Assembly (NCBI GenBank): GCA_033762295.1 | Contig: JANRLW010000064.1 | Coordinates: 96,001 to 160,000 of the forward strand | Length of the DNA stretch: 64,000 nucleotides | Source of the DNA: Capsulimonadales bacterium | GTDB lineage: Bacteria > Armatimonadota > Armatimonadia > Armatimonadales > Armatimonadaceae | Reading direction: 5' to 3' | Shown here: positions 1-64,000 of the stretch, piece after piece | Position numbering within the stretch: the first letter of the stretch is position 1 | Layout: each line of letters opens with the position of its first letter | Made by a program: the position numbers and the translations under genes | The notes under the pieces: generated by a model | Told to the model about the DNA's origin: nothing | What the model saw: the letters and a program-made list of their open reading frames with translations, nothing else | Database searches by the model: none

Positions 1-288
1 GGCGAAGACGACATCCCCAACCGCAAGATCGGTGACGCCTTCGCCGATTCGCTCGACGATCCCGACCTTCTGGTAGCCGGGGACGTGGGGAAACGGCAAC
101 GGATCGGTCTCCGTTCGGGGCGTGTCACCGGCGATCCGTTCCCCGCGCACGAACGATCCCTCGGTCCCGTTGCTGATCCAGGAGTAGGTCAACCGGATAA
201 CCACATCCTCCGGACCGGGGTCCGGAACGTCCACTGTTTGAAAAGCCGTCTTCCATGGCTCCACCGCCACCAGCGCCTTCGCCTGCAT
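1..288 (-). CDS. Zinc-binding/MDR-family alcohol dehydrogenase, N-terminal part (runs off the window start)
   Basis: Not in ORF track. Manual translation from ATG at 288 gives MQAKALVAVEPWKTAFQTVDVPDPGPEDVVIRLTYSWISNGTEGS...PLPFPHVPGYQKVGIVERIGEGVTDLAVGDVVFA, matching the GroES-like ADH_N pattern (ISxGTE, PGY..VG.V..vG.gV....vGD.V). Confidence 0.8.
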   Translation of the reverse strand, partial: MQAKALVAVEPWKTAFQTVDVPDPGPEDVVIRLTYSWISNGTEGSFVRGERIAGDTPRTETDPLPFPHVPGYQKVGIVERIGEGVTDLAVGDVVFA

Positions 289-390
289 GTTTTTGATCCT
301 GTCCGTCGCAGTAGGTTCGCGTTTGTGGAAACGTTATCACAAACAAGGGAATTTCTCAACCGCTCCGTCGGTAAGGTTCGGAAAAATCCC

Positions 391-2355
391 CTAACGTCCC
401 TTGATCGCGCCGAAGGTGAGTCCGCGAAGCAGGTGCTTGCGCATCAGGAACGTGAAGAGCGCCGCCGGGATGACGAAGACGACCGCGCGCACGGCGATTC
501 TCTGCCACTCGATGACCCCCCCGCCGAGGACCGCCGTGATCGACGGCGGCGCGGTCAGCAGTTTGCCGGTAGACAGCAACTGTGCCAGCGCGTATTCGTT
601 CCAGGCGTTCAGGAAACAGAAGACGGCGGTCGCCGCCATTCCCGGTACGATCAGCGGCAGCGTCGTCTTGCGAAACGCCTCCAGTCGGGTGTAACGGTCC
701 AACAGGGCGGCCTCCTCGTACTCCGGCGGCACATCGTCGGTGAAACCCTTCATCAGCCAGACCGCGAACGCGCCGTTGACCGCCGCATAGAGCAGGATCA
801 GGCCAAGGTGCGTGTTCAATAGACCCAGTTGACGGAACATCAGGAAGACGGGGACCGCGACGACGACCGGCGGAAGCATCCGGGTCGACAGAATAAAGAA
901 CAGAGCGTCGTTCTTCGCCTTGATCCGGAACCGGGAGAAGGCATAGGCGGCGAGGGTGCCCATGCCGACCGCCAGCACGGTCGACGTAACGCCGATAATC
1001 AGGCTGTTGACCAGTTGACCGGGGAAGTCGCGGGCCGAGGAGGATTCGGGCCGAATCAGCTCGGCGTAGTTATCGAACGTCGGTGTGAACACGAACTGCG
1101 GCGGCATGACGTTTACCGCTTTGAACGGTTTCAGCGAGGTGGCGACGATCCAGTAGAGCGGGAGCATCGACAGGATCAGCGCAACGGTCAGGCCGGCGTA
1201 GGCGAGGTAGGTCTTTGCCCGGTCGGGCAGACGAAAGATCAGCGCGCCGAACACCCCCATGGCCGCCGCGATGCCAAGAGCGACCGGACCGCCGATCGAG
1301 TACAGAAAGGTCAGGAGCAGAAGCGAGCCGAGATAGGGCAACACCTTCGGCAACACCTGACCGATCGGCGACTCTCCGAACCCGGCAAAGAGCGGGGTTG
1401 CGTCCGGCGAGGTCTCGCCCTTGACCCGGTTCAGCAGAAGTAGGTAGAGGTTTGTCAGGCCGATAATCACCAGCAGCACGATATAGGCGAGAGCGCAGGC
1501 GCGCCCCGTATCCCAGTTTCGAAGCGCTTCGCGATAGACCTGGATCGAGACCGTCTCCGCCGAGTTCGCCGTTCCGCCCGCGGTCATGATCCACGCCAGG
1601 TCGAACATTTTGAAACTGTCGAGGGTCCGGAACAACAGGGCGACCATCAGGAGGGGGGCAATCATCGGCAGAGTGATATAGCGGAACCGAAACCAGGCGG
1701 ATGCCCGGTCGACCGCCGCCGCCTCGTACAGGGTGGCGGGAACCGACGATAGACCGGCCAGCGCGATCAGCATGATGAACGGCGACCACATCCACGTATC
1801 GGCAATTACCACCGACCAGAGCGCATGGTCCTTATCGAACCAGTTGATCGGGTTCGCCGGGTCGGACAGGCCGATCTTACTCAGCAGGAAATTCACCAGT
1901 CCGAACGTGGGATCGAGGAGAAACTTCCAGAACAGGCCGACCACCGCCGACGAGAGCATCATCGGGAGGAGAAAGAGGGTGGTGACGATGCTTTTCAGCC
2001 GGAAGGGACGATTGAGCATCAGCGCCAGACCGAAACCGATCAGAAGTTGCAGCCCGACCGCCAGGAGGACGAACAGCGCCGTGACCCGGAACGACTGCCA
2101 GACCTCCGGGCGGGAAAGCATCTCGGTGTAGTTGGCATTGCCCACCCAGACCGGCGCGATCTTCGGCGCGTCCGCCTTATACTTGCAGAACGACAGGTAG
2201 AGCGACCAGAAAAGCGGAAAGACGTTCATCCCGATCAGCAGAACGAGAATGGGCAGAACGAAGAGGTTGGCGACGGCGCGATCGGAAAAGCCGGCGCGTT
2301 TGGGCGCGGGCGTCGTCCGGGCGATCTCTACGGCGTTGGGCACGGTGACGGACAT
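391..2355 (-). CDS. Carbohydrate ABC transporter permease, fused MalF-like + MalG-like (two BPD_transp_1 domains)
   Basis: Likely start MSVTVPNAV (ATG 2355) inside the 836-aa ORF. Two EAA loops (LYEAAAVDRAS..FRYITLP; YEEAALLDRYT..FRKTTLP), many TM helices, and MalF (DTWMWSPF) and MalG (FLNAWNEY) signatures. Confidence 0.88.
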   Translation of the reverse strand: MSVTVPNAVEIARTTPAPKRAGFSDRAVANLFVLPILVLLIGMNVFPLFWSLYLSFCKYKADAPKIAPVWVGNANYTEMLSRPEVWQSFRVTALFVLLAVGLQLLIGFGLALMLNRPFRLKSIVTTLFLLPMMLSSAVVGLFWKFLLDPTFGLVNFLLSKIGLSDPANPINWFDKDHALWSVVIADTWMWSPFIMLIALAGLSSVPATLYEAAAVDRASAWFRFRYITLPMIAPLLMVALLFRTLDSFKMFDLAWIMTAGGTANSAETVSIQVYREALRNWDTGRACALAYIVLLVIIGLTNLYLLLLNRVKGETSPDATPLFAGFGESPIGQVLPKVLPYLGSLLLLTFLYSIGGPVALGIAAAMGVFGALIFRLPDRAKTYLAYAGLTVALILSMLPLYWIVATSLKPFKAVNVMPPQFVFTPTFDNYAELIRPESSSARDFPGQLVNSLIIGVTSTVLAVGMGTLAAYAFSRFRIKAKNDALFFILSTRMLPPVVVAVPVFLMFRQLGLLNTHLGLILLYAAVNGAFAVWLMKGFTDDVPPEYEEAALLDRYTRLEAFRKTTLPLIVPGMAATAVFCFLNAWNEYALAQLLSTGKLLTAPPSITAVLGGGVIEWQRIAVRAVVFVIPAALFTFLMRKHLLRGLTFGAIKGR

Positions 2356-2489
2356 AAACACCGTATTCGGTGTTTCTCCCCCGGTCACCTTCCGAAACCG
2401 GCGGGCGGATTCGATCGCAGGGACGAAAGCGTTCCGATGGGTTCGGTCGCCGGAAAGACGACCGAACCCGTTCGTCGGCGCGTCGCCGA

Positions 2490-3344
2490 TTAGAGGTCGA
2501 CTTCGGGGAGGAAGTATTTGTTGACGATCGTGGTGACGTCGCCGGTGAACTCGTTGTAGCGGGACCACTTGGCATGGCCGTCGAGGTAGGCGATGTTCTG
2601 ACCCTCGGAGTGGCGCGCGTGCAGCGACGGAACAATGGCCGGACCGGTAGAGTTGGGAACGGACGGCCAGAACGCGCTGGCGTTGCTGGCGATGAACGCG
2701 CTGTGATTCGGGTAGTTCGCGAATGCCAATCGCGCCGGTTCCAGGTCCTTGTGCGCGGCATCGGACAGCATGATCTTGGAAGCGGGGCGCGCGACCGAAG
2801 CCAGGGAACGGCCGGACTGACCGCAGCTGCCACCGAAGAAGACACCCTGGTTCCAGCCGTAGCTCAGCGGTTTGCCACGGGACGCATCGCCGACGAAACA
2901 CATGAAGTCCGGATAGCCCCAGGCGCGCCAGGAGCAGACGTTACGGCTCGAACTCCAGAGCACCATCGAGTACTCCCGACTGGTCGGACAGAAGAAGATA
3001 TCGGTGTTCTTCACATAGGGAGCCGTCTTGGTCTCGATTCGCCAGTCCGGGTTCCACTTGCTGCACGGGTCCTTGACCCCCGGCCAGCCGAGGGAGCCGC
3101 CCGAGGACGCATCGATCGGATACAGTTCATCGTAGTCCTGAACATACATCAGGACGGCAAGCCCGATCTGCTTGACGTTGGAAAGGCAGGAAGCCTGGCG
3201 GGCTTTTTCCCGCGCCTGAGCGAAGACCGGGAAAAGAATCGCGGCAAGAATGGCGATGATAGCGATAACAACGAGCAGTTCGATCAGGGTAAAGGCGGCT
3301 CGGGTCCGGGAACCGGAGGGCTTTACGGAAGAAAACGTTCGCAT
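2490..3344 (-). CDS. DUF1559 / prepilin-type N-terminal cleavage-methylation protein with H-X9-DG motif
   Basis: [54 protein letters not shown]-terminal [26 protein letters not shown] before ATG 3344. Confidence 0.93.
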
Positions 3345-3460
3345 CGGGATTCGCTCCTTCGTTTCGGAAACTGAGGGAATACGGTTTCGTTCCCGCGCGG
3401 CGAAAACGAAACCGTATATCATGCTCTGATATTTCAGTGTATCCTTTCGGCGGCGTGACG

Positions 3461-3490
3461 ATGTTAAGGTCACGTTAAGAAACCGTCAGG
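3461..3490 (-). promoter_or_regulatory. Putative Pho-box-like operator (11-bp-period direct repeats) upstream of DUF1559 gene 1
   Basis: + strand GTTAAG at 3463 and 3474 and GTCAGG at 3485 (11-bp period); 20/22 identical to 35321-35342; minus-strand TACACT -10 candidate at 3436-3441. Confidence 0.6.
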
Positions 3491-3520
3491 AAACCGTATT
3501 TTTTTCAGGGCGATCGGTCG

Positions 3521-5974
3521 TCAGGGGGCGATCGCGCTACGGGTCGCGCCGGGATACGGAACGTCCTTACCCTTGATGCTGTGCCAGAGCACCCGGTTCA
3601 GCGTATCCTCCTCGGCAACGGTCAGCCGGTCATATTCGGTGAAGTCCAGCTTCATCGACTCCCGCGCGCCGACCGCCGTCCCCGGGTTCTTCGCCATCAG
3701 GTCGATCCGTGCCGGAAGTCCCGTGTACGGCGTCAGGTCCGCCTTATCGGTGAACGAGGCGAACATGGGCGTGGCCGCCGCGTCGTACTGAGTCATCGGA
3801 GGCAGTCCCAGGATCAGTTCCATGGTTCGCAGCATCGAGCAGGTTGTGTAGAGCGTGCTGTCGATCGTTTTGCGCCGGGTATAGGGAGAGATCACCAGGC
3901 CGATCGTTCGGTGGCTGTCGATATGGTCCGGGCCATTCTGGGCGTCATCCTCGATGACGAAGATCGCGAACTCCTTCCAGACGCTGCTCTTGCTGATCGT
4001 TTCGACGATCTTTCCGAGGGCGACATCGTTGGAGGCGACGCAGGCCTGAGGTGTGAACGTGCCGGGGCGGGTACCGCTCGTATGGTCCTCGCCAAGCGAC
4101 ATGACGGTGAATCGGGGGATCCGATTCTCCCGCTCCATCTCCTTGAACTCACGGATAAAAACATCGGCCTTTTCGAAGTCGCGTCCGGGGGGATTCTCGC
4201 CGGGCTGCACTTTGCCCGAATAGGGTTCACTGACATTTCCGGCGAGCGTCGGATGGTTCCGGTACTCGCCATAGGAGCGGAACGTCAGTCCCTTCGCCTT
4301 ACACGCTTCCCAGAAGTAGCCCGTGACCGGATCGTTGACCGAGGGTTCGTCGGCGGGTTTGCCTTTGCCGGAGTAACCGAGAACCCAGGAGCGCTGGGTG
4401 AATGCGGTCGCATAGGCCGACGTACTCCAGGGGTGACCGTCCTGGGAGACCTCGCCACTGCAGTAGAGGTTGTCCAGCAGTACGAACTCCTCGGCCAGCG
4501 CATGGTGGTTCGGCGTCACGTCCCGACCGAACATGACCAGAGACGGGTCGGCATTGCCCTGCGGCAGATCACCGAAGACCTGGTCGTAGGTACGGTTCTC
4601 CTTAATGATGTAGAGAACGTACTTGATCGGGGACGAATCACCGACCCGATTGGGGATGGCAGTCTTGACGCGGGAGTCCGCCTGCTGTCGCAGCTTATCG
4701 TTATTGTAGGGCGTATTGGCCCGAACGATGCGCGTGTAGTCGGCGAGGGCGCGGTCGTCGGGCGTATCGACGAAGGAAAGGATACCGCGAAGAAGGTTGC
4801 CATGGTGAACGCGGCGCGGCGGGCCGTTCGGTTCGACCCGGGTGACGTTCGTTCCGGTGCCCTGTCCCTTGCCCGTTCCGATAATCACCTTTTTACCGTC
4901 GGGCGTGACGCGCACCGTGGTAGGATACCATCCGGTCGGAATGAAGCCGCGAACCCGGCTACGCCCCCGCTGACTGACATCGGCGACACAGACATTGTTA
5001 TTGTCGGCGTTGGCGACGTACAGCGTTTTGCCGTCCGGGCTGAGGGTGACCGCGTCGGGGGTGGTTCCGCCGGGAGCGTTGGGGGTGAGCGTCGTCCGAA
5101 TGGTCTCCGTCGTCTGACCGGTCTTCAGATCGACGACCGACACCTGATCGGCGCTGCTGCAGGCGACAAACAGGCGGTCATCCTTCGAGAGAGTCAGATC
5201 CGCCGGGTGCTTGCCGACCGTGAACCGGCGTGTCAACTTCGGCTGCTCCGGGCTGGAGACATCGACGGCGACCGCTTCCGAACCGCCCCAGTTGGCGACA
5301 TACAGGGTTTTTCCGTCCGCCGAGAGTTGGCAGGCGCCCGGATGATCGCCGACCGGAACCCGGGCCAGGGGAGTTCCGTCACCGGTCAGAACATACAGAT
5401 GATCGTCGGAGATGTTGGCGGCGAAGAGGGTTTTTCCGTCCGCCGAGATGGCAAGGCCGCCGATACACGAACGTTCCGGGGTATTTCCGGTGAGTTTCAG
5501 ACCCGTTCCGGCCTGCCACGCGCCGTCACCGCCCCGGACGAAAACATGGATGTCGGCGGTTCGATTCTGGGCGCCGCCCGAGACGAAGAGGCGGGAGCCG
5601 TCCGGAGACCAGCAGATACCGTTCCATGACGTGTTCATCGGAAGGGCGGCGACCTCCTTTTCGGAGGCGACATCGATCAGGTGCAGCTCATGGCGGGTAT
5701 AGCCGGAATTGGCGACCGCGAAGAGCTTTCCATCCGGACTGAACGCGCCGGCATAGGGCATATCGCCGACGGAGAGGGGGCGGCCCGCCGGCTGAACGCG
5801 CCATCCGCTGAAGAGAAGACGTCCCGCCCCATCCTCGCCGGGCACGACGATCGGTTTTTTGGAGAAGGGATGCAGCATGCGAGAATTTCGCACATTAGGC
5901 AGAGAGGCGACCGCCGTCAGAGTTCCTGCGGCGGCCAGACCGGCAACGAGAGCAATAGTAGAGGAGCGACGCAT
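3521..5974 (-). CDS. Secreted YncE-type beta-propeller / alkaline-phosphatase-superfamily phosphoesterase fusion
   Basis: Signal peptide; YVTN-like repeats (SPDGKTLYVAN, IPTGWYP); C-terminal IKENRTYDQVFGD, PNHHALA, EVSQDGHPWS, IEDDAQNGPDHIDSHR. Confidence 0.88.
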   Translation of the reverse strand: MRRSSTIALVAGLAAAGTLTAVASLPNVRNSRMLHPFSKKPIVVPGEDGAGRLLFSGWRVQPAGRPLSVGDMPYAGAFSPDGKLFAVANSGYTRHELHLIDVASEKEVAALPMNTSWNGICWSPDGSRLFVSGGAQNRTADIHVFVRGGDGAWQAGTGLKLTGNTPERSCIGGLAISADGKTLFAANISDDHLYVLTGDGTPLARVPVGDHPGACQLSADGKTLYVANWGGSEAVAVDVSSPEQPKLTRRFTVGKHPADLTLSKDDRLFVACSSADQVSVVDLKTGQTTETIRTTLTPNAPGGTTPDAVTLSPDGKTLYVANADNNNVCVADVSQRGRSRVRGFIPTGWYPTTVRVTPDGKKVIIGTGKGQGTGTNVTRVEPNGPPRRVHHGNLLRGILSFVDTPDDRALADYTRIVRANTPYNNDKLRQQADSRVKTAIPNRVGDSSPIKYVLYIIKENRTYDQVFGDLPQGNADPSLVMFGRDVTPNHHALAEEFVLLDNLYCSGEVSQDGHPWSTSAYATAFTQRSWVLGYSGKGKPADEPSVNDPVTGYFWEACKAKGLTFRSYGEYRNHPTLAGNVSEPYSGKVQPGENPPGRDFEKADVFIREFKEMERENRIPRFTVMSLGEDHTSGTRPGTFTPQACVASNDVALGKIVETISKSSVWKEFAIFVIEDDAQNGPDHIDSHRTIGLVISPYTRRKTIDSTLYTTCSMLRTMELILGLPPMTQYDAAATPMFASFTDKADLTPYTGLPARIDLMAKNPGTAVGARESMKLDFTEYDRLTVAEEDTLNRVLWHSIKGKDVPYPGATRSAIAP

Positions 5975-6194
5975 AGAACCTCCTGGTTAGGGGCGAGTGA
6001 CTGCCACAAGCAAGCCCCACGACCAGTATACTACCGGTTTTCCCGAATCCGACGGGAAAATCGGCGGATTTGGCTGCCGTCGCCCAGGGATTCGAGGAGG
6101 CCGTTAGCCGGACGAATTCCGGAAAAGGTCCGTACGGTAGCGATCGTTCCCACAATACCGACCGGGCGGTATCGGAAAGTAGTCCGCAGATATT

Positions 6195-6920
6195 TCATGC
6201 GAAAACGTACATGGCCCAGCCCAGGTGCTCGCGTTCGAACTGCAGGTAGCCCTCCTGTTCCGACCGCAACGCCTTCCGGACTTCCTGCCAGTCCGGGTGA
6301 TCGGGGTTTTCCGTCAGCCAGACCATCAGTCCTGCCCAGTGATCGCTCTGGTACCGGTCCCAGTCCTCTTCGGTCGACCGGACGATCCGTTCCAGGTAGT
6401 ACCCCTCCTCCTCGGCGATGCGAAGAATCTCCACCTCGGTATGGAAGCGATACCGGACGGTCAGTTCGACCGGAACCCGGTCGTGTCGCCAGTAGGGTTC
6501 GCCGATCGCGATGCGCCGACCGGGCCTGCTGACGCGGCGGAGCGCCTGCATCGTCGGTCGAAAGCCACCGAAGACGAAGGATGCCCCGAGGCAGACGGCG
6601 TTATCGAACGAACCGTCCGACGCCGGATAGTCCGCACCGGGGCCGCAAACGATCTCGATCCGCTCCGACTGGCCGCGTTCCGCCAGACGCGCCCGCGCCC
6701 GTTCGCAGGCGTACGGGCGAATATCGACACCCACACCGGAAATGCCGAACGCCTCCGCCCAGAGCGTGAGCGGTTCGGCGAAGCCGCAGCCGTAATCCAG
6801 TACGCGGTCGCCGGGACGCAGGCCCAGATACCGACCGACTTCCACCACCTTTTCCGGCGAGGCAGGATTGATCAGCGTCATCTCCCGTTCGGCGATATTC
6901 ACACGATCAAAGAAATCCAT
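6195..6920 (-). CDS. Class I SAM-dependent methyltransferase (YjhP-like)
   Basis: VLDYGCGFAE motif I, GVDI, FDNAVCLGAS, IGEPYW. Confidence 0.85.
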   Translation of the reverse strand: MDFFDRVNIAEREMTLINPASPEKVVEVGRYLGLRPGDRVLDYGCGFAEPLTLWAEAFGISGVGVDIRPYACERARARLAERGQSERIEIVCGPGADYPASDGSFDNAVCLGASFVFGGFRPTMQALRRVSRPGRRIAIGEPYWRHDRVPVELTVRYRFHTEVEILRIAEEEGYYLERIVRSTEEDWDRYQSDHWAGLMVWLTENPDHPDWQEVRKALRSEQEGYLQFEREHLGWAMYVFA

Positions 6921-6937
6921 GCCCGTATTCTACCCGT

Positions 6938-8074
6938 CTAACGCTTGCTTTCATTGAGGTTGGTCCCACGCATCGTCTCCGCGACATTGACGAACGTATC
7001 CTTGTCCTTGATGACGGCCTGGGGCGGCAGGGTCGGGGTAAGGGTGCTGATTCCCGGCATCCTTTTGACCGCCGTCCCGATCGCCATAAACTCGATCAGA
7101 CCGCTGCCCAGTTCGTAGACATAGGTTTTGATGCCGACCACATCATCCGCGCCGAGCAGTTCGGCGTCCGCCTTGATCCGATGCAGGGCATTGTCACGCG
7201 CCTCATAGATCAGTGTGCTCATCTGCGGAATTTCGCCACGGACCAGCGAGCGAAACGCCGATGTGAGCCCGCCGACAAAACCGAGCGAGTACACCGAAAC
7301 GCCGAGGACCAGTTGCACGGGCATAAAGCCCAGATGCACGACGTTCCACATCTCCTCGTTGGTCAGGTCGCTCGTGATCGGGCTGTTGAACGATTCCGGG
7401 GGCAGACCGGCGTGGCGGGAGGCCGTTCCGACCATGATCATCTCCTGCATTCCGGCGATCGGAAGGATGGAGGTTCGTATGCCCAGGACGGCATTCGCGC
7501 CCGCATGACGGGCCTCCTCGGTGATACGCCAGAGCGCACGGTGCCGCGTTTCGTTGAAGACGTCCGAAAACTCCCGGACTTCCCCCCGTGCCAGGGAGCG
7601 GAAACCCCCGACAATCCCGCCGCCCAGCCCGATGGAGTAGGCGACATTGCCGAAAACGAAGCGAACCGGCATAAAGCCGGCGTCCAGCTGGCAGTACAGT
7701 TCCTGACCGTCCGCCGAGGAGGAGAACGCCAGCTTTTCCACCCGTTGGCCCTCATGATGGATGGAGGAGCCTATCGAAAGGAACTCGATATTTCCCGCCT
7801 GCCAGATCAGTTCGCTGCTGACACCGGTGATACCGACGCCCTGATGGCGTTCGGCTTCCCGGATCATCCGCTCCAGCGCGCTGAGACGTCCCTCCTGAAT
7901 GATCTCGGTGACCTGGGTAACCTCGCCCCCGGCAATGGTCTGCAATCCCGCGCCCAGGGTACCGACAAAACCCATCGAATAGACGCTGTTGCCGATCACC
8001 AGTTCGCCGGGTTCGAAACCCTTCAGATGCAGGCAGTACATTTCATTTCCCGATAAGCCGGTCATAATGGCCAT
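6938..8074 (-). CDS. Tandem YbjQ/UPF0145 putative heavy-metal-binding domain protein (three repeats)
   Basis: Start MAIMTGLSGNEMYCL with RBS GGAGG; three repeats of G.SVYS.G..GG.....GE....S....E.R..AL.R...EA...GA..V.GI. Confidence 0.8.
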   Translation of the reverse strand: MAIMTGLSGNEMYCLHLKGFEPGELVIGNSVYSMGFVGTLGAGLQTIAGGEVTQVTEIIQEGRLSALERMIREAERHQGVGITGVSSELIWQAGNIEFLSIGSSIHHEGQRVEKLAFSSSADGQELYCQLDAGFMPVRFVFGNVAYSIGLGGGIVGGFRSLARGEVREFSDVFNETRHRALWRITEEARHAGANAVLGIRTSILPIAGMQEMIMVGTASRHAGLPPESFNSPITSDLTNEEMWNVVHLGFMPVQLVLGVSVYSLGFVGGLTSAFRSLVRGEIPQMSTLIYEARDNALHRIKADAELLGADDVVGIKTYVYELGSGLIEFMAIGTAVKRMPGISTLTPTLPPQAVIKDKDTFVNVAETMRGTNLNESKR

Positions 8075-8170
8075 GGTGTCGTCCTCCGTCCGGATTCGAC
8101 ACCGGATGCCTGCCCGCAGTTGCCGGTAACGGAAAAGGACGGCAGAGGTTACGATCGATCGGAGATTCCC

Positions 8171-8794
8171 ATGGAGATTCGAATCGAGGAGCGGTTCCCG
8201 GTGACGGAAACGGAACTGCATCGGTACGGGACGGTGCCGATCGCGTTCGCCGTTACCGCCCGGTTCGTGCCGTCCCGGATCGACGGCGGACTGGGCGGCC
8301 TGCGACTGACCGAGGCATCGGTGGAACCTCCGTACGTAAAGGACTATGACGCGATGCCCGGCGAGGGACCGCATGCCTGGGCGAGTCATTTCGATCTGTC
8401 CGGCTGGACGCTGTTTCTCGCGCTGTGCGAAACCGGTCCCGTCGGCGGCGCGGCGCTGGCGGAGAACAAGGTCGGACTCGAACTGCTCAGTCCGCGCCCC
8501 GACGCGGCCCTGCTGTATGACCTGCGCGTGCATCCCCGGCACCGGGGACAGGGTATCGGCAGGCGGCTCTTTTCGGCGGCGGAGGCACGGGCGCGTGAAC
8601 GGGGCTTTCGCTGGCTGGAGGTGGAAACACAGAACACCAATGTCCCGGCGTGCCGATTTTACGTCGCCATGGGTTGCGTATTGCGGATGATCCGGGAGGA
8701 TGCCTATCCCGACGTACCGGATGAGGCGCAGATGCTCTGGGGCAAACGGCTCCGTCAGGAAACGAATCGGGGAGGAGTGTCGCGGGTTCCGTAG
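8171..8794 (+). CDS. GNAT acetyltransferase (streptothricin acetyltransferase-like)
   Basis: LYDLRVHPRHRGQGIGRRL acetyl-CoA motif; EVETQNTNVPACRFY; RBS GGAG before ATG 8171. Confidence 0.82.
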   Translation: MEIRIEERFPVTETELHRYGTVPIAFAVTARFVPSRIDGGLGGLRLTEASVEPPYVKDYDAMPGEGPHAWASHFDLSGWTLFLALCETGPVGGAALAENKVGLELLSPRPDAALLYDLRVHPRHRGQGIGRRLFSAAEARARERGFRWLEVETQNTNVPACRFYVAMGCVLRMIREDAYPDVPDEAQMLWGKRLRQETNRGGVSRVP

Positions 8795-8807
8795 ACACTC
8801 CTCCCCG
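8768..8807. terminator. Hairpin at the junction of convergent genes (probable bidirectional terminator)
   Basis: CGGGGAGGAGTGTC (8768-8781) is the perfect reverse complement of GACACTCCTCCCCG (8794-8807). Confidence 0.6.
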
Positions 8808-8816
8808 GTAGCCGGA

Positions 8817-10556
8817 TTACAGAAGGTTCCGGTTGGGAATCTCCAGGACGTAGATGGAGTTCGCCGCGTAGCTGCCGACGACTCCGTAGGGGGTGGTCAG
8901 CCATTCGCCCAGGGAGACGATCGCGCCGGCGTTGGCCGCGCTGTAGCGATAGACTCTGGCCCGCGGTCCGGGTTTGAAACCGTTGAGGGTCAGGTTGCTC
9001 GTGACGGTATTGGCCGTTTTATTGACAATGACGACCGTCAGTGCGCCGTCGGTCGAGCGTTCGGCGGCATAGACGGACAACTGGGCCTGGTTACGGCTGG
9101 CGGCCCGGACGCTGGTCTCGCCGAAGGCGCTGCCCGCGCCGTCGTAGTTGCGGAAGATGCGGAAGGCAAATGCGCCGGGCTGGGTCGGACCGGGCGGGGC
9201 GGCCAGGGTCGCCAGATCCAAACCTTCACGACCGAAGATGCCAAGTGCGTCGGCCTGGGCCAGCGCTCCGTTAACCGACTCCAACCCGCCGAAGTTATAC
9301 GCACTGAGGGCGACTTTGGGGGAGTCATCGGGCGGGACATTGGAGAAGTAGGTGCTGACCAGTTCCCGGAGTCGGGGAATCAACCGGATGACGGCGCCGG
9401 TTTCCGTGTAGGTCGGGTCCCAGAGGGAGCGAGTGGACGCCAACCGCTGCGCCTGGGTGGTGGCGTTGCCGGCCGGAGCGAACGCGATCGGCTGACCGCC
9501 GGTTGCCGGGGCCGGGAAGTGATGCTCATCGAAGTAGTTCAGAAGCAGGACGCCTTCGGCGATGGATGCCTGGCTCATCGCCCGCAGATAGTAGGCCGCG
9601 AGCGGCAGACCGTGGGTGTTGAAGTTATCGCCGATCCGTCCGCCTGCGGTTCCGCCGATGACCGGATAACCGTAGTCGCTCGGCCCGATTATCTGGGCTT
9701 CCGGATCGATCTCTTTGATCCGGGTGGCGTAAGCGATGGAGCGGGTGGTCAGTTCGTTGAAGCCGATGGGGGCGGTCTGAACGTCGCGATGCTTGACATG
9801 CCACTGGCTCGGTTCGTGGTCCAGCTGGAAAAGGGTCAGGGGAGTTCCGTGCGTGTTGATCAGATACTGGACGAAAGCGGCCTGGTGGTCGGTGGTGTTA
9901 TCGGTATGGATGGAATCGATGTGGGCCTGAACCGCGCCGGTAATCGGCAACGGCGTTCCCGGCGTATCGTTGCGGCGGCCGTTGCCGGCGACCACGGGCG
10001 CGCCGATCGCCGGGGTGCGGGTCCTGAATGCCTTCTGCACCGGGGTGATCGACTGCGGGAAACTGCAGTCCAGAGCGTTGCCGGGAACGTTGTTGATCCG
10101 GGAGATCATCGGGATGGTGACGATGGTTCTGGCCCCGGCGTTGGTGGCACTGGTGACGAAATTGTCGACGGAGGCGGCGGCGGAGTAGGAGGCCGCCCCG
10201 TTGCCCGCGAAGAAAAAGTCGTCATCGCCGGTATTGGTCGCATCCAGTTCCCAGTTGTACCGTGTGCTTTGCGCGCCGCCGAGGCGAAGGACGGGCAATT
10301 GAAGGTCCTGTGCGAAGGCGATCAGAGCGGGATCGGCATTGGTGAGGCTGAGACCGTAGATGTCCGGGCTGATCTGATGCCGGTTCTGACGAACATCAAT
10401 CGTGAGAAGCGGGCCGGGAGCGTAGGTGACGGCGGCGTCGCCGGAAACCGCCAGGCCGGCAAAGCCCAGACCGGCGCACAGAACCACGAACGGGTTCCTG
10501 ACGCTCTTCAGAAAGGCCCGCCGCGAGGACGAACCGGTAAATCGAGGCAACGGCAT
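8817..10556 (-). CDS. Glycoside hydrolase family 44-like protein, Tat-exported, probable nucleophile substitution
   Basis: SRRAFLK Tat motif; LRLGGAQSTRYNWE, LDHEP, STRSLWDPTY, RLIPRL, ALSAYNFGG, ALAQADALGIFGREG. Confidence 0.82.
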   Translation of the reverse strand: MPLPRFTGSSSRRAFLKSVRNPFVVLCAGLGFAGLAVSGDAAVTYAPGPLLTIDVRQNRHQISPDIYGLSLTNADPALIAFAQDLQLPVLRLGGAQSTRYNWELDATNTGDDDFFFAGNGAASYSAAASVDNFVTSATNAGARTIVTIPMISRINNVPGNALDCSFPQSITPVQKAFRTRTPAIGAPVVAGNGRRNDTPGTPLPITGAVQAHIDSIHTDNTTDHQAAFVQYLINTHGTPLTLFQLDHEPSQWHVKHRDVQTAPIGFNELTTRSIAYATRIKEIDPEAQIIGPSDYGYPVIGGTAGGRIGDNFNTHGLPLAAYYLRAMSQASIAEGVLLLNYFDEHHFPAPATGGQPIAFAPAGNATTQAQRLASTRSLWDPTYTETGAVIRLIPRLRELVSTYFSNVPPDDSPKVALSAYNFGGLESVNGALAQADALGIFGREGLDLATLAAPPGPTQPGAFAFRIFRNYDGAGSAFGETSVRAASRNQAQLSVYAAERSTDGALTVVIVNKTANTVTSNLTLNGFKPGPRARVYRYSAANAGAIVSLGEWLTTPYGVVGSYAANSIYVLEIPNRNLL

Positions 10557-10739
10557 GTTGAATTCCTTTCAAACGGCCAAACGGTGATCCGGAAATAATG
10601 AATAAGGTTAACCGGTTCCCGGGCGGAGTTCCGAGACCCGTTCTCGCTTAGTTTCTTCGTCTCCCGAAGAAATCCTCGTCCCCGGGCGCGGGATTCCGCA
10701 CGCAACGAAAACTTCAACGCGAGAAACCATCGGAAACCA

Positions 10740-11252
10740 TCAGCGTCGGTCGCGTTCCCAGCGTTCGATCGCGTCCTGAAGATGCTGACGGCGGTCCGAA
10801 TGGGGGTTGCGCTTCGCCTCATAGGCGATCAGACGTTCCGCCAGCGCACGGTCGCCCCGCGCCTGCTCCAGCAGCCGGTTATATAACGCTTGCTCCTCGT
10901 TGCCGGGTCGGCGAAACCCTGCGCCATTCCTCGGATTCCTGACGACAAAGAGCAAGATCAAGGCGAGAAGCAGGACGACCGGCAGACCGATGGTCGGCGG
11001 AATACCGATGGTCAGCAGTGAGGCAAACACCAGAAGTCCGGCGCCTACCGGAAGCCCGATCGTTCTCATGACGGACGGGGCGGGGGCGGAGGGGTCGTCG
11101 CGTTCCGGCAGCAGGTGGACATATTCCGCCGCCTCCGACCAGCCGGTTTCCTCATCGGAACCGCAGTGGGGGCAGGCAGGGGCCCCGCGCCGCACCTCAC
11201 CGCCGCAGTTCGGGCAGGCGAAATATTCCGGTTCCGGTGTTCGTGGTCGCAT
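10740..11252 (-). CDS. Zinc-ribbon membrane protein (hypothetical)
   Basis: CPNCG...CPHCG zinc ribbon, two TM helices, charged C-terminal domain. Confidence 0.7.
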   Translation of the reverse strand: MRPRTPEPEYFACPNCGGEVRRGAPACPHCGSDEETGWSEAAEYVHLLPERDDPSAPAPSVMRTIGLPVGAGLLVFASLLTIGIPPTIGLPVVLLLALILLFVVRNPRNGAGFRRPGNEEQALYNRLLEQARGDRALAERLIAYEAKRNPHSDRRQHLQDAIERWERDRR

Positions 11253-11354
11253 CCTTTTCTCCCTTGGTAACGGGCGGGCGGCGACGTCGTTTCGCCGCCG
11301 CCCGCTTGCGTTCGGACGAAGGACCGTTCCCGTCCGATCCCCGTCAGTTCCCCG

Positions 11355-12779
11355 TCAGTTCCCGGCGGATGCCAGGATTTTGTCATGCTCGGCGGCGATG
11401 GTGTCGAGCGCTTCTTTCGGCTTTTTGGTGCCGGCGACCGCCTCATTCAGCTCCTTCTGCGTTACGGTCAGCAGTTCGGAGTAGTTCGGCGTGTTGTAGA
11501 AGTCCTTCAGGTAGGGGACCGACTCGGTAAAGACGACATTATACGGGGTCGCCTTCTTGAACAGGTCGGTAGCCGCCACCTTGCCGTTCGCGGTCAGACC
11601 GCCAAGCTCCGCCCACTTCTTCTGTGTCTCCTCTTTGGAGAACCAGGCCAGGAATTTCTTTGCGTTGTCCTGCTGTTTCGAGTAGGCCGACAGTGAAAGC
11701 CCCTGTCCTCCGAGAGAGATGAACTGGCCGGCGGGACCCTTCGGTACCGGGAAATATCCGGTATGTTCGGCGTGCGGATTCTTTTCCTTGTTGGTCAGGT
11801 CCGGAAGGAAGGCGAACCAGTTCTGGGCCATGGCGACCTTGCCCTGCTGAAAGTCGCGCAGACATTCGGAGAAGTAGTAGTTCTCGGAACTGGGGGGAGT
11901 GAACTTCTTCAGGCCGGCGTAGAACTCCAGCGCTTTGACGGCGGCCTCCGAATTGATCGCGCCGGTCGCCTTGTTGCCCTCGGACAGCTTGCCGCCGTAG
12001 GCCCAGAGTACCTGATCGAAGCCCATGGTGACGCCGTCGTACTCTTTGGAGTAGAACAGGGCCGCGCCGTAGAGGGGACCGGGCTGGTTCTGAGGTCGGG
12101 TGAAGAACTCGGCGACCTGCTGAAACTCGTCCCAGGTCTTCGGAACGGCAAGATCGCGCTTGTACTTCGCCTTGAACGCCGCTTTCTCCTTCGGGTCCTC
12201 GAAAAGGTCCTTCCGGTAGGCGAAGACGGTCGCATCGCTCATGCACGGGATCGCGTACAGCTTGCCGGAACCGGTCGGATACTCGCCGTAGTTCAGCAGG
12301 GCGGACCGGGCGACATCGGCTTTCGGGAAGTTGGCGGCATCCTCGGTCCACTCGGTCAACTCGACATAGTGTCCGGCGGTCGCGGCCTTCCCGAGCCACT
12401 GGGAGTCGCCGACGATCAGGTCGAACGAGGCATCCTGTCCGCTCCAGGCCGTCTTGATCTTGTTCTCGAAGTCGGACCAGGGGATCTGCTGGACCTCGAC
12501 CGCGATCCCGGTCTCTTTGGTGAAGTCCTGGGCGAGTTTTTCCAGCTGCTTGGCCGGCTCCCATTCGGCCCAGGCGACGACCAGCTTATCGCCTCCGGCA
12601 GCCGGAGCGCCGCCGCTGGCCGGGGAGGCGGCGGTCGTGTTCGGCGCGCCGCCGGTAGTTCCCGCCTCGCCCCCGCCGGAGTTATCGCCGCACCCGGCCG
12701 TCAACGCCAGTCCGGCCACAAGGGGGAAAGCCGTCAGAATGGTAAGTAGTGAACGCCGTGTTACGGAAGGGAGTGTCAC
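11355..12779 (-). CDS. Sugar ABC transporter substrate-binding lipoprotein (SBP family 1)
   Basis: GTG 12779 with RBS GGAGG; lipobox LTAGC; FTKETGIAVEV, YRKDLF, VPKTWDEF, GKVAMAQNW, LGGQGL. Confidence 0.9.
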   Translation of the reverse strand: MTLPSVTRRSLLTILTAFPLVAGLALTAGCGDNSGGGEAGTTGGAPNTTAASPASGGAPAAGGDKLVVAWAEWEPAKQLEKLAQDFTKETGIAVEVQQIPWSDFENKIKTAWSGQDASFDLIVGDSQWLGKAATAGHYVELTEWTEDAANFPKADVARSALLNYGEYPTGSGKLYAIPCMSDATVFAYRKDLFEDPKEKAAFKAKYKRDLAVPKTWDEFQQVAEFFTRPQNQPGPLYGAALFYSKEYDGVTMGFDQVLWAYGGKLSEGNKATGAINSEAAVKALEFYAGLKKFTPPSSENYYFSECLRDFQQGKVAMAQNWFAFLPDLTNKEKNPHAEHTGYFPVPKGPAGQFISLGGQGLSLSAYSKQQDNAKKFLAWFSKEETQKKWAELGGLTANGKVAATDLFKKATPYNVVFTESVPYLKDFYNTPNYSELLTVTQKELNEAVAGTKKPKEALDTIAAEHDKILASAGN

Positions 12780-12996
12780 TGGGAGATTTCCTCCATCGAT
12801 TCGAATGTTCCGAGACGTCGGGAGACATCCGTTGGTTACCCAAGGAGTTAGGCGGATCGCCCCGAATTTCCTCTCCGATTCCTGAGGAACCCTCCGGACG
12901 CGAATCATAGTCTTGTTCCCGACCGCAGGCGGCGATGCGGAAGCGTGCCGTCCGCACCGGACCCCGCAGGGTTTCCGGAGAGAGGGAAACGCCGTC

Positions 12997-13260
12997 ATGG
13001 CAACCGATCCGCCGTCCAATGTCAAGATTTACGATCGCCCGGAGTCCAAAGCGCCCTCCCCGATGCTGATTGTCCTGGGCCTGATGGTCGCCCTGCTCCT
13101 GGGGTACGTCGTGTACCGGATGTTCTTCACGACGCCCGCCACGCCGGTGCCCTCCGCGTCGACGACGCCCTCCGTCAGCCGGTTCATGCCGAGGCTGCCC
13201 GCCCACGGGCGGGTCTTCGGGCACGCGATCCGCGTCCCCTCCGGAGCCGAACCGGTATGA
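12997..13260 (+). CDS. Small single-TM hypothetical protein
   Basis: MATDPPSNVKIYDRPE..LIVLGLMVALLLGYVVYRMFF; purine-rich RBS; stop overlaps the next ATG (ATGA). Confidence 0.65.
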   Translation: MATDPPSNVKIYDRPESKAPSPMLIVLGLMVALLLGYVVYRMFFTTPATPVPSASTTPSVSRFMPRLPAHGRVFGHAIRVPSGAEPV

Positions 13261-13865
13261 GCGATACCGAGCCTCGCCGGGTCTACCACGGACAGGACTT
13301 TCTCGGTTTCCTGGAAGCCCCCGGGCCGGACGCTTCCGGTTTTCTGCGTATCCGCACGGAAAAGGGCGATTTCCTGCGCGTTCCCGCCTCTCTGTTGAAA
13401 ACGAGCGCCGATGGCCGGGTGCAATCGCCGATGTCGCTGCGCGAGCTGGAAATGGTGTACCGAACGGACGGTGCCGAAGTCGGGCAGGGAATCACGGTTC
13501 CCGTTGTCGCCGAGCAGGTACGGGTCGAAAAACGGACGGTCGAAACCGGAGTGATTCGCGTTCGGAAAACGATTCGGGAGGAGGTGGAGACGGTCGACGA
13601 ACCCCTCCTGCAGGAACGGGTTTCGGTGGAACGTATACCCGTCGACCGAATCTGGGAAGGTCCGTTGCCGGAACCGCGCCAGGAAGGGGATACCCTGATC
13701 ATTCCCGTCCTCGAGGAGGTTCTGGTCGTTCGCAAGGAACTCCGCCTGAAAGAGGAGATCCGGATTCGCCGTGAGCAGGAGGCGGTAAGCCGGCCGCAGC
13801 AGGTGGTTTTAAAACAGGAGAACGTGACGATTGAGCGTTCCTGGAACGCTTCGGAGGGATCGTAG
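13257..13865 (+). CDS. YsnF/AvaK (DUF2382) domain protein
   Basis: VPVVAEQVRVEKRTVETGVIRVRK...IPVLEEVLVVRKELRLKEEIRI. Confidence 0.85.
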   Translation: MSDTEPRRVYHGQDFLGFLEAPGPDASGFLRIRTEKGDFLRVPASLLKTSADGRVQSPMSLRELEMVYRTDGAEVGQGITVPVVAEQVRVEKRTVETGVIRVRKTIREEVETVDEPLLQERVSVERIPVDRIWEGPLPEPRQEGDTLIIPVLEEVLVVRKELRLKEEIRIRREQEAVSRPQQVVLKQENVTIERSWNASEGS

Positions 13866-13909
13866 GTTTGCCTGCGATCCCGGAACTCTCATCCGGAAGG
13901 AGAAAAACA

Positions 13910-14959
13910 TTGAAGACAGTTATCGGAGCCTTTGACGATGCCAATCAGGCGGAACGCGCCGGGCAGGAACTGGTCGCGGCAGGAGTACGTCGGGACGACA
14001 TCAGCATCGTCGCCAATAACGAGGGGGGCCGGTATGCTCCCGTCAACGAACGAACTTCGGGGACGACCGATCGTGACTCCATGGGCGAGGACGTCGGTCA
14101 TGGCGCCGGAGTCGGCGCCGGCTGGGGCGCGGGGGTCGGTTTCCTGGTCGGCCTGACGGGATTGGCGATTCCCGGTCTGGGGTGGATCGCCGGCGCGGGC
14201 TGGCTGATGGGAACCGTTCTCGGAGCGGCGACCGGTGCGGTCGTCGGTGGTCTGGTCGGCGCATTGACCCATGTCGGCGTGCCCGAATCGGACGCCAATA
14301 CGTATAACGAAGCGGTGCGTCGGGGCAGCACGCTGGTCGCGGTTCGCGCGGCCGACGAGGAGGCTCACCGTATCGCCCGCATTCTGGACGACAACGGCGC
14401 GATCGATATCGACGAACGCGCGGCGCGTTTCCGAACCGAGGGCTGGATGCCCGGGTCCGCGACCGGTATCGCGCCCGCCGGGATGGGCGGAACCGCCGCA
14501 CCGCTCAGCACCTCCGCCGAGTTCGCCGACACCCACACGACGGAACGCACGACCGACCGCACGAACGACCGGTCGGGCGATATGGTGCTTCCGGTTACCG
14601 AGGAGCAGGTCGCGGTCGGCAAACGCGCGGTGGAACGGGGTGGAGTTCGCGTCTACACTCACGTAACCGAACGACCGGTGCAGGAACAGGTGACGCTGCG
14701 CGAGGAGCATGTCACCGTCGAACGCCGGCCGGTCGATCGCACGGTCGATCCGAACACCCTGCGGCCCCTCCAGGAAGGCGTCGTGGAAATCCGCGAGACC
14801 GCCGAGGTACCGGTCGTTTCCAAGGAAGCCCGTGTCGTCGAGGAGGTCGTTGTCGGCAAGACGGCGACTCAGCACACGGAAACCGTCCAGGAAACGGCGC
14901 GCCGCACCGACGTCGAGGTCGAGGAGATTACCGACCGAAATCGGCCGGCCCGTCCGTAG
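13910..14959 (+). CDS. General stress protein (YflT-like/glycine zipper) fused to a YsnF/AvaK domain
   Basis: TTG start after GAAGGAG; TVIGAFDD..A..L...G...DDISIV, Gly-zipper TM segment, GVPESDA..Y; C-terminal PVTEEQVAVGKRAVERGGVRV. Confidence 0.85.
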   Translation: MKTVIGAFDDANQAERAGQELVAAGVRRDDISIVANNEGGRYAPVNERTSGTTDRDSMGEDVGHGAGVGAGWGAGVGFLVGLTGLAIPGLGWIAGAGWLMGTVLGAATGAVVGGLVGALTHVGVPESDANTYNEAVRRGSTLVAVRAADEEAHRIARILDDNGAIDIDERAARFRTEGWMPGSATGIAPAGMGGTAAPLSTSAEFADTHTTERTTDRTNDRSGDMVLPVTEEQVAVGKRAVERGGVRVYTHVTERPVQEQVTLREEHVTVERRPVDRTVDPNTLRPLQEGVVEIRETAEVPVVSKEARVVEEVVVGKTATQHTETVQETARRTDVEVEEITDRNRPARP

Positions 14960-14982
14960 TTTTTGCCTTCGAGTCGTCAGCC

Positions 14983-15013
14983 CCGTCCCTCTCCGGTTTT
15001 CGGAGGGGGACGG
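14983..15013 (+). terminator. GC-rich hairpin downstream of the YsnF operon
   Basis: CCGTCCCTCTCCG / CGGAGGGGGACGG stem followed by CCTTTT. Confidence 0.5.
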
Positions 15014-15056
15014 ACCTTTTCCGAAGTCCCCGGCAGGCCAGGATTTACGCTTTTCC

Positions 15057-15087
15057 TTGACAGAGCAGACGAGCTTGTGGTAATAAT
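15057..15087 (+). promoter_or_regulatory. Sigma70-like promoter candidate
   Basis: TTGACA at 15057-15062 and TGGTAATAAT at 15078-15087. Confidence 0.5.
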
Positions 15088-15243
15088 CATACGAAGCGAG
15101 CATTCGTAAGGAATGGGGATAGCGTTGGGCAGTGGCGTTATTCCGAGAGAGAAAGATTCAAGGAGACAATATCCAAAATAGTATTATGGAAAGCTGCCAC
15201 AGATCAACTTTTTTCTCGTAGCCCTTACGAAGTAGGTAGCATA

Positions 15244-15660
15244 ATGTATCAAAATTTTGTCTGGCGGAATCTTCGGAAGCAGTGGAAGGCGTCCTTCAGC
15301 GCCCTGGAATCGGAGTTGTCGGAGTACGGACTGGAAGCGTACGACATGGACCGGGAGTTCCCGAAACGATTTCGGCTCTCCCCCCTGCTCGACGAACTGG
15401 CGGACGAGGAGGAACTCTGCGGAGTGTATCCGTTCGCCTCACAAAATTATTTGCGTTTCAGTTTCACCCCCGAGGGGATGCACCCCGGAAAAATGAGCCA
15501 CACGTGGGTGGAAGCCGATAACGACGGGAATTTTCATGTCTATCAGTATCGCCGGACGACGGACCGGACGGTCGACCTGATACCGGTTGTGGAAGGGGAC
15601 GCTCCGCACGTGGCCGAAACCGTGGTCCGATTGTTGCGCGAGGAGCAGCGGGAGCGTTAG
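15244..15660 (+). CDS. Hypothetical protein, DUF6193-like
   Basis: LCGVYPFASQNYLRFS resembles the recalled L..LfPF.SH..L.FS core of DUF6193. Confidence 0.55.
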   Translation: MYQNFVWRNLRKQWKASFSALESELSEYGLEAYDMDREFPKRFRLSPLLDELADEEELCGVYPFASQNYLRFSFTPEGMHPGKMSHTWVEADNDGNFHVYQYRRTTDRTVDLIPVVEGDAPHVAETVVRLLREEQRER

Positions 15661-15731
15661 GCCGCAAAGGCATCGGAAGAGGGGCGGGACCGTCCGTAGT
15701 CGGACGATTTCCCCCTCCGCCTTGCCATCCC

Positions 15732-15778
15732 CGTGACATGGGCGACCACGGGCGACCGTGGTCGCCCGTCGATGTCGC
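15732..15778. repeat. Strong inverted repeat with a GCGA tetraloop
   Basis: GGGCGACCACGG (15740-15751)-GCGA-CCGTGGTCGCCC (15756-15767), with further flanking pairing. Confidence 0.6.
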
Positions 15779-15889
15779 GCCGCCATTGCCCGTATCACCG
15801 GTTTTCCCTCGCTTTTCCTTCTCTTCCTTCCTCAATTAACGGAACTTCCCGGACCGTTTCGGTATTCTTAACTCGGGAAACGAGAGAAA

Positions 15890-16729
15890 ATGGCGAGGAT
15901 CTATTTGCGGCGACGGGTGACGTTCGCCGCCGGACATGCCTACTGGCTGCCGAACAAAACCGAGGCGGAGAACCGGGCGTTGTTCGGTCGGTGGGCCGGT
16001 CGCTACGGACACGGGCACAATTATGCGGTGGAAGTGACGGTCGTCGGGACGGTCGACGAGCGCACCGGCATGGTCGTGAATATCACCGATGTCGACCGCG
16101 TCCTGAAACAGCAGGTGACCGGGCCTCTCGCCGACCGTCACCTCACCTATGAAGTGCCGCATTTCGCCGATACGCCGCCGACACTCGAAAACATCGCGCG
16201 GTATGTGTCCGAACGTTTCACCACCCAATTTCAGGACGAACGCGCTCGCCTGGCGCGGGTCGTTGTCGAGGAGTCGCCAACGTTATGGGCGACTCTCGAT
16301 CAGGAGAAACATCTGGAGATGATTGCCCTTACCCGCGCCTTCGATTTCGCCGCCGCCCATCGCCTGCACGCGCCGGCTCTCTCGGAGGAAGAGAATGTCC
16401 GCGTTTTCGGCAAATGTAACAATCCGCGCGGACACGGACATAACTACGGGGTCGAGGTGACCGTGCTCGGTACTCCGGACCCGGTCACCGGGATGATCGT
16501 CGATCTCGCGGCACTGGACGAAACCCTGGAGCGCGAGGTGATGCAGCGGTTCGATCACAAGCATTTGAACGACGATACGCCGGATTTCGCCACGGTCAAC
16601 CCGACCTCCGAAAACCTGACGATCGCCATCTGGAAGCATCTGGAGGGAAGGATTCCCGCGCCCGCCCGCCTCTACCGGGTCGTCGTGCGCGAGACGGAAC
16701 GCAATTTTTTCGAGTACTACGGGGAGTAG
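15890..16729 (+). CDS. queD: 6-carboxytetrahydropterin synthase / PTPS, tandem two-domain form
   Basis: Two copies of F.A.H...GHGHNY.VEVTV.G..D..TGM.V; the second carries FGKCNNPRGHGHNY and PTSENL. Confidence 0.85.
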   Translation: MARIYLRRRVTFAAGHAYWLPNKTEAENRALFGRWAGRYGHGHNYAVEVTVVGTVDERTGMVVNITDVDRVLKQQVTGPLADRHLTYEVPHFADTPPTLENIARYVSERFTTQFQDERARLARVVVEESPTLWATLDQEKHLEMIALTRAFDFAAAHRLHAPALSEEENVRVFGKCNNPRGHGHNYGVEVTVLGTPDPVTGMIVDLAALDETLEREVMQRFDHKHLNDDTPDFATVNPTSENLTIAIWKHLEGRIPAPARLYRVVVRETERNFFEYYGE

Positions 16730-16947
16730 ATCGAGCCTATAATGGAGTTGGCGCCGGTGCGCTCCGTGCCGACGGAGAGGCCCACACTTCTGACGACGGA
16801 CGGAGAGCGCACGGGTCCGGTATCGGATCATCCGGGTCAGCTAAGCAGGGAAACGGCGTCCTGCCTACGGTTATCGTCCCAACCGCCTGACCGGGAGCGG
16901 CCAGCGCAGAGGAACTGCCTGCCGCTGAAAGAGGAAAAAACGAGCAT

Positions 16948-17946
16948 ATGGTCGCGACAAAGAAGAAAATGTACCTCCACCGGACGGCGGATGCCTCCGG
17001 TGTACCGACGGCGGAAGCCTTTTCCCTGAAGCGGGAATACGATGCGGATTTCAAACCGGACCTCCTTTATAAGGAGAGCCTGCCGGACATGCAGGAGTCG
17101 GTCAAGGCGATCGAGGGAGCCAACGTGCCGATTCAGCAGGTCGGCGTCTCCAACTTCCGTCTGCCGTTGAAGTTCGCCGCGGAAGACGGGGAACCCATGA
17201 CCCTGGAGGCCAGTGTCACCGGCACCGTCTCGCTGGAGGCCGATCAGAAGGGCATCAATATGTCCCGGATCGTCCGCTCCTTTTACGAGTTCAAGGACGA
17301 GATTTTTACGCTCGACACCCTGACGCGCATCCTGACCGCCTACCGGGAGCAGGTAACGGGGTTCAACGCCCGGGTGCGGGTGGCCTTTTCCTACCCGATG
17401 TTGCAGGAGAGCCTGCGCAGCGGGCTGGCCGGGTACCAGTTCTATCAGGTCGTCTTCGATGCGGCGATTGATCGCTACGGTCGTCCGCGGCGTTTTGTCG
17501 AGTTTGATTTCGTCTACTCATCGGCCTGTCCCTGCTCGGCGGAACTGGCCGAGCATGCGCGGGACATCCGCAATGTCTACGCGATTCCGCATTCGCAGCG
17601 CAGCCGCGCACGAATCAAGGTCGAGGTCGCGGAAGGGCGAACGCTGACCGTGGAGGATCTACAACGGCACTGCAGCAACGCCCTGAAGACCGAAACGCAG
17701 GTCATGGTCAAGCGCGAAGACGAGCAGGCGTTCGCCGAAATGAACGGCGCGTATATCAAGTTCGTCGAGGATGCCGCCCGACTGGTCTTCGAACAACTGA
17801 ATGCCGATCCGCGTATCCGCGATTTTGAGGTCGCCTGCGCCCACCTGGAATCGTTGCACTCGCACGACGCCGTTTCGGTGATCTGCAAAGGGGTCCCCGG
17901 CGGATTCGTCGCCGATTTCATGGACTTCCGAAGCCTCGTCTGTTAG
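16948..17946 (+). CDS. folE2: GTP cyclohydrolase IB (FolE2)
   Basis: [66 protein letters not shown]. Confidence 0.93.
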
Positions 17947-18108
17947 GCCAAAACATCAGGTCAAAACGGCTCGTCAGGCCAGGTACCGCCCCGGAAATTC
18001 CGCTTTCCGGGGCGGTTTTCGTTCGGAACGGTTCCGAAAAGGGGCCGATTGGAGTAAGATACGACCATACCTCACCCGGAGTAATGAAAGTCGAGTATCC
18101 GAACGGAG

Positions 18109-20904
18109 ATGGCTTTGAAAATCGATCGCAAGGCCGCGCTTACGCTGGCCGCCTGTCTGGTTCTCGCCCCCGCGACCCTCGCCGAGAACGCCGAAACCCC
18201 TGTTACCCTGTCCGTGCCCGTCGATGAGTTTCGCCTGCCTAACGGACTGCGCGTGATTCTGCATGAGGATCGTAGCACCCCGATCGTCGCCGTGAATATC
18301 TGGTACCACGTCGGCTCCAAAAACGAAGTCGTCGGACGGACCGGGTTCGCGCACCTGTTCGAGCACATGATGTTCCAGGGATCGAAAAACTACGACGCCG
18401 ACTACTTTACGCCGCTGCAGGAGGCCGGGGCGACCATCAACGGTTCCACCAACGCCGACCGAACCAACTACTACGAGGTCGTTCCGTCCAACTTTCTGGA
18501 ACTCGCCCTCTTTATGGAGGCCGATCGGATGGGCGGTCTTCTCGAAGCGATGACCCTGCCGAAGCTGAACAATCAGCGCGATGTCGTGAAGAACGAACGG
18601 CGGCAGAACTATGACAACCGGCCGTACGGAACCTCGTTTGAGAGGATGTCAGCGCTTCTGTACCCGGAGAACCACCCGTACCGCTGGCCCACGATCGGCT
18701 CTCTGGAGGATCTCACCGCCGCGTCCGAGGAGGACGTCAAGGCGTTCTTCCGACAATACTACGTCCCTGACAACGCCGTACTGACGATTGCCGGAGACTT
18801 CAAAAAGGACGACGCCCGTCGCTGGGTGGAAAAGTATTTCGGCCCGATTCCGCGCGGCGTTCAGCCCATCGTCCGCCCGGACCCGCCAGCGCCGAAACTC
18901 GATCAGGAGGTACGGGTAAGCTACCGGGACAATGTCCGGCTGCCACGAATCTTCATGGCCTGGCATACGGTGGCCCAGTTCGCTCCGGACGATGCCGCCC
19001 TTGATATGCTGGCCACGGTGCTCTCGTCGGGGAGAGGGTCGCGTCTCCAGTCAAGCCTGATCTACGAAAAACAGATCGCGCAGGATGTCGGCGCGGGACA
19101 GCAAAGTCGGGAGATTTCCGGAGTGTTTCAGGTCCAGGCGACCGCACGTCCCGGTCAGTCCATCGAGGCGATCGAAAAGGAGATTCTGGACCAGATCGAG
19201 CGGATCAAAAACGCGCCTCCGACCGCCGACGAGATGGAACGCGCCCTGACCCAGACGGAAGCCGGGTTCGTTTTCGGACTGCAAACCGTCCTGGGCAAGG
19301 CCAACCAGCTGAACAGCTACGCGATATTCCGGGGTCGCCCCGACTTCTTCTCCGAAGACCTCGCACGGTATCGCCGGGTGACGGCGGCGGAGGTGCAGCG
19401 AGTCGCCCGCCAGTACCTGAATCAGAATCGGGTGGTCATGACCTACCTCCCGCAAACGGACGAAAAAGTCCGCTCCGTCACCGATGCGGCGGCCAACCAA
19501 CCGACCTCCGTCGAATCGGAACGCGGACGCCCGGCGGACGCCTCCCGCCTGCCGAAACCGGGACCGAATCCGAAACTCAACCTGCCCCGGATCGAGCGAA
19601 GCAAACTTCCCGGCGGTCTCGAGGTGCTGCTTGTCCGGCAGACCGAACTGCCGGTCGTCTCGATGAATCTGGTGCTGAAGACCGGAGGGACGGCTGACCC
19701 GACCGGTCGGGCCGGACTCGCGCTACTGACCGCCGACCTGCTGACGGCCGGTACGGAGAAACGCTCGGCGCTGGAGATCTCCAATCAGTTGCAGGCGATC
19801 GGGGCGGGGCTGAACGTCGGGGCGAACTGGGACTCGTCCTCGGCTTCTCTGACAACCCTTACCAAAAACCTGGATACCGCGCTCGATATCTTCTCCGATG
19901 TCGTGGTCCGTCCGGTCTTTCCCGAAATCGAACTGGAAACGCGCCGCCGTCGCCTGCTGGGGGCGATCCTGCAACGACGCGATAACGCCGATGCCATCGC
20001 GTCCATCGCCTATGACTCGGTGCTATACGGCGAAAAACACCCCTACGGACAGGTCCTGTCCGGCGATGAAGCCTCGATCAAAGCGATCAACCGGGCCGAT
20101 ACGGAGACGTTCTACCGGACTTACTACCGGCCCAATAACGCCGTCCTGATCGTCGTAGGAGACGTCACCATGAAAGAGATTGCCCCGAAACTGGGACGCG
20201 CCTTCGCTGACTGGAAAGCGGCGGACGTGCCCCGGACGGCGGTTCCCGCCACCTCGCCTCGCGACCGGGCGGTTCTCTATCTGGTGGACAAGCCCGGCGC
20301 GGCACAGAGCGTGATCCGGATCGGACAGGTGGGGGTCGCCAGGGATACCCCGGACTACTTCCCGCTGGTGGTGATGAACGCCATTCTCGGAGGGCAGTTC
20401 TCTTCGCGGGTCAATATGAACCTCCGGGAGAACAAGGGGTATACGTACGGAGCCAGAACCGGCTGGGAGTTCCGACGGGGCGCAGGACCGTTCACGGCCA
20501 GCGCGGGAGTCCAGACCGCCGTCACGAAAGAGTCCGTCGTCGAGTTCCTGAAGGAGCTGCGCGGCATTCGCGGCGACATCGCCGTGACCGCTCCGGAACT
20601 CGAATACAACAAGCAGAGCCTGATCCGCCGCTTTCCGTCGAACTTCGAGACGGTCGGGCAGGTCTCCGGACAGCTTGCCAACCTGGTGATCTACAATCTG
20701 CCGGACACCTATTTCAACGACTACATCGCTCGAATCAACGCCGTCACGTTGCAGGATATCGAAAGGGTGGCGAACCGTTACCTCGATCCGTCGACAATGG
20801 CGATCCTGGTCGTGGGCGACCGCACGGTCATCGAACCGAAGTTGAAGGAGATTTCCGGCCTCGATATCCGTTATCTGGATACCGAGGGCAAACCGATCCG
20901 ATGA
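18109..20904 (+). CDS. M16 family zinc metallopeptidase (pitrilysin/PqqL-like), secreted
   Basis: Signal peptide; GFAHLFEHMMFQGS (HxxEH), NGST..DRTNYYE; second half LRENKGYTYG. Confidence 0.92.
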   Translation: MALKIDRKAALTLAACLVLAPATLAENAETPVTLSVPVDEFRLPNGLRVILHEDRSTPIVAVNIWYHVGSKNEVVGRTGFAHLFEHMMFQGSKNYDADYFTPLQEAGATINGSTNADRTNYYEVVPSNFLELALFMEADRMGGLLEAMTLPKLNNQRDVVKNERRQNYDNRPYGTSFERMSALLYPENHPYRWPTIGSLEDLTAASEEDVKAFFRQYYVPDNAVLTIAGDFKKDDARRWVEKYFGPIPRGVQPIVRPDPPAPKLDQEVRVSYRDNVRLPRIFMAWHTVAQFAPDDAALDMLATVLSSGRGSRLQSSLIYEKQIAQDVGAGQQSREISGVFQVQATARPGQSIEAIEKEILDQIERIKNAPPTADEMERALTQTEAGFVFGLQTVLGKANQLNSYAIFRGRPDFFSEDLARYRRVTAAEVQRVARQYLNQNRVVMTYLPQTDEKVRSVTDAAANQPTSVESERGRPADASRLPKPGPNPKLNLPRIERSKLPGGLEVLLVRQTELPVVSMNLVLKTGGTADPTGRAGLALLTADLLTAGTEKRSALEISNQLQAIGAGLNVGANWDSSSASLTTLTKNLDTALDIFSDVVVRPVFPEIELETRRRRLLGAILQRRDNADAIASIAYDSVLYGEKHPYGQVLSGDEASIKAINRADTETFYRTYYRPNNAVLIVVGDVTMKEIAPKLGRAFADWKAADVPRTAVPATSPRDRAVLYLVDKPGAAQSVIRIGQVGVARDTPDYFPLVVMNAILGGQFSSRVNMNLRENKGYTYGARTGWEFRRGAGPFTASAGVQTAVTKESVVEFLKELRGIRGDIAVTAPELEYNKQSLIRRFPSNFETVGQVSGQLANLVIYNLPDTYFNDYIARINAVTLQDIERVANRYLDPSTMAILVVGDRTVIEPKLKEISGLDIRYLDTEGKPIR

Positions 20905-20929
20905 ACGGGGGGCGGCCCTTACGGCCGCC

Positions 20930-23281
20930 TCAGAGCAGGTCCCCGCTGATTTCGGCGATCCGGTCGTCCTCGATCCGATACCAGAGGACCCGCCCGATCC
21001 GGTCGTCCTCGACGAAAACGTCGATCTTCCGGTCTCGCGGGTCCCGGTTGGCGGAGATGCAACCCGTCGTGTCGAGCCAGGTGGTCAGGTTGGCCCCGAC
21101 CGCGCCCGGCTTGACGGTCCCCAGCAACAGTCCGTCCGACGTATAATGGTAGATGATATCGGACGCGCCGCCTCCGATCAGTAGTCCGCCACCGGGCACG
21201 TATTCCAGTCCGACGCTGACCTCCGGAAGACGCCGGATCCAGCGAAGGCGACCGGAGGCGTCGAAGCATGCCAGCGAAGTGGCTCCCATCCAGAACGGAT
21301 TGTTTTTCGGAGGCGGCCAGCGACGGTTGGGACCGATCACATAGAACAGACCGTTCTCACCGACCGCGACCGAGATCGGATTGATCCGGGCGGGCGGCCC
21401 CTCCAGCGAGGCGGACCCGGTGACATTTCGGACTTTGGCCCAATCGTAAACGGGATTCCCCCGTTCGTTGACTCCCTGACGCGGAAGATGCCAGATCGAT
21501 CCGTGGAACGCAAACCAGAAATCCCCCCGGCGATCGACATGCATCCCCGGTGTCGCGTATTCCGACCATTTTCTCGGCTCCGGCTGCTCCGACGGATAAA
21601 TCCGGATTTCCGACGGCTCCGGATTCCCATCCCCCTCGGTATCGTGCCATACCCATTTATCCGAGAGGCGTTTGGGATCGGTCTTGCCGTCGGGGCCGGG
21701 CGAACCGCCGCCGACGAGCGCCGCCAGCATCAGGACGTTCCCCTGAACACGGTACACCTGAACGCCGTCCCCGGTGGGATGGAAAACAAAGTCCGCGCCG
21801 CTCAAACGAAGCACCCGCAGGTTCCCGTGTGGGTGGGGATCGTGGTAGTCGGGCGGCGAGAACATGTTGCCCCGATAGGTCCATTCCCCTTTCTTTCGGT
21901 CACCGAGGGCGTAGCGATGGAAACCGAAGGAGTACAGCGTATCCGGGTCGTTTTCGCCATAGTTGGCTCCCGACATGGTTTCTCCACCGAAACGCTCCCA
22001 GAGAACGCGGCCGTTCGGCTTGAAGCGGGCGATTCGCGCGCCGACGGGCTTCTCCGTCTGGATCGTCACGAAACTGCCGTCCGCATCCACCGCGACGCCG
22101 CGAAGGAAGAAATACCGATCCGGCGCGACATCACCGGGAACCGCCTTTCGCCCGTAGGTCCGAAGCGCGGTCTTGCCATCGGGGGAGAAGACGCGGACCT
22201 GGCCCTTCTCGCTATCGGCGATAAACAGCTTGCCGTTTCGGGCGATTGAGATCGACTCGATCATGCCGATATCGCTCCGAACCGTTCGCACGGTCGGGTT
22301 CTCGGCGAGCGGGTTTTCGATCCGTCCCAGTTTATGCAGATCGTAACCGACCCAGAGCGATCCGTCCTTTGCCGGGGCGAACGTTTTCGGGTAAGGCAAA
22401 GGAAACCATCCCTTCGCCGCGCCGGTTTCGCGATCGAAGCGATAGACCCGATCGTTCAGGGCATCGCCGACGAGCAGGAGGTCACCCACCGTCGCTATGG
22501 CATGCAGAGGCTGCATTCGGAGGCCACGGGGGCGTCCGCTCACCTGTTCCGAAACCTGGCGACTCGGCCACTCCATGAACGCAAGGTGGCCGTTGACGGC
22601 GTTCGGCGCGGTAAAGGGGGCCGGTTTGCCGTCCGAAAGACGGAACCGGCGAACGTATTGCCGTTCTTTCGAGCGTTCGTTGGACCAGGAAGTGGTTCCG
22701 AAGTACAGGTAGCGGTCGTCGGAAGCCACCGCGTAGGCATGCCCGTTGGGATTGCCGTTCCGGATCGCGAAACGACCGTCGAATACCGAATTGCCCTTCC
22801 GGTCCCACTTTTTGAAATCGGCTCCGGCCTCATCCCAGGCGTTGGCGGTAAAGGCATTGCCATCGCGGTCCATCGTCAGACCGCCCATGAATGCGGGCGT
22901 GTGTCCGTCGATATCCGGCGCGTCGCCGAGGTTGCCGATGGCGGCGACATGTTCATAGGAACCGGGATTCCGGACGATCTTGAAACGGTACGGGCCGCTC
23001 GGAGCCGCCTCCCCCACCTCATTGAGACCGTCCCAGGTTTCCGTATGTTTGCCCGCCGTCTGCGAGCGCAACGACCAGAGGACGCGAACCAATCGCCCCT
23101 CCCGATCGAAAATGCCCGCGCTCGTTCGGCCATCGTCCGGCAGCACATAGGAGAAGGTGCGGGGCGACGCGGCCGGTGGCGCCTCCGGCGGTTCGGCCCC
23201 GAGCGCACGAACGCCCGTCAGCAGGCAAACAGCGAGAACCAGGACCGGGAGCGAAACCGGAACGCCGGGGGAGTTATACAT
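20930..23281 (-). CDS. Secreted protein with FlgD-like Ig domain and NHL/beta-propeller repeats
   Basis: Signal peptide; SAGIFDREGRLVRVL...GKHTETWDG...GPYRFK (FlgD-Ig); NHL-like LFIADSEKGQVRVFSPDG. Confidence 0.72.
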   Translation of the reverse strand: MYNSPGVPVSLPVLVLAVCLLTGVRALGAEPPEAPPAASPRTFSYVLPDDGRTSAGIFDREGRLVRVLWSLRSQTAGKHTETWDGLNEVGEAAPSGPYRFKIVRNPGSYEHVAAIGNLGDAPDIDGHTPAFMGGLTMDRDGNAFTANAWDEAGADFKKWDRKGNSVFDGRFAIRNGNPNGHAYAVASDDRYLYFGTTSWSNERSKERQYVRRFRLSDGKPAPFTAPNAVNGHLAFMEWPSRQVSEQVSGRPRGLRMQPLHAIATVGDLLLVGDALNDRVYRFDRETGAAKGWFPLPYPKTFAPAKDGSLWVGYDLHKLGRIENPLAENPTVRTVRSDIGMIESISIARNGKLFIADSEKGQVRVFSPDGKTALRTYGRKAVPGDVAPDRYFFLRGVAVDADGSFVTIQTEKPVGARIARFKPNGRVLWERFGGETMSGANYGENDPDTLYSFGFHRYALGDRKKGEWTYRGNMFSPPDYHDPHPHGNLRVLRLSGADFVFHPTGDGVQVYRVQGNVLMLAALVGGGSPGPDGKTDPKRLSDKWVWHDTEGDGNPEPSEIRIYPSEQPEPRKWSEYATPGMHVDRRGDFWFAFHGSIWHLPRQGVNERGNPVYDWAKVRNVTGSASLEGPPARINPISVAVGENGLFYVIGPNRRWPPPKNNPFWMGATSLACFDASGRLRWIRRLPEVSVGLEYVPGGGLLIGGGASDIIYHYTSDGLLLGTVKPGAVGANLTTWLDTTGCISANRDPRDRKIDVFVEDDRIGRVLWYRIEDDRIAEISGDLL

Positions 23282-23339
23282 GTGAATACCTCTGTCTTCC
23301 CTCTGCAATATGGGGAAACCCCGGCGTTCGAGTTCCGGT

Positions 23340-24593
23340 TCAGTTCGATTCCAGGTAAATTCGTCCGTCCGCCGTCCGTCGAACCGTGCCGGTGATGACG
23401 ATCGCGCTGCCGACCTCCGCCAGCGGTGTCTTTCCGGTGACGTACAGGGTGACGCCCTCGGAAGCCAGAACCCAATCGTTCCGGGTCACGGGCGGGGCGC
23501 CGTTTCCGCCCTGCCGACCGTTGAACCGTCCGACCAGAGTGACCTGGCGTCCGACGAAGGTCGCGCCCGCCGGTGAAACAAGAACCCGCGCGCTGACCTG
23601 GGTCGCCCCGCCGGTCGGCGGTTTCAGGGAATCTCCGGTGCCCGGCGCCGGTCTGCCGACGGTGAGGACCGCGGACGCCGGAAGGTACGGGCGGCCGCGC
23701 GACTCCATTGGGGTCAGGAAGGCGTTGAGCGAATAACGGCCCACGGCGGCGTCGGGGGGGACGGTCCAGGTAGCGGTGAAGGTGCGTGTCTCGCCGCCGG
23801 GAATGACCACCTGTCCGAGCGCCTGCGTGAACATCATGCCGCGCGATAACTGCCAGATCGGGAGGCGTTCCGGATTGGTCGCGATCGCATCGAACCGCTG
23901 CCCGCTGGAAAATCGAAGGGTGACCGGAGCGGACGATCCGTTTCGGACGCTGTAGTTCAGCGTTACCTCCGATCCTGCGGCGACCACCGAAGGGGTGACC
24001 GCCAGTGCGGACGTAAGAGCGGTCTGCGGTTGTCCCGGGCGTGGCGGTTGTCCGGGCAACGTCGGCGGTTCCTCACCCGGCTCCTCCGGGGGATTGCCTG
24101 AATCCGCGCCGCCCAGGTAGATTTGAACGGCGACGCTGTCCTGGGGGAAAAGCCGGGCTTCGAGTACGTACACGCCGGAGGGGAGCGGCTTTCCGCTATC
24201 ATCGGTCCGGTCCCACAACTCACGGTAGGTCCGGGATGCGCCGCCTTCCAGCGTGAACGACCCGTTCGGCAGACGAGGCCAGTTACGTGAGAGCGTGAAG
24301 ACCGCTTTCCCGGTGCGGGCGTTGCGTACCAGGAAATCGTATTGCCATTTTCCGCCGGTGTTGACGGAGTGACGACGGTCGCTGAGGTTGGTCAGGGTCA
24401 TGGTCACGCGCACCGCGCCGCGCGACCCGTACTGTGTTCGGTCGGTGGACAGCGCGGCTTCGAGCGTTCGAATCGGCTGGCGGATCTCATTTCGATTGCC
24501 GCCGCGATCGTTCTGTGCGTGAGCCGGGTGGGTTCCCCACGGCAGGCACGATAACACCGCGGACAACAGCGCGGTCAGGAAGGGGTTTCGCAT
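23340..24593 (-). CDS. Secreted protein with two BsuPI-like (proteinase inhibitor-like Ig) domains
   Basis: TLRFSSGQRFD...WQLSRGMMFTQAL...GETRTFTATW and a similar earlier repeat; signal peptide ending AHAQ. Confidence 0.72.
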   Translation of the reverse strand: MRNPFLTALLSAVLSCLPWGTHPAHAQNDRGGNRNEIRQPIRTLEAALSTDRTQYGSRGAVRVTMTLTNLSDRRHSVNTGGKWQYDFLVRNARTGKAVFTLSRNWPRLPNGSFTLEGGASRTYRELWDRTDDSGKPLPSGVYVLEARLFPQDSVAVQIYLGGADSGNPPEEPGEEPPTLPGQPPRPGQPQTALTSALAVTPSVVAAGSEVTLNYSVRNGSSAPVTLRFSSGQRFDAIATNPERLPIWQLSRGMMFTQALGQVVIPGGETRTFTATWTVPPDAAVGRYSLNAFLTPMESRGRPYLPASAVLTVGRPAPGTGDSLKPPTGGATQVSARVLVSPAGATFVGRQVTLVGRFNGRQGGNGAPPVTRNDWVLASEGVTLYVTGKTPLAEVGSAIVITGTVRRTADGRIYLESN

Positions 24594-24602
24594 CGATCTT
24601 TC

Positions 24603-26108
24603 TCATTCCGCGACGGCTCGTTCCTGCCGTTTGGCCTCCTGCCACCAGACCTCCATCCGGTCGGTCGGAACCGATTCCAGCGGAGTTCCCTCGGACCGGG
24701 CCTGAACCTCGATAAAACGAAAACGTCGCTTAAATTTGTCCAGCTGACGTCGGAGTGCGTCCTCGGGTTCGATTCCCAGGCGGCGTCCGACGTTGACGAC
24801 GGTAAACAGCAAGTCCCCCAGTTCGTCCGACAGGCGATCCTTCGAGGCGTCGGCGATCATCTCCGCCCGCAGTTCGGCCAACTCCTCCTCCACCTTCGCA
24901 AAAACGCTGTCGGTGTCCGGCCACTCGAAACCGACCCGAACCGCACGTCGGCTTACTTCCAGAGCGGCGGCCAGGGCCGGGAGACTGGTCGGAATGCCAT
25001 CGAGGATGGAGACACGATCGGCGTTTCCTTTCTCCGCCGCCTTTATCGCCTGCCAGTTTTTTAAGACCTCCTCCGGGTTCGCCGCCTTCACCTCCCCGAA
25101 GACGTGCGGATGACGGCGGATCAGCTTTCCGACGATGGCGGCGCAGACGTCGTCGCTGTCGAAGTCGCCCGTCTCCGCTCCCAGTTGGGCGTGAAAGACG
25201 ACCTGCAGGAGCAGGTCGCCCAGTTCCTCGCACAGCTTTTCCGGGTCCTCCCGATCGATCGCCTCGGCAACTTCGTAAGCCTCCTCCAGCACGTAACGCC
25301 GCAGGCTGCGGTGTGTCTGTTCCAGGTCCCAGGGACAGCCGCCATTCGGATCGCGCAGTCGGGCCATCACCCGGACCAGATCGTAGAAGGTCGGTTTTCG
25401 AAGGTCGGCGGGGAGGGGAGGAACCCAGACGGAGGTCAGATGATCGTGTTCGTCGGATCGATCCAGTTCGAACAGCGGTAAGGAAAGGACGCGCTCCGCA
25501 TTGGGGATGCCGGCCCAGCGAACGACCGTCACGGAGAAATCATCGGGATATCCGGCTCGCATCAGGGCCAGTTTGGCATCGGACGCCGCCTGTCGGGAGT
25601 GGACCTGGTACAGCAGGATCGGCCCTCCGGTACGCAGGGATTCGGCGGGCGCGGCCTCCGACGGGTTGAGCGAGAGCGCGTCGACCAGATGCAGATCGTC
25701 CGTAATCGCCTCGCCGAGGGCCTCGAGGCAGGCATCGACAAACGACGGTGCGGCGACGATCCGGAACGGGATATTTCGCTCTTTCAGCCGGGGCAGAAGC
25801 CGGGCGACGGTGGTTTCGCCGATCAGGGGATGTCCGGGGACCGCATAGATCAGGTCGGTCTCCGAGGCCGCGCGGAGGACCCGTTCGACGATGGCATCGT
25901 AGGTGGCGTCAAACGAGACACCGCTTTCGTACTCGTCGTCGAGCGCGGTCAGCGGGACGGACCCCGGAGCGAACTCCGGAGACTCCTGATGAAAAATCGG
26001 ATGCCGCGCCGTTCGTGCGTACACCGGCAGGCCGGAGGTCAGCAAGGAAAAAGCCTGAGGCGGGAGACGTCGAATGTCCCCCGGCCCCAGGCCCACGATG
26101 TGGAGCAT
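24603..26108 (-). CDS. mazG: Nucleoside triphosphate pyrophosphohydrolase MazG with N-terminal tetrapyrrole-methylase-like domain (YabN type)
   Basis: IVGLGPGD, YAVPGHP; RLRDPNGGCPWDLEQT, EEAYEV, EELGDLLLQVVFH, KLIRRHPHVF, ELGDLLF. Confidence 0.92.
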   Translation of the reverse strand: MLHIVGLGPGDIRRLPPQAFSLLTSGLPVYARTARHPIFHQESPEFAPGSVPLTALDDEYESGVSFDATYDAIVERVLRAASETDLIYAVPGHPLIGETTVARLLPRLKERNIPFRIVAAPSFVDACLEALGEAITDDLHLVDALSLNPSEAAPAESLRTGGPILLYQVHSRQAASDAKLALMRAGYPDDFSVTVVRWAGIPNAERVLSLPLFELDRSDEHDHLTSVWVPPLPADLRKPTFYDLVRVMARLRDPNGGCPWDLEQTHRSLRRYVLEEAYEVAEAIDREDPEKLCEELGDLLLQVVFHAQLGAETGDFDSDDVCAAIVGKLIRRHPHVFGEVKAANPEEVLKNWQAIKAAEKGNADRVSILDGIPTSLPALAAALEVSRRAVRVGFEWPDTDSVFAKVEEELAELRAEMIADASKDRLSDELGDLLFTVVNVGRRLGIEPEDALRRQLDKFKRRFRFIEVQARSEGTPLESVPTDRMEVWWQEAKRQERAVAE

Positions 26109-26118
26109 AGGTTCCCCT

Positions 26119-27231
26119 CTACGGAGTTTTCGGAGCGGCGACCGGCGCGGATTCCGGCGCGGTTCCGGCGGGCGGGGCGGTCAGTGCGCCACCCGTCAGG
26201 GGCGCGACCGGCGCGGTTTTGCCCGCGCCCGCCTCCTCGGCGTTCTTGCGCAGCGCGTCCCAGACGACGGAGTAGGTCTTGTCGGTCGGCTCGAACTTCG
26301 CCGCCAATTTTTTCGCCACGATCTCGTTGCGGGCGTTCTGGTTCGCGGGTTCGGCCAGCTTCAGCGTTACCAACTGGCGCTTGATCAACGGAACGGCATC
26401 ATCCGGGTTGATATTGTAAGCCGGGATTTTGTGTTCGATCTTGACCCAGGCGACCGCTTTCGGCTGGTTGGGAAGGGCGAAATCGACCGGTCCGAAGAAC
26501 TCGCCGTCTTTCCTCTGTTGCACCATCGCCTGATACTTCTGCCCGAGGGAACTGACCGGCTGGGGCTGGGCGATCAGACCGCCGGTCGCCCGGAGGGCGG
26601 GCGGGTTGATCTGTTTGGCGACCTCGTCGAAGGGCGTGCTCTTGATCAGCTCCTGAGCTTGTTTGAAGTCGGCGGAATTGGGCGCGACCAGAATCAACCG
26701 GAGCTGAACCCGGGCCGGAAGCCCGACATTTCCGGCGCGCTGATAGGCTTCACGGACTTCCTTATCCCCGATTTTCAGCTTCTGGGCGTAAAGGTTTGCC
26801 TCGGCCAGCTGAAACTTCATATCGGCTTTGACCTCTTCGGGCGAGGTCCCCTGCTCTTTCATCGAGGCTTCGTAGGACTTGCCGGGGGCCTGGTTTTCGA
26901 AGAGGCTCTTCTGCAGGTTGTAGTAGCTCTCCACTTCCTTATCGGACGGAACGGCATTGGCTTTGGCCGCTTCCGAGAGGATCACCTGCTTACCGATCAG
27001 CTGATCGATAACCAGCCGTTCGGCGTTAATGGCCTGCCCGTTGGGCAGCGCGACATTCTGCCGTTCCAGCGCGTGGATGTATTCGGCCTGGGTGACGGTG
27101 ACACCGTCGATCCGGGCGAAGGTCGGTTCCGTAGCGCAGCCGAACGTGGAGAAAGCGCCCAGCGCGAGCGCTCCACCCAGAGCGACCCGCAGACCGACAG
27201 GTTGGCTGATGTTCCGATTAAACTTCTTCAT
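26119..27231 (-). CDS. PrsA/SurA-like foldase (PpiC-type PPIase) lipoprotein
   Basis: Lipobox TFGC; ARIDGVTVT..EY, LIGKQVILSEA, PARVQLRLILV, FDEVAKQ, GGLI. Confidence 0.75.
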   Translation of the reverse strand: MKKFNRNISQPVGLRVALGGALALGAFSTFGCATEPTFARIDGVTVTQAEYIHALERQNVALPNGQAINAERLVIDQLIGKQVILSEAAKANAVPSDKEVESYYNLQKSLFENQAPGKSYEASMKEQGTSPEEVKADMKFQLAEANLYAQKLKIGDKEVREAYQRAGNVGLPARVQLRLILVAPNSADFKQAQELIKSTPFDEVAKQINPPALRATGGLIAQPQPVSSLGQKYQAMVQQRKDGEFFGPVDFALPNQPKAVAWVKIEHKIPAYNINPDDAVPLIKRQLVTLKLAEPANQNARNEIVAKKLAAKFEPTDKTYSVVWDALRKNAEEAGAGKTAPVAPLTGGALTAPPAGTAPESAPVAAPKTP

Positions 27232-27471
27232 TTCTGCCCCCACCCGGTTCCCACCGGGTGTACAATACCTGATAATGTCCGTTCAGGGATAGGAATAATT
27301 GGGAATCAAGATCTGAGGACGCGAGAAAATCATCCGATAAAGTTCGGTCGCGGCCTCCGCTTCATGTACGGGATCGTTTTGCGGAGAATTCCCAAATAGG
27401 GACTATTTGCTCGGGAAAAGATAACTCCGATCGCCATTCGACCGCGACATCCTACCATGCGGTCCCCGGAC

Positions 27472-27515
27472 GTGTCAACGCGGGACCGCCCGGTCGGACG
27501 GTCCCGCGTTGACAC
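27472..27515. terminator. Long GC-rich hairpin downstream of the DM13 genes
   Basis: GTGTCAACGCGGGACCG / CGGTCCCGCGTTGACAC, a 17-bp perfect stem. Confidence 0.55.
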
Positions 27516-27562
27516 CGGTGGAACTCCCGGTTCCCGGTTCCCGGGGCTGTTTCACGGGGCGA

Positions 27563-28063
27563 TTACATCAAGTTGGCCGCGCCGAAGTTGACGGCGAACC
27601 GTTTGCACCAGATACTGACCGACCGGTAGCGGGCCAGGTCGACGTCCGCCGGAAGTTCGTAGTTCTGATCGCCGATATTGCCCTTGATCGTTCCGAGATC
27701 GAGGTAATTTCCGGCATTGATGGTTTTGTTGTCCTTACCGTCGGCTCCGGCGACGAGGTAAACCCGGACATCCGGGCCGTTGGACGTATGAAAATCGGTA
27801 AAACGAAGGAATTTTTTGCCCCCGACCTCGACGACCTCCGCTTTGCCGGCGGTTTGATGGGCCAGCGCGGTGAAAGAACCGGTGAGCAGCGCTTTCGGTT
27901 CGGCGGCGACCGCAGCGGCGGGCGGCAGCGATTCGTTCACGGTCCGATTGACGAAAAGCAGTTCGGGGCGGAACAGAGCCCAGAGAATCGCCAGAACCGG
28001 AAGGGCAAGAACGATCAGAAGGCGACGATTTTTGAACGGCGAGACTTGGTTGGTATTTTCCAT
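27563..28063 (-). CDS. DM13 domain protein (membrane-anchored)
   Basis: H.T.GKA, F.TSNGPDVRVYL, DLGTIKGNIGDQNYELPADVDL..Y.SV.IWCKRFAVNFG.A. Confidence 0.9.
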   Translation of the reverse strand: MENTNQVSPFKNRRLLIVLALPVLAILWALFRPELLFVNRTVNESLPPAAAVAAEPKALLTGSFTALAHQTAGKAEVVEVGGKKFLRFTDFHTSNGPDVRVYLVAGADGKDNKTINAGNYLDLGTIKGNIGDQNYELPADVDLARYRSVSIWCKRFAVNFGAANLM

Positions 28064-28165
28064 GGAATTTCCCCTTGGCGTTCGGTACGGATGCGTGAGG
28101 TCGTGAAATCGAGGCGGGAAGGTGAGGCAGGGGCCTTTTCCGGTCCCCTGCCGCGGGAATCGTGG

Positions 28166-28627
28166 TTACTGTTTGGCGGCGAGCGGCGCGGTGCCGAAGT
28201 TGACGGAGAACTTATCGCACCAGATGGTCACGGCACGATACTTCCAGAGATCGATGTTTGCCGGAACCGCGTAGGTCTGAACGCCTTTCCGCATCTTGAG
28301 TTTGCCAAGGTCCAGGAATCCCGACTTCTTGACGCTGGCATTGTCCCGGGCATCACCGGCCGCGACGAGGAAAACATGCAGGGCCGGGCCATCCGCCGTG
28401 GCGAAGTTTTCGAGCTTCAGCTCCCGCGTTCCGTCCGGCTTTTCGAAAATGGTCGCAGTTCCGGACGTTTTATGCGTCACCATCCGGAATTTTCCGGTGG
28501 TAACGAGAACGGAGCTGCTCATTTTCGAAGTGTTGGACATTTTATCCTGGGCATTCACCGGCGCATTCACCATCAGAAGCGCGGAAAAGAGGCCGAAGAT
28601 CGTTGCGGAGAGAAGTTTCTTGTTCAT
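28166..28627 (-). CDS. DM13 domain protein (secreted)
   Basis: Signal peptide; HKTSGTA, FATADGPALHVFL, DLGKLK...G.QTY.VP.NIDL..Y..V.IWCDKFSVNFG.A. Confidence 0.9.
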   Translation of the reverse strand: MNKKLLSATIFGLFSALLMVNAPVNAQDKMSNTSKMSSSVLVTTGKFRMVTHKTSGTATIFEKPDGTRELKLENFATADGPALHVFLVAAGDARDNASVKKSGFLDLGKLKMRKGVQTYAVPANIDLWKYRAVTIWCDKFSVNFGTAPLAAKQ

Positions 28628-28794
28628 TTTCAATTCCTTTTGTTGATTTTTTGAGGATTTATCCTCGCACGCCGTATCAACGAATGGCGATATGGAAAAA
28701 GTTCGGTCGCGGCAAAAATCAAAAGGAAAATTTCCCGGTCAGGAATCCGTTGCCGAGTGTCGTTCGAACGGAGTTCTCTAACCGAACGGAGGCT

Positions 28795-29478
28795 ATGCGG
28801 AAAATGAGGAATGTCAGTGAGAAAACGAAGGGCGGTTACCTGAGCGTGCCGACATCGGGGGGCGGGCCGGGCCTGATCGTCCTGCCGTCGTGGTGGGGGT
28901 TGAATGCGTTTTTTACGGGTCTCTGCGATCGTTTCGCCGAGGCCGGCTTTGTCGCCCTGGCGCCCGACCCCTATGATGGGGCGGTTGCCGTGACGATCGA
29001 GGAAGCGGAGAAACTGAAGGACTCGCTGAACGAGGAGGCGACCTTAGGGCAGATTCTCGCGGCGGCCGACCATCTGCGAGGACATCCCGCGGTCGAAGGC
29101 GATTACCTGGGCGTCGTGGGCTTTTCTCTGGGCGCGCACTTCGCTTTACAATTCTCGGCGTCTCGCCCCGACGACGTCGCGGCGGTCGTGCTGTTCTATG
29201 GCCTGGGGGAGACGGACTTCACGGCGGTGCGGGCGGCCTTTCTCGGTCACTTCGCGGAGAACGACCCGTGGGAACCGATGGAGCACGTTCGCTGGCTGGA
29301 GGGGCAACTCCGCGCCGCCGGGCGGGAAGTGACGTTCCACATCTATCCGGGCGTAGGCCACTGGTTCCCGGAGGCGGACCGGCCCGACGCCTTCGATCCG
29401 GACGCCGCCCGGCTGGCCTGGGATCGGACGGTCGCGTTTCTGAACGACCGTCTCAAATCCGCAGACCGGGCCGGGTAG
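28795..29478 (+). CDS. Dienelactone hydrolase family protein
   Basis: PGLIVLPSWWGLN, GFVALAPD, VGFSLGA, FYG, HFAENDPW, YPGVGHWF, AARLAWDRTVAFL; RBS GGAGG. Confidence 0.9.
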   Translation: MRKMRNVSEKTKGGYLSVPTSGGGPGLIVLPSWWGLNAFFTGLCDRFAEAGFVALAPDPYDGAVAVTIEEAEKLKDSLNEEATLGQILAAADHLRGHPAVEGDYLGVVGFSLGAHFALQFSASRPDDVAAVVLFYGLGETDFTAVRAAFLGHFAENDPWEPMEHVRWLEGQLRAAGREVTFHIYPGVGHWFPEADRPDAFDPDAARLAWDRTVAFLNDRLKSADRAG

Positions 29479-29490
29479 CGCGGGTCGATT

Positions 29491-30999
29491 CTACTTGGCC
29501 GGGGACCAGGCAAGGTCGAGTTGCCGGGCGGCGGCGGCTTCGTCCAGACGGCGAACCGGGGCATGGTGAGGCGCATCCAGGATCACCTGCGGGTTCGTCT
29601 CCGCCTCTTCCGCGATCTTTTCGACGGCGGCGATGAAGGCGTCGATCGTTTCGCGGCTCTCCGTCTCGGTCGGTTCGATCATCAGGCACTCGGGAACGAT
29701 CAGCGGGAAGTACATGGTCGGCGGATGGTAGCCGTAGTCGATGATCCGCTTTGCGACGTCCAGCGCCTTGACGCCCTTTGCCTTTAACGCCTTCAGGGTG
29801 AACACACACTCGTGCATGCAGAGGCGATCATAGGCGACCGGGAAGGTTTGGCCCAGCCGGACACGCAGGTAGTTGGCATTGAGAACGGCGTTCTCGCTGA
29901 TTTCCCGCAGACGTTCCCGCCCGTAGTGCCGGATATAGGCGTAGGCGCGGACGACCGCAAGAAAAGCCCCGGCATACGGCCCGACCTTTCCGATGGTCAA
30001 CGGGCGTTCCGCCTCGGTCGCCAGAGCGAACGAGCCGTCGTCCCGCCGAATGGCGAACGGAACCGGCAGGAACGGCTCGAGTATCGCCCGAACGCCGACC
30101 GGACCGGAACCGGGGCCGCCGCCGCCATGCGGCACGGAAAACGTCTTATGCAGGTTGACATGCATGACGTCGAAGCCCATATCGCCGGGACGCGCCGTGC
30201 CGACCAGAGCGTTCATATTCGCGCCGTCGCAGTACATCAACCCGCCCGCCTCATGAACCAGATCGCTGATTTCGCGGATATCCTCCTCGAACAGTCCGAC
30301 GGTGTTGGGGTTGGTCAGCATAAACCCGGCGACGTTCCCGGCATGGGCCAGCAACTGCGCTTTCAGGTGCGCGACATCGACCAGACCGCGCGGGTCGGTA
30401 TTGACATCGACGCATTTATAGCCGCAGCGGGCGGCGGAAGCGGGGTTGGTGCCGTGCGCCGCGGTCGGAACGAGGACGATGGTCCGGTGACCTTCGCCCC
30501 GATGCTCATGGTAGGCGCGAATCAGCATCAGGCCCAGAAGTTCGCCATGCGCACCGGCGGCGGGCTGCAGAGAGACGGCATCCATCCCCAGAATCGCCGC
30601 CAGATTCGTCTGCATCCGATAGAGCAGTTCGATCGCGCCCTGGACCGTCTCCTCCGGCTGGTACGGGTGAACCCGGGAGAAACCGGGCATCAGGACCGCC
30701 TGATCGTTGATCTTCGGATTGTACTTCATCGTACAGGAACCGAGCGGGTAGAAGCCCTTGTCGACATTGTAGTTCAGCGACGAAAGGTGCATGAAATGAC
30801 GGACGACATCCGGCTCGGCCATCTCGGGGAGGGGCAGTTCGTCGCGGAGGGCGACGCCCGGAAGGAGATCGTCGATCGGCTGCTCGGGAACGTCACAGGC
30901 CGGCATCTGCGTCCCGACACGGCCGGGACGCGACAGTTCGAAAATCGTAGGCTCAATGGTCTTTTGAACGGGAGAATGGGTCGCGGGTGCGCTGCTCAT
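29491..30999 (-). CDS. gcvPB: Glycine dehydrogenase (decarboxylating) subunit 2
   Basis: IFELSRPGR, YPLGSCTMKYNPK, LQPAAGAHGE, AHGTNPASA, YCDGANMNA, HVNLHKTFSVPHGGGGPG, PPTMYFPL, EPTETE. Confidence 0.96.
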   Translation of the reverse strand: MSSAPATHSPVQKTIEPTIFELSRPGRVGTQMPACDVPEQPIDDLLPGVALRDELPLPEMAEPDVVRHFMHLSSLNYNVDKGFYPLGSCTMKYNPKINDQAVLMPGFSRVHPYQPEETVQGAIELLYRMQTNLAAILGMDAVSLQPAAGAHGELLGLMLIRAYHEHRGEGHRTIVLVPTAAHGTNPASAARCGYKCVDVNTDPRGLVDVAHLKAQLLAHAGNVAGFMLTNPNTVGLFEEDIREISDLVHEAGGLMYCDGANMNALVGTARPGDMGFDVMHVNLHKTFSVPHGGGGPGSGPVGVRAILEPFLPVPFAIRRDDGSFALATEAERPLTIGKVGPYAGAFLAVVRAYAYIRHYGRERLREISENAVLNANYLRVRLGQTFPVAYDRLCMHECVFTLKALKAKGVKALDVAKRIIDYGYHPPTMYFPLIVPECLMIEPTETESRETIDAFIAAVEKIAEEAETNPQVILDAPHHAPVRRLDEAAAARQLDLAWSPAK

Positions 31000-31115
31000 G
31001 AATGGTCGCTTTTCTAGGTCGTGCCTCGTCGCACCGGAAAGTAGGAATCGGATTTCGGAACGCTCGAATTATACCCGATTTCGTCCTTTCGCCGGAAGAC
31101 CCTCCGGAACCGGGA

Positions 31116-33647
31116 CTACCGGGACTTTCGTTCGGCGTCCTCTTCGGAGCGAATCGTCGGAAACGGCCTTTTCCCTTTTGTCAGAGTGAACCAGTTGACG
31201 CGGTTGAGCCAGTAGTGATCCGGCCCGTCGATCCGGCTCCAGTCCAGCGCGACCGTCTTTTCATACCAGTACCGCTCCTGCGCCGTCATTTTCTCCGGTG
31301 ACGGGTTCCTTTCATCCAGGGGGATACGGTTGGGGACGTGCGTATAGGGTGTCAGGTCCGGCTTTTCGGCGAAACAGGTGGTGATCGGTTCCGCCATCGC
31401 GTCGAAGCGGTTCATCGGCTCGAGTCCCAGCATCAAACCGATCGAACGAAGCATGCTGGCGGTCGTATACAGATGGGAATCGACGAAGCGTCGTTTCGTA
31501 TACGGGCTGATCACGAAGTAGGGGACCCGATGACCGTCCACATGATCCGGCAGCGCCTGCCCGTCATCCTCGATGACGAAGATACAGGTATCTTTCCACT
31601 GCGGCGATTTCGTGATCCCCTCGACGACCCGCCCGAGAGCCAGATCGTTGTCGGCATGCATGGCGCGGGGAGTCGGGTACTCGGGGTTCAGCCCTTCGGT
31701 GTGATCGGCGGGCAGGCAGAGGATCATGAGATCGGGAACGGTGTCGGTCCGACTGTACTCACGGTACTCCTTCAGAAAGGCATCCGCCCGCGCCTGGTCG
31801 CTCTGAATCAACGGCCAGTACTGAACGGACGGGCAGATATAGGGCTTGAGCCCGGCGACCGTCGTATCGGCGGTGTAGGTGAATTTCTGGCCGCCGTTCT
31901 TCCGGTCCTCCCAGGCTTCGAACCAGTCCTTCGGGCGATACGGGGCGTATTTGGCGAGCCGGTCGTCGCAGTACTCGCCGTAGACCCGGATCTTCTTGCC
32001 CTTTCGCGCCGCCGCGTCCCAGAGAGCGCCACCCGCCGAAAGGGACATGGCGCAGTCTCCGTCGTCGGGGTAGGTGCGATAGCTGACGTAGAAGTGCTCC
32101 ATATAATCGTTGGCAAGGCTTTGCGTCGACCAGGCGTGTCCGTCGGCGGAGTTGGTCCCGCTCACATACCCGTTGTCGAAAAGCGTGAAGGTGCGGGCCA
32201 GCGCCCAGTGATTCGGCATCCCCGTCTCGCCGATAACGCAGAGCGACGGATCGCCGTTTCCCTCCTTCATTTGACCAAATACCGAGTCGTATGTCTGGTT
32301 TTCTTTAATAATATACAGAACATGCTTCACTGCGCCATTGTAGACAGGGTGCTTCGGGCGGTCCGTGCCTCGGTCCCAGCGGTTGTTGCGGGCGACGATC
32401 CGCGTTTCCGCCTTCAGGTCACGGCGCAGACCCAGCGTGGTGATCGTTCCCTGGAAGTCATGGGGACTGCCCGGATTGCCGTTGCGCGTGTTCTCAACCG
32501 AACCGTTGCCCTTGGAGTTGAGGACGTACGCGGTCCTTCCGTCACGGCTGAGCGTGATGGCGCACGGGAAGTACCCGGTCGGGCGAAAACCCTTCAGCGT
32601 GCCCGACGGCAGATCGACCTCGGCGACCGCGTTATCGCCGCCATTGCAGACATACAGGGTTCGACCGTCCGGAGAGAGGGCGAGCGCGTTGGGCATCGCG
32701 CCGAAGAGCGGGGCGCCGCCGCCCCGGACGGAGATCGTTCGGATGGTTTTTCGCGCCGCCAGATCGATCTCGGTGAGCGTATCGCTCATGCCGTTGGCGA
32801 CGTAGGCGCGGTTGCCATGGACGAGAAGGGCGTTGGGATGAATGCCGACCTCCAGCACGGTCGCCTGACCGGTCGCCCGGTCCACCAGGGACACGGTGCC
32901 GGTCGAAGCGACTCCCCGTTCGTCGGTGACGATATCCTCGTCGCCGCTTTTGGCCGTTCGGTCGTTCGACAGCGGTTTTCGACCGCCCCAGTTACTGACG
33001 ATCAACGTTTTTTCGTCGCCTGAAAGCCGAACGTCGTAGGGCAGGACCTGAACCGGGAGTTCGCGCACCCGCTTGTGTGTCGCGAGATCGACCTCGACGA
33101 CGGCGTTCAGTCCGGCGGCGGCGACGAAGAGTGTCTTGCTGTCCCGTGTCGCGCACATTCCGCCCGGATACGCATTGCGTTTGTCCCCTTCGGCGGCGAC
33201 CGGTATCGTGGCGACATGCTCCAACTGGAGGTCGGCGTACCGGTATTCGATCAGAGCGCCCTGGTCGTTGGTGACGACGACATGCTGGGCGTCCGGCCAC
33301 CAGTTCGACCCGCTATGGTCGCCGGTCCAGAGGACGCCGTGAAAGCCCGCGCTCGCATTCCCGAGCGGGGTACGGGACCGGGCGATGATGCCGGTCGGCG
33401 AGCACATGAACACCTCGCGTTGTGCCAGGACGGCGAAGACGTTCTCCGTCGGATGCAGCGCGAAATCGCTCGGTCGCCCGTTAAAGGCCAACCCGTCGCC
33501 TCGAATCCGCTGTCCGCTGCTGACGATGAAACTGCCGTCGGGCTGTCGGCCCATTTTCGGAGCGCGAAACAGAGCGGCGCCCACGGAAACGACGGCGCAA
33601 AGGGACAGGACGGCGTAAGCCGCCTTCGGGAACGGGCGACGGGGCAT
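31116..33647 (-). CDS. Secreted YncE-type beta-propeller / phosphoesterase fusion (paralogue of 3521-5974)
   Basis: ATG 33647 with RBS TAAGGA; LSPDGRTLYVCNGGDNAV, PTGYFP; IKENQTYDSVFG, PNHWALA, NSADGHAWS, IEDDGQALPDHVDGHR. Confidence 0.88.
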   Translation of the reverse strand: MPRRPFPKAAYAVLSLCAVVSVGAALFRAPKMGRQPDGSFIVSSGQRIRGDGLAFNGRPSDFALHPTENVFAVLAQREVFMCSPTGIIARSRTPLGNASAGFHGVLWTGDHSGSNWWPDAQHVVVTNDQGALIEYRYADLQLEHVATIPVAAEGDKRNAYPGGMCATRDSKTLFVAAAGLNAVVEVDLATHKRVRELPVQVLPYDVRLSGDEKTLIVSNWGGRKPLSNDRTAKSGDEDIVTDERGVASTGTVSLVDRATGQATVLEVGIHPNALLVHGNRAYVANGMSDTLTEIDLAARKTIRTISVRGGGAPLFGAMPNALALSPDGRTLYVCNGGDNAVAEVDLPSGTLKGFRPTGYFPCAITLSRDGRTAYVLNSKGNGSVENTRNGNPGSPHDFQGTITTLGLRRDLKAETRIVARNNRWDRGTDRPKHPVYNGAVKHVLYIIKENQTYDSVFGQMKEGNGDPSLCVIGETGMPNHWALARTFTLFDNGYVSGTNSADGHAWSTQSLANDYMEHFYVSYRTYPDDGDCAMSLSAGGALWDAAARKGKKIRVYGEYCDDRLAKYAPYRPKDWFEAWEDRKNGGQKFTYTADTTVAGLKPYICPSVQYWPLIQSDQARADAFLKEYREYSRTDTVPDLMILCLPADHTEGLNPEYPTPRAMHADNDLALGRVVEGITKSPQWKDTCIFVIEDDGQALPDHVDGHRVPYFVISPYTKRRFVDSHLYTTASMLRSIGLMLGLEPMNRFDAMAEPITTCFAEKPDLTPYTHVPNRIPLDERNPSPEKMTAQERYWYEKTVALDWSRIDGPDHYWLNRVNWFTLTKGKRPFPTIRSEEDAERKSR

Positions 33648-33655
33648 AGGTTTCC

Positions 33656-33988
33656 TTACGGTTTTTTCTTGAAATAGGTGACGGACGTTCCGTACTTTGC
33701 GGTGTGCGACGAGCCGTTCTTCCGATACCAATCCACCACCTCGGCGTCACGCAGGGAGCCGTCGGCATTGAAGAGAAAACCGGAATTTCCTTCTTTTCGC
33801 CGCAGTCGGGCCAGGTCCTCCGGAGTGGAATGGCAGCGGACGCAATAGGCGGTATCGATCACCTGCGGAGGGTTCTCGGCCTGCTCCCTGGCTTCCAGAA
33901 CTTTGACCTCGACGACGCCGATCACGACGGCAGCCAGCGTGAGGGTGATGATGACGGTGTGCGGGGCGAGCTGTTTGGCGGTTTTCAT
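33656..33988 (-). CDS. Small membrane-anchored protein with one CxxCH heme c-binding motif
   Basis: N-terminal TM helix then YCVRCHST; sits 8 bp from the next gene, in operon context. Confidence 0.65.
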   Translation of the reverse strand: MKTAKQLAPHTVIITLTLAAVVIGVVEVKVLEAREQAENPPQVIDTAYCVRCHSTPEDLARLRRKEGNSGFLFNADGSLRDAEVVDWYRKNGSSHTAKYGTSVTYFKKKP

Positions 33989-34042
33989 AGGGGAACATTT
34001 ACCGGGGAGAAACGCTGTTTCTCCCCGGTCCTCGGTCGGAGT

Positions 34043-34975
34043 CTAGTTGGTCCAGATACAACCGGCGCTGCTGGGACCGTCGCTGGCGGTACAGGCCCGG
34101 CTGAAGTTATCCTGAACGTACTGAGCGAGATCGCCGCAGCGGATGGCCGTCGGGATCGGAATCTCGTCCCGATAATCGTTGTCCTGGTACCGGATAATGT
34201 AATCCGGGTCGGCGCAGTAGTTGTTGATCAGGCTGGTAAGCGCAGGACGGGCCCAGCGGGCGTTTTCGCCGGAGGCCGCCCAACCGGCGATGTACTTGAC
34301 CGACTTGGCATGGCCGTCGACAAAGGCGATGTTGAAGTTCTGCCGATGGCGCAGGGCGGAGGAAGTGGTGCCGTTGAAGGTGCAGAGCTGGGTCCACATG
34401 CCGAGGTTCATACGCGGGGTATCGTAGGTGTCCCCGAACGCGAACATCTGTGCCGGGGCGACGATTTTGGCGAGGCGGATACCCGGAGCGTAATCGTCAT
34501 CATTATTGACGCTGTCCGCGTAGATGCCTTTCTGCTCGGTCAGACCGCCGCCACGGGAGTTGGCCGGTCCCCAGTTGTAGGCATAGCCGGTAAGGCGGCA
34601 GTTGTTGTAGCTGCCATCGGCGTTCGGCGTGGGATCGCAGCCATGAGCGCCGGGGCCGCCGGCTGCGGCGACATCGAACCCGCCGCGTCGCGCCCGGTCG
34701 TTGCGTTCCGGGCACCAGAGCAGATTGAAGGACTTGAAGTAGGGGACCAGACCGACCCACCAGTCCGTCTTGATGTGCGGGGTGGTCTCGTCGTAGTCCT
34801 GGACGTACATCGCATAGGCCAGACCGACCTGGCGTACGTTGGAAAGGCAGGAGATGGCGCGGGCGCTGGCGCGGGCCTGGGCGAAGACCGGGAAAAGGAT
34901 CGCGGCCAGGATGGCGATAATAGCGATGACAACGAGCAACTCGATGAGCGTGAAGGCGGATTTGAAGCTTCGCAT
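34043..34975 (-). CDS. DUF1559 / prepilin-type N-terminal cleavage-methylation protein with H-X9-DG motif
   Basis: [64 protein letters not shown]. Confidence 0.93.
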
Positions 34976-35077
34976 GCGGCAGTCTTTCTGAGCGCGTGGC
35001 TCGGTCCGAATTCAAATAACCAACGGCAATCTCGTTCACTCCGTCCGGTGGGTATCCGGGCCGTCCGACCGGGCGGA

Positions 35078-35239
35078 CTACAGTCCCTTCGCCTCCTTTT
35101 TGGCGATCCGGTCGTTGATGGTTGTCGAATTGACCGTGTCGCCGGAAGGCGCAAGGAATCTCCACGCCAGGAAACCGATCAACAGGACGGCGACGGCCGC
35201 GGCGGCGGCAATCATCCAGGGAGCAGGCGTTTCTTTCAT
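35078..35239 (-). CDS. Small single-TM protein (53 aa), not in ORF track
   Basis: MKETPAPWMIAAAAAVAVLLIGFLAWRFLAPSGDTVNSTTINDRIAKKEAKGL*; RBS AGGA; first gene downstream of the Pho-box-like site. Confidence 0.65.
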   Translation of the reverse strand: MKETPAPWMIAAAAAVAVLLIGFLAWRFLAPSGDTVNSTTINDRIAKKEAKGL

Positions 35240-35306
35240 GATTCGTTCCTAACGGGGCCCGGAGCGATTTGTGACAAATTATTCGGTCACATTAACTAAC
35301 CCGCGT

Positions 35307-35342
35307 ATTGTAACCATCGCATGTTAAGGCCACATTAAGAAA
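35307..35342 (-). promoter_or_regulatory. Putative Pho-box-like operator plus -10 element upstream of DUF1559 module 2
   Basis: Minus strand TTTCTTAATGTGGCCTTAACAT-gcgatggt-TACAAT; CTTAAY repeats 11 bp apart; 20/22 identical to 3461-3482. Confidence 0.62.
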
Positions 35343-35388
35343 GTAGGGGATTCCGGGGAAAATTCTGCTTGTTGCAATTCGTTTGTTT

Positions 35389-35826
35389 TTATGTCACGGA
35401 ATGCGTTCGCAAGCCGACCAGGATACAGGGACCGCCGCCGACCACGTGCAAACCCGCACGAAGCGCCTTTTCCAGGACGGCGGGTGATTCCGCCCCGGGT
35501 TGTATCCAAAGGTGGCGAATTCCGGCCGCGGCGACCTCATCCACGAGTTTCTCCGTGGCGGCCGGAGGAATGACCGCCACGACGACCTCCGGCTTCTCCG
35601 GTAACGCCGCGACGTTCGGGTAGCACGGGTCCCCGTCGATGGTCGCCGAACCGGGGTTCACGGGCCAGACCGTTTTTCCGTGCCGTTTCAGGTCGTGATA
35701 GATGATGTTGCCGTACTTCTCCGGGTGGTTCGAGGCGCCGACCACCGCGAATGTCCGCGCGGCCAGCATCGTATCGATCGCTTCGTTCATATCTTCAAGG
35801 ACCGCCCTTTCCGACGCCGGGTTCAT
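35389..35826 (-). CDS. CoA-binding protein (YccU-like)
   Basis: FAVVGASNHPEKYG, VWPVNP, LWIQPGAES, GPCILV. Confidence 0.9.
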   Translation of the reverse strand: MNPASERAVLEDMNEAIDTMLAARTFAVVGASNHPEKYGNIIYHDLKRHGKTVWPVNPGSATIDGDPCYPNVAALPEKPEVVVAVIPPAATEKLVDEVAAAGIRHLWIQPGAESPAVLEKALRAGLHVVGGGPCILVGLRTHSVT

Positions 35827-35876
35827 CTTCCGTTTTCACCTTGCATTTTCACCTTCCGTTCGTCCGTGTAGGAACG

Positions 35877-37265
35877 TCATTCCGGTTCGGCGCTGCCTTC
35901 CAGAATCAAGCCCTTCGTCGCCGGAAACCGTTCGTACCAGAGAGCGAGAATATCGCGCAGATGTCCGGCATAGCGGTAATGCGCGCCGACGCCGGTTCGC
36001 AGTTCGGCCTCGTAGATAAACTTATCGGCGGTGGTCGTGTGCTCGAACGGGAACTCCGTGCCGAGGAGCGTATGGTAGATATAGGTCGCTTCACCCGATG
36101 TCAGCAGACGGTGCGCCCGGTTCGTCGCCATCACGCCAACGCCGACCGGAATCCGCGCGGCGCGATCGGGCGAGGGAAGCTCGTCGAGGGCGGCGTAGAA
36201 CCCCTGCGGCAGAAGCGGGCAGTATTTGGTGCCGGTCCGGTGCCGGTTCAGGTCGCGAATCTCGGCGAAGGCGATCCGGTTCCAACCGAATCGGACGGCG
36301 GTCCGCCGAAGGGTGGCCCCGATATACGAGTATCGGTTGTCGTGGAAGGCGAGCGACAGCGTTACCAAGGGATCGATCGTCTGCGGCGGGAGGAAGACCT
36401 CCAGCAGGAGTCCGTCCGCGTTCGCACCGAAGAGGACGCCGTCCAGGCGATCCTCCGCCCATTTCCGTACGGTCAACTGTTCGACCGCCAGCCCCTTTTG
36501 CAGCGATTCGAGGGGGCGCGCATGACGCAGCAGGTTCGGCGCGGCGAGCGCGAGTTCGTCGCGCAGGCGTTCACCGAGAAGGTTGGCTTCCCGGAGCGGG
36601 TGGGAGAGCAGGTACTGGCAGACGTTCACCCAGGCGCGGGCCGACTGGACCAGCATGACGTTGGTGGTGGCGGCCACCGGCAGAAAATACCTTGCCCGGT
36701 CGAAGGCGTAGTTGCGCCGCATCCGGGCGACCGCCTTTTTCGACTTTTCGGACGGATCTTCGCGCAGGGAGCGGGGGATACGCGCCACATCCGGGTCCGC
36801 CCGGACGATTTCCTCCCAGACGGTGACGGCGGATTGGTAGGCGGCGAACGCCTCCTCCATGGCGGCGTTCCAGGCGGCGCGTTCGTTCTCCGGGATGCCG
36901 AGCGTTTCCGGGTCGGCCAGTCCTTCGGCATTGAGGCGAATATAGCGCGTCGACGACTCCTGACCGCCCGCCGTCGGACAGAGAGTCCAGAGATAGTAAG
37001 CGAGATAAAGGGAGATACCGTCGATGAAGAGGGCGACCGGGGCCATGTCGGCGATGGAGGCGTGTCCGTAGTCGACAAACCTGAAGATGCGTTCCACCGA
37101 GGCGTCGGCGTTCTCCGGATCGATCTTTTCCAGGATCGCCTCCAGCCCTTCGTTGTTGCGGGAGTAGCGGGCCCCGACGGCGGCGAGCAGTTCCGGAGTG
37201 AGGGCGGGCCGACCGGCCTCCTGCGCGGCGTCGGTCGGACGGAGCGAGACCTGCGTCACTTTCAT
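35877..37265 (-). CDS. thyX: FAD-dependent thymidylate synthase-like protein (long, two-domain Thy1 form)
   Basis: ARYSR, YGHASIADMA, QESSTRYI, FDRARYFLP, RDLNRHRT. Confidence 0.7.
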   Translation of the reverse strand: MKVTQVSLRPTDAAQEAGRPALTPELLAAVGARYSRNNEGLEAILEKIDPENADASVERIFRFVDYGHASIADMAPVALFIDGISLYLAYYLWTLCPTAGGQESSTRYIRLNAEGLADPETLGIPENERAAWNAAMEEAFAAYQSAVTVWEEIVRADPDVARIPRSLREDPSEKSKKAVARMRRNYAFDRARYFLPVAATTNVMLVQSARAWVNVCQYLLSHPLREANLLGERLRDELALAAPNLLRHARPLESLQKGLAVEQLTVRKWAEDRLDGVLFGANADGLLLEVFLPPQTIDPLVTLSLAFHDNRYSYIGATLRRTAVRFGWNRIAFAEIRDLNRHRTGTKYCPLLPQGFYAALDELPSPDRAARIPVGVGVMATNRAHRLLTSGEATYIYHTLLGTEFPFEHTTTADKFIYEAELRTGVGAHYRYAGHLRDILALWYERFPATKGLILEGSAEPE

Positions 37266-37438
37266 ACACCGCAGATTCGCTTCCGGCGATGCCGTCTCCT
37301 TTTCAATGGCTCGACGTGCCCGGATCGTTCAGGGGGTAGCCTCCTCGGCTAGCCGGCAGCCTTCGATTCCGGACCCCGGTTCGGTTATGGAAACGACCGA
37401 AAGATTCCGTTCCCGTTTTCGCGATGGAATGGAAACGT

Positions 37439-37467
37439 CCTGATAGCAAACCGCAATTGCTATCAGG
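37439..37467 (-). terminator. Hairpin downstream of tRNA-Ala
   Basis: CCTGATAGCAA / TTGCTATCAGG, an 11-bp stem. Confidence 0.55.
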
Positions 37468-37484
37468 GAGGAGGGGAGGGAAAA

Positions 37485-37557
37485 TGGACCTGAGGGGATT
37501 CGAACCCCTGACCTCTACAATGCGAATGTAGCGCTCTCCCAACTGAGCCACAGGCCC
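37485..37557 (-). tRNA. tRNA-Ala (anticodon CGC), CCA not encoded
   Basis: GGGCCTGTGGCTCAGTTGGGAGAGCGCTACATTCGCATTGTAGAGGTCAGGGGTTCGAATCCCCTCAGGTCCA; cloverleaf, G3:U70 Ala determinant, GTTCGAA T-loop. Confidence 0.97.
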
Positions 37558-37767
37558 GCAACGACGGTTAGTATATCACCCCCGGCCCGGGGGCGCAATT
37601 TCGCCGGAAGGGTTCGAACCGCCTATGGTCGCACCGAAGGAATACCCGATGGAATTACCTGTTTCTTTTAATCGTGTTTTGGCGTGGCAGGTTATCCATG
37701 AAAACGCAGGAAAATACGTTTGAAAGGATTGCCGGACAAAGTGTAGACGGCAGCTATCACCAGGGAG

Positions 37768-39333
37768 GTGCCTTTGAGACAACGAACGTTTTCCCTTTTC
37801 CCCTTTCTCCTTGTCTTCCTTTGCGCTTTGGGGACCGAAGCAAAGGGGCAGGACTGGGAGCGATGGCGGGTCGGTAAGCCGTCCTGGAAAGTGACGGTTA
37901 AAGCGGTCGGTACCGTTTCGGGAACGATAACCCAGGCCGGACGGACGACCTTTTTCAATCATGATGTGAACTCCTCGGATGCCAAGATGCTGTGTGAGGG
38001 CACGCCGGCGCTTTGGCGAATGCCCTGCGCAATTTCCATCCATCGGCAGGTCACTTACACCGTCCGAATGGAATGGGTCTACCCGGACGGAACGATCGGG
38101 GACAAACCGGCCAAGAACGTCGTCGTCAGGACGTCCGCCGGCGCATTTTGGGCAGGCCCGTCGGGGAAGACCACGGGTTCCTGCGACAATGGCATCGGCG
38201 GTTCCAAATCTCCCGTGCCTCCCGGCGCCGGGGAAGATCAATCGACCGACAAGTGGCAGGTGATGGATGGCTCGAAGGGGGCCATTCAGTACGACGTCAA
38301 AACGTCGGCCCGGGTCTCGGTCAACGGGACAGCGGCCTCCAAAGCCTACCGATGCAATACCGCCGTCGACGCGGTGGCCTTTCCGGTCGCTCTGGTCCTC
38401 CAGGGAACGACGATCGACAAGGGCGGAAACCATCATCTGCTGATCGGTCAGGGACTGTCGGGATATGTGAATGTGAATTCGTATCCGTTTGAACCGCTCC
38501 AGCAGTCCGGATGGGCGTGGACCGTGCCGGGCTTGACGTTCCAATCGTGGACCGTTTCAAAGGATGCCACGTCGGCAACCGTTGTGAACGGACCCGGCCC
38601 CACCTATCTGTCCGGTTTTCATTGTTATTTCCGAAAAGCGGAGACGGAACAGATTCAAATCTCCTGTAATCTCAATGTCCTGACGCCGTCCGGACCGTTG
38701 GCGGTGATGGCGGTGGAAACCGTCAAGATCCATGAGCCGAATCATTCCCTGAAAGTCATCCGAATCGGACCCGTTTCCTTTCTGGTGAATGGGTCCGGGG
38801 TTCGAGCCGGGGGCAGTGCCGTCGCGGAGGCGGATCCGCCAGGAATTGAGTTTGAGGCGTGGGCCGACACCGACAAGATTGTCGATCAGGGCAATCAAAA
38901 CTTACCGATATTCCAACGGGGGGTAGGGTATTTCGGTCAACTCTGTGCTCTGTACCGACAGAGGAAAAACCAATTACCGGGTTGGAACTGGGTCCGAAAC
39001 ACCGGCAAATTCGTCCTGGATAATCGGTGGCCCTACACGACGGGAATGCGGGGACCGGGAAGAAACTCTGCAAGCGACAGCCCGGAACTCGGGTTCCGGT
39101 ATGGCGATTATGAATGTGAGGTAAACGATCACTTCGTTATGTACTACATGTACACGCCGCCCGGAACCGACGTGCAGGATGTTCCCCTGGCAACCGTTGC
39201 CTGGGTCTGGACGGCGAAAGGGCGCTCCGTCGAGGGTGTCTGGGGACCGAATCCTCCCGGTAGGGTGACGGCGGGTGGATCGACTCGGTGTTACGACCAT
39301 CCGGAATGGACCGACAAAGTCGTTCTCGATTGA
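37768..39333 (+). CDS. Hypothetical secreted beta-rich protein
   Basis: 521-aa ORF with signal peptide (start may be TTG 37774 after GGAGG); rich in Trp/Gly/Thr; no family recognised. Confidence 0.7.
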   Translation: MPLRQRTFSLFPFLLVFLCALGTEAKGQDWERWRVGKPSWKVTVKAVGTVSGTITQAGRTTFFNHDVNSSDAKMLCEGTPALWRMPCAISIHRQVTYTVRMEWVYPDGTIGDKPAKNVVVRTSAGAFWAGPSGKTTGSCDNGIGGSKSPVPPGAGEDQSTDKWQVMDGSKGAIQYDVKTSARVSVNGTAASKAYRCNTAVDAVAFPVALVLQGTTIDKGGNHHLLIGQGLSGYVNVNSYPFEPLQQSGWAWTVPGLTFQSWTVSKDATSATVVNGPGPTYLSGFHCYFRKAETEQIQISCNLNVLTPSGPLAVMAVETVKIHEPNHSLKVIRIGPVSFLVNGSGVRAGGSAVAEADPPGIEFEAWADTDKIVDQGNQNLPIFQRGVGYFGQLCALYRQRKNQLPGWNWVRNTGKFVLDNRWPYTTGMRGPGRNSASDSPELGFRYGDYECEVNDHFVMYYMYTPPGTDVQDVPLATVAWVWTAKGRSVEGVWGPNPPGRVTAGGSTRCYDHPEWTDKVVLD

Positions 39334-39351
39334 GAAAGCGAGGAAAAGAAG

Positions 39352-40290
39352 ATGAATTCCAAACATATGACGGTAATGTTGGTTGCCCTTCTCCTGATCG
39401 AAGGAGGCTGTCTGGCATTGGCGCAGACCGGTGATGTGCGGACGCGGAAAGACAGATGGGAGGCTCAGGATCGCTATGTCGCGCGTCAACGCGCGGAGAT
39501 CGCGAAAGCGGAGGGGCATGCGGAAAAGGGATGGACGTCTCTGCACGCGGGCGACCTCCGGACAGCCGAGAGCGAATACCTGGAAGCGATTCGCATCCAC
39601 AACGACGACCGATATCGCTTCGCCCTCGGTCGGATTTACGAACGAATGAACCGGCCTGCGGATGCCTTCCGGGTGTACGGCTCGGTTTTGAAACCGCAGG
39701 ATGGTAGTTCTTCGACCGCTGAGAACGAGCCGGTATGGCTGCTTCGATACGCGGTGCTGGCCCGGAAGTTAGGTGACCTGGGCGAGGCCGAGTGGGCGGC
39801 CAACAAAGCCTGGGAAAACCGTGAACGACTGGACGACATTGGGGGGAACAATGTATTGGAGATGGTCCCCCGGTTCGGCGGTTCGATCGCCCGGTACCCC
39901 CTGAACGTCGTATCGGAACTCGCCTTCGTGGCGGAATTTTATGGCGCACCGGATATCTATGAAGACGTCCCCGAAATGCCCAACGGCCATCTGGTAAATC
40001 ATGAGTCGGATCGGAAGTCGTTTCTGGCCGCGTTGCGTGCCGCCGAAGCCGGGTCGAAGGACCCCCGAATCCTGGCGATCGTCCATTTCGTGTGGGCCGG
40101 AGTGTACAGTTCCCGGTTCTATGAAAGCGAACGCCGGGGCGAACCGATCGAAATGCGGAAGAAATGGCGCAAAGCACAGTACGACGCCTACCACCTGGTA
40201 GCCCGGTACGACCGCGCGAACAAGTACTTTTACTCCGCACTGAAAAGCTACTTCGGTCCCCCGGACCTGGCGGCGATGTACGGCGAGTAG
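39352..40290 (+). CDS. Secreted TPR-like helical protein
   Basis: RBS GAGG; signal peptide; GDLRTAESEYLEAIRI...RFALGRIYERMNRPADAFRVY TPR-like motif. Confidence 0.72.
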   Translation: MNSKHMTVMLVALLLIEGGCLALAQTGDVRTRKDRWEAQDRYVARQRAEIAKAEGHAEKGWTSLHAGDLRTAESEYLEAIRIHNDDRYRFALGRIYERMNRPADAFRVYGSVLKPQDGSSSTAENEPVWLLRYAVLARKLGDLGEAEWAANKAWENRERLDDIGGNNVLEMVPRFGGSIARYPLNVVSELAFVAEFYGAPDIYEDVPEMPNGHLVNHESDRKSFLAALRAAEAGSKDPRILAIVHFVWAGVYSSRFYESERRGEPIEMRKKWRKAQYDAYHLVARYDRANKYFYSALKSYFGPPDLAAMYGE

Positions 40291-40369
40291 AGAGGCTTAG
40301 CGAGTAGTTTAGCGAGAGGAGAGACCACCTCGCTCCGGCAGGGATTCCGTGCCGGAGCGAGGGCAAATC

Positions 40370-41509
40370 CTAATCGAGGAGTTCGTAACGGGTGTTGCGG
40401 CGACGGGGGGTGTATCCGGCATCGGTAATCAGGCGTTCGATGTCCTCCGGCGAGACGTGAAAGACACAACCGGCCGCCGACACGACGTTCTCCTCCATCA
40501 TCGTGCTGCCGAAATCGTCCACACCGTAGGACAGAGATAACTGGCCGATCTTCGGCCCCTGGGTCACCCAGGATGCCTGGATGTGCGGGAAGTTGTCCAG
40601 CATCACCCGACTGACCGCGATCGTTCGCAGGTAATCGAAGGCCGTCGCGCGTGTCCCGCCCAGTTCGGTGCCGTCCGGCTGGTAACTCCAGGCGATGAAG
40701 GCGCGAAAATGCGCCGGGGAGGTCGCTCGCGACTCGTCCTGCAGATCGCGCAGTTTCATCAGGTGCTCGATCCGGTCCTCCGCTGTGTCGATCGAACCGT
40801 ACATCATCGTCGCCGTGGAGTAAAGACCGACCCGGTGGGCGACCCGCATGCAATCCAGCCACTCCTCCGCCGTATCCTTGTAGGGCGAGATGAAGTTGCG
40901 GACGCGATCGGTCAGAATTTCCGCGCCGCCCCCCGGAATCGACGCCAGTCCCGCGGTCTTCAAACGAGTCAGCGTTTCCGCCATGCTCAGCTTGCTGATG
41001 TTCTTGATATAGATCAGTTCGGCGGGCGAGAAGCAGTGAAGGATGACGTGCGGGAACCGCTCGCGCATCGACGACAGCAGATCCTCATACCATTCGATCT
41101 TGAGCTTCGGGTTCAGACCGCCCTGCATCAGCACCTCGACCCCCCCGACCTCGGTCAACTCCTGCAGCTTGGCGAAAATCTGTTCCTTCGTCAATACATA
41201 GCTTTCCCCGCTTTTATCACCGGGCGTACGGTAGAAGTTGCAGAACGAACAGCGGACCCAGCAGACATTGGTATAGTTGACGTTGCGCCCGACCACATAG
41301 GTGACGATCCGCTCCGGGTTCAGGCGGCGGCGAACGACGTCGGCGAGCAGGGAAAGGTCGGCCAGATTGGGATGCTGAAGGAGGCGCAAACCGTCCTCGG
41401 CGGAAAGGCGCACCCCATCGAAGACCTTGTCCGCGATATCGGTGATATCGCTGTCGGGGCCGCGTCGGGTCGGAACGGTGACGGGCAGAACCGAATCGAG
41501 GAGGGGCAT
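40370..41509 (-). CDS. mqnC: Cyclic dehypoxanthinyl futalosine synthase (radical SAM)
   Basis: RNVNYTNVCWVRCSFCNFYR, LMQGGLNP, SIPGGGAEIL, TATMMYG, HIQASWVTQGPKIGQLSL.YG.DDFGSTMMEENVVSAAG. Confidence 0.92.
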   Translation of the reverse strand: MPLLDSVLPVTVPTRRGPDSDITDIADKVFDGVRLSAEDGLRLLQHPNLADLSLLADVVRRRLNPERIVTYVVGRNVNYTNVCWVRCSFCNFYRTPGDKSGESYVLTKEQIFAKLQELTEVGGVEVLMQGGLNPKLKIEWYEDLLSSMRERFPHVILHCFSPAELIYIKNISKLSMAETLTRLKTAGLASIPGGGAEILTDRVRNFISPYKDTAEEWLDCMRVAHRVGLYSTATMMYGSIDTAEDRIEHLMKLRDLQDESRATSPAHFRAFIAWSYQPDGTELGGTRATAFDYLRTIAVSRVMLDNFPHIQASWVTQGPKIGQLSLSYGVDDFGSTMMEENVVSAAGCVFHVSPEDIERLITDAGYTPRRRNTRYELLD

Positions 41510-41647
41510 AACGGCGCCTTTCTAGTTTGTGCCGGAATTCACAATGTTATGCCGTAGTGTACTGCCGTGATTTCCGGTTGTCAAGCCGGGCGGAAGATTC
41601 CCGTCGTCAAACGGGGATGTTCCGCCCGATTTCCGTGAGAAACCCGG

Positions 41648-43249
41648 TCAGGACAGTTCGACCGACAACGCCTCCTGGGTGATTTCGACGTTCCCGGAAA
41701 CGGTGGAAACCGTCAGTTTGCCGGTTCCCGCGCCGATGGTGTCCGAAACGGTGATCAGCCCGGACGCCGACAGCGTCTTTTCCTTGCCGTCCGGTCCCCG
41801 GAAGGACGCCTTGATATCGCCGCCCTTGGTCGTCACGTCGAGGGTGAGATCGGTCGCCTTCGGCAGACGGACGGCAATGTCGCCCGAAATGGCCGCCAGG
41901 AAGTACTTGCCGTTCGAAACGGATTTCCCCGGTTCCAGAGCGATGGTCCCGCTGACGGTTTCCAGGTTGGTATCCTGATCGAACGTGGTTTCGCCGACCT
42001 CGACATCCCCGGAAACCGACTTGACCCGCAGAGTCCGACCGGTGAGACTCCGGACTTCGGCATCGCCGGAGACCGTCTCCACCAGAACGGTCGGGATCGT
42101 CGCCGATGTGAGCGAAACGTCGCCGCTCTGTGAGGTCGCCTTGAACTGGTTTCCGGAGATACGAAGCGCCTTGATATCGCCGGACGCCGACGACGCCTGC
42201 ACGTTGCCAAGGATGCCTTCCACGGCGATATCCCCGGACGCGGTTTCGGCGGCGACATCGGCGGCGATTTCGGACGCGCGAGCGTCGCCGGACTGGGTCG
42301 CGACTACCACCGCCGCCTTCATCTGGCTGACCGAGACGTCTCCGGACGGCGAGAGAAGGGAGACACGCGCCGTTTTGGGGACGAACACTTTGAGGTGCAG
42401 CGAGACACGCCGGACGCGCGGCGGATGCTGGACGGTGACGTTCGGGCCTTCCGGCGTCTGCTCCACCTGCAGCGAAATCTGGGAGGCCAGGGTTTCGGCG
42501 GTGGCTTTATCCTGCGCCCAGATCTTCAGAACCCCGGCGATACGCGCTTCGGGCACGTCCGCGCCCTGCGCCTCGATATCCCCCAGAGAGTTGCGAACGC
42601 GCAGCATCCCGCCCGAGGGGACCGGGGCGGTCGCTTCGCGCGGCGCGGAAACGGTCGGTTCGCCCTGCATGTCGGAAAGGTTGAGATGCAGGTCCAGATT
42701 CAAATCGCCGAGCGACGATCGGACCTGTCGGGCGACCCGTCGCGCCTGACGTCGAGCGGACGCCGCCAGCCGTTTCGGGTCGCGCAGCGCCTCCGCCAGC
42801 GTTCGTGCCGCCGGCACGTCCTTCAGCGCATCGGCGAGCGAATCCAGGGGATTGGGCGAGTCCTCGGCCTTGTTGATTTTTTCCTCGGCGGCATTGAGCT
42901 TTTCATGGACGCCGGCCACCTGTTCCTTGGCGTTGGCGATCCGGGCGCGTGCGCGCTCGAACGCCTCTCCGGTCGCGGCATCCGCCGGGGAGGGGGGCGC
43001 AGGGGTCGGTGGAATCGGCGGGACGGGCGGAACCGGGGGGATCGGCGGTACGGGAACCTCGTCGAGTTCGACGCGGAACTGCGGAGGGGTAGGCACCCCG
43101 GCCGGCGGAGGCGGCGGAACCGGAGCCGGCGGCACGGCGGAACGTTGTTCGCTTTTATCGACCGCGCTGAGCAGTTCGGCTGCTTGCTCGGCGGTGATCG
43201 TGCCCTCCTGCAGCATCTTCAGAATCATCAGGTTTTCTTCACGGGCCAT
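41648..43249 (-). CDS. DUF4097 beta-strand repeat protein with N-terminal SHOCT-like domain
   Basis: EENLMILKMLQEGTITAEQAAELL; Pro-rich linker; many T.SGD repeats. Confidence 0.88.
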   Translation of the reverse strand: MAREENLMILKMLQEGTITAEQAAELLSAVDKSEQRSAVPPAPVPPPPPAGVPTPPQFRVELDEVPVPPIPPVPPVPPIPPTPAPPSPADAATGEAFERARARIANAKEQVAGVHEKLNAAEEKINKAEDSPNPLDSLADALKDVPAARTLAEALRDPKRLAASARRQARRVARQVRSSLGDLNLDLHLNLSDMQGEPTVSAPREATAPVPSGGMLRVRNSLGDIEAQGADVPEARIAGVLKIWAQDKATAETLASQISLQVEQTPEGPNVTVQHPPRVRRVSLHLKVFVPKTARVSLLSPSGDVSVSQMKAAVVVATQSGDARASEIAADVAAETASGDIAVEGILGNVQASSASGDIKALRISGNQFKATSQSGDVSLTSATIPTVLVETVSGDAEVRSLTGRTLRVKSVSGDVEVGETTFDQDTNLETVSGTIALEPGKSVSNGKYFLAAISGDIAVRLPKATDLTLDVTTKGGDIKASFRGPDGKEKTLSASGLITVSDTIGAGTGKLTVSTVSGNVEITQEALSVELS

Positions 43250-43271
43250 AGTCAGGAATCCTTTCGGAAGG

Positions 43272-43469
43272 TTAACGGTAGGAGATCAACCCGAGCGGCG
43301 CGGGACGACCGACCGGGACCGCGCCGCGCGAACCACGGTGTCGGACGGACTCGACGGGTGCCGCAGGGACCGCCGTCCCGGTTTCGGAGCGCGTTTCGGG
43401 AGAACGTCGGACAGGGGGAAGGGTGTTGACAGGCGGCGGAACCGGCTGTGAGGGTGTGTTTTCTTTCAT
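43272..43469 (-). CDS. Possible small Pro-rich hypothetical protein
   Basis: 65-aa ORF filling the gap between the co-oriented DUF2089 and DUF4097 genes; no recognisable domain. Confidence 0.3.
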   Translation of the reverse strand: MKENTPSQPVPPPVNTLPPVRRSPETRSETGTAVPAAPVESVRHRGSRGAVPVGRPAPLGLISYR

Positions 43470-43486
43470 CTTTCACCAGGTTAACT

Positions 43487-43879
43487 TCATAGGTGGCGCA
43501 GGCGTTCGGCGGCCTCCTCCGGCGAAAGGAGGCCCGACTCCACCTGCGTCAGCAACGTACGTCTCTGTTCCGCTGCCGTGTCATCGTTCGCTTCGTGGCG
43601 AAGCGCCGCTTCCAGCGCTTCCACCGCGGCATCGAGTCGAGCGCGGACCGTCGGATAGGAGATACCCAGCGCCCGCTCCACATCCCGTATCACCCCACGA
43701 CAGAGCACAAACGTCTCAATAAACGCCTGATGCTCGGGCGCGACACGGGCCAGCGCCGTTGCGGAAAACCGTCCGGCTAGCCGGGTCCGGCACTCCGTGC
43801 AGGTCAACTCGGTAATCTCCAGCGATGCCTCACAGACCGGACAGGCGGTCAGGGAGCGTCGCTCCGCGCGTTTCGTCAT
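43487..43879 (-). CDS. DUF2089 family protein (zinc ribbon + HTH + SHOCT-like)
   Basis: CPVC..L.IT.L.C..C.T...GRF; F...RG.I..VER.LGISYPTVRARLD; GLLSPEEAAERL. Confidence 0.9.
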   Translation of the reverse strand: MTKRAERRSLTACPVCEASLEITELTCTECRTRLAGRFSATALARVAPEHQAFIETFVLCRGVIRDVERALGISYPTVRARLDAAVEALEAALRHEANDDTAAEQRRTLLTQVESGLLSPEEAAERLRHL

Positions 43880-44047
43880 CTCAAGGACACCCTTCCTCCT
43901 CTCCACGTTACCATCGATCCTTAAAAAAATTGAGTTCGACCTGAAAAAAATCAATACGATACGCGATTTTTGGTGCGGAACCGTTTATTGTTCGCTGTCC
44001 GTCGAACGATAAGGAAGTGAAGTTCGACATTGATCTAAGGAGTTTTC

Positions 44048-45208
44048 ATGAAGTCCATCGAACCGAACGAGCGGCGTGTCGCCGCCCGGCGACAGACCGC
44101 CGTCCGACACCGACATACCGGCGATTCCCTCCTGCGATGCCCCGGAACGACCCGTCTCGACGGCTCCGACGTCCCGTCGCTGGTCGGGATGTACCTGGGG
44201 CATCGATCCCCGATCGACCTCCGAAGCGCCGATCTGCGGGGCGCGGACCTGACCGATGCGGATGTGACCGGACGGGACCTTTCGGATGCGGACCTGACCG
44301 GCTGCCGGTTGACCGGGGTCCGGTACGATCGATTCACCCGCTGGCCCTCCGGGTTCGACCCGAGCCTGGCCGGGACGGTCTTCGTTCGCCCCGACCTCGG
44401 CGGGATTCGATGGGCGGGCCGCGACCTGTCGGGTGAGGATCTGACCGGGGCGAACCTGCGGGGCGCGGAATTGGTCGACGCCAACCTGCGGCACGCACTC
44501 CTGAACGGAGCGCAGATGAACGGCGCGAACCTCTGCGGCGCCGACCTGACGGGAGCCGATCTGACCGATGCCGTACTGGCCGGGATACGCTCCGACGAAC
44601 GGACCGTCTGGCCGGACGGGTTCGATCCGAAAGCGGCGGAGACGCCGAAGGAAGTTCCGCTGACGCTGGATCGACTGACGGCCTTTCTGAAAACGATCGC
44701 CGATCCCGCTCGTCTGAAGATTCTCGGTTTTGTTTCGGCGGAGGAAGCGACGGTGGAGGAGATTGCCGATGCGCTCGAACTGGCCGAAGCGACCGTCTCC
44801 CACCATCTGGCCCGCCTGAAAGTGGAAGGACTGGTGACCGTTCGCCCGGACGGAACCCGGCGGCCGCACCGAACCGATACCGAACGCCTGAACGGAATGC
44901 TGTCGAACCTGCCGAAAGAGATCGTTCGCCTGGCCCGCGGCGGAGCGGACCCGGTCGTTTTCGAGAACAAAGTGCTGGAAACGTTCTTCGACGGAGAGCG
45001 ACTGCGCGAACTCCCCGCCCGCAGCATGAAGAAACAGCGGATCGTCCTGCAGCGGATCGTGCGGAGTTTCGAACCGGGGGAGCGCTATCCGGAAAAGCAG
45101 GTCAACGAGATCCTGAAGAAGCACCATCCGGATTTCGCGACATTGCGGCGATACCTGGTCGATTACCGTTTCATGGCGCGAGAGAATAATGTCTACTGGC
45201 GTCTTTAG
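44048..45208 (+). CDS. Pentapeptide-repeat / ArsR-HTH / DUF2087 fusion protein
   Basis: ADLRGADLT-type repeats; LKTIADPARLKILG...TVSHHLARL (ArsR); FFDGERL..LP...KK...VL..I...FEPG.RY.EK.VN..L...H.DFATLRRYLVD (DUF2087). Confidence 0.85.
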   Translation: MKSIEPNERRVAARRQTAVRHRHTGDSLLRCPGTTRLDGSDVPSLVGMYLGHRSPIDLRSADLRGADLTDADVTGRDLSDADLTGCRLTGVRYDRFTRWPSGFDPSLAGTVFVRPDLGGIRWAGRDLSGEDLTGANLRGAELVDANLRHALLNGAQMNGANLCGADLTGADLTDAVLAGIRSDERTVWPDGFDPKAAETPKEVPLTLDRLTAFLKTIADPARLKILGFVSAEEATVEEIADALELAEATVSHHLARLKVEGLVTVRPDGTRRPHRTDTERLNGMLSNLPKEIVRLARGGADPVVFENKVLETFFDGERLRELPARSMKKQRIVLQRIVRSFEPGERYPEKQVNEILKKHHPDFATLRRYLVDYRFMARENNVYWRL

Positions 45209-45246
45209 GCGCGAAAAACGGCGGCGGCGGCGATAAAATACCGGAT

Positions 45247-47145
45247 ATGTCCATGCCCGAAACCTCGTCGCCGATCGCCGTCGCCATCGAATTGACGCTG
45301 AGCGAACGGCTCGCCACCCTCCCCCCCAACCCGGGCTGTTATCTCTACAAGGATAAGGACGGAACGGTGATCTACGTCGGAAAAGCCGTCCACCTCAAAA
45401 ATCGCGTCCGGTCCTATTTCCAAAAGTCGGCCAACCACTCCCCGAAGACCAGGCGTCTGGTCGCCCAGATCGCCGACATGGAGATCATCGTCACCGATAC
45501 CGAACTGGAAGCGCTGGTGCTGGAATGTAACCTGATCAAGAAATACCGGCCCAAGTATAATGTTCGTCTGCGCGATGATAAGCAATATCCCTACCTGATG
45601 CTGACCACCGCCGAACCGTTCCCCCGTCTCCTCGTCACGCGCCGCGTGAAACAGGGAGACGGAAACCGCTATTTCGGCCCCTACACCAACTCGTTCGCCG
45701 TCCGTGAAATGTCGCAGATGGCGCATACGCTGTTTCCTCTTGTGACGTGTAAAAAATACTGGACGAATCGCCAGGAGCAGCGCCCCTGTCTCTACCACCA
45801 TATGGGGCGATGCCCGGAAGCGCCGTGTGCGGGAATGGCCGACCGCGAGCGGTACTGGGAAGGGGTTCGGGAAGCGGAGCAGTTTTTGGAAGGGCGGCAC
45901 GATCGGCTATCGAAGGAACTTGAACGCCAGATGGAGGCCGCCGCCGAGGATCTTCAGTTCGAACGGGCGGCCAAACTCCGGGATCGGATGCAGGCGGTCC
46001 GCACGATCAGCGAAAAACAGAAGGTCGTCAGCACCCATACGGGGGATCAGGATGTCATGGCGGTCGTCGCCGATGATTCCGGCGCGGCGGTGCAGATGTT
46101 TTTCGTCCGCGCCGGAAAACTGGTCGGGCAGGAGACATTTCTGCTCGACGGAACCGAAGGGGAGAACGGCGTTCAGGAGGCGACCGCCGAGTTCCTGAAA
46201 CAGTACTATCAGGACGCCGCCTTCGTGCCCGCCGAAATCCTGTTGCCGACCTATGTCGAGGAGGCGGAGATCATCGAGTCCTGGCTCCGGCAGAAGAAGG
46301 GGACGAAAGTCGCGCTGACCGTGCCGAAGCAGGGCGAGAAGAAGCGTCTGATCGAGATGGCGGCGACGAACGCCCAGCTGGCGCTCGAACAGGTCCGCGC
46401 GACCGCCGCCGCCGAACAGAGTCGCATCGAGAGCGCATTGCGCGAACTGGCCGATGCCCTCGGGATGCCCGATAACCCCCTCCGGCGTATCGAGGCATAC
46501 GATAACTCCAATGTTCAGGGACGTCATGCGGTTGGCGGCATGATCGTGTTCGAGCAGGGAAAGCCTAAAAAAAGCGAATACCGACGCTTCAAAATCGAGC
46601 AGTCGGAGGGCGATCCGAACGACTTCGCGATGATGTTCGAAATGCTGACCCGGCGATTCAACCGGATGTCGGACGGCAGCGCCAAATTCGCCGCCGAACC
46701 CGACCTGATCCTGATCGACGGCGGCAAAGGGCAATTATCGGCGGCGCAGGCGGCGATGAAACAGTTCGGCTACGATTTCCCGATGATCGGTCTGGCCAAA
46801 CAGTTCGAGCAGGTCTTCCTCCCGAACGAACCCGAACCGATCGAGTTCGCCCGGAACTCGCCGGCGTTGTTTTTGTTACAGCGAGTGCGGGACGAAGTGC
46901 ATCGTTTCGCCATCGCGTACCACCGTAACGTCCGGGGCCGTGCCGCCCGGATGTCCGTGCTGGACGAAATCCCCGGAATCGGACCCCTTCGTCGCCGGGA
47001 ACTGCTCCGCTTTTTCGGATCGGTAGAAAAGATGCGCCAGGCCTCGGTCGAGGACTTGATGAAAGCGCCCGGAATGAATCGGAAAGTCGCGCAGGACGTT
47101 TTTGAGCATTTGCAGGGGGCCGACAAAGGAAAGTCGTCGAAGTGA
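45247..47145 (+). CDS. uvrC: Excinuclease ABC subunit C
   Basis: PGCYLYKD...IYVGKA..LKNRVRSYF (GIY-YIG), LRDDKQYPY, FERAAKLRD, RIEAYDNS, PDLILIDGGKGQL, RDEVHRFA, C-terminal HhH. Confidence 0.97.
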   Translation: MSMPETSSPIAVAIELTLSERLATLPPNPGCYLYKDKDGTVIYVGKAVHLKNRVRSYFQKSANHSPKTRRLVAQIADMEIIVTDTELEALVLECNLIKKYRPKYNVRLRDDKQYPYLMLTTAEPFPRLLVTRRVKQGDGNRYFGPYTNSFAVREMSQMAHTLFPLVTCKKYWTNRQEQRPCLYHHMGRCPEAPCAGMADRERYWEGVREAEQFLEGRHDRLSKELERQMEAAAEDLQFERAAKLRDRMQAVRTISEKQKVVSTHTGDQDVMAVVADDSGAAVQMFFVRAGKLVGQETFLLDGTEGENGVQEATAEFLKQYYQDAAFVPAEILLPTYVEEAEIIESWLRQKKGTKVALTVPKQGEKKRLIEMAATNAQLALEQVRATAAAEQSRIESALRELADALGMPDNPLRRIEAYDNSNVQGRHAVGGMIVFEQGKPKKSEYRRFKIEQSEGDPNDFAMMFEMLTRRFNRMSDGSAKFAAEPDLILIDGGKGQLSAAQAAMKQFGYDFPMIGLAKQFEQVFLPNEPEPIEFARNSPALFLLQRVRDEVHRFAIAYHRNVRGRAARMSVLDEIPGIGPLRRRELLRFFGSVEKMRQASVEDLMKAPGMNRKVAQDVFEHLQGADKGKSSK

Positions 47146-47169
47146 GACAAAAGATGGATCGGTCGCCTT

Positions 47170-47197
47170 GAACTTTCCGGCGGTGACGTTTGTAGAA
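47170..47197 (+). promoter_or_regulatory. Possible autoregulatory ECF-sigma promoter
   Basis: GAACTT at 47170-47175 with GTAG 18 nt after GAAC, upstream of the ECF sigma gene. Confidence 0.3.
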
Positions 47198-47258
47198 CTG
47201 CCCGGAGGAACAAAGCGAAACGATGTTTGCTTTTGAAGGCCGTTTTTTCGGGAGGAAC

Positions 47259-47822
47259 ATGACGGAGCGAGAACGGTTTGCCCAGATCGCCAAGCAGTGC
47301 GAGGCGGCGTTGATGCGCGCGGCGCTGCGTCTTTGTCGTGGCGGCAATGACTGTGCTCAGGAACTGGTACAGGAGGCGCTGGTCAGAGGATACGAGGCGT
47401 TTCGCGCCGGTAAGTTCCGCGAAGGGTTCAGTCCTTCCGCCTGGCTGACGCGGATCCTGACCAACAATTTCATCAACGAATATCGCCGGAAGCAAAAGTG
47501 GGACGCCGGGGTCGATGTCGACACCCTGACCGCGGGTGGCGAGGTGGGACCGGAAAGTACCCGCGCCCGCGCCTCCGAGGTGCCCGAATCGGCGCTCCTG
47601 GAGGGGGAGTTTGACGAACCGCTCGAAAAGGCGCTCAACGCGTTGCCCGAAGGTTTGCGAATCGTGGTGCTCCTGGTCGACGTCGAGGAACGCTCCTATC
47701 AGGAAGCCGCCGAACTGTTAAAAATTCCGGTCGGTACGGTCCGTTCGCGGTTGTCACGCGCCCGGTACGCTTTACAGGATATGCTGAAGGAATATGCGCG
47801 AAACCGAAGGATCATCTCATGA
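47259..47822 (+). CDS. ECF RNA polymerase sigma factor
   Basis: RBS GGGAGG; AQELVQEA, AWLTRILTNNFINEYRR, LVDVEERSYQEAAELLKIPVGTVRSRLSRAR. Confidence 0.93.
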   Translation: MTERERFAQIAKQCEAALMRAALRLCRGGNDCAQELVQEALVRGYEAFRAGKFREGFSPSAWLTRILTNNFINEYRRKQKWDAGVDVDTLTAGGEVGPESTRARASEVPESALLEGEFDEPLEKALNALPEGLRIVVLLVDVEERSYQEAAELLKIPVGTVRSRLSRARYALQDMLKEYARNRRIIS

Positions 47823-48148
47823 AAAACTGGTTATATCAATGGCTCGATTCTCTCTTTCCGCATACCAAGGACAGTGAAACGCCCTGCCCGCACATGAAGG
47901 GCGTGTTGAGCGAACTCTCGGATGACACCGCTTCCGGCCCGAAACGCTGGTACGCGGTGCAGCATGTGGCCGGATGTCCCGGTTGTTCGCGGACACTCGA
48001 ACGATTGCGCTTGCTGCGGCAGCGTCTGCAGGGATTGAACCGGGAAGCGGAACCGTCCGAGAAGGAAAAGGTGATGCCCCTGTCCCCGGAACGTCGTGCC
48101 GCCGTCGAGGCAGCCTGGGCAAAACTGGATGAAACCTCCCCGAGATAG
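47819..48148 (+). CDS. Zinc-finger (ZAS, HxxxCxxC) anti-sigma factor, soluble
   Basis: C..M...LS...D...QHVAGCPGC; ATGA overlap with the sigma gene; no TM segment. Confidence 0.82.
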   Translation: MKNWLYQWLDSLFPHTKDSETPCPHMKGVLSELSDDTASGPKRWYAVQHVAGCPGCSRTLERLRLLRQRLQGLNREAEPSEKEKVMPLSPERRAAVEAAWAKLDETSPR

Positions 48149-48312
48149 CCGGGGAAAGGAGGATTCCTCCGCATAACGGAAAACGGATGGAGGGCGGGAC
48201 CGTCCTCGATCTTTCGCCGAACTGTCTGCAGAGGGACCGGTCGGCAGGAAGGCTTCCGTGCCGCGCCGAACCGTAAAGACGTTCATCTCCCCGAAAAGGA
48301 ACGAAACGGATT

Positions 48313-50103
48313 ATGACGGGAAATCGGCTCAAAGGGCGCCTGCCAAAGATCGGCATCCGTCCGACCATCGACGGTCGCTACGGCGGCGTGCGCGAATCGC
48401 TCGAAGATATCACAATGAATATGGCACGGGCGACCGCGCAGCTGCTGATCGATAACCTGCAGCATGCCTGCGGCCTTCCGGTGGAGGTCGTCCTGGCGGA
48501 CACCTGTATCGGCGGCGCGGCGGAGGCGGCGGAGTGCGCCGAGAAGTTCGCGCGCGAAGGCGTCGGTGTCCACATCACCGTGACCCCGTGCTGGTGCTAC
48601 GGTTCCGAGACGATGGCGCTCGAACCCGACCTGCCGACGGCGGTCTGGGGATTCAACGGGACCGAACGCCCCGGAGCGGTCTACCTGGCCGCCGTCCTTG
48701 CCGGACACAATCAGAAAGGGCTGCCGGCATTCGGAATCTACGGTCGGGACGTGCAGGACGCCGGGGACGCCAATATTCCGGCCGATGTCGCGGCAAAGCT
48801 TCTTCAGTTTGCCCGCGCCGGTCTGGCCGTGGCGACCATGCGCGGGACCTCCTATCTGGCGATGGGCGGCGTCTCCATGGGAATCGCCGGGTCCGTCGTC
48901 GATCCGACCTTCTTTGAAACCTTTCTCGGAATGCGCTCCGAAACCATCGACATGACGGAGTTCATCCGGCGGATGGAGCGCGGCATCTACGATCGGGACG
49001 AGTACGAACGCGCTCTGGCCTGGGTAAGGACGAACTGCCGCGAAGGCAAGGATTGGAACACCGAGGACAAAAAACGTTCGCGCGAGCAGCTGGATCGAGA
49101 GTGGGAACAGTGCGTCCGAATGGCTCTGATCGCTCGTGACCTGATGATCGGAAACCCGAAACTGGCCGAGATGGGCTTTGTCGAGGAGTCGCGGGGGCAT
49201 AATGCCCTGGCGAGCGGCTTCCAGGGACAGCGGCAATGGACTGATCACTTCCCGAACGGCGATTTTTTGGAAGCCATCCTGACCTCCTCGTTCGACTGGA
49301 ACGGCATCCGGCAGCCGTATATGGTCGCGACGGAAAACGATGCTCTCAACGGTGCGTCCATGCTCTTCGGACACCTGCTCACCGGCGGAACCGCCCAGCT
49401 GTTCGCCGACGTTCGAACGTACTGGTCACCGGAAGCCGTCCGGCGGGTCACCGGACATGAACTCACGGAAAGGGCGGCGGGCGGCATCCTCCACCTGATC
49501 AACTCCGGCCCGGCGGCGCTCGATTGGACCGGCGAACAGACCGAGGACGGAAAACCGGCGCTCAAGCCGTTCAACCGGATCACCGAAGCCGAGGCGCAGG
49601 CGTGCCTCGACGCGACCCGCTGGTGTCCGTCGATGTCCGAGTATTTCCCCGGTGGCGGCTGGTCCACCGACTTCACGACCCGTGGCGGGATGCCCGTGAC
49701 CATGTTCCGGATCAATCTCGTCAAGGGACTGGGGCCGGTTCTCCAGATTGCCGAGGGCTACACCGTCGATCTGCCGGAAGAGGTGCATCGCGCCCTGGAC
49801 GAGCGGACCAACCCGACCTGGCCGACCACCTGGTTCGTGCCGAATGTCACCGGGCAGGGCGCGTTTACCGATGCCTACACGGTCATGCTTCACTGGGGCG
49901 CGAACCACGGCGCGATCTCCTACGGCCATATCGGTGGCGATCTCATCACTCTGGCCTCCATGCTGCGGATTCCCGTCGATATGCACAACGTCCCGACCGA
50001 ACGGGTCTTCCGACCGTCCGCCTGGATGCGGTTCGGTAGCGGAATGGACGAAACGGGCGCCGATTACCGGGCCTGCGCCGTCTACGGACCGCTGTACGGC
50101 TGA
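48313..50103 (+). CDS. fucI: L-fucose isomerase
   Basis: [78 protein letters not shown]. Confidence 0.96.
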
Positions 50104-50179
50104 ATACGACCGGGGACCGATCTTTTCTCGAACGGAGGCGGGGGAACGGTTCCCGGAAGGTGTGCAATATACCCCCGGG

Positions 50180-50188
50180 TGGTATAAT
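50180..50188 (+). promoter_or_regulatory. Extended -10 promoter (TGnTATAAT), probably driving a leaderless transcript
   Basis: TGGTATAAT at 50180-50188, GTG start 6 nt later, no SD in between. Confidence 0.6.
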
Positions 50189-50194
50189 GCCTCC

Positions 50195-50683
50195 GTGACA
50201 CAGCGTGGATTCCGGTTCCGGCTCCCGATCGCGGTGATTCTGGCGGCTTTCCTTATCGGATCGCTACCATTGCCGCAAGTGCGGGCAATCTATCGCCCGC
50301 ACCGGCCCGGTGCGACGACCGTTGGGACGACCGTTGCGACGACCGTTGCGACTCCCAATTCGGCCCGGTGCGCGATGAAGGCGGCCGGGAAGCCGTGCTG
50401 CTGTCCGTCGGCGCTCGCCGGGCCGACCGGGGACACCCCTTCCGAGGAGGTGGCATGTCCTTGCGCCCTGGGCTCCGGCGAACCCCTGCCACCCGACCCG
50501 ACGACCTCCGTTCCGGTGTCTCCTTCCCCGGCGGACTCTCCGACGCGAAGTCACATCTGCACGCCGGCGAATCGGGGGCAGGAGCCTCCGCTTTCGCCGG
50601 CGACCAACTTCGACCCCGTCCCCTTCCGATCCGGAGAGCGTCCGCCCGACGCCGGACGCGCCCCGCCTTCGCCTGACGCGTAA
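50195..50683 (+). CDS. Cys-rich putative leader/arrest peptide with C-terminal RAPP motif (DUF2946/CruR/CutF-like architecture)
   Basis: 3' part of ORF 49748-50683 from GTG 50195: hydrophobic N-terminus, CAM..PCCCP..CPC, Pro-rich tail, GRAPPSPDA*. Confidence 0.7.
   Translation: MTQRGFRFRLPIAVILAAFLIGSLPLPQVRAIYRPHRPGATTVGTTVATTVATPNSARCAMKAAGKPCCCPSALAGPTGDTPSEEVACPCALGSGEPLPPDPTTSVPVSPSPADSPTRSHICTPANRGQEPPLSPATNFDPVPFRSGERPPDAGRAPPSPDA
50314..50352 (+). repeat. 12-bp tandem repeat x3 (GACGACCGTTGS) encoding TTV(G/A)
   Basis: gacgaccgttgg gacgaccgttgc gacgaccgttgc gac. Confidence 0.8.
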
Positions 50684-50742
50684 CGTTGTCTCGGCGGCCT
50701 GTTTTCGCGCCGCCACCGTGTCCACGCTCAGGAGAGGTTTCC

Positions 50743-51918
50743 ATGCTACGTTCCTTTTGGGTTGCCTTGCTCGGCATCGCCCTTCTTTCGTTGCCATCGC
50801 CCGTCCGCGCGCAGGGGAAAAACCCTGTCGAATCGTCAGGACGATATCGTGTCGAACTGCGACTGCCTCCGGCCGGCGTCTATGCCGGAGAGGAGATCGA
50901 TATCGAATTTCGTGTGACCGATACCGCAAAAGCCGACCCGGTTCTCGGTGCGCCCGGAGTCATCCGCGCGCGGATCAAAGCGGCGGTGACCATGCCCTCC
51001 ATGGCCGGGATGCCGGCGATCGTTCCGAAGATCCATTCCGAAGGGGTGCCCGGTGACTACGGTCTGGTCGCGACCTATCCCCACGGCGGGGAGTACCGGA
51101 TCGCCCTCAGTATCACGCCGCCCGGGTCCGAAAGTCCGTTCACGGTGGCGTTCCTCATTGATGTCGGGGATGCGGACGCGCGGCCGAAAGGGCGACCTGT
51201 GAACGCTCCGTACCGCCTCGACGTCAGGTCCAAACCCGAAAAGCCGACCGGGCAGCAGCCGGTCGATCTCGCTCTGCGGGTCCTCGAACGCGCCACAGGC
51301 AGGCCGGTTACCGCGTTCGAGATCGTCCATGAGCAGCCGATGCACCTGATCGTGGTTCGTGAAGACCTCGGGGCGTTCTTCCATGAGCACCCGACACGGA
51401 ACGAGGACGGAACGTTCACCCATCGCTTCACCTTCCCGTCCGGCGGGTTGTGGCGGGTGTTCGGGGATGTCGCGCCGGTCGGCGCGGGCAGTCAGGTACT
51501 GGCAACGACCATCAAGGTCAACGGACCGGTGCCGCCCAGAGCGCCGCTGACGACCGTCCGCGGACCGGTCACCGATCGGGAACTGACACTGACCTTTCCG
51601 ACGGATCGCCTGCCGGAACGCACGCTGTTTCCCTGGACCTTCGACCTGAAGGACTCGGCCGGGATGCCGATCACCGATCTTCAGCCGTGGCTCGGCGCGC
51701 CCGCCCACCTTATTCTGATTTCCGGGGATGGCGAAACGTTCGTCCATTCCCACCCGGATGAGTCCGACCCGAAGAACGGAACCAACGGCAAACTGACCTT
51801 TCTCGTCCGGTTCCCCCGATCGGGCATCTTCAAGGGGTGGCTCCAGTGCCAGCGGGCGAACGAGATCCGGACGCTGCCCTTTGTCGTGCGGGTGCAGGGG
51901 AAGGCGGCGAGCCGATGA
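50743..51918 (+). CDS. Secreted putative heavy-metal (copper)-binding protein: YtkA/FixH-like domain plus two HxHP domains
   Basis: RBS AGGAGAGG; signal peptide; TMPSMAGM; VHEQPMHLIVVREDL..FFHEHP; LQPWLGAPAHLILI.....FVHSHP. Confidence 0.75.
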   Translation: MLRSFWVALLGIALLSLPSPVRAQGKNPVESSGRYRVELRLPPAGVYAGEEIDIEFRVTDTAKADPVLGAPGVIRARIKAAVTMPSMAGMPAIVPKIHSEGVPGDYGLVATYPHGGEYRIALSITPPGSESPFTVAFLIDVGDADARPKGRPVNAPYRLDVRSKPEKPTGQQPVDLALRVLERATGRPVTAFEIVHEQPMHLIVVREDLGAFFHEHPTRNEDGTFTHRFTFPSGGLWRVFGDVAPVGAGSQVLATTIKVNGPVPPRAPLTTVRGPVTDRELTLTFPTDRLPERTLFPWTFDLKDSAGMPITDLQPWLGAPAHLILISGDGETFVHSHPDESDPKNGTNGKLTFLVRFPRSGIFKGWLQCQRANEIRTLPFVVRVQGKAASR

Positions 51919-53831
51919 GCGATTTTCGTTGCCGCTACCTGCCGTTCGTCGTGCTTCCGTGGGTGCTTCTGATTGCGCTGCTCGGAGGACCGAGCTCGGC
52001 GTCGGCGGCGCATCCGCCGAAGAAGGGCGTGAAACGTCCTCCCTCAAAAGCGGCCGCGCAGATCCGCGCGGCCGGACAGCGGATCGACGCGGCGAAAAAG
52101 CGATTGCGTGCGGAGGGGAAGTACGGCTGCTGTCTCAAACCGGCAGCCGGTCGGACGGTCGGGGGCTGTGAGCATTGTCTGAAAACCGCGGGGGAATGCC
52201 GCTGTGCCGCGAACCTTCGGGCGGGCAAAGGGGTGTGCGGACAGTGCGTCGCCGGGTGGAAAGCCGGACAGGGGGCCATCGCCGGCATCGACCGGGACCG
52301 GGTCCGATGGTCGCCGTCCGAGCCGTCCGAGTCGAAAAACGCGGCGACCGAAGTACCCGAACTGATCGAGGCCCGCGAACTCCTGACCATGGCGAAACGA
52401 ACGATGGTCGCCGAGGGACGTTACGTCTGCTGTATCGGGGACGGCGGCTGTGACGAATGCGCCCTGGAGGGGGACTGCCCGTGCGGCATCGAACTCAACG
52501 AAGGCGCGGAAGGGCAGGGGGTCTGCGGTTCCTGCTACGACGGCTGGCATGCCGGTCACGGCAGCTTCGAAGGGGTGGAGATTGCGTCGGTACGACTCAA
52601 CGTCCAGCCGGGCCACGGAAGCGGGGACGACCGGGACGTGTTCGGAATGTTCGGTGACTGGCGGATGAACCGCGAGGGGTCGGGAACCGCCTGGCTGCCG
52701 GACTCCTCGCCCCTGTACGCGCAAATGACCCGCTGGGGCGACTTCCGGACCATGCTCCACGGGTACGGCTACGGCGTTTACACCGATCAGAAAGCCCGGG
52801 GAAACCGGCGCGGCGACGATGGGACGTTCGTTGCTTCCCAGATCATGGGAATGGCCTGGCAGCGCAAAGGGAATGCGATCTTTGGTGGGCGGATGATGCT
52901 TTCGGCCGATCCGTGGACGATCGGAGATTCGGGCTATCCTCTCCTCTTTCAGACGGGGGAGACGGCGAACGGCCGGCCACTGGTCGACCGCCAGCATCCG
53001 CATGACCTGTTTATGGAACTGGCCGCCGCCTATACGCAAAGGCTGACACCGAACGGTGGCGCGTTATCGCTATATCTGGCTCCGGTGGGCGAGCCGGCCA
53101 TCGGTCCGCCCGCCTTCGCCCACCGACCGTCCGCGTTCGACAACCCCGAAGCCCCGATTTCGCATCACTGGTTCGACTCCACCCATATTACGTACGGCGT
53201 GGCGACGGTCGGACTGGCGAATCGCGCCGTCAAACTGGAGGGAAGCCTGTTCACCGGGCGCGAACCGGACGAGAACCGGGAACGGTGGGACCGTTTCCGC
53301 TGGGACTCGACGTCCGTTCGCCTGGCGGCGAACCCGACCCGCGATCTGGCGTTTCAGATCAGCCAGGCGTGGCTCCGACGACCGGAAGCCCTGGAACCGG
53401 ACACCGATCAGCGGCGATACACCGCCTCCGTCCTCTACAACCGGCCGCTGGCCGAGGGGCGCGCCAATCTTCAATCCTCCCTGATGTGGGCGCGTAATCG
53501 GAAGTATGCGCCGGACCATGCCCCGGCGAACAGCGATGCGCTTCTGTTCGAGACCGCCTTTCTCGCTCCGGAAGGGACTCTGTTCGGAAGGTGGGAACGA
53601 ACGGACAAGGACGAACTCTTTCCGGGAATGGAGGACCACCGCGCTTTCCGGGTCAACAAGTTCACTCTGGGAGGCGTTCATAACCTTGCCGCAACGCGCG
53701 GAGCGGAACTGGGTATCGGAGGCAGCGTGTCCGCTTTCTCGATTCCGGCCGGGTTAAAGCCGGACTACGGTTCCTCACCGCTGACGTTCAACCTTTTCCT
53801 GCGGCTCCGGTCGGCGCGGATGATGCACTGA
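51915..53831 (+). CDS. Duplicated 8-Cys domain fused to a putative outer-membrane beta-barrel
   Basis: ATGA overlap; signal peptide; two CC/CxxC/CxC/CxxC repeats; REGSGTAWLPDS, QTGETA...DRQHPHDLFMELA, GEPAIGPPAF.HRPSA, HHWFDSTHITYGV, GREPDENR; alternating beta-strand C-terminus. Confidence 0.75.
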   Translation: MSDFRCRYLPFVVLPWVLLIALLGGPSSASAAHPPKKGVKRPPSKAAAQIRAAGQRIDAAKKRLRAEGKYGCCLKPAAGRTVGGCEHCLKTAGECRCAANLRAGKGVCGQCVAGWKAGQGAIAGIDRDRVRWSPSEPSESKNAATEVPELIEARELLTMAKRTMVAEGRYVCCIGDGGCDECALEGDCPCGIELNEGAEGQGVCGSCYDGWHAGHGSFEGVEIASVRLNVQPGHGSGDDRDVFGMFGDWRMNREGSGTAWLPDSSPLYAQMTRWGDFRTMLHGYGYGVYTDQKARGNRRGDDGTFVASQIMGMAWQRKGNAIFGGRMMLSADPWTIGDSGYPLLFQTGETANGRPLVDRQHPHDLFMELAAAYTQRLTPNGGALSLYLAPVGEPAIGPPAFAHRPSAFDNPEAPISHHWFDSTHITYGVATVGLANRAVKLEGSLFTGREPDENRERWDRFRWDSTSVRLAANPTRDLAFQISQAWLRRPEALEPDTDQRRYTASVLYNRPLAEGRANLQSSLMWARNRKYAPDHAPANSDALLFETAFLAPEGTLFGRWERTDKDELFPGMEDHRAFRVNKFTLGGVHNLAATRGAELGIGGSVSAFSIPAGLKPDYGSSPLTFNLFLRLRSARMMH

Positions 53832-53838
53832 CCCGATC

Positions 53839-53867
53839 GCCGGGATCGGAAGGCTTCGATCCCGGCG
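53839..53867. terminator. Hairpin between convergent genes
   Basis: GCCGGGATCG / CGATCCCGGC stem. Confidence 0.5.
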
Positions 53868-53875
53868 ACGGTGAT

Positions 53876-54238
53876 CTACGGACGGGCGGGCAGGCCCCAG
53901 TTGCTCCGGGCGATCTCGTTTTTCGTCATTCCGGTGTTACCCACTTCCGCCGCCTCACGATGCGGGTGGTGTTCGGCGATCCCTGCCGAACGATGAGCAT
54001 AGCGGATGACACGTTGGGCGAAATCAAGATCGTCCTCGGTCCAGTTTTCCGACTTTTTGTCCAGCAGTTCGAGCACCCGTTCGGCGTGAAACCGACCCGA
54101 CGGCGTCTCCTCGCCATCCTCCAGGCTTGCCATCTCCCGTACCTCCCGGTTCGCCGGGTCGATCCAGGCTCGAATGTTGGCCGGGGTATCGGTCAGGGAA
54201 CGAAACTCCCGGACGGTCTCCTTATCCTTCGTCTCCAT
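53876..54238 (-). CDS. DUF3140-like protein
   Basis: LL.KK...WTEDDL.FA.RVIRY..R......SNWG pattern. Confidence 0.65.
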   Translation of the reverse strand: METKDKETVREFRSLTDTPANIRAWIDPANREVREMASLEDGEETPSGRFHAERVLELLDKKSENWTEDDLDFAQRVIRYAHRSAGIAEHHPHREAAEVGNTGMTKNEIARSNWGLPARP

Positions 54239-54464
54239 CCTCTTCCTCGACTTTCCGAAGTTCCTCCGGACGGTGTGCCGCTTCCGCGCCGGTTTTTTCG
54301 GACGTAACGAGATATTCGGGGTTTTCCTCGGAAGCACGGACCTGATGTCGTTTGATTTGGGTGGGTTCGGTCAGCTTTTTCTCCACCTTGCCCCGAACCT
54401 CCCCTTGCGAGGAGTCCCACGCGACCCGATCGCCCTTCTCGAACGTTTTTTCGGACATGGTCAT
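54222..54464 (-). CDS. DUF2945 / hypervirulence-associated TUDOR-like domain protein
   Basis: FEKGDRVAWDSSQGEVRGKVEKKLT...ASEENPEYLVTSEKTGAEAAHRPEEL. Confidence 0.88.
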   Translation of the reverse strand: MTMSEKTFEKGDRVAWDSSQGEVRGKVEKKLTEPTQIKRHQVRASEENPEYLVTSEKTGAEAAHRPEELRKVEEEDGDEG

Positions 54465-54529
54465 TGTCCCTTTCCGTCCATCGGACGGGGAGGTTCCGGG
54501 ATGGGTTCCGGGAGGGATTCCGGGGGGTG

Positions 54530-55105
54530 TCATTCTCGAATGCCGGTATAGGCGAGCGGAACGGCTCGACGGCAAAGCGGGCAATCGGCGGCGGGGAAGA
54601 GGGAAAACGGGGGCGGCATCAAAGAGTGGATCGGTACCCCGGCGATGCGGTCGCCCTGGCGGTTGACCCAGGCCGAAACCCCGAGAAATTCCAGTCCCGT
54701 CCCCGGAATGAAATCCGCATGGCGACGAACCTCGGTTCCGGAGAAGACCAGGTCCTCCACGAGAATCGCCCGGTGGCCGGAAGCGGGGAGGTGCATTCTA
54801 TGGAAGGACAACATGTCACCCTCGGAGACGGTCAGAGCGATCGGAAGGTCCAGAAAGCGTGCCACTGCCGCCGCGACCACGGCGCCGCACTCGCCCGTGC
54901 ACACGATCAGGTCGGCGTCGCGAAACCGGGTACGGATCGCTGCGGCCTGGCGTTCCGCGACCGTATCGAGCACGGCAACGTTTCGGATGATGGCTCCCTT
55001 CTCCAGCCAGCCATCGCCATGCAGTCCGTTACGGAACGCCGTATGCCCGGCGAACCACCCCGCGTTTTGCCGGAAAAGAGAGGCAAGGTAAAGACTGTTG
55101 TCCAT
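54530..55105 (-). CDS. Type I phosphoribosyltransferase (divergent PyrE-like)
   Basis: GHTAFRNGLHGDGWLEK; PRPP-binding AILVEDLVFSG; C-terminal CPLC. Confidence 0.75.
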   Translation of the reverse strand: MDNSLYLASLFRQNAGWFAGHTAFRNGLHGDGWLEKGAIIRNVAVLDTVAERQAAAIRTRFRDADLIVCTGECGAVVAAAVARFLDLPIALTVSEGDMLSFHRMHLPASGHRAILVEDLVFSGTEVRRHADFIPGTGLEFLGVSAWVNRQGDRIAGVPIHSLMPPPFSLFPAADCPLCRRAVPLAYTGIRE

Positions 55106-55159
55106 AGTCGTTCGGGATTATACACGGAAATGGGGACAGCCCGGCGGTATATTCGAAAC

Positions 55160-55615
55160 ATGCGCGTCAACCATCTCAATATCGTCGTCTCCGATATGGA
55201 GCGCAGCCTGGCGTTCTATGTCGGTCTGCTCGGAATGCGAATCACGTTCGAAACCGAGTTATCGGGAGAGTGGATCGATACCGTGGTCGGCTTGGCGGGG
55301 GTGCGGGCGCGGTGCGTCTTCGTGCAACCGGAGGGCGGTGGCTGCCGTTTCGAACTGCTGCAATACATCGAACCGAGCGGTGCCGCGATTCCGGAGAACC
55401 GTCTGGCCCATACCCTGGGACTGCGGCATCTGGCGGTGGAGGTAAATGACCTCGATGCGGACTACGCCCGTCTGACCGCGGCGGGAGTCGAGGCGATCTC
55501 CGCCCCCGTCACCGTTCCGTTTCGTTTGATGGACGGCATTCGGAAGCGGCTTTGCTATCTTCGTGACCCGGACGGCGTCATTGTCGAAATCTGCGAGCAT
55601 CGTCTGATGCCCTGA
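55160..55615 (+). CDS. VOC/glyoxalase family protein
   Basis: VNHLNIVVSDMERSLAFY..LLG, FELLQY, GLRHLAVEV, YLRDPDGVIVEI. Confidence 0.9.
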   Translation: MRVNHLNIVVSDMERSLAFYVGLLGMRITFETELSGEWIDTVVGLAGVRARCVFVQPEGGGCRFELLQYIEPSGAAIPENRLAHTLGLRHLAVEVNDLDADYARLTAAGVEAISAPVTVPFRLMDGIRKRLCYLRDPDGVIVEICEHRLMP

Positions 55616-55699
55616 TCGGCCGGAAACGTCCGGTGGGGAATACCGGAACCCGGTGTCGGTAATACAGTCTTTTTACCGTCGATGTTTATGAGGTAAAAG

Positions 55700-56830
55700 A
55701 TGACACTGGCTTTCGCGCCCGACGCCTCCGCTGCGGCGGTTGAAAATGACGTTGATATTGACGAGGATGAAGTACCGGCAGGAAACGGGCGGCGTTGTGT
55801 AACGGTGATCTTCAACCCGGTTTCCGGTCAGACCGACCCGGACTGGCGTTCGCGTCAGATTTCGGAGGCGCTTGCCCGACACGGCTATACATGCCAGTTC
55901 ATCGCGACGTCGGAGGAGCGCGACGCCGGGTTGCTGGCGACGGAAGCGATCCGCGACGGCGTCGACCTGCTTGCCGTCTCCGGCGGCGACGGAACCGTGA
56001 TGGCCGCCCTGTCCGCCCTCGTCGGTACGGAGATTCCGATCGCCATCCTCCCGGCAGGAACCGGCAACCTTCTGTCGGTGAATCTCGGGATTCCGATGGG
56101 CGTTCCCGAAGCCGTGGAGGTCGCGCTGTCCGGAAGGCCGTATCGCCTGGACCTGGCGCGGACGCCGGAGGGACGCTTTTTCGCCGTCATGGGTGGGATC
56201 GGTCTGGATGGAAGGATTATTGAGGAGGCGGACCGTTCGGCAAAGAAACGACTGGGCGTTCTGGCCTACTTTCTGGCGGCCTTTCGCAATCTCGCCAACC
56301 GGCCCGCCTCGGTGTTGATCTATCTGGAGGACCGTCCGCCGATCCGGAGACGCGCCAAAAGCGTGCTGATCGGCAACATGGGGAAGATGACGGGCGGCCT
56401 GGAGGCGTTGCCCACCGCTTCGCCGAATGACGGCCTTCTCGATATCGCGATTCTGAAACCGAACTCATTGGCGCAGTGGCTGCGGCTTTTTTGGTTCGCG
56501 CTACGCGGGCGTTCCCAGGAGGCCCCGGAACTGGAGGTTTACCAGGCTCGCCGTGTCCGTATCCGTGCGGTCTCTCCGCATCCCATCCAGTTTGACGGGG
56601 AGCAGGGGGGCTATGCCAGCGAACTGGCGGCGGCGGTGGTGCCCCGGGCGGTATCCGTACTGCTTCCGGAGGAGTCACCGGCTGCGCGCGATGCGGTCGG
56701 CGCGCCGGCGCAAACCGCCCGAAAGGCCGCCGACCGTCGTCTCATGGTCGCCGGAGGCGTTCTTCTTTTCATGGCGGCGGCAGGATGGCTGATTCGCGCT
56801 TTCGTCGGTCGTCAGCGTCCGATTGGATGA
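55700..56830 (+). CDS. Diacylglycerol/lipid kinase family protein (YegS/BmrU-like)
   Basis: FNPVSG, GGDGT, LPAGTGN, GIGLDG, DGLLD, QFDGE; C-terminal TM helix. Confidence 0.9.
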   Translation: MTLAFAPDASAAAVENDVDIDEDEVPAGNGRRCVTVIFNPVSGQTDPDWRSRQISEALARHGYTCQFIATSEERDAGLLATEAIRDGVDLLAVSGGDGTVMAALSALVGTEIPIAILPAGTGNLLSVNLGIPMGVPEAVEVALSGRPYRLDLARTPEGRFFAVMGGIGLDGRIIEEADRSAKKRLGVLAYFLAAFRNLANRPASVLIYLEDRPPIRRRAKSVLIGNMGKMTGGLEALPTASPNDGLLDIAILKPNSLAQWLRLFWFALRGRSQEAPELEVYQARRVRIRAVSPHPIQFDGEQGGYASELAAAVVPRAVSVLLPEESPAARDAVGAPAQTARKAADRRLMVAGGVLLFMAAAGWLIRAFVGRQRPIG

Positions 56831-56919
56831 CTCGGAAAGTAACTCAAGAAATGAACTAAATCTTCCGAAAATGCAGACATAGAGTCGACCTGTCATAGCA
56901 TCTTTCGGGAGAATCCGCA

Positions 56920-58122
56920 GTGCTTGAATTTCGTTCCGCCAACACGCGGGCGGTCAATCCTCACCGCGCGGTGATGGAAGCGTTCGATCTGGCGTACGGT
57001 GATACGTCCCCGGATTGCGATCTGGTGCTGATGAATTCGGCCATGGGACACGACCTGACCGTCCTATCGGAGAACGTTCGCTCCCAGTGCCCGAACGCCC
57101 GGGTGCTGGTCGCCTCCTGTGCCGGAGTCGTCGGGCGCGACGGTCCCGGCGAGTCACTCCACGATATCGCGGCACTGTATCTGCGCGGGGACGGTTTTTC
57201 GGTCGCGCATATCGACGGTCTTTTCGGGTCCACCTCCTTTGAAAAAGGCGTCGAGCTGGCAACCGGACTTCTGAACGCGCCGTATCCGGTGCGAATGGTT
57301 TACCTCCTGGCGTCGGGTATCGATATCGCCAACGATCGGTTGATTGCCGGCATCGAGTCGGTCCTCGGCCCGGACGTCGTTCTGTTCGGCGCAACCTCTT
57401 CCGACCAGATGCAGGGAATCGCGACCTTCCAGTGTGTTGACGGCGTACGGTACCGGCATGGCGCGTTCGCCGTCGGGATCTGGGACCCTACCCTGACCGT
57501 CGATACGCAGGCGTCTCACGGGTTTGTCGCGGTCGGCGAACCCTTCGTCGTGACGAAGGCGGCAGGAAACCGCATTTTTGAACTGGATGGCAAGCCGGCA
57601 TGGCCGACCTATACGGAACGGTTGGGACTTTCGGCAACGGCGACTACCGGCGATACGATTCCCATCGGCGCGCTCGCCGAGCTTCTCCCCGGTAATCTCG
57701 CGGCGGAGTATGGCAATCCCCATATTTTGCGGGTTGTTACTCATTTTACCGAGGAGGGAGCCCTGGTCTATGCCACCGAATGCGAAAACGGTACTCAACT
57801 CTGGCTGACGGTTCGTGATGAGGATCGGATCTTTTGCGACATGGACCGGATGCTGGGTGCGATGACCGCGCGCTCACCCGGTGCGCCACCGGTCGTCGTT
57901 TTTCAGGCGGACTGCCTCGCTCGCGGACGTCGGCTTTTGAACCGCGTTATGAAGGAGGAACTCGTCCGCCAAATCCAGCAGCCGTTCGAGAGTTCCGGGG
58001 ACGTTCCGCCGTGGTTTGGTATGTACGGGTTCGGCGAGTACGCCCGCCTGGGCGGACGAAACGCCTACCATAACTACACGACGGCGCTCGCCGCACTCTA
58101 CCGTTCCGATCAGGAGTCATGA
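56920..58122 (+). CDS. FIST N/C signal transduction protein
   Basis: SCAGVVG, LFGATSSD, ASHGF...GEP.VVTKA.GNRI.ELDGKPA, DC.ARGR, GMYGFGE. Confidence 0.88.
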   Translation: MLEFRSANTRAVNPHRAVMEAFDLAYGDTSPDCDLVLMNSAMGHDLTVLSENVRSQCPNARVLVASCAGVVGRDGPGESLHDIAALYLRGDGFSVAHIDGLFGSTSFEKGVELATGLLNAPYPVRMVYLLASGIDIANDRLIAGIESVLGPDVVLFGATSSDQMQGIATFQCVDGVRYRHGAFAVGIWDPTLTVDTQASHGFVAVGEPFVVTKAAGNRIFELDGKPAWPTYTERLGLSATATTGDTIPIGALAELLPGNLAAEYGNPHILRVVTHFTEEGALVYATECENGTQLWLTVRDEDRIFCDMDRMLGAMTARSPGAPPVVVFQADCLARGRRLLNRVMKEELVRQIQQPFESSGDVPPWFGMYGFGEYARLGGRNAYHNYTTALAALYRSDQES

Positions 58123-58129
58123 CCCAGAG

Positions 58130-60487
58130 ATGTCCGGCGAGGAGACGACGAAGCTTTCACCGCTAGAACTGGCTTCCCACAACCGCCTGCACCAGCGAAT
58201 GATCTCGCTGAGCGGTCGACTGGACCGGCAGGTGGAGCAGTTGACACGACTGAACCGCCTTTCCAATCGGCTTCTGGGCAGTCTGTCGGGCAGTTCCGTC
58301 TCCGCGACGTTCGCTGAAGCGATTGCCGATGTTCTGGACGTGGCGATCGGCGCTGTCTGGGTTCTGCCTCATGAAGATCGGAAGGAAGGCGCGGATTTCT
58401 CCGTCTTTGGCGCGACCGGAACGCCCGCCGCCTGGGCGAAAGTCGGCGAGGCTCTGGCAGAAATGGCCGCAATGTCGCCTGACGCCGGGGTCTTTCGTCC
58501 GAGTGCGGATGTTTTGGGGCCGGTATCGGAGGTCGACCTCGTGAACCCGCTGGCGGGTCGCTGCGTTGGCAGGGATGGGGCGACCATCGCCCTGATTCTG
58601 GCGGCCAATACCGGCGCGACCGACCGCATGTGCGAAACCATCAATGACGAGACGGGGGAGATGCTGAAGGTTCTGGCGGAAAAGTGTGCGGCGCACCTGA
58701 ATCATGCCGCCGACCGACGGATGATCGAACATCAGCTTGCCCTGCTGCGTGAGTCGGAAGCCCGCCTGGAACTGGTGTTGAACGGGACGAACGATGGCTG
58801 GTGGGACTGGGATGTTGCGGCCGATACGTGCTTTTTATCGGCACGCTGGCGGCAGATGGTCGGAGACATGGCCGGTCAGGGGATTTTTCAGAAAGGGTTC
58901 TGGCGGGATCGGGTTCATGAACAGGATCGACCGAGGTTCGACGCGTTACTGGAGGGCGTCCTGGGCGAGAGTTTCACCGGTTCGGAAATGGAGGTTCGGC
59001 TCCGGCGTGAGGACGATACCTACATTCCGGTGCTGGTTCGCGGGACGGTTCTTCGGGACAGAACCGGTCGCCCGACCCGGTTCGCCGGTTCGATTCTCGA
59101 TCTGTCGGAACGGAAGCGATACGAGTCGCACGTCCACCAGCTGGCTTTCTTCGATCCCCTGACCGATCTGCCGAACCGACGTCTTCTAAGCGACCGTCTG
59201 CGCCAATCGCTCCTGTCCTCCGCGGAGAACGGTCAGGCGATTGCCGTTCTGATGATCGATCTCGACCGATTCAAACGCCTGAACGACACCCACGGGCATG
59301 CCGCCGGAGACCAGCTACTCTGTGCCGTGGCCCGTCGTCTGCGCGACGCCGTTCGCCCGTATGATACCGTCGCGCGACTGGGAGGCGATGAGTTCGTGAT
59401 TTTGCTCGAGCATCTCGGCGGCGATCCGACGGCGGCAGTCGCGGCGGCCCAGGAGACGGCGCTTCGCGTGCTACATACCCTGGACGAACCCTTCGTCATC
59501 GATGTGGGGGTCGTGCACCATAGCGGAAGCGTCGGTGTGGCGGTCGCGCCGGCGGGCGTTCCGGTGACGGTGGACAGTATGTTGAGAGGAGCCGATGTCG
59601 CCCTTTACGAGGCGAAAGAGGCCGGGCGAAATATGGTGCGCCTGTACCAACCGGAGATGCAGCACCGGGTCGACCGGCGGGCGACACTGGAGGCCAGCCT
59701 TCGTCAGGCGTTCCGAAACGGTGAAGTCGAAGTCCATTACCAGGCGCAAGTGGACGCGTCGGGACGCCTCTTCGGCGCGGAGGCGCTGATGCGCTGGCGG
59801 CGTGCGGATGACGAACCGATCCACCCCTCCGAGTTCATTCCGGTCGCCGAGGAGTCCGGATTCATTCATGCTCTGGGCGGGTGGAGTCTGGAGACCGCAT
59901 GCGCTCAACTGGTCACCTGGGGCGATCTCGTTCCCCCGGATTTCCGACTCGCGGTCAATCTGAGCGCGCCGGAATTCATGCACCCCGACTTCCCGAAGAG
60001 GGTCGTCGAAACGCTGGCGCAGACCGGGGTCAGCGGGCGGCGAATCCGACTGGAAATCACGGAGGCGACGGTGGTTACGGAAATGGATTTCGTCTCCGGT
60101 CGTATGAACCTGTTGCGTCGCCACGGGATCGAGTTCGCCCTGGACGATTTCGGGTCCGGGTTCTCCTCCCTGACCTACCTGCGTCGCCTGCCGGTGAACG
60201 AGGTCAAAATCGATCGGAGTTATATCCGAAGGATACTGAGCGATCCGCATGACGCGGCCATCGTCCGGGCGATTCTGGCGATGTGCACGTCGCTGAACCT
60301 GCGGGTTGTGGCCGAGGGCGTGGAGACAAAGGAGCAGTACGGTCGTCTGCTGGACGACGGCTGCCGGTTCTTTCAGGGGTTTTATTTCGCGCGACCGAAG
60401 CCGGCGCCGGGGGACCCCCGCCGACTGGTCGACCGTCCGGTGTCCAGGCGATTACCGGAGAATCGTTCCTCCCTGCAGGCGGCCTGA
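58130..60487 (+). CDS. PAS/PAC-GGDEF-EAL diguanylate cyclase/phosphodiesterase
   Basis: DGWWDWD PAS; DPLTDLPNR, DLDRFK.LND..GH, RPYD I-site, GGDEF; EAL, EITE, DDFGSGFSS, KIDRS, AEGVE, QGF. Confidence 0.95.
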   Translation: MSGEETTKLSPLELASHNRLHQRMISLSGRLDRQVEQLTRLNRLSNRLLGSLSGSSVSATFAEAIADVLDVAIGAVWVLPHEDRKEGADFSVFGATGTPAAWAKVGEALAEMAAMSPDAGVFRPSADVLGPVSEVDLVNPLAGRCVGRDGATIALILAANTGATDRMCETINDETGEMLKVLAEKCAAHLNHAADRRMIEHQLALLRESEARLELVLNGTNDGWWDWDVAADTCFLSARWRQMVGDMAGQGIFQKGFWRDRVHEQDRPRFDALLEGVLGESFTGSEMEVRLRREDDTYIPVLVRGTVLRDRTGRPTRFAGSILDLSERKRYESHVHQLAFFDPLTDLPNRRLLSDRLRQSLLSSAENGQAIAVLMIDLDRFKRLNDTHGHAAGDQLLCAVARRLRDAVRPYDTVARLGGDEFVILLEHLGGDPTAAVAAAQETALRVLHTLDEPFVIDVGVVHHSGSVGVAVAPAGVPVTVDSMLRGADVALYEAKEAGRNMVRLYQPEMQHRVDRRATLEASLRQAFRNGEVEVHYQAQVDASGRLFGAEALMRWRRADDEPIHPSEFIPVAEESGFIHALGGWSLETACAQLVTWGDLVPPDFRLAVNLSAPEFMHPDFPKRVVETLAQTGVSGRRIRLEITEATVVTEMDFVSGRMNLLRRHGIEFALDDFGSGFSSLTYLRRLPVNEVKIDRSYIRRILSDPHDAAIVRAILAMCTSLNLRVVAEGVETKEQYGRLLDDGCRFFQGFYFARPKPAPGDPRRLVDRPVSRRLPENRSSLQAA

Positions 60488-60553
60488 CTCCGAGGACCCC
60501 GGAGACCGGGCGGACCCGTTCGTCCTTTGCCGTGAAAACCCCGATGGCAAAAT

Positions 60554-60571
60554 AGATTTTCCGGAAAATCT
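60554..60571. promoter_or_regulatory. Perfect 18-bp palindrome, candidate transcription-factor site
   Basis: AGATTTTCCGGAAAATCT, about 135 bp upstream of the PEP-CTERM gene. Confidence 0.45.
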
Positions 60572-60704
60572 TAAAAAAGACGGCTTGGCGTGAAGGGGAA
60601 TACATAAGTATCGGTGAAATCCCTGACGGTAGCCTGAAATTGGTTTCGGGCGGCAAACCGAATCGGGAGCGGACCACCGTTCTCGTTGGTGAAAGGAAGG
60701 ACGT

Positions 60705-61463
60705 ATGTTTTCTTTTTCTCGTCTTGTCGGCATCACTCTGGCGATCGTTACCGGAATGGCGCTGTCATCGCCTGTCTTTGCGCAGACCACCGTGGGGGGT
60801 CTGACCATTCTGGCTCCGGGGTCCGTCGTGGAAGGGCGTACCATCGGGGAATGGACCACGGAATGGTGGCAATGGGCATTTTCGCAATCTACTCCCAACG
60901 ATGCGTTCTCGGATACGACCGGAGCCAATGCGGGAGTGAACCAATCCGGGCCGGTCTGGTTTGTCGCCGGAACCCTGGGTACGCTGGAAACGCGGACGCT
61001 TTTCGTTCCGACCGATCGGTATTTGTTGATTCCGTTGATTAATGTGGAGAACTCCGACCTGGAAATTCCGGGTGCCTCGGAAGCGGACCTTCGCCAGGCA
61101 AGTATTGATACGATGAATCTGGTCGATTCCCTGAACCTCGCGATTAATGGAACCACGGTCACCAACCTCAACAGCTACCGTGAATTGTCACCGGCCTTCA
61201 GCTTTTCCTCCGCCGCCAACAATCCGTTCGGTGTGACGGCCGGTGTCGCCAATACGGCGGTCGCGGATGGTTTCTGGGTAATGCTCGCGCCGATCGGAAC
61301 GGGAATCCATACGGTGACCTTCGGAGGGGGCGTCAGTTCCTTCGGATTTTCCACCGGGGTTCAGGCGACCCTGGTCGCCGCCCCCGAACCGGCACCGCTC
61401 GGTCTGCTTCTTGCAGTGATTGGCGGAATGGGTATCGTCGTCAGGAAACGACGGATCGGATAA
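60705..61463 (+). CDS. PEP-CTERM sorting domain protein
   Basis: RBS AAGGAAGG; signal peptide; WWQWA..D.TG...NQSGPVWFVAGT core; C-terminal APEPAPLGLLLAVIGGMGIVVRKRR. Confidence 0.9.
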   Translation: MFSFSRLVGITLAIVTGMALSSPVFAQTTVGGLTILAPGSVVEGRTIGEWTTEWWQWAFSQSTPNDAFSDTTGANAGVNQSGPVWFVAGTLGTLETRTLFVPTDRYLLIPLINVENSDLEIPGASEADLRQASIDTMNLVDSLNLAINGTTVTNLNSYRELSPAFSFSSAANNPFGVTAGVANTAVADGFWVMLAPIGTGIHTVTFGGGVSSFGFSTGVQATLVAAPEPAPLGLLLAVIGGMGIVVRKRRIG

Positions 61464-61645
61464 GTTTTCGCCAGATTTATTCTGTTTTTGGGGTAAGGAA
61501 ACGTCCTTACCCGCTTTTTCCGAACGGGCCATTCCCTCCCGGATGGCCCTCTTTGCCGCAGGCACGCAGGGGACGGCAGTTGAGACGGCGAACCCTTGTC
61601 TGACGGTACGCGGTTCTCGCCGGTCGGGGCGAGGTAAGGAGAAGA

Positions 61646-62047
61646 ATGAAGGTACGGTGGACCGAGGGAAGCGTTCGCTTCAGAATCACGCCGACGGAAC
61701 TCGAACAACTGCGTTCCGGCGCGGCCGTTCGGGTGACGCTGCGCGTTCCCGGCGGCAAATGGGAAGCCACCGTAGCGCCCTCCGCCTCCGACGGGGCGAG
61801 CGACCTGTCGGCGGACGGGGAGGGGGGTCTCCGGATGACGCTGGGCCGTCCGGACCTGGACCGTTTGTGCGCCCCGGAGACCGAGGGCGTGTACTTCGGG
61901 ACAAGCGAGGGGGAGATTCCGCTCCGATTCTTTATCGAGAAGGACTTTCCATGCGTCCACCCGCGCCCGTCGGAGGCGCAGGAGGAATCGGAGACGTTCG
62001 CGCCGCCGTCGGGTTTCAAGGACCGGCACCGGCCCGTTTGCGAGTGA
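61646..62047 (+). CDS. Hypothetical protein (DUF7009-like)
   Basis: RBS AAGGAG; MKVRW..GSVRFRIT..EL...IEKDFPCVH. Confidence 0.7.
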   Translation: MKVRWTEGSVRFRITPTELEQLRSGAAVRVTLRVPGGKWEATVAPSASDGASDLSADGEGGLRMTLGRPDLDRLCAPETEGVYFGTSEGEIPLRFFIEKDFPCVHPRPSEAQEESETFAPPSGFKDRHRPVCE

Positions 62048-62233
62048 CGCGGACCGCCGTGCCGGTGTTTTGGACGTCCTGTGTCGTGCTACCGATGTCG
62101 CCGGACATCGCTTTATGATTACCGGGGTTCAGGATAACCCTCCAATATGGACAGACAATGACGGGCCATCGTATTATTACATCCCGTTACGTTTTAAAAG
62201 TATTTGTTCGCCGAGCTACGAAAGGACGATACA

Positions 62234-63205
62234 GTGCGGACACCCTCTCCCGTACCGAAACTTTCGGTCACTATCACAAATTACAACTACGAGCGGTTTG
62301 TCGGTCGGGCTATCGAATCGGTGCTCGGGCAGACGTTTACCGATTTCGAGTTAATCGTCGCCGACAACGCCTCCACGGACCATTCGCGCGAGATTATCGA
62401 GCAGTACGCTCGCCAGGACCCGCGTATTCGGGTGATCGCCAACACGGAAAACAAGGGACTGGTCGGAAATCTGGTGATCGCGATCGAAGCGGCGCGCGGC
62501 GAGTTTGCCGTCCATCTCGATGCCGATGACTGGGTGTGCGCTCCCGATGCGTTCGAGCGTCAGATCGCCATGCTGGAGCAGGACCCCGAAATCAGCTTTG
62601 TCTGGTCACCGCCTTCTCTGAAATTCGAGGACGGCGGCGAAACCGTCATCCGCATTTACGATCGGGACCTCGTTCGTCCCGGCGCGGAGGCACTGGAAGA
62701 TGCTCTGAAAGTGCGTATCATGCACAGTGGCCCCCTCTTTCGCATGAGCGCGTTCCGGGCTTTTGGTGGCTATGATCGGAATTTCCATCACTCGGTGGAT
62801 ACGCGTCTGGTCAGCGATCTCTGTACGCAGGGAAAGGTCGGCTACATCAATGATGCCCTGTATGCTCGCTACGAACACAGCAGCAATCTGAGTACGGTCT
62901 CCCGCCATCTCGAACGGATCGAGGAACTGGTTCGCGCCGTCGAGGTCGCCTGCGACAGCCCGTTTGCCCGCCAGATTCCTCATATACAACAACTGCGGCG
63001 TAGCGCCCTCCGTCATGTGCTTTTAATGACGGTTACCAACCTGGTTTTCACCAACCGATATTCCGAGGCGCTCCGGGCGCTCCGGGCCAGCGTCCGGATG
63101 CGCCCGATCGAAACGTTGTTCCAGCGTCAGATGGTGCTCCTGCTCGTGCGCGTCCTCATTGGGGGGTCGCTCTTTTCCCGGCTTCAGGGCAGTCGGAACG
63201 GGTGA
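62234..63205 (+). CDS. Glycosyltransferase family 2
   Basis: SVTITNYNYERFV..AIESVL.QTF.DFELIVADNASTD, HLDADD; GTG 62234 after AAAGGA. Confidence 0.92.
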   Translation: MRTPSPVPKLSVTITNYNYERFVGRAIESVLGQTFTDFELIVADNASTDHSREIIEQYARQDPRIRVIANTENKGLVGNLVIAIEAARGEFAVHLDADDWVCAPDAFERQIAMLEQDPEISFVWSPPSLKFEDGGETVIRIYDRDLVRPGAEALEDALKVRIMHSGPLFRMSAFRAFGGYDRNFHHSVDTRLVSDLCTQGKVGYINDALYARYEHSSNLSTVSRHLERIEELVRAVEVACDSPFARQIPHIQQLRRSALRHVLLMTVTNLVFTNRYSEALRALRASVRMRPIETLFQRQMVLLLVRVLIGGSLFSRLQGSRNG

Positions 63206-63223
63206 ACAAAACAGGGAAAGACC

Positions 63224-64000
63224 TCACCCTCCCGCGGTCAGCTCGTTGCCGAAAAAGTGCGCCGTCTGTTCGGCGCGAAGACGGTCGATCAAGCGTCCTT
63301 CCGGGAGCGTGACGTCGTCCAGGGTGAGAACCCGGTCTCTGGCAACGTTTCGGGTCAGGCGACCGCCTTCGGCCAATCCCATCGGCAATAATCGCTCCCG
63401 AAGAACGGTATCGACGCGTTCCGCCAGACCGTAGGTGTGGTAGCCGCCGATCCCGTCGAGAACCGTTCCCTCGGAAAGGTCCGTTTTGGCCGCCGCCACC
63501 ACGTCCACCGTCGGCGGCCCGGAGGTGGCCAGAGCGGCATCGCCGAACAGCGCCGCACGCGCGACCGTGTTATGAACCTCGAAGTGGCACAGATGGTACG
63601 GGGTATGAAACACATAGAGCGGGCCTTCGCCCAGTTTGTACAGATTCAGATAGTGCCTCTGACGCGGATGGTCATGCGTTCCCAGTACGAAAACACCCGG
63701 ACCCGGCGTCGCGCCGACAACATAATCCACATAGCCCGGGGAACCGTCCAGCAGACGCTCCTGCGGATACCATTCCGTCGCCCTTTGGATGCTGTTGGCG
63801 TCCGGCGCAACCGTGGGGCCGAGCATCCCTCGTTGAAGTACGCTCATTCCGGTGGCGTTGGCGACGATGGCCTGTTCGAAGCTGATCTTGGTGCCGTCCG
63901 CGAACGAGGTGACCATGTTTACGTTCTGGCCCCATTTTCGGGCGAACCCTTCCTGTGTTGTCGGATTCCGGTAGGGGTCATGCAATCCTTTGATATTGCC
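63224..64000 (-). CDS. NAD(P)-dependent oxidoreductase (homoserine dehydrogenase-like) with C-terminal SAF domain, 5' end outside the window
   Basis: SFADGTKISFEQAIVANATG, LYKLGEGPLYVFHTPYHL, VVAAAKTDL..G.VLDGIGGY, LLPMGL.EG..L..NV. Confidence 0.88.
   Translation of the reverse strand, partial: GNIKGLHDPYRNPTTQEGFARKWGQNVNMVTSFADGTKISFEQAIVANATGMSVLQRGMLGPTVAPDANSIQRATEWYPQERLLDGSPGYVDYVVGATPGPGVFVLGTHDHPRQRHYLNLYKLGEGPLYVFHTPYHLCHFEVHNTVARAALFGDAALATSGPPTVDVVAAAKTDLSEGTVLDGIGGYHTYGLAERVDTVLRERLLPMGLAEGGRLTRNVARDRVLTLDDVTLPEGRLIDRLRAEQTAHFFGNELTAGG

Follow-up and report, generated by a model that had tools for sequence, protein, structure and literature searches.

Predicted Pho boxes upstream of two DUF1559 units in an Armatimonadota genome

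Two 22-bp sites in the window (the whole analysed stretch of DNA, 64 kb in length) are very probably Pho boxes. Their consensus is SphR-like and suggests a PhoB/RegX3-type activator, which would switch on both downstream DUF1559 units at low phosphate. The box itself is of a known type and a textbook regulatory element. It belongs to a class of sites that is found throughout the genome and that recurs before pstS in related genomes.

The two sites in the window

The 22-mers at positions 3461-3482 and 35321-35342 are identical in 20 of 22 positions and have the same orientation, each 5' of a unit on the minus strand that contains a DUF1559/N-methyl gene. On the coding strand, CTTAAY occurs twice per site with a distance of 11 bp (3463-3479 and 35323-35339). 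The -10 candidates at 3436-3441 and 35307-35312 are located 19 and 8 nt from the respective 22-mer. Most of this had been stated in an earlier, sequence-only reading of this DNA, which also described TTAA as scarce. The count of TTAA in the window is 31. The features that are relevant for the two loci are listed below.

391..2355, minus strand: fused ABC permease with two BPD_transp_1 domains, 3' of DUF1559 gene 1
2490..3344, minus strand: DUF1559 gene 1, 284 aa, with N-methyl pilin motif and H...DGH motif
3379..3417, minus strand: strong, near-perfect, long hairpin within the leader predicted for DUF1559 gene 1; unique in the genome
3436..3441, minus strand: -10 candidate of site 1 (TACACT), 22 nt past the last TTAA, without -35, geometry as at pstS
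3463..3479, minus strand: box of site 1, two CTTAAC units with 11-bp period, predicted Pho box (18.9 bits with a matrix from non-DUF1559 sites only)
3485..3490, minus strand: degenerate third unit of site 1, 4/6 match, one period upstream (weak 9.0-bit match at 3492)
3521..5974, minus strand: gene for beta-propeller plus phosphoesterase, ending just 5' of site 1, without a box of its own
31116..33647, minus strand: gene for beta-propeller plus phosphoesterase, last gene of predicted unit 2
33656..33988, minus strand: 110-aa ORF with CxxCH, between DUF1559 gene 2 and the phosphoesterase gene, conserved in L054 (2537-2842)
34043..34975, minus strand: DUF1559 gene 2, 310 aa, predicted to have a long N-terminal helix and a globular head
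35078..35239, minus strand: 53-aa ORF with one hydrophobic (membrane) segment, first gene of unit 2, conserved in L054
35270..35291, no strand assigned: TGTGAC-N10-GTCACA palindrome just 3' of the predicted start of unit 2, one of 2 such in the genome
35307..35312, minus strand: -10 candidate of site 2 (TACAAT), 11 nt past the last TTAA, with the -35 position under the box
35323..35339, minus strand: box of site 2, CTTAAT plus CTTAAC with 11-bp period, predicted Pho box; the orthologous locus of another genus also has a box

In a matrix scan of the window, sites 1 and 2 alone scored above 10 bits (20.6 and 20.3, respectively). Site 2 does not have a third unit. Identity in 20 of 22 positions is not rare by itself, as it is reached by 13 pairs of 22-mers in the window. 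The two sites are not a special pair, as first supposed, but two of 76 sites in the genome. The earlier argument from phosphoesterase genes also holds in part. Such genes do adjoin both loci physically, but as an indication of a regulon the argument is valid for site 2 only, because the phosphoesterase gene at site 1 ends 5' of the box and is itself unboxed. No terminator was found between this gene (3521-5974) and site 1, and neither a terminator nor a sigma-70 promoter (-35/-10 pair) was found at window positions 3300-3700.

For DUF1559 gene 1, 40 relatives yielded no clear orthologue, only paralogue-level matches with about 40-46% identity, and its best matches in relatives are boxed in 4 of 28 cases. 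We infer that the permease at 391-2355 is co-transcribed with it. The permease is an orphan, followed by two zinc dehydrogenases, and neither a binding protein nor an ATPase for it was present among the neighbours scanned. The arm sequence of the 3379-3417 hairpin recurs twice, with an 11-bp period, at 3479-3497.

Conservation is better at site 2. The orthologue in another genus (L054), which is 76% identical, has retained the box as well as the small ORF and the ORF with CxxCH. DUF1559 gene 2 is part of a clade of six members, all of them boxed. Nine of its 22 homologues are boxed (two of the 22 entries have less than 100 nt of upstream sequence), and the second-closest homologue, with 60% identity, is unboxed. 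The CxxCH ORF is possibly a c-type haem protein, going by this motif; it gave no Pfam match. Its product is small and looks secreted. The TGTGAC-N10-GTCACA palindrome, which was not seen at the orthologous locus L054, is possibly a second operator or a leader stem.

A genome-wide class of boxes and its candidate regulator

The genome (5.16 Mb, 62% GC, 4364 genes by our own gene calls, covering 87.5% of the DNA) contains TTAA-N7-TTAA 88 times. For the other 20 spacers between 0 and 20, the counts range from 2 to 22, with a median of 7. The 88 occurrences merge to 76 sites, none of which (0/76) is located inside a called gene. Unlike the 20/22 match, the motif class is therefore far beyond chance. 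A stricter pattern had 64 matches in this genome versus 1 for a wrong spacer, and was present in 40 of 41 genomes. Among the 73 sites that could be oriented, 67 face a gene start; where a start is present on one side only, the fraction is 36/40. The units are direct repeats in tandem with an 11-bp period, as in a Pho box. Two perfect-core units are found at 70 of the 76 sites, and arrays of 3-5 units at the remaining 6.

A -10-like hexamer was found at +11, +22 or +23 in 40 of 67 sites, compared with a mean of 2.2 and a maximum of 9 in shuffles and 0-3 at off-phase offsets; the three offsets were chosen from the same data, and the starts are predicted ones. In 38 of the 40 sites with a phased -10, a -35 is absent (no match of 4/6 or better). 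Judged from the sequence, box phasing and the missing -35 are the anatomy of promoters dependent on a tandem-binding activator. The +11 spacing occurs mostly before phosphatase-type and other non-DUF1559 genes, the +22/23 spacing before pstS and most DUF1559 genes.

The genes behind the boxes suggest what such an activator would respond to. The sequence-only reading had proposed a matrix scan, in which hits before pstS, phoU or phoD would speak for a Pho box. The scan placed the motif before pstS-pstC/A-pstB-phoU, which bears out the proposal for pst; the single phoD was unboxed (0/1). An array of five units is present 5' of phnD-phnD-phnC-phnE-phnG-phnH-phnI, and further boxes precede genes for purple acid phosphatase, phytase-like esterase, GDPD-like, tyrosine-phosphatase, and propeller-phosphoesterase proteins. 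Of the 11 PF04185 phosphoesterases, six belong to boxed units (5 according to an operon walk, and 1 with a start that was called too early). For metallophosphoesterases, the fraction is 4/23, with 19/23 unboxed. No PhoX match above the cut-off was found in the genome. Together with conservation in relatives, the boxes at pst, phn, and phosphatase genes support the idea that both sites of the window belong to a shared Pho regulon. The beta-propeller plus PF04185 phosphoesterases comprise eleven paralogues, and this family was flagged in only 2 of 14 control genomes.

The box is not confined to phosphate genes. It also precedes glnA, an ANTAR regulator gene with PII, and signalling genes. Perfect boxes at C59:7995 (glnA, L028) and C45:7049 (ANTAR response regulator plus PII, L026) point to possible phosphate-nitrogen cross-talk. 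PadR-family regulator genes are boxed at C73:62464 and C84:21351 (L130), and the PadR unit on C84 runs on into a DUF1559 gene and a metallophosphoesterase gene.

In relatives, the box was found before pstS at 22 of 29 loci, and at none of 29 downstream controls. At two of the unboxed pstS loci, it is located instead before the first gene of the pst operon, which encodes a porin. In a neighbouring family (L270-L274), the gene at the head of this operon encodes an SLH-domain porin O/P and has its own box.

The genome encodes five strong OmpR-type effector domains. We regard the protein encoded on contig C36 as the candidate regulator. Its best NCBIfam match is PhoB, with 237 bits, under the curated cut-off of 296. 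The best matches of the neighbouring kinase, PnpS, WalK, and PhoR, are all under the cut-off as well (234 versus 334 for PhoR). The best PDB match of the regulator is RegX3; PnpR-PnpS and SenX3-RegX3 are described as Pho systems in the sections of PMC4415409 that were available. The C36 regulator is present in all 41 of 41 genomes. A box precedes the gene of its orthologue at 11 of 30 loci, in three genera; in this genome, the gene has no box. Among 80 farther homologues, 14 are encoded within 3 kb of pst/phoU, none of them from Armatimonadota. As the scores remain under the cut-offs, the PhoB type is assigned by context, that is, by the boxes of the orthologues and the proximity to pst, and not by the curated cut-off.

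By analogy with the PhoB family, PhoR together with PstSCAB-PhoU would sense low phosphate and phosphorylate the C36 regulator. The latter would then bind two units head-to-tail and recruit sigma-70 RNA polymerase. At site 2, the box would lie over the -35 position, as in E. coli; at site 1, it would lie one turn upstream, as at pstS.

The 20/22 identity could also be a relic of a recent duplication of the promoter or locus. Among the 73 oriented boxes, the pair is one of 5 that reach 20/22 out of 2628 pairs, compared with 0.5 expected from column frequencies, and both loci combine a DUF1559 gene with a propeller-phosphoesterase gene on one contig. However, there is no identity beyond the box edges, and -10 spacing and gene order differ. 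At the protein level, identity is 32% between the DUF1559 products and 35% between the phosphoesterases, and on the tree the two DUF1559 genes do not group as sisters. Three other 20/22 pairs span different contigs. With identity confined to the box, divergent proteins, and non-sister genes, selection acting on a common site accounts for the match better than a recent copying event. A recent duplication is thus largely refuted and unlikely. Slightly less likely still is that another regulator of the OmpR family uses the box and happens to control pstS as well. PmrA, SaeR, and CiaR also use TTAA-type 11-bp repeats, four more strong OmpR-type effector domains are encoded in the genome, the C36 protein is below the PhoB cut-off, and nitrogen and signalling genes are among those boxed. 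Yet the strongest arrays are those of phn and phosphoesterase genes, the C36 orthologue is itself among the boxed genes, and the other four OmpR regulators are unboxed and, bar one atypical protein, better matches to metal or Mtr families. Symmetric dimers of LysR or MarR type read palindromes, and TTAA-N7-TTAA has a self-complementary 15-bp core; five reverse-oriented boxes before DUF1559 genes would also fit such a reading. It is nevertheless highly improbable, and we rejected it on the grounds of strand asymmetry and arrays: the flanks are asymmetric, with Y-TTAA-Y on one strand, 6 of the 76 sites are extended to 3-5 units, and in 67 of 73 cases the box is oriented with the gene.

DUF1559 genes and the Pho box

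By motif, the genome contains 123 DUF1559-like genes, 105 of them operon heads. In order to assess the boxes before these genes, we used a matrix that was built from 38 non-DUF1559 sites only. Among DUF1559 operon heads, 37 of 105 were preceded by a score of 14 bits or more, compared with 35 of 2813 among the other heads; the threshold lies in the gap of a two-peaked score distribution and was picked after the scores had been seen. AT-rich promoters were rejected as the cause of this enrichment, since the comparison with AT-matched heads gave 29/105 versus 9/622. Other spacers (0-2/105 versus 40) and shuffles (maximum 1) also exclude AT-richness. With operon context, 43 of the 123 DUF1559 genes are in boxed units, and about half of the boxes in the genome precede DUF1559 genes.

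Five boxes before DUF1559 genes are oriented in reverse (C79:20514, C79:24965, C70:40297, C84:14533, and C108:20864; L116-L119). Three of them directly follow a TTGACA/TTGACT hexamer, and for this reason the reverse boxes may be sites of repression. DUF1549/DUF1553 proteins (PSCyt, planctomycete-type) are encoded after boxed DUF1559 genes on C107, C30, and C125 (L040, L124, L125), with DUF1501 in two of these cases.

The DUF1559 products have a pilin N-terminus, with PF07963 over the cut-off and profile matches to pilin N-termini (best E 3e-14). A predicted model has a helix at 10-60. Gly before Phe is the rule for the pilin N-methylation motif; both DUF1559 proteins of the window have Ala at this position. 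Foldseek returned no match to the predicted model at E <= 0.001, an Atlas search with the DUF1559 proteins returned DUF1559/N-methyl clusters alone, and NCBIfam at 1e-8 returned no family for either window protein. The genome encodes pilus assembly machinery (9 PF00437 ATPase matches and 1 PF01478 peptidase), and no box was found at assembly ATPase or prepilin peptidase genes in the 8 neighbourhoods scanned.

The association of the box with pilin-like genes extends to relatives. A box and a pilin motif within 60-260 nt were found in 31 of 41 genomes, versus 2 of 41 when three wrong spacers were combined. In the phylum, the combination occurs in 53 of 151 genomes, a count that comes without a wrong-spacer control. 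With the strict pattern, no boxed pilin-motif gene was found in 98 of the 151 genomes. In two genera of the same family the strict pattern gave 0/5 and 0/4, with 24-80 pilin-motif genes per genome.

Some boxed DUF1559 genes of relatives are linked to pst. In six regions, which were selected for close listed coordinates of box and pstS, one to three separately boxed DUF1559 genes are located inside the pst cluster. These regions also contain pstS-C-A-B, a metallophosphoesterase gene, and a gene for porin O/P, which is fused to SLH in five of them; one region has a phytase gene in addition. Around 44 pstS genes of 36 relatives, we counted 29 pilin-motif genes, 22 of them boxed, where 9.5 were expected from genome averages. 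A boxed DUF1559 gene beside pstS was found in 12 of 36 genomes. Since these represent three genera, and nine of the twelve genomes come from one, the linkage reflects few independent events. There is no boxed DUF1559 gene at pstS in the present genome. Three pst-linked DUF1559 genes of G017 have boxed best matches here, one of which is then followed by the same phytase gene. For ten pst-linked DUF1559 genes of the other family, the matches in this genome are weak, and in 8 of 10 cases the matched gene is unboxed.

If the sites are Pho boxes, the induced DUF1559 proteins may be pilin-like surface subunits that help to capture organic or bound phosphate. The captured phosphate might then go to the co-induced phosphatases and the Pst importer; both steps are less firm than the binding of the regulator proposed above. 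Extending this, we tentatively suggest, as a rather doubtful proposal, that DUF1559 proteins form a library of exchangeable substrate-catching pilins, which would share a single pilus machine and would each be induced by the regulator for the nutrient in question. The Pho-boxed third would then be the phosphorus-foraging set, binding organic or mineral phosphate at the surface for phosphatases, porin O/P, and PstSCAB. If this is true, a pilus-based nutrient-capture system would be spread across Armatimonadota.

The boxes may also be Pho boxes without any phosphorus role of the DUF1559 proteins, which we consider a real possibility, if short of an even chance. Phosphate shortage would then be a general cue for surface remodelling (attachment, biofilm, or scavenging of any polymer), and paralogues would be free to acquire or lose the box. 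On a quick tree with 122 paralogues, the boxed label changes 24 times, no residue separates boxed from unboxed paralogues after correction, 35 of 42 boxed genes are without a phosphoesterase gene behind them, and several are followed by DUF1549/DUF1553/DUF1501 cytochrome-type modules. A phosphoesterase gene follows the DUF1559 gene in only 7 of 42 boxed versus 3 of 81 unboxed cases (p = 0.03). Non-phosphate genes are also known to belong to Pho regulons (PMC1906773, in the parts available). On the other hand, the label is clustered on the tree, as shuffled labels required 32.4 changes and none of 500 shuffles reached 24. The pst clusters of relatives contain boxed DUF1559 genes beside phosphatases and porin O/P, and the DUF1559-phytase pair is common to G017 and this genome.

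Significance and comparison with known systems

The box delineates a predicted Pho regulon in a phylum that has received little study, and would link about one third of a DUF1559 family of about 120 members to one easily applied condition. Starving cultured Armatimonadota of phosphate would offer a direct route to the induction, localisation, and assay of DUF1559 proteins, for which the members of the pst-linked clusters are the best targets. Should these proteins capture phosphorus substrates, pili would serve soil and freshwater bacteria as foraging devices for specific nutrients.

The closest likeness of the box is to that of SphR, the PhoB of Synechocystis PCC 6803, whose Pho box is CTTAACCT (PMC1906773) and whose unit consensus is PyTTAAPyPy(T/A) (PMC4195498), according to the available portions of both papers. 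The unit consensus, the 11-bp period, and the location before pstS and phosphatase genes are shared. In contrast to the boxes described here, 70/76 of which have two units, at least three units are reportedly needed for SphR. The phylum is also a different one, and about half of the present boxes are located before DUF1559 genes; in PMC1906773, the main text nowhere uses the word 'pili'.

The likeness to E. coli PhoB consists in two 11-nt direct repeats and, as at site 2, a box about 10 bp before the -10 (excerpts of PMC4415409 and PMC1906773). However, the unit sequence is different here, the regulator gene is unboxed in this genome, and there is a second geometry, one turn further upstream, at pstS, most DUF1559 genes, and site 1. 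A regulator-kinase pair and a pst-phoU operon are shared with PhoB/PhoR-type systems, including SenX3-RegX3 (PMC4415409; PMC1906773, same excerpts).

Very large DUF1559/SBP_bac_10 (PF07596) paralogue families with the N-methyl pilin motif are known from Planctomycetes, where the proteins have been described as putative solute-binding proteins and the family has been treated as restricted to Planctomycetes/PVC (PMC2754498, PMC10632474, PMC4807772). In contrast to the phosphate control predicted here, the available text of these papers reports responses to salt, cold, and heat, or essentiality, and no phosphate control. A published link of DUF1559 or of Armatimonadota pilin-like genes to phosphate control was not found in the literature covered (mostly non-subscription papers, main texts without supplements).

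With regard to pilin-type proteins, the nearest parallel is Hxc type II secretion of LapA/LapB in Pseudomonas aeruginosa, in which low phosphate induces the pilin-type HxcT together with phosphatases (PMC9769906, from the part available). Hxc, as described there, is one dedicated machine, whereas in the present genome dozens of boxed pilin-like subunits are scattered, and the assembly ATPase and prepilin peptidase genes are unboxed.

Follow-up and report, generated by a model that had tools for sequence, protein, structure and literature searches.

Two leader peptides linked to copper are the closest described counterparts of the locus analyzed here. CruR (Bp2923) of Bordetella pertussis, a DUF2946 (PF11162) protein (PMC9426467), is encoded by a small uORF that heads a copper-related operon and is described as having an N-terminal export signal, a Cys motif, a poorly structured body, and a RAPP motif a few residues before the stop codon, at a conserved distance from the Cys motif. 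This RAPP causes arrest in vitro, with Pro3 and Pro4 occupying the P and A sites, respectively (PMC12992588), and CruR is reported to act through Rho termination, not through SD masking (PMC9426467). CutF of Rhodobacter capsulatus (cutFOG), also of the DUF2946 class, is described as a co-translationally exported periplasmic copper sensor with a CxxxC motif, an EF-P-dependent PPP-type proline motif, and a 45-residue spacing; its stalling is proposed to open a stem-loop that shields the SD sequence (PMC9973294; bioRxiv 10.1101/2025.02.05.636593). RAPP or RAGP near the C-terminus of an exported leader also controls the downstream gene in the ApdA, ApdP, and SecM systems (PMC7897499, PMC10951233, PMC10987492), although these are described as monitors of Sec or YidC that precede sec or yidC genes and lack conserved cysteines. 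Finally, small RAPP/RGPP uORFs have been surveyed across GTDB genomes (PMC12992588, EMBO J 2025); those reported there are mostly secreted, carry the motif at the C-terminus, and precede metal-homeostasis genes in numerous phyla.

The window, that is, the whole 64,000-nt stretch of DNA analyzed, contains a leader ORF of the same class as these surveyed uORFs, which shares with CruR the position at the head of a predicted copper-related operon, a predicted N-terminal export signal, the Cys motif, the poorly structured body, the RAPP a few residues before the stop codon, and the conserved Cys-to-RAPP distance. CutF is its closest mechanistic match, as both are Cys-motif leaders for which co-translational export and a stall that opens an SD-shielding helix are proposed, and a role as periplasmic copper sensor is likewise proposed for the leader. 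The features of the locus are as follows:

48313..50103, fucI, with Pfam Fucose_iso domains
50170..50184, no strand assigned, inverted repeat TACCCCCGGGTGGTA that resembles a CsoR-type operator and overlaps the -10 element
50180..50188, + strand, extended -10 element TGGTATAAT, with a predicted transcription start at or adjoining 50195
50195..50683, + strand, leader ORF of 162 aa with a GTG start (direct reading, alignment A3, 353 relatives)
50219..50260, + strand, predicted signal or membrane helix, residues 9-22 (AF2 block pLDDT 92)
50369..50464, + strand, Cys cluster, the proposed metal-sensing part: C59 (CAM), C68-C70 (CCC), C88/C90 (CPC)
50438..50723, + strand, stretch richer in C than in G, a possible Rho loading region (C 0.35-0.50, G 0.24-0.31 in 78-nt windows)
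50465..50656, + strand, Pro/Ser/Thr-rich spacer from CPC to RAPP, 64 residues, poorly conserved, a candidate length ruler
50657..50668, + strand, RAPP arrest motif, CGC GCC CCG CCT (R, P, and P invariant in 34/34)
50666..50681, + strand, anti-SD strand CCTTCGCCTGACGCGT, running from the last Pro codon through SPDA to the second base of the stop codon
50693..50714, + strand, inner hairpin GGCGGC/GCCGCC, arms 50693-98 and 50709-14, with TTTTCG in the loop
50724..50737, + strand, SD-containing strand of the downstream gene, ACGCTCAGGAGAGG (CAGGAGAGG), with the SD at 50730-37
50743..51918, + strand, secreted YtkA-like protein (PF13115 YtkA, 35.6 bits)
51915..53831, + strand, third operon gene, encoding a signal peptide, two Cys-rich helical repeats, and a porin-like beta-barrel at the C-terminus

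Direct reading bore out every position given by an earlier, sequence-only reading of this DNA, together with its description of an extended -10 element 6 nt ahead of a GTG without SD (the intervening bases are GCCTCC) and of a 162-aa ORF with a hydrophobic N-terminus, a Cys cluster, and RAPP before the stop. The leader is, as had been claimed, hidden inside a larger mechanical ORF (49748..50683, 311 aa) that overlaps the 3' end of fucI in another frame. From N- to C-terminus, it consists of a hydrophobic helix, the Cys cluster, a Pro-rich spacer, RAPP, four codons (SPDA), and the stop codon; an additional Cys is found at residue 122. Arg residues precede the helix, and an equivalent basic-then-hydrophobic N-terminus is present in every sequence of A3, an alignment of 34 leader family members. 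The AF2 model was confident for helix 9-22 only and gave no further fold, and the leader outside this helix is predicted to be disordered. The Cys cluster is proposed to bind metal. An in-frame GTG at 50162 was rejected as the start codon: it lies upstream of the -10 element and the operator, GGAAGG is separated from it by just 1 nt, and the N-termini of the homologues align with 50195 instead. No family was matched in an Rfam scan of 49900-51000 at E<=1, which thus revealed no known riboswitch or leader.

Searches with the leader protein in 41 related genomes gave weak matches (best non-self E=0.0029), among which a syntenic match in genome G008 (E=0.015) was the first lead to a family. The leader alignment A1 contained no conserved stretch of 7-10 columns, and a word-indexed protein search with A3 returned 3 proteins only, versus 353 cluster representatives at E<=0.001, almost all of them end-to-end matches, by exhaustive profile search. 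Every named family member seen is labelled 'hypothetical protein', and the family had no match in NCBIfam. The uORF was carried by 11 of 14 related-genome loci. In public loci located with an alignment of the YtkA-like protein (A2), it lies directly upstream of the YtkA-like gene in 32 of 64 assessable cases and ahead of an intervening YHS gene in five more. In 37 of 39 homologous loci labelled Armatimonadota, the operon is thus headed by an ORF on the same strand that has an N-terminal hydrophobic helix, CC plus CxC, and R[AG]PP 1-5 residues before the stop.

Conservation is concentrated in very few residues. Only C70, C90, R155, P157, and P158 are invariant in A3 (R-x-PP in 34/34), C59, C69, and C88 reach a conservation of 90% or more, and mean column identity is 24%. 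Of the 152 wider relatives examined, 145 have R[AG]PP no more than 12 residues from the C-terminus, with 1-8 residues after it (1-5 in 143 of these 145). Of 12 close loci, 11 have a CPC-to-RAPP spacer of 61-64 residues; across the wider family, the Cys-to-RAPP spacing has a median of 63 (IQR 62-64; 109/145 within 61-65), and the length of the Cys cluster has a standard deviation of 14.4. Members have a median of 7-8 Cys (6-11 in A3, 4-12 in the wider set), and about a quarter to a third of them carry a second R[AG]PP exactly 10 codons upstream. These comparisons show that the leader ORF belongs to a conserved, unannotated family and that ORF 50195-50683 is a real gene. No more than four features are fixed in the family: the predicted N-terminal export or membrane helix, CC/CxC, the ~63-residue spacer, and an R[AG]PP that is followed by the stop after 1-5 codons.

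The comparison with CruR and CutF drawn by the sequence-only reading agrees with what these papers report (PMC9426467, PMC12992588, PMC9973294), whereas DUF2946 membership did not hold. Indeed, the leader ORF matched no Pfam family at E<=1 and was absent from the genome-wide six-frame PF11162 matches at E<=10. None of the 34 family members passed the PF11162 gathering score of 23.7 bits (one gave a weak match, E=0.24), and none of 96 wider relatives matched PF11162 at E<=0.1. Comparing A3 by hhalign with A4, which contains 4 DUF2946-like ORFs from the same phylum, gave a probability of 0.8% over 7 columns, a weak test given the small size of A4. A3 has no conserved CXXC, the conserved cysteines being CC (69-70), CxC (88-90), and C59, and the spacing in the same-phylum DUF2946-like ORFs is 43-47 residues versus 64 in the leader. 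A separate, canonical-looking DUF2946-like ORF is present elsewhere in the same genome. Judged from these profile comparisons, the leader is not a DUF2946 protein, and its resemblance to CruR and CutF is one of design, not of family. As far as CruR is described, the two differ in their Cys motifs (CC plus CxC with 5-6 conserved Cys in the leader, a single CXXC in CruR), in the Cys-to-RAPP spacing (~63 versus 45 residues), in the downstream gene (YtkA-like versus a TonB-dependent transporter), and in the intergenic region (59 nt with a predicted SD-masking helix versus 162 nt with a Rho terminator). Compared with CutF as reported, the leader has RAPP/RGPP, the ~63-residue spacing, a poly-Cys sensor and, in this lineage, an added CsoR-type operator.

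Novelty had been overrated, as both the principle and a genome-wide survey of RAPP/RGPP uORFs are already in print. Supplementary file 8 of that survey (PMC12992588) includes members of the leader family upstream of YHS-domain genes, among them one on the contig of locus L061; the leader's own C-terminal 9-mer was not found in the searched part of this file. The main text contains no occurrence of Armatimonadota, YtkA, tandem motifs, or SD pairing, and describes neither the leader family nor the 63-residue ruler nor a CsoR link.

A two-hexamer promoter scan found no promoter at the leader, because no good -35 is present. Relatives have TATACT, TATTCT, or TATAAA 8-22 nt upstream of their start codons, which in most of them are ATG with a short leader. 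The promoter geometry suggests a leaderless GTG start, which would be unusual. The G/C-tract inverted repeat over the promoter resembles the genome's own putative csoR operator: the genome encodes csoR, TACCCCGTGGGGGTA occurs twice and flanks csoR, and TACCCCCGGGTGGTA agrees with it at 12 of 15 positions. Among 34 family loci, 11 have TACC-N5-9-GGTA no more than 70 nt ahead of the uORF start, versus ~0.13 loci expected from a background of 0.0037 per 70 nt. It should be noted that one-mismatch matches to the CsoR-type site are not rare, with 74 sites genome-wide. A CsoR copper repressor bound at this putative site might occlude the leader promoter.

The operon consists of three genes: the leader, the YtkA-like gene, and the porin-like gene. 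The YtkA-like protein was found in 29 of 41 related genomes and has the invariant motifs TMPxMxxMP, HxEGxPGDYG, HEHP, and HSHP in 12 sequences; a PDB sequence search with it returned nothing meaningful. It is probably a periplasmic metal-binding protein. The third gene has no Pfam or NCBIfam match and is located behind the YtkA-like gene at 60 of 69 loci, and the pair is common to Armatimonadota and Acidobacteriota. The AF2 model of its product (pLDDT 83.2) matched the OmpF, Omp32, and BpsOmp38 porins in Foldseek (E about 4e-11), which points to a porin-like outer-membrane protein with a Cys-rich domain. Elsewhere in the phylum, YtkA, YHS/TRASH, cupredoxin, or MerB domains were detected in 10 of 16 downstream proteins. 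Family operons also contain other small Cys-rich secreted proteins. Going by these predicted gene functions, the leader appears to head a metal (copper) homeostasis operon. The metal link put forward by the sequence-only reading is supported by these metal-domain genes and by the CsoR-type operator over the -10 element, and the context makes copper the most likely ligand of the leader.

The interpretation given by the sequence-only reading is supported: RAPP and the proposed pairing between the leader's 3' end and the downstream SD, whose lack of conservation in homologous loci it had named as a refutation, both proved to be conserved. In the MFE fold of 50650-50760, the anti-SD:SD helix encloses the inner hairpin with 14 tail-SD pairs, and the arrangement is conserved in the family; the energy of this single-sequence fold, however, is no better than that of shuffles (z +0.34; 117/200 shuffles fold as well), and 17% of decoy windows from the same locus pair with the tail as strongly as the true SD. 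The tail:SD duplex of the locus has a predicted energy of -19.1 kcal/mol and ranks 1 of 22 in both row and column when 22 cluster representatives are cross-compared. Matched duplexes averaged -14.3 kcal/mol versus a mean of -10.0 for mismatched pairs, and none of 20000 permutations equalled the matched mean. At least 4 tail-SD pairs were present in the MFE folds of 18 of the 22 representatives, and 4 lacked the pairing there; tail:SD scores were at or below decoy level in the seven-member L043 cluster and in L046, L054, and L055. For 7 of 12 loci, pairing of the SD with the stall-footprint region exceeds that with dinucleotide-shuffled upstream sequence (fraction <=0.05). Tail and SD region co-vary between lineages, with compensatory examples such as TTTTCCTGA/TCAGGAAAA, TTCCTAA/TTAGGAA, and CCTTTCAAG/CTTGAAAGG versus CCTTTCCAGGG/CCCTGGAAAGG. 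In a paralogue from the same genome, tail and SD match perfectly over 11 bp (-18.1 kcal/mol). Pro-Pro codons (CCU CCN) are intrinsically SD-complementary, so the peptide motif by itself accounts for part of the pairing. The complementarity exceeds chance only in the comparative tests, which show it to be conserved and co-varying. The predicted probability that the SD is unpaired is 0.14 in full context and 0.48 with the stalled-ribosome footprint masked, and the stall site is placed such that an arrested ribosome would disrupt the SD-masking structure.

We consider it reasonably probable that the leader is a copper-sensing arrest-peptide switch layered on CsoR control. Transcription would start at or beside the GTG, from an extended -10 element that a CsoR-type copper repressor could occlude. 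The nascent leader would be exported co-translationally until the ribosome arrests at RAPP, its P and A sites occupied by Pro-Pro. In the arrested state, ~63 residues would separate the CxC motif from the peptidyl-transferase centre, so the whole Cys cluster would have cleared both the ribosome tunnel and the translocon. Binding of a metal, most likely copper, to this cluster would alter the pull on the chain and change the lifetime of the stall, which copper could either prolong or shorten. The stalled ribosome would cover ~50663-50680, that is, the anti-SD strand, freeing the SD at 50730-37 for translation of the YtkA-like gene and probably also of the porin gene; after its release, the helix would re-form and mask the SD again.

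The alternative that we take most seriously, while regarding it as unlikely, is a CruR-like output in which the main effect of the stalled ribosome is to keep Rho from loading onto the C-rich 3' half of the leader, so that stalling would control transcription read-through into the operon, and SD pairing would be secondary. The CruR mechanism is its reported precedent (PMC9426467), a rho gene is present (113.5 bits), and C minus G is 0.06-0.26 in windows from 50438 to 50723. This C-richness, however, follows from the Pro, Ser, Thr, and Ala codons of the spacer, so that extra selection is not needed; the intergenic region is short (59 nt versus 162 nt in cruR-bfrG) and predicted to be structured, and Rho blocking leaves the lineage-specific co-variation of tail and SD unexplained. 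Rho blocking and SD masking could coexist.

It is considerably less probable that the leader works in the periplasm as a Cys-rich protein or lipoprotein that binds metal, acting as chaperone or sponge, and that its RAPP tail only adjusts its own synthesis or its stoichiometry relative to the next gene. The 6-11 Cys of A3 members (4-12 in the wider set), the Cys directly after the hydrophobic segment in several members, and the other small Cys-rich secreted proteins in the same operons would suit such a product; yet the leader is barely conserved beyond its Cys motifs and RxPP (24% mean column identity) and is predicted to be disordered, its fixed Cys-to-RAPP and RAPP-to-stop distances suit a nascent-chain sensor and not a folded product, and CutF is reported to be quickly degraded after export (PMC9973294). 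A secretion monitor of the ApdA/ApdP/SecM kind, whose stall reports Sec or YidC activity and not metal, seems very improbable despite the shared architecture of a predicted N-terminal localisation signal and a C-terminal RAPP, which is that described for Sec/YidC monitors: no Sec or YidC component is encoded downstream, where the genes specify YtkA-like, YHS, cupredoxin, and Cys-rich proteins, and a monitor gives the invariant cysteines and the CsoR-type site no role. To a chance open frame we assign next to no probability. Spurious ORFs of great length are frequent at 62% GC, many ORFs overlap here, and the GTG start has no SD, but the idea is already refuted by the comparative data, namely the synteny in 37 of 39 Armatimonadota-labelled loci, the invariant Cys and RxPP, and the 353 relatives, nearly all of which match from end to end. 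In addition, GC3 is highest in the leader frame (0.669/0.675/0.748 at codon positions 1 to 3), a pattern that fits a Pro/Ala/Ser/Thr-rich coding frame.

A further reading of the copper-sensing switch, which we put forward only tentatively, is that the family is an independent, convergent class of nascent-chain metal sensors and not diverged DUF2946, with a ruler-placed poly-Cys site, a tandem motif, and a two-input gate. If so, the ruler would hold the poly-Cys segment fully outside the translocon in the RAPP-arrested complex, where a multi-cysteine copper site would assemble, and its formation would set the stall lifetime. With the second R[AG]PP, a trailing, collided ribosome would likewise sit on an arrest motif and, with the CsoR operator, the operon would be a two-input gate for cytoplasmic and periplasmic copper.

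The locus reveals no new principle, that of CruR, CutF, and the 2025 RAPP/RGPP survey being published. It points to the same design (an exported Cys peptide, a fixed spacer, and a RAPP stall) in a second, sequence-unrelated, unannotated family of at least 353 sequence clusters. Comparing the 63- and 45-residue rulers could show where on the ribosome-translocon path metal is read. The comparative evidence for a dual role of an arrest peptide's final codons, which also serve as the anti-SD strand, is unusually clean, and a likely copper role and regulatory logic can be assigned to a conserved pair of unknowns, the YtkA-like periplasmic protein and the porin that carries a Cys-rich domain.

The inner hairpin was rejected as an intrinsic terminator, its U-run being in the loop and not after the stem; a single weak terminator-like site, at 50684-96, is within expectation. 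Inner intergenic hairpins were present in the MFE folds of all 22 representatives (1-65 pairs), and TTTCG is enriched in the intergenic regions of the family.

The features of the leader operon in the window are as follows.

50170-84, candidate CsoR-type site TACCCCCGGGTGGTA, proposed by likeness to the sites flanking csoR; overlaps the -10
50180-88, extended -10 TGGTATAAT, followed by GCCTCC and the GTG start at 50195
50195-50683 (+), leader frame, 162 codons from GTG to end; Cys at residues 59, 68-70, 88, 90 and 122
50657-68, RAPP motif, followed by SPDA and the stop
50666-81 and 50724-37, complementary strands with a GGCGGC/GCCGCC hairpin in between
50743-51918 (+), YtkA-like gene
51915-53831 (+), porin-like gene

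All coordinates of the sequence-only reading were correct when the sequence was re-read. The leader is indeed hidden in a larger ORF, as it lies within a mechanical ORF (49748-50683) that overlaps the end of fucI. The codon-position GC of the leader frame is maximal at position 3, and Rfam gave no match at the locus. A leaderless start at the GTG is plausible, the -10 ending 6 nt before it; most relatives start with ATG after short leaders without a Shine-Dalgarno sequence (SD). Two ORFs that overlap each other lie upstream of fucI (47223-48148); by their reading, one (199 aa) resembles an ECF sigma factor and the other, a small one with a motif of the HxxxCxxC type, an anti-sigma protein.

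A direct search with the leader peptide was nearly blind, and we therefore read the DNA upstream of YtkA-like homologues, which were present in 29 of 41 related genomes. A same-strand ORF with the same layout and an R[AG]PP end preceded the YtkA-like gene in 11/14 loci. Species-representative genomes yielded 69 YtkA-like loci, 64 of them with enough upstream DNA; a leader-type ORF was found directly upstream of the YtkA-like gene in 32 of these and ahead of an intervening YHS-domain gene in 5 more. By record title, it is present in 37/39 loci labelled Armatimonadota (one titled only "bacterium") and in 0/25 labelled Acidobacteriota or otherwise. An alignment of 34 distinct family members has a mean column identity of 24%; only C70, C90, R155, P157 and P158 are invariant, and C59, C69 and C88 nearly so. 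When 1.84 billion representatives were searched exhaustively with a profile, 353 proteins were retrieved (E<=0.001), almost all of 130-180 aa and aligned end to end. The expected conservation of RAPP was thus found in the invariant R, P157 and P158 of the alignment and also in the wider set, where 145 of 152 relatives examined end in R[AG]PP plus 1-8 residues. The named members examined were all "hypothetical protein" from Armatimonadota MAGs, and an even sample of the phylum contained a member in 21/151 genomes. This pattern of conservation indicates that the leader ORF is a conserved gene.

DUF2946 membership of the leader did not survive the HMM search. PF11162 matched 0/34 aligned members (one weakly, at E=0.24) and 0/96 wider relatives at E<=0.1, and a six-frame genome search with it did not recover the window leader; hhalign gave a probability of 0.8% against a DUF2946-like group of only four sequences. 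The spacing also differs. DUF2946 is described as defined by 45 (+/-2) residues (PMC9426467; PMC9973294), and DUF2946-like ORFs of the same phylum have 43-47; in the leader family, the last Cys motif lies a median of 63 residues (IQR 62-64) from the Arg of RAPP, and within 61-65 in 109/145 relatives; the Cys-cluster region itself varies in length (standard deviation 14.4). By profiles and spacing, the leader family is not DUF2946. It does resemble CruR, predicted in PMC9426467 to be poorly structured, in that the AF2 model of the leader is confident for the N-terminal helix 9-22 only. What the six-frame search did find in the same genome is a separate, canonical-looking DUF2946-like ORF (contig C18, locus L027 1492-1884 (-)). 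Its PF11162 score, 20.7 bits, is just below the cut-off; it reads as a His-rich segment, CPFC, 44 residues and RAPPLA-stop, and ~375 nt after it comes a gene resembling an ABC-transporter ATPase.

The predicted pairing between the RNA of the last leader codons (the tail) and the SD of the next gene was examined at the window locus and across the family. The nested helix is present exactly as proposed in the MFE fold of 50650-50760, but the energy of this fold is ordinary for the composition (z +0.34); taken alone, the window sequence is therefore no proof of anything about the RNA. In a comparison of tail:SD duplexes among 22 cluster representatives (clustering at 45% identity), matched pairs averaged -14.3 versus -10.0 kcal/mol for mismatched ones, a mean reached by 0/20000 permutations; the window locus, at -19.1 kcal/mol, ranks first in both row and column. 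At least four tail-SD pairs occur in the MFE of 18/22 representatives, generally around inner hairpins, but L035, L038, L050 and L056 show no such pairing; the L043 cluster, with seven members, is among several others that pair only weakly. The SD pairs with the stall footprint (Arg codon to +21) far above dinucleotide-shuffled upstream sequence in 7/12 loci, and at the window locus its unpaired probability rises from 0.14 to 0.48 once the footprint is removed. Compared with 25-nt decoys drawn from coding sequence of the same locus, tail pairing has a mean z of -0.90, with 7/22 loci at or below the 5% level and the window locus at the 17% level.

Since Pro-Pro codons resemble anti-SD sequence, some of the complementarity comes at no cost with the peptide motif; this does not hold for the lineage-specific part. 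Compensatory pairs can be read for the tails FQG (CCTTTCCAGGG opposite CCCTGGAAAGG), FKG (CCTTTCAAG opposite CTTGAAAGG), FPA (CCTTTCCCG opposite CGGGAAAGG), FS-TGA (TTTTCCTGA opposite TCAGGAAAA) and FS-TAA (TTCCTAA opposite TTAGGAA). Anti-SD pairing is, by these comparisons, a property of the family. Some short intergenic motifs (50684-50714 in the window) are covered by no explanation here: TTTCG in 15/34 family intergenic regions (19 matches, about 4 expected) and TCGTC or YGTCT-type strings just 3' of the leader stop (TAA CGTTGTCTC in the window). In one locus, leader and YtkA-like gene are 295 nt apart (L056 2125-2419), and a further small ORF, Cys-rich and secreted, seems to lie in this stretch.

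The sequence context supports a link of the operon to metals. The genome has one csoR gene (90.1 bits), adjoining an ORF that reads in translation like a P-type ATPase and flanked on both sides by TACCCCGTGGGGGTA, which the candidate site over the leader's -10 resembles. One-mismatch matches to the CsoR half-sites are not rare genome-wide (74 sites). TACC-N5-9-GGTA occurs <=70 nt from the leader start in 11/34 family loci (7/22 clusters), against a background of 9 matches in 169,471 nt. The YtkA-like protein has a YtkA domain and invariant Met/His motifs; the third gene, without a Pfam or NCBIfam family, is modelled with two 8-Cys helical repeats at the N-terminus and a barrel like that of porins. 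The two genes are consecutive in 60/69 loci of both Armatimonadota and Acidobacteriota and probably handle copper in the envelope. Phylum-wide, 10/16 genes following a family member have YtkA, YHS/TRASH, cupredoxin or MerB domains. At Blastocatellia-type loci, the ORF in front of the YtkA-like gene is a different one, for a Cys-rich membrane protein with CCC/CC motifs and PPGPP (L062 1783-2373, L063 619-993, L064 1276-2358 and L067 1929-2321, all (+)). It ends in a conserved LLSRI(A/S)(I/V/L)LRI-stop, not RAPP, and is possibly a leader of some other type whose C-terminal signal differs.

The comparisons thus show, at the sequence level, a conserved architecture, spacing, tail:SD co-variation and metal context. 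In ribosomes arrested by RAPP, Pro3 is reported to occupy the P site and Pro4 the A site (PMC12992588). A ribosome arrested at 50663-68 would cover the mRNA as far as about 50678-80 and so almost all of the anti-SD strand; in CutF, a stall is described as opening an SD-shielding stem-loop (PMC9973294). That paper puts about 30 CutF residues in the ribosome tunnel and about 17 across the membrane. With 64 residues from CPC to Arg155, the Cys cluster of the leader would be entirely past the translocon; in the 45-residue CruR/CutF-type families, by contrast, the Cys motif would sit in the channel vestibule. Metal binding would set the stall lifetime, hence operon translation, on top of CsoR control of transcription; CruR regulation is reported to require RAPP and CXXC (PMC9426467). 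Leader action may also have a Rho component.

The principle has been published for CruR (PMC9426467) and CutF (PMC9973294). Small secreted uORFs with RAPP/RGPP have been reported ahead of metal genes from many phyla in a 2025 survey (PMC12992588). Its supplementary file 8 lists leader-family members upstream of YHS genes; its main text has zero mentions of Armatimonad, YtkA, tandem, disome or Shine-Dalgarno. Our literature search found no paper on the leader family. What is new is the family-level description: a non-DUF2946, poly-Cys sensor with a 63-residue ruler, tail/SD co-variation and a CsoR link.

The same genome encodes a 146-aa leader paralogue on contig C21 (L130 1498-1938 (-)), ending in PRAPPVGAVPARGPPFFS. 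Its tail TTCTTCTCCTG has perfect 11-bp complementarity to the next gene's CAGGAGAAGAA, and the 200 nt upstream yielded no CsoR-type site. The locus (L130 814-1938 (-)) continues with a secreted protein of 182 aa, packed with CC repeats, and also holds a small barrel-like ORF. This paralogue is the genome's own example of a tandem arrangement, in which a second R[AG]PP stands exactly 10 residues before the terminal one (13/34 aligned members, 32/145 wider relatives). The window leader lacks the second R[AG]PP and has ERPP six residues upstream instead. Ten codons are about one ribosome footprint, and we therefore propose that a second ribosome, colliding from behind with the first, would be on an arrest motif too.

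Follow-up and report, generated by a model that had tools for sequence, protein, structure and literature searches.

Within the window, that is, the whole stretch of 64,000 nucleotides that was analysed, the single open frame 51915-53831 on the forward strand encodes a protein of 638 aa in which two 8-Cys modules precede a predicted porin-fold barrel. On balance, we lean towards reading this gene, from its sequence and from structural models, as a copper-induced trap-and-channel, where Cu(I) would be caught by the periplasmic modules and copper released through the pore. The system combines a porin of a family that has no name with a Cys domain that is likewise unnamed and without a fold match. 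The features of the locus are given in Table 1.

Table 1. Features of the fusion gene and of the region upstream of it (window coordinates).
Feature	Position	Strand	Basis
CsoR-type operator (TATACC-N7-GGTATA) overlapping the TATAAT -10 hexamer (50183-50188)	50168..50188	+	matrix rank, position
Leader ORF, 162 aa, with signal-like N-terminus, CCC, CxC and RAPP (50657-50668); likely CutF/CruR-like arrest peptide	50195..50683	+	sequence
Predicted stem: codons after RAPP pair with the Shine-Dalgarno of the next gene	50666..50738	+	12/500 shuffles as stable
YtkA-domain protein of 391 aa, exported, its Met (MPxMxGMP) and His motifs conserved; probably a copper chaperone of the periplasm	50743..51918	+	PF13115 E 1.8e-8; alignment of 13
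Sec-type signal peptide; likely first mature residue His33	51915..52013	+	His33 invariant (13 relatives); AxA-(A)H pattern
8-Cys module repeat 1	52053..52310	+	helix, CC-x11-C-x2-C-x6-C-x-C-x10-C-x2-C, GW-x2-G-x-G
8-Cys module repeat 2	52356..52598	+	CC-x5-C-x2-C-x5-C-x-C-x13-C-x2-C; copy retained in one-module relatives
Predicted 16-stranded porin-fold barrel	52647..53831	+	Met conserved on strands 1-3; two long loops with conserved His

The original prediction had described a signal peptide followed by two homologous 8-Cys units and a beta domain, and this layout was borne out. The ATG of the fusion gene overlaps the stop codon of the upstream YtkA-domain gene. With 35% identity over 88 columns (E 7e-16), the two repeats are homologous; their Cys are at residues 72, 73, 85, 88, 95, 97, 108 and 111 in repeat 1 and at 172, 173, 179, 182, 188, 190, 204 and 207 in repeat 2 (Cys cores 52128-52247 and 52428-52535, respectively), while a 17th Cys is situated inside the signal peptide. 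The units, previously put at about 60 aa, are each approximately 85 aa long once the leading helix and the tail are counted. In six frames of the 5.16-Mb genome the 8-Cys pattern occurs twice, both times in this gene. The C-terminal domain (~390 aa) is beta-rich, and the motifs HPHD, HRPS and HHWFDSTH noticed earlier are present, their His being conserved in 99-100% of 100 aligned relatives. The whole protein has no significant sequence match in Pfam, NCBIfam or PDB, and the labels of the nearest relatives that have a name are Armatimonadaceae, Armatimonas and Acidobacteria, which makes a host from the Armatimonadota probable. As Omp85 genes are present in the host genome, the host has an outer membrane.

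For the barrel, AlphaFold2 (100 aligned rows) predicted with high confidence (mean pLDDT 88) a beta-barrel with 16 long strands between residues 277 and 633. The model was similar to OprP, Omp38, Omp32 and PorB (Z 22.2-23.2; rmsd 3.4-5.2 A over 286-315 residues; Foldseek E against porins down to 2.5e-10), at a sequence identity with the 16-stranded porins of 8-14%. Thus, the outer-membrane channel proposed originally is supported at the level of prediction, as a channel with the 16-stranded porin fold. The barrel alignment has no significant match to Pfam, NCBIfam or any PDB chain sequence, and the relatives of this protein in ESM Atlas fall into unnamed clusters only. The family is large, with at least 7,979 proteins matching residues 240-638 at E<=1e-10 (among 7,998 scored), and is found in 55 of the 301 genomes of the phylum, so that its description as widespread and uncharacterised was correct. 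A TonB-dependent copper transporter was considered and rejected: proteins of the OprC/NosA type are 22-stranded barrels with a plug, whereas 16 strands are predicted here, and OprC ranks 48th (Z 10.0). The label "TonB-dependent receptor" on two ESM Atlas clusters is an automatic annotation.

Five Met residues of the barrel (280, 311, 313, 328 and 367) are conserved in 91-100 of the 100 rows, and six His residues (361, 363, 403, 417, 418 and 424) in 99-100. By strand alternation, the Met on strands 1-3 would face the lumen, and His403-424 cluster in the loop joining predicted strands 5 and 6, which forms the constriction in general porins. Compared to OprP, Omp32, PorB and OmpF, with which it is predicted to share the 16-stranded porin fold, the barrel has conserved Met and His instead of a charge ladder, and modular N-terminal domains in addition. 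Among the best relatives listed, the N-terminal extension is a cupredoxin in 6 rows, HMBD in 5 rows, a redoxin in one, and a Met/His tail in many; within the phylum, YtkA-like and YHS-like domains were also read from the sequences. Since the barrel N-terminus is swapped with cupredoxin, HMBD and Met/His tails, the 8-Cys module fills a slot otherwise occupied by copper-binding domains. These domain swaps, together with the module fusions, the neighbours and the operator described below, make the copper link of the family strong, in agreement with its claimed nearness to copper genes.

The search for stand-alone homologues of the repeats with a profile of 35 units yielded 338 clusters at 50% identity, most members being small stand-alone exported proteins (130 of the 150 listed are shorter than 250 aa). 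All eight Cys are kept in 147 of the 150 listed matches, usually with the spacing CC-x4-C-x2-C-x6-C-x-C-x10-C-x2-C, and the remaining three each have a Trp read at one of the Cys positions. Among the named carriers are Armatimonadota, Acidobacteriota, Bacteroidota, Ignavibacteria, Desulfobacterales, Clostridiales and Halanaerobiaceae. A hydrophobic N-terminal stretch is seen in 163 of 188 module proteins and a lipobox-like motif in 32. Among 36 of the 146 new profile matches, namely the longer ones, which were scanned for fusions, the module is joined to HMBD (n = 11), HMA (n = 4) or cytochrome c (n = 2), and many stand-alone proteins have Met- or His-rich tails. Fusions with the porin (n = 57) contain two units in 42 cases and one unit in 15, and in 49 of the 57 a His directly follows the signal-peptidase pattern (AxA-(A)H). 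A tree was built from 104 sampled units, namely 22 of 42 first repeats, 22 of 42 second repeats, all 15 single units and 45 small proteins (75 columns, with rough support). The second repeats and the single units form one supported group in it, which suggests that repeat 1 was lost from the one-unit forms.

The model of repeat 2 consists of a long helix and three short helices (pLDDT 91), with conserved Tyr and Trp in the helical folded unit. The fold search with the module model retrieved nothing beyond Z 2.5 among 48,161 chains, and Foldseek nothing better than E 7.7; this lack of a PDB fold match is an absence in those libraries and not a proof of a new fold. The module alignment had no significant match to Pfam, NCBIfam or PDB sequences, and no plasmid match was found for the module. 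As far as sequences go, the 8-Cys unit is a real, unnamed family. The term "metallothionein-like" could not be retained for an exported, helical folded unit with conserved Tyr and Trp, and metallothionein identity was rejected, as 0 of 35 sequences match the metallothionein Pfam families at E<=1 and the unit has four helices. Binding of c-type heme was rejected as well, the module having no CxxCH.

With Csp1/Csp3 and SmtA/MymT the module shares Cys-richness and, plausibly, Cu(I)-thiolate clusters; Csp1 is described as exported and folded before binding (PMC7558416). It differs from the Csp proteins and metallothioneins in being a small helical knot whose eight Cys have a fixed spacing, by Sec export and the fusion with a pore, and no Csp four-helix bundle was listed among its fold-search results.

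It is moderately probable that the module Cys are metal ligands. The CC, CxC and two CxxC at helix starts are a usual layout of such ligands. Searches for DsbB and VKOR found neither in seven genomes that keep all eight Cys, of which four are Armatimonadota with 93-98% completeness and three are MAGs of anaerobes whose completeness is not stated; the incompleteness of MAGs limits these absences. The latter observation favours metal ligation, yet a partner of this kind is dispensable for a clostridial DsbA, according to the account in PMC12453122. Alternatively, as VKOR is present in the host genome and in 26 of 30 module-bearing relatives, the eight Cys could form four structural disulfides, the module then being a stable scaffold or a docking domain, while the N-terminal His, the Met-rich linker and the pore would deal with copper. 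The even number of Cys, their all-or-none conservation without His swaps, the Sec or lipoprotein export, and VKOR genes within ~1.5 kb of two stand-alone module genes would all agree with disulfides, and the Met- or His-rich tails of many stand-alone members could be the real ligands. Given the ligand-like layout and the intact modules in the seven genomes, we regard the disulfide variant as unlikely, although it is the strongest competitor of the metal-binding one.

Upstream of the fusion gene, an operator-like site, a leader, and the YtkA gene form with it one conserved unit, and the involvement of copper in this operon is very probable, judging from the sequence features. The operator scores 28.1 bits, being the second-best site of the genome, and the next non-training site has 18.6 bits. 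The matrix was trained on five sites beside csoR/copA genes, the three training sites from the same genome scoring 26.5-29.9 bits, and the 99.9th percentile of random 500-mers is 12.1 bits. The bare ATACC-N7-GGTAT pattern is not enriched over other spacer lengths, hence the case for the operator is made by its matrix rank and position. The site fits the published CsoR operator, TAC-X9-GTA with G/C tracts at the promoter, as given in PMC3902906. Two traits of a CsoR regulon are present: the promoter has such an operator, and the genome encodes a Cu-type CsoR, the latter having the Cys-His-Cys set and its gene preceding that of a CopA-type ATPase; the promoter scan found no full sigma-70 site. 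In the related Armatimonadota loci, which are kin and hence not independent, an operator-like site is found before the leader in 5 of the 12 and is absent in 7, and no CsoR-like site was found in the acidobacterial-type loci (0 of 8). Divergent genes flank two of the five sites, which may act on copA or csoR only. An ECF sigma/anti-sigma pair at 47223-48148 was set aside as a candidate regulator, since it is separated by a fucose isomerase gene and has no Cys-rich tail.

A Cys-containing leader ORF ending in RAPP or RGPP is present in all 12 related loci. An exported Cys uORF, a C-terminal RAPP and an operon of exported proteins are shared with CutF (Rhodobacter cutFOG) and CruR (Bordetella, DUF2946), as these are presented in PMC9973294 and PMC9426467. 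The supposed likeness to CruR/CutF stands for the export signal and the RAPP, but not for the Cys motif or the Pfam match: CCC and CxC/CC are situated at 60-71 residues before RAPP (CxC/CC in 13 of 13) instead of CxxC/CxxxC at about 45, and the leader matches neither DUF2946 nor any other Pfam family. It is also paired with a CsoR-type operator, unlike CutF and CruR. The intergenic region is short, with a stem over the Shine-Dalgarno predicted as in CutF, where copper-induced pausing opens a stem over the next ribosome site (PMC9973294). In 6 of the 8 loci that could be scored, almost every shuffle was less stable than the stem, and in 2 this was not so, the other 5 loci having no site by the pattern used; the region of the window folded as a whole is no better than shuffles (z -0.7 to 0.6).

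The YtkA gene has a Pfam match in 11 of the 12 related loci, the twelfth being called short but aligning, and a YtkA-type gene (41% identical) is located directly upstream of the fusion gene in 8 of 8 acidobacterial-type loci examined among 15 metagenome loci of that type. The related loci show linkage to CopA, CopZ and multicopper oxidase: CsoR and an HMA-bearing P-type ATPase are encoded within the fetched 11-13 kb in 5 of 12, and YHS genes are present in 3 of 12. The complex prediction for the YtkA protein and the fusion protein scored 0.55 against 0.00 for the best control, with contact agreement of at least 88% and partner pLDDT of at least 86. The score mark is reached by 116 of 157 solved pairs and 2 of 215 mismatched ones, but at <=0.60 there are only 18 of the 157 solved pairs and both mismatches, so that a pass this low is usually false when the pairing was not already probable; docking is, hence, weakly predicted.

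Taken together, these elements may work as follows. Cytoplasmic Cu(I) would lift CsoR from the promoter, and periplasmic copper would hold the ribosome at the RAPP of the leader, opening the stem over the next Shine-Dalgarno, as in CutF. With the barrel predicted in the outer membrane and the N-terminal modules in the periplasm, the YtkA protein would gather periplasmic copper, dock on the fusion protein and deliver copper to it; at the mouth of the pore, thiolate clusters in the modules would buffer Cu(I), which Met280/311/313/328 and His361/363/403/417/418/424 would relay outward through the pore.

Vice versa, the channel could import scarce copper for cuproenzymes, with a CruR-like leader, modules that store copper, and a YtkA protein that passes it on for the assembly of oxidases. 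CruR has the RAPP motif and is the model for leaders of this type; it heads an uptake operon and switches genes off with copper, as reported in PMC9426467; in Bacillus, according to PMC13344008, YtkA/CtaK supports CuA assembly, that is, supply and not disposal. The genome also encodes a heme-copper oxidase, and porins are passive, so the flux would follow the gradient. However, as the CsoR-type operator sits over the -10 box, expression should rise with cytoplasmic copper, and the operon is likely switched on by copper; the linkage to CopA, CopZ and multicopper oxidase, as well as the CutF-like stem in the short intergenic region, also speak against uptake. Thus, we consider import improbable, and an outward or detoxifying direction of the flux likely.

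The variant in which the module holds a fixed Zn or Fe-S cluster with a structural or redox role, e.g. Cu(II) reduction at the pore, is very improbable: cytochrome c is the fusion partner in two module proteins, a redoxin domain is present in one relative of the barrel, and stand-alone genes at several loci are near Crp/Fnr regulators, cytochromes, Rieske proteins and thioredoxins, but Fe-S proteins are normally exported via Tat, while a Tat-like motif is seen in 1 of the 188 module proteins, and the module has no ferredoxin Cys spacing, no CxxCH and no Pfam match. The Fe-S part of the original prediction is thus not supported. In general, ECF sigma and Crp/Fnr genes are commoner than copper genes around the stand-alone module genes; among 15 Armatimonadota loci, two have RND efflux genes, and no clear copper genes were seen in the rest scanned. 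Thus the stand-alone genes mostly lack copper neighbours among those scanned, and outside this operon a copper role of the module is only a candidate one.

The fusion protein is not a PcoB, a TonB-dependent transporter or a metallothionein. The PcoB barrel has 12 strands versus the 16 predicted here, its N-terminal region is disordered and His/Met-rich, whereas that of the fusion protein comprises two folded Cys modules, and the fusion protein has no match to CopB in Pfam or NCBIfam at E<=0.1; in contrast to PcoB/CopB, a multicopper oxidase is situated beside only 1 of the 12 loci of the fusion-gene family. On the other hand, PcoB/CopB of Caulobacter and E. coli, as characterised in PMC12509749, are likewise outer-membrane beta-barrels with a periplasmic N-terminal region and a link to copper efflux. 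By this analogy, the fusion protein is predicted to work like PcoB, being unrelated to it in sequence.

Beyond a few proteobacterial proteins, little is known of the way in which copper passes the outer membrane, as stated in PMC7558416, and here an unnamed porin family obtains a copper assignment from the operator, the leader, the neighbours and the domain swaps. In the literature searched, mostly open papers without supplements, no description of the 8-Cys module or of the porin family was found; the porin family may appear in the neighbour tables that supplement PMC9426467 and PMC9973294. The 8-Cys domain is small, soluble, unnamed and without a fold match, and can be directly expressed and assayed; if it binds copper, it would be a new copper-cluster fold, and if it is disulfide-bonded, still a new domain family. 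A wider proposal, which we put forward tentatively and with considerable doubt, is that the module has a new fold and, despite the oxidising conditions of the periplasm, carries several Cu(I) in a thiolate cluster from which they can be released, hence being a third bacterial copper store beside metallothioneins and Csp. The members of the 16-strand family would then be widespread porins selective for copper, which they would receive from exchangeable periplasmic copper domains and from a docked YtkA chaperone, with CsoR exerting cytoplasmic and a RAPP leader periplasmic control. In one of the 12 related loci (G040), a stop is situated just after the module.

His is the likely first mature residue in 49 of the 57 fusions of the 8-Cys module to a porin barrel, the window protein included. 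Such a likely N-terminal His is less frequent in the comparison sets: the 160 small module proteins include 16 with it, and the 93 module-less barrels include 13. The likely start of the fusions resembles CopC-type N-terminal Cu(II) sites.

For the stand-alone 8-Cys genes of Armatimonadota, we observed an ECF sigma factor gene at a distance of at most approximately 1 kb in 8 of 15 loci, often in divergent orientation. The module may be a target of the neighbouring ECF sigma factors, or it may be their periplasmic sensor partner. Crp/Fnr regulators adjoin stand-alone 8-Cys genes at L045, L051, L055, L057 and L074, two of these loci also containing a DUF2231-cytochrome c gene; a VKOR gene is located near a stand-alone 8-Cys gene in two genomes. 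A possible lead to remote relatives of the module is an unnamed 146-aa cluster from the ESM Atlas (score 0.76 against the module), which is 56% archaeal, with Nanobdellota the commonest.

In G040, one of the related Armatimonadota loci, an in-frame TAA lies shortly after the last Cys of the module-porin gene, and the barrel coding continues downstream in the same frame; the gene could be a pseudogene, the codon could be an assembly error, or the split could be natural. The end of a fucose isomerase-like gene is also present upstream of this locus.

Coordinates of the features (window positions or fetched loci)
Feature	Position	Remark
ECF sigma factor gene	window 47223-48148	overlapped by zf-HC2-like anti-sigma gene; the position covers the pair
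L-fucose isomerase gene	window 48313-50103	next after the sigma/anti-sigma pair
Likely N-terminal His codon	window 52011-52013	
Exported protein	window 60705-61463	PEP-CTERM-like sorting signal at its end, read from sequence
G040 module-porin gene	L011:1219-1860	
Short leader-like ORF without RAPP	L135:3714-3944; L141:3645-3884	acidobacterial-type loci
ECF-neighboured stand-alone 8-Cys genes	L046, L048, L049, L050, L052, L053, L054, L058	

In the acidobacterial-type loci, the leader-like Cys/His ORF preceding the YtkA gene is shorter.
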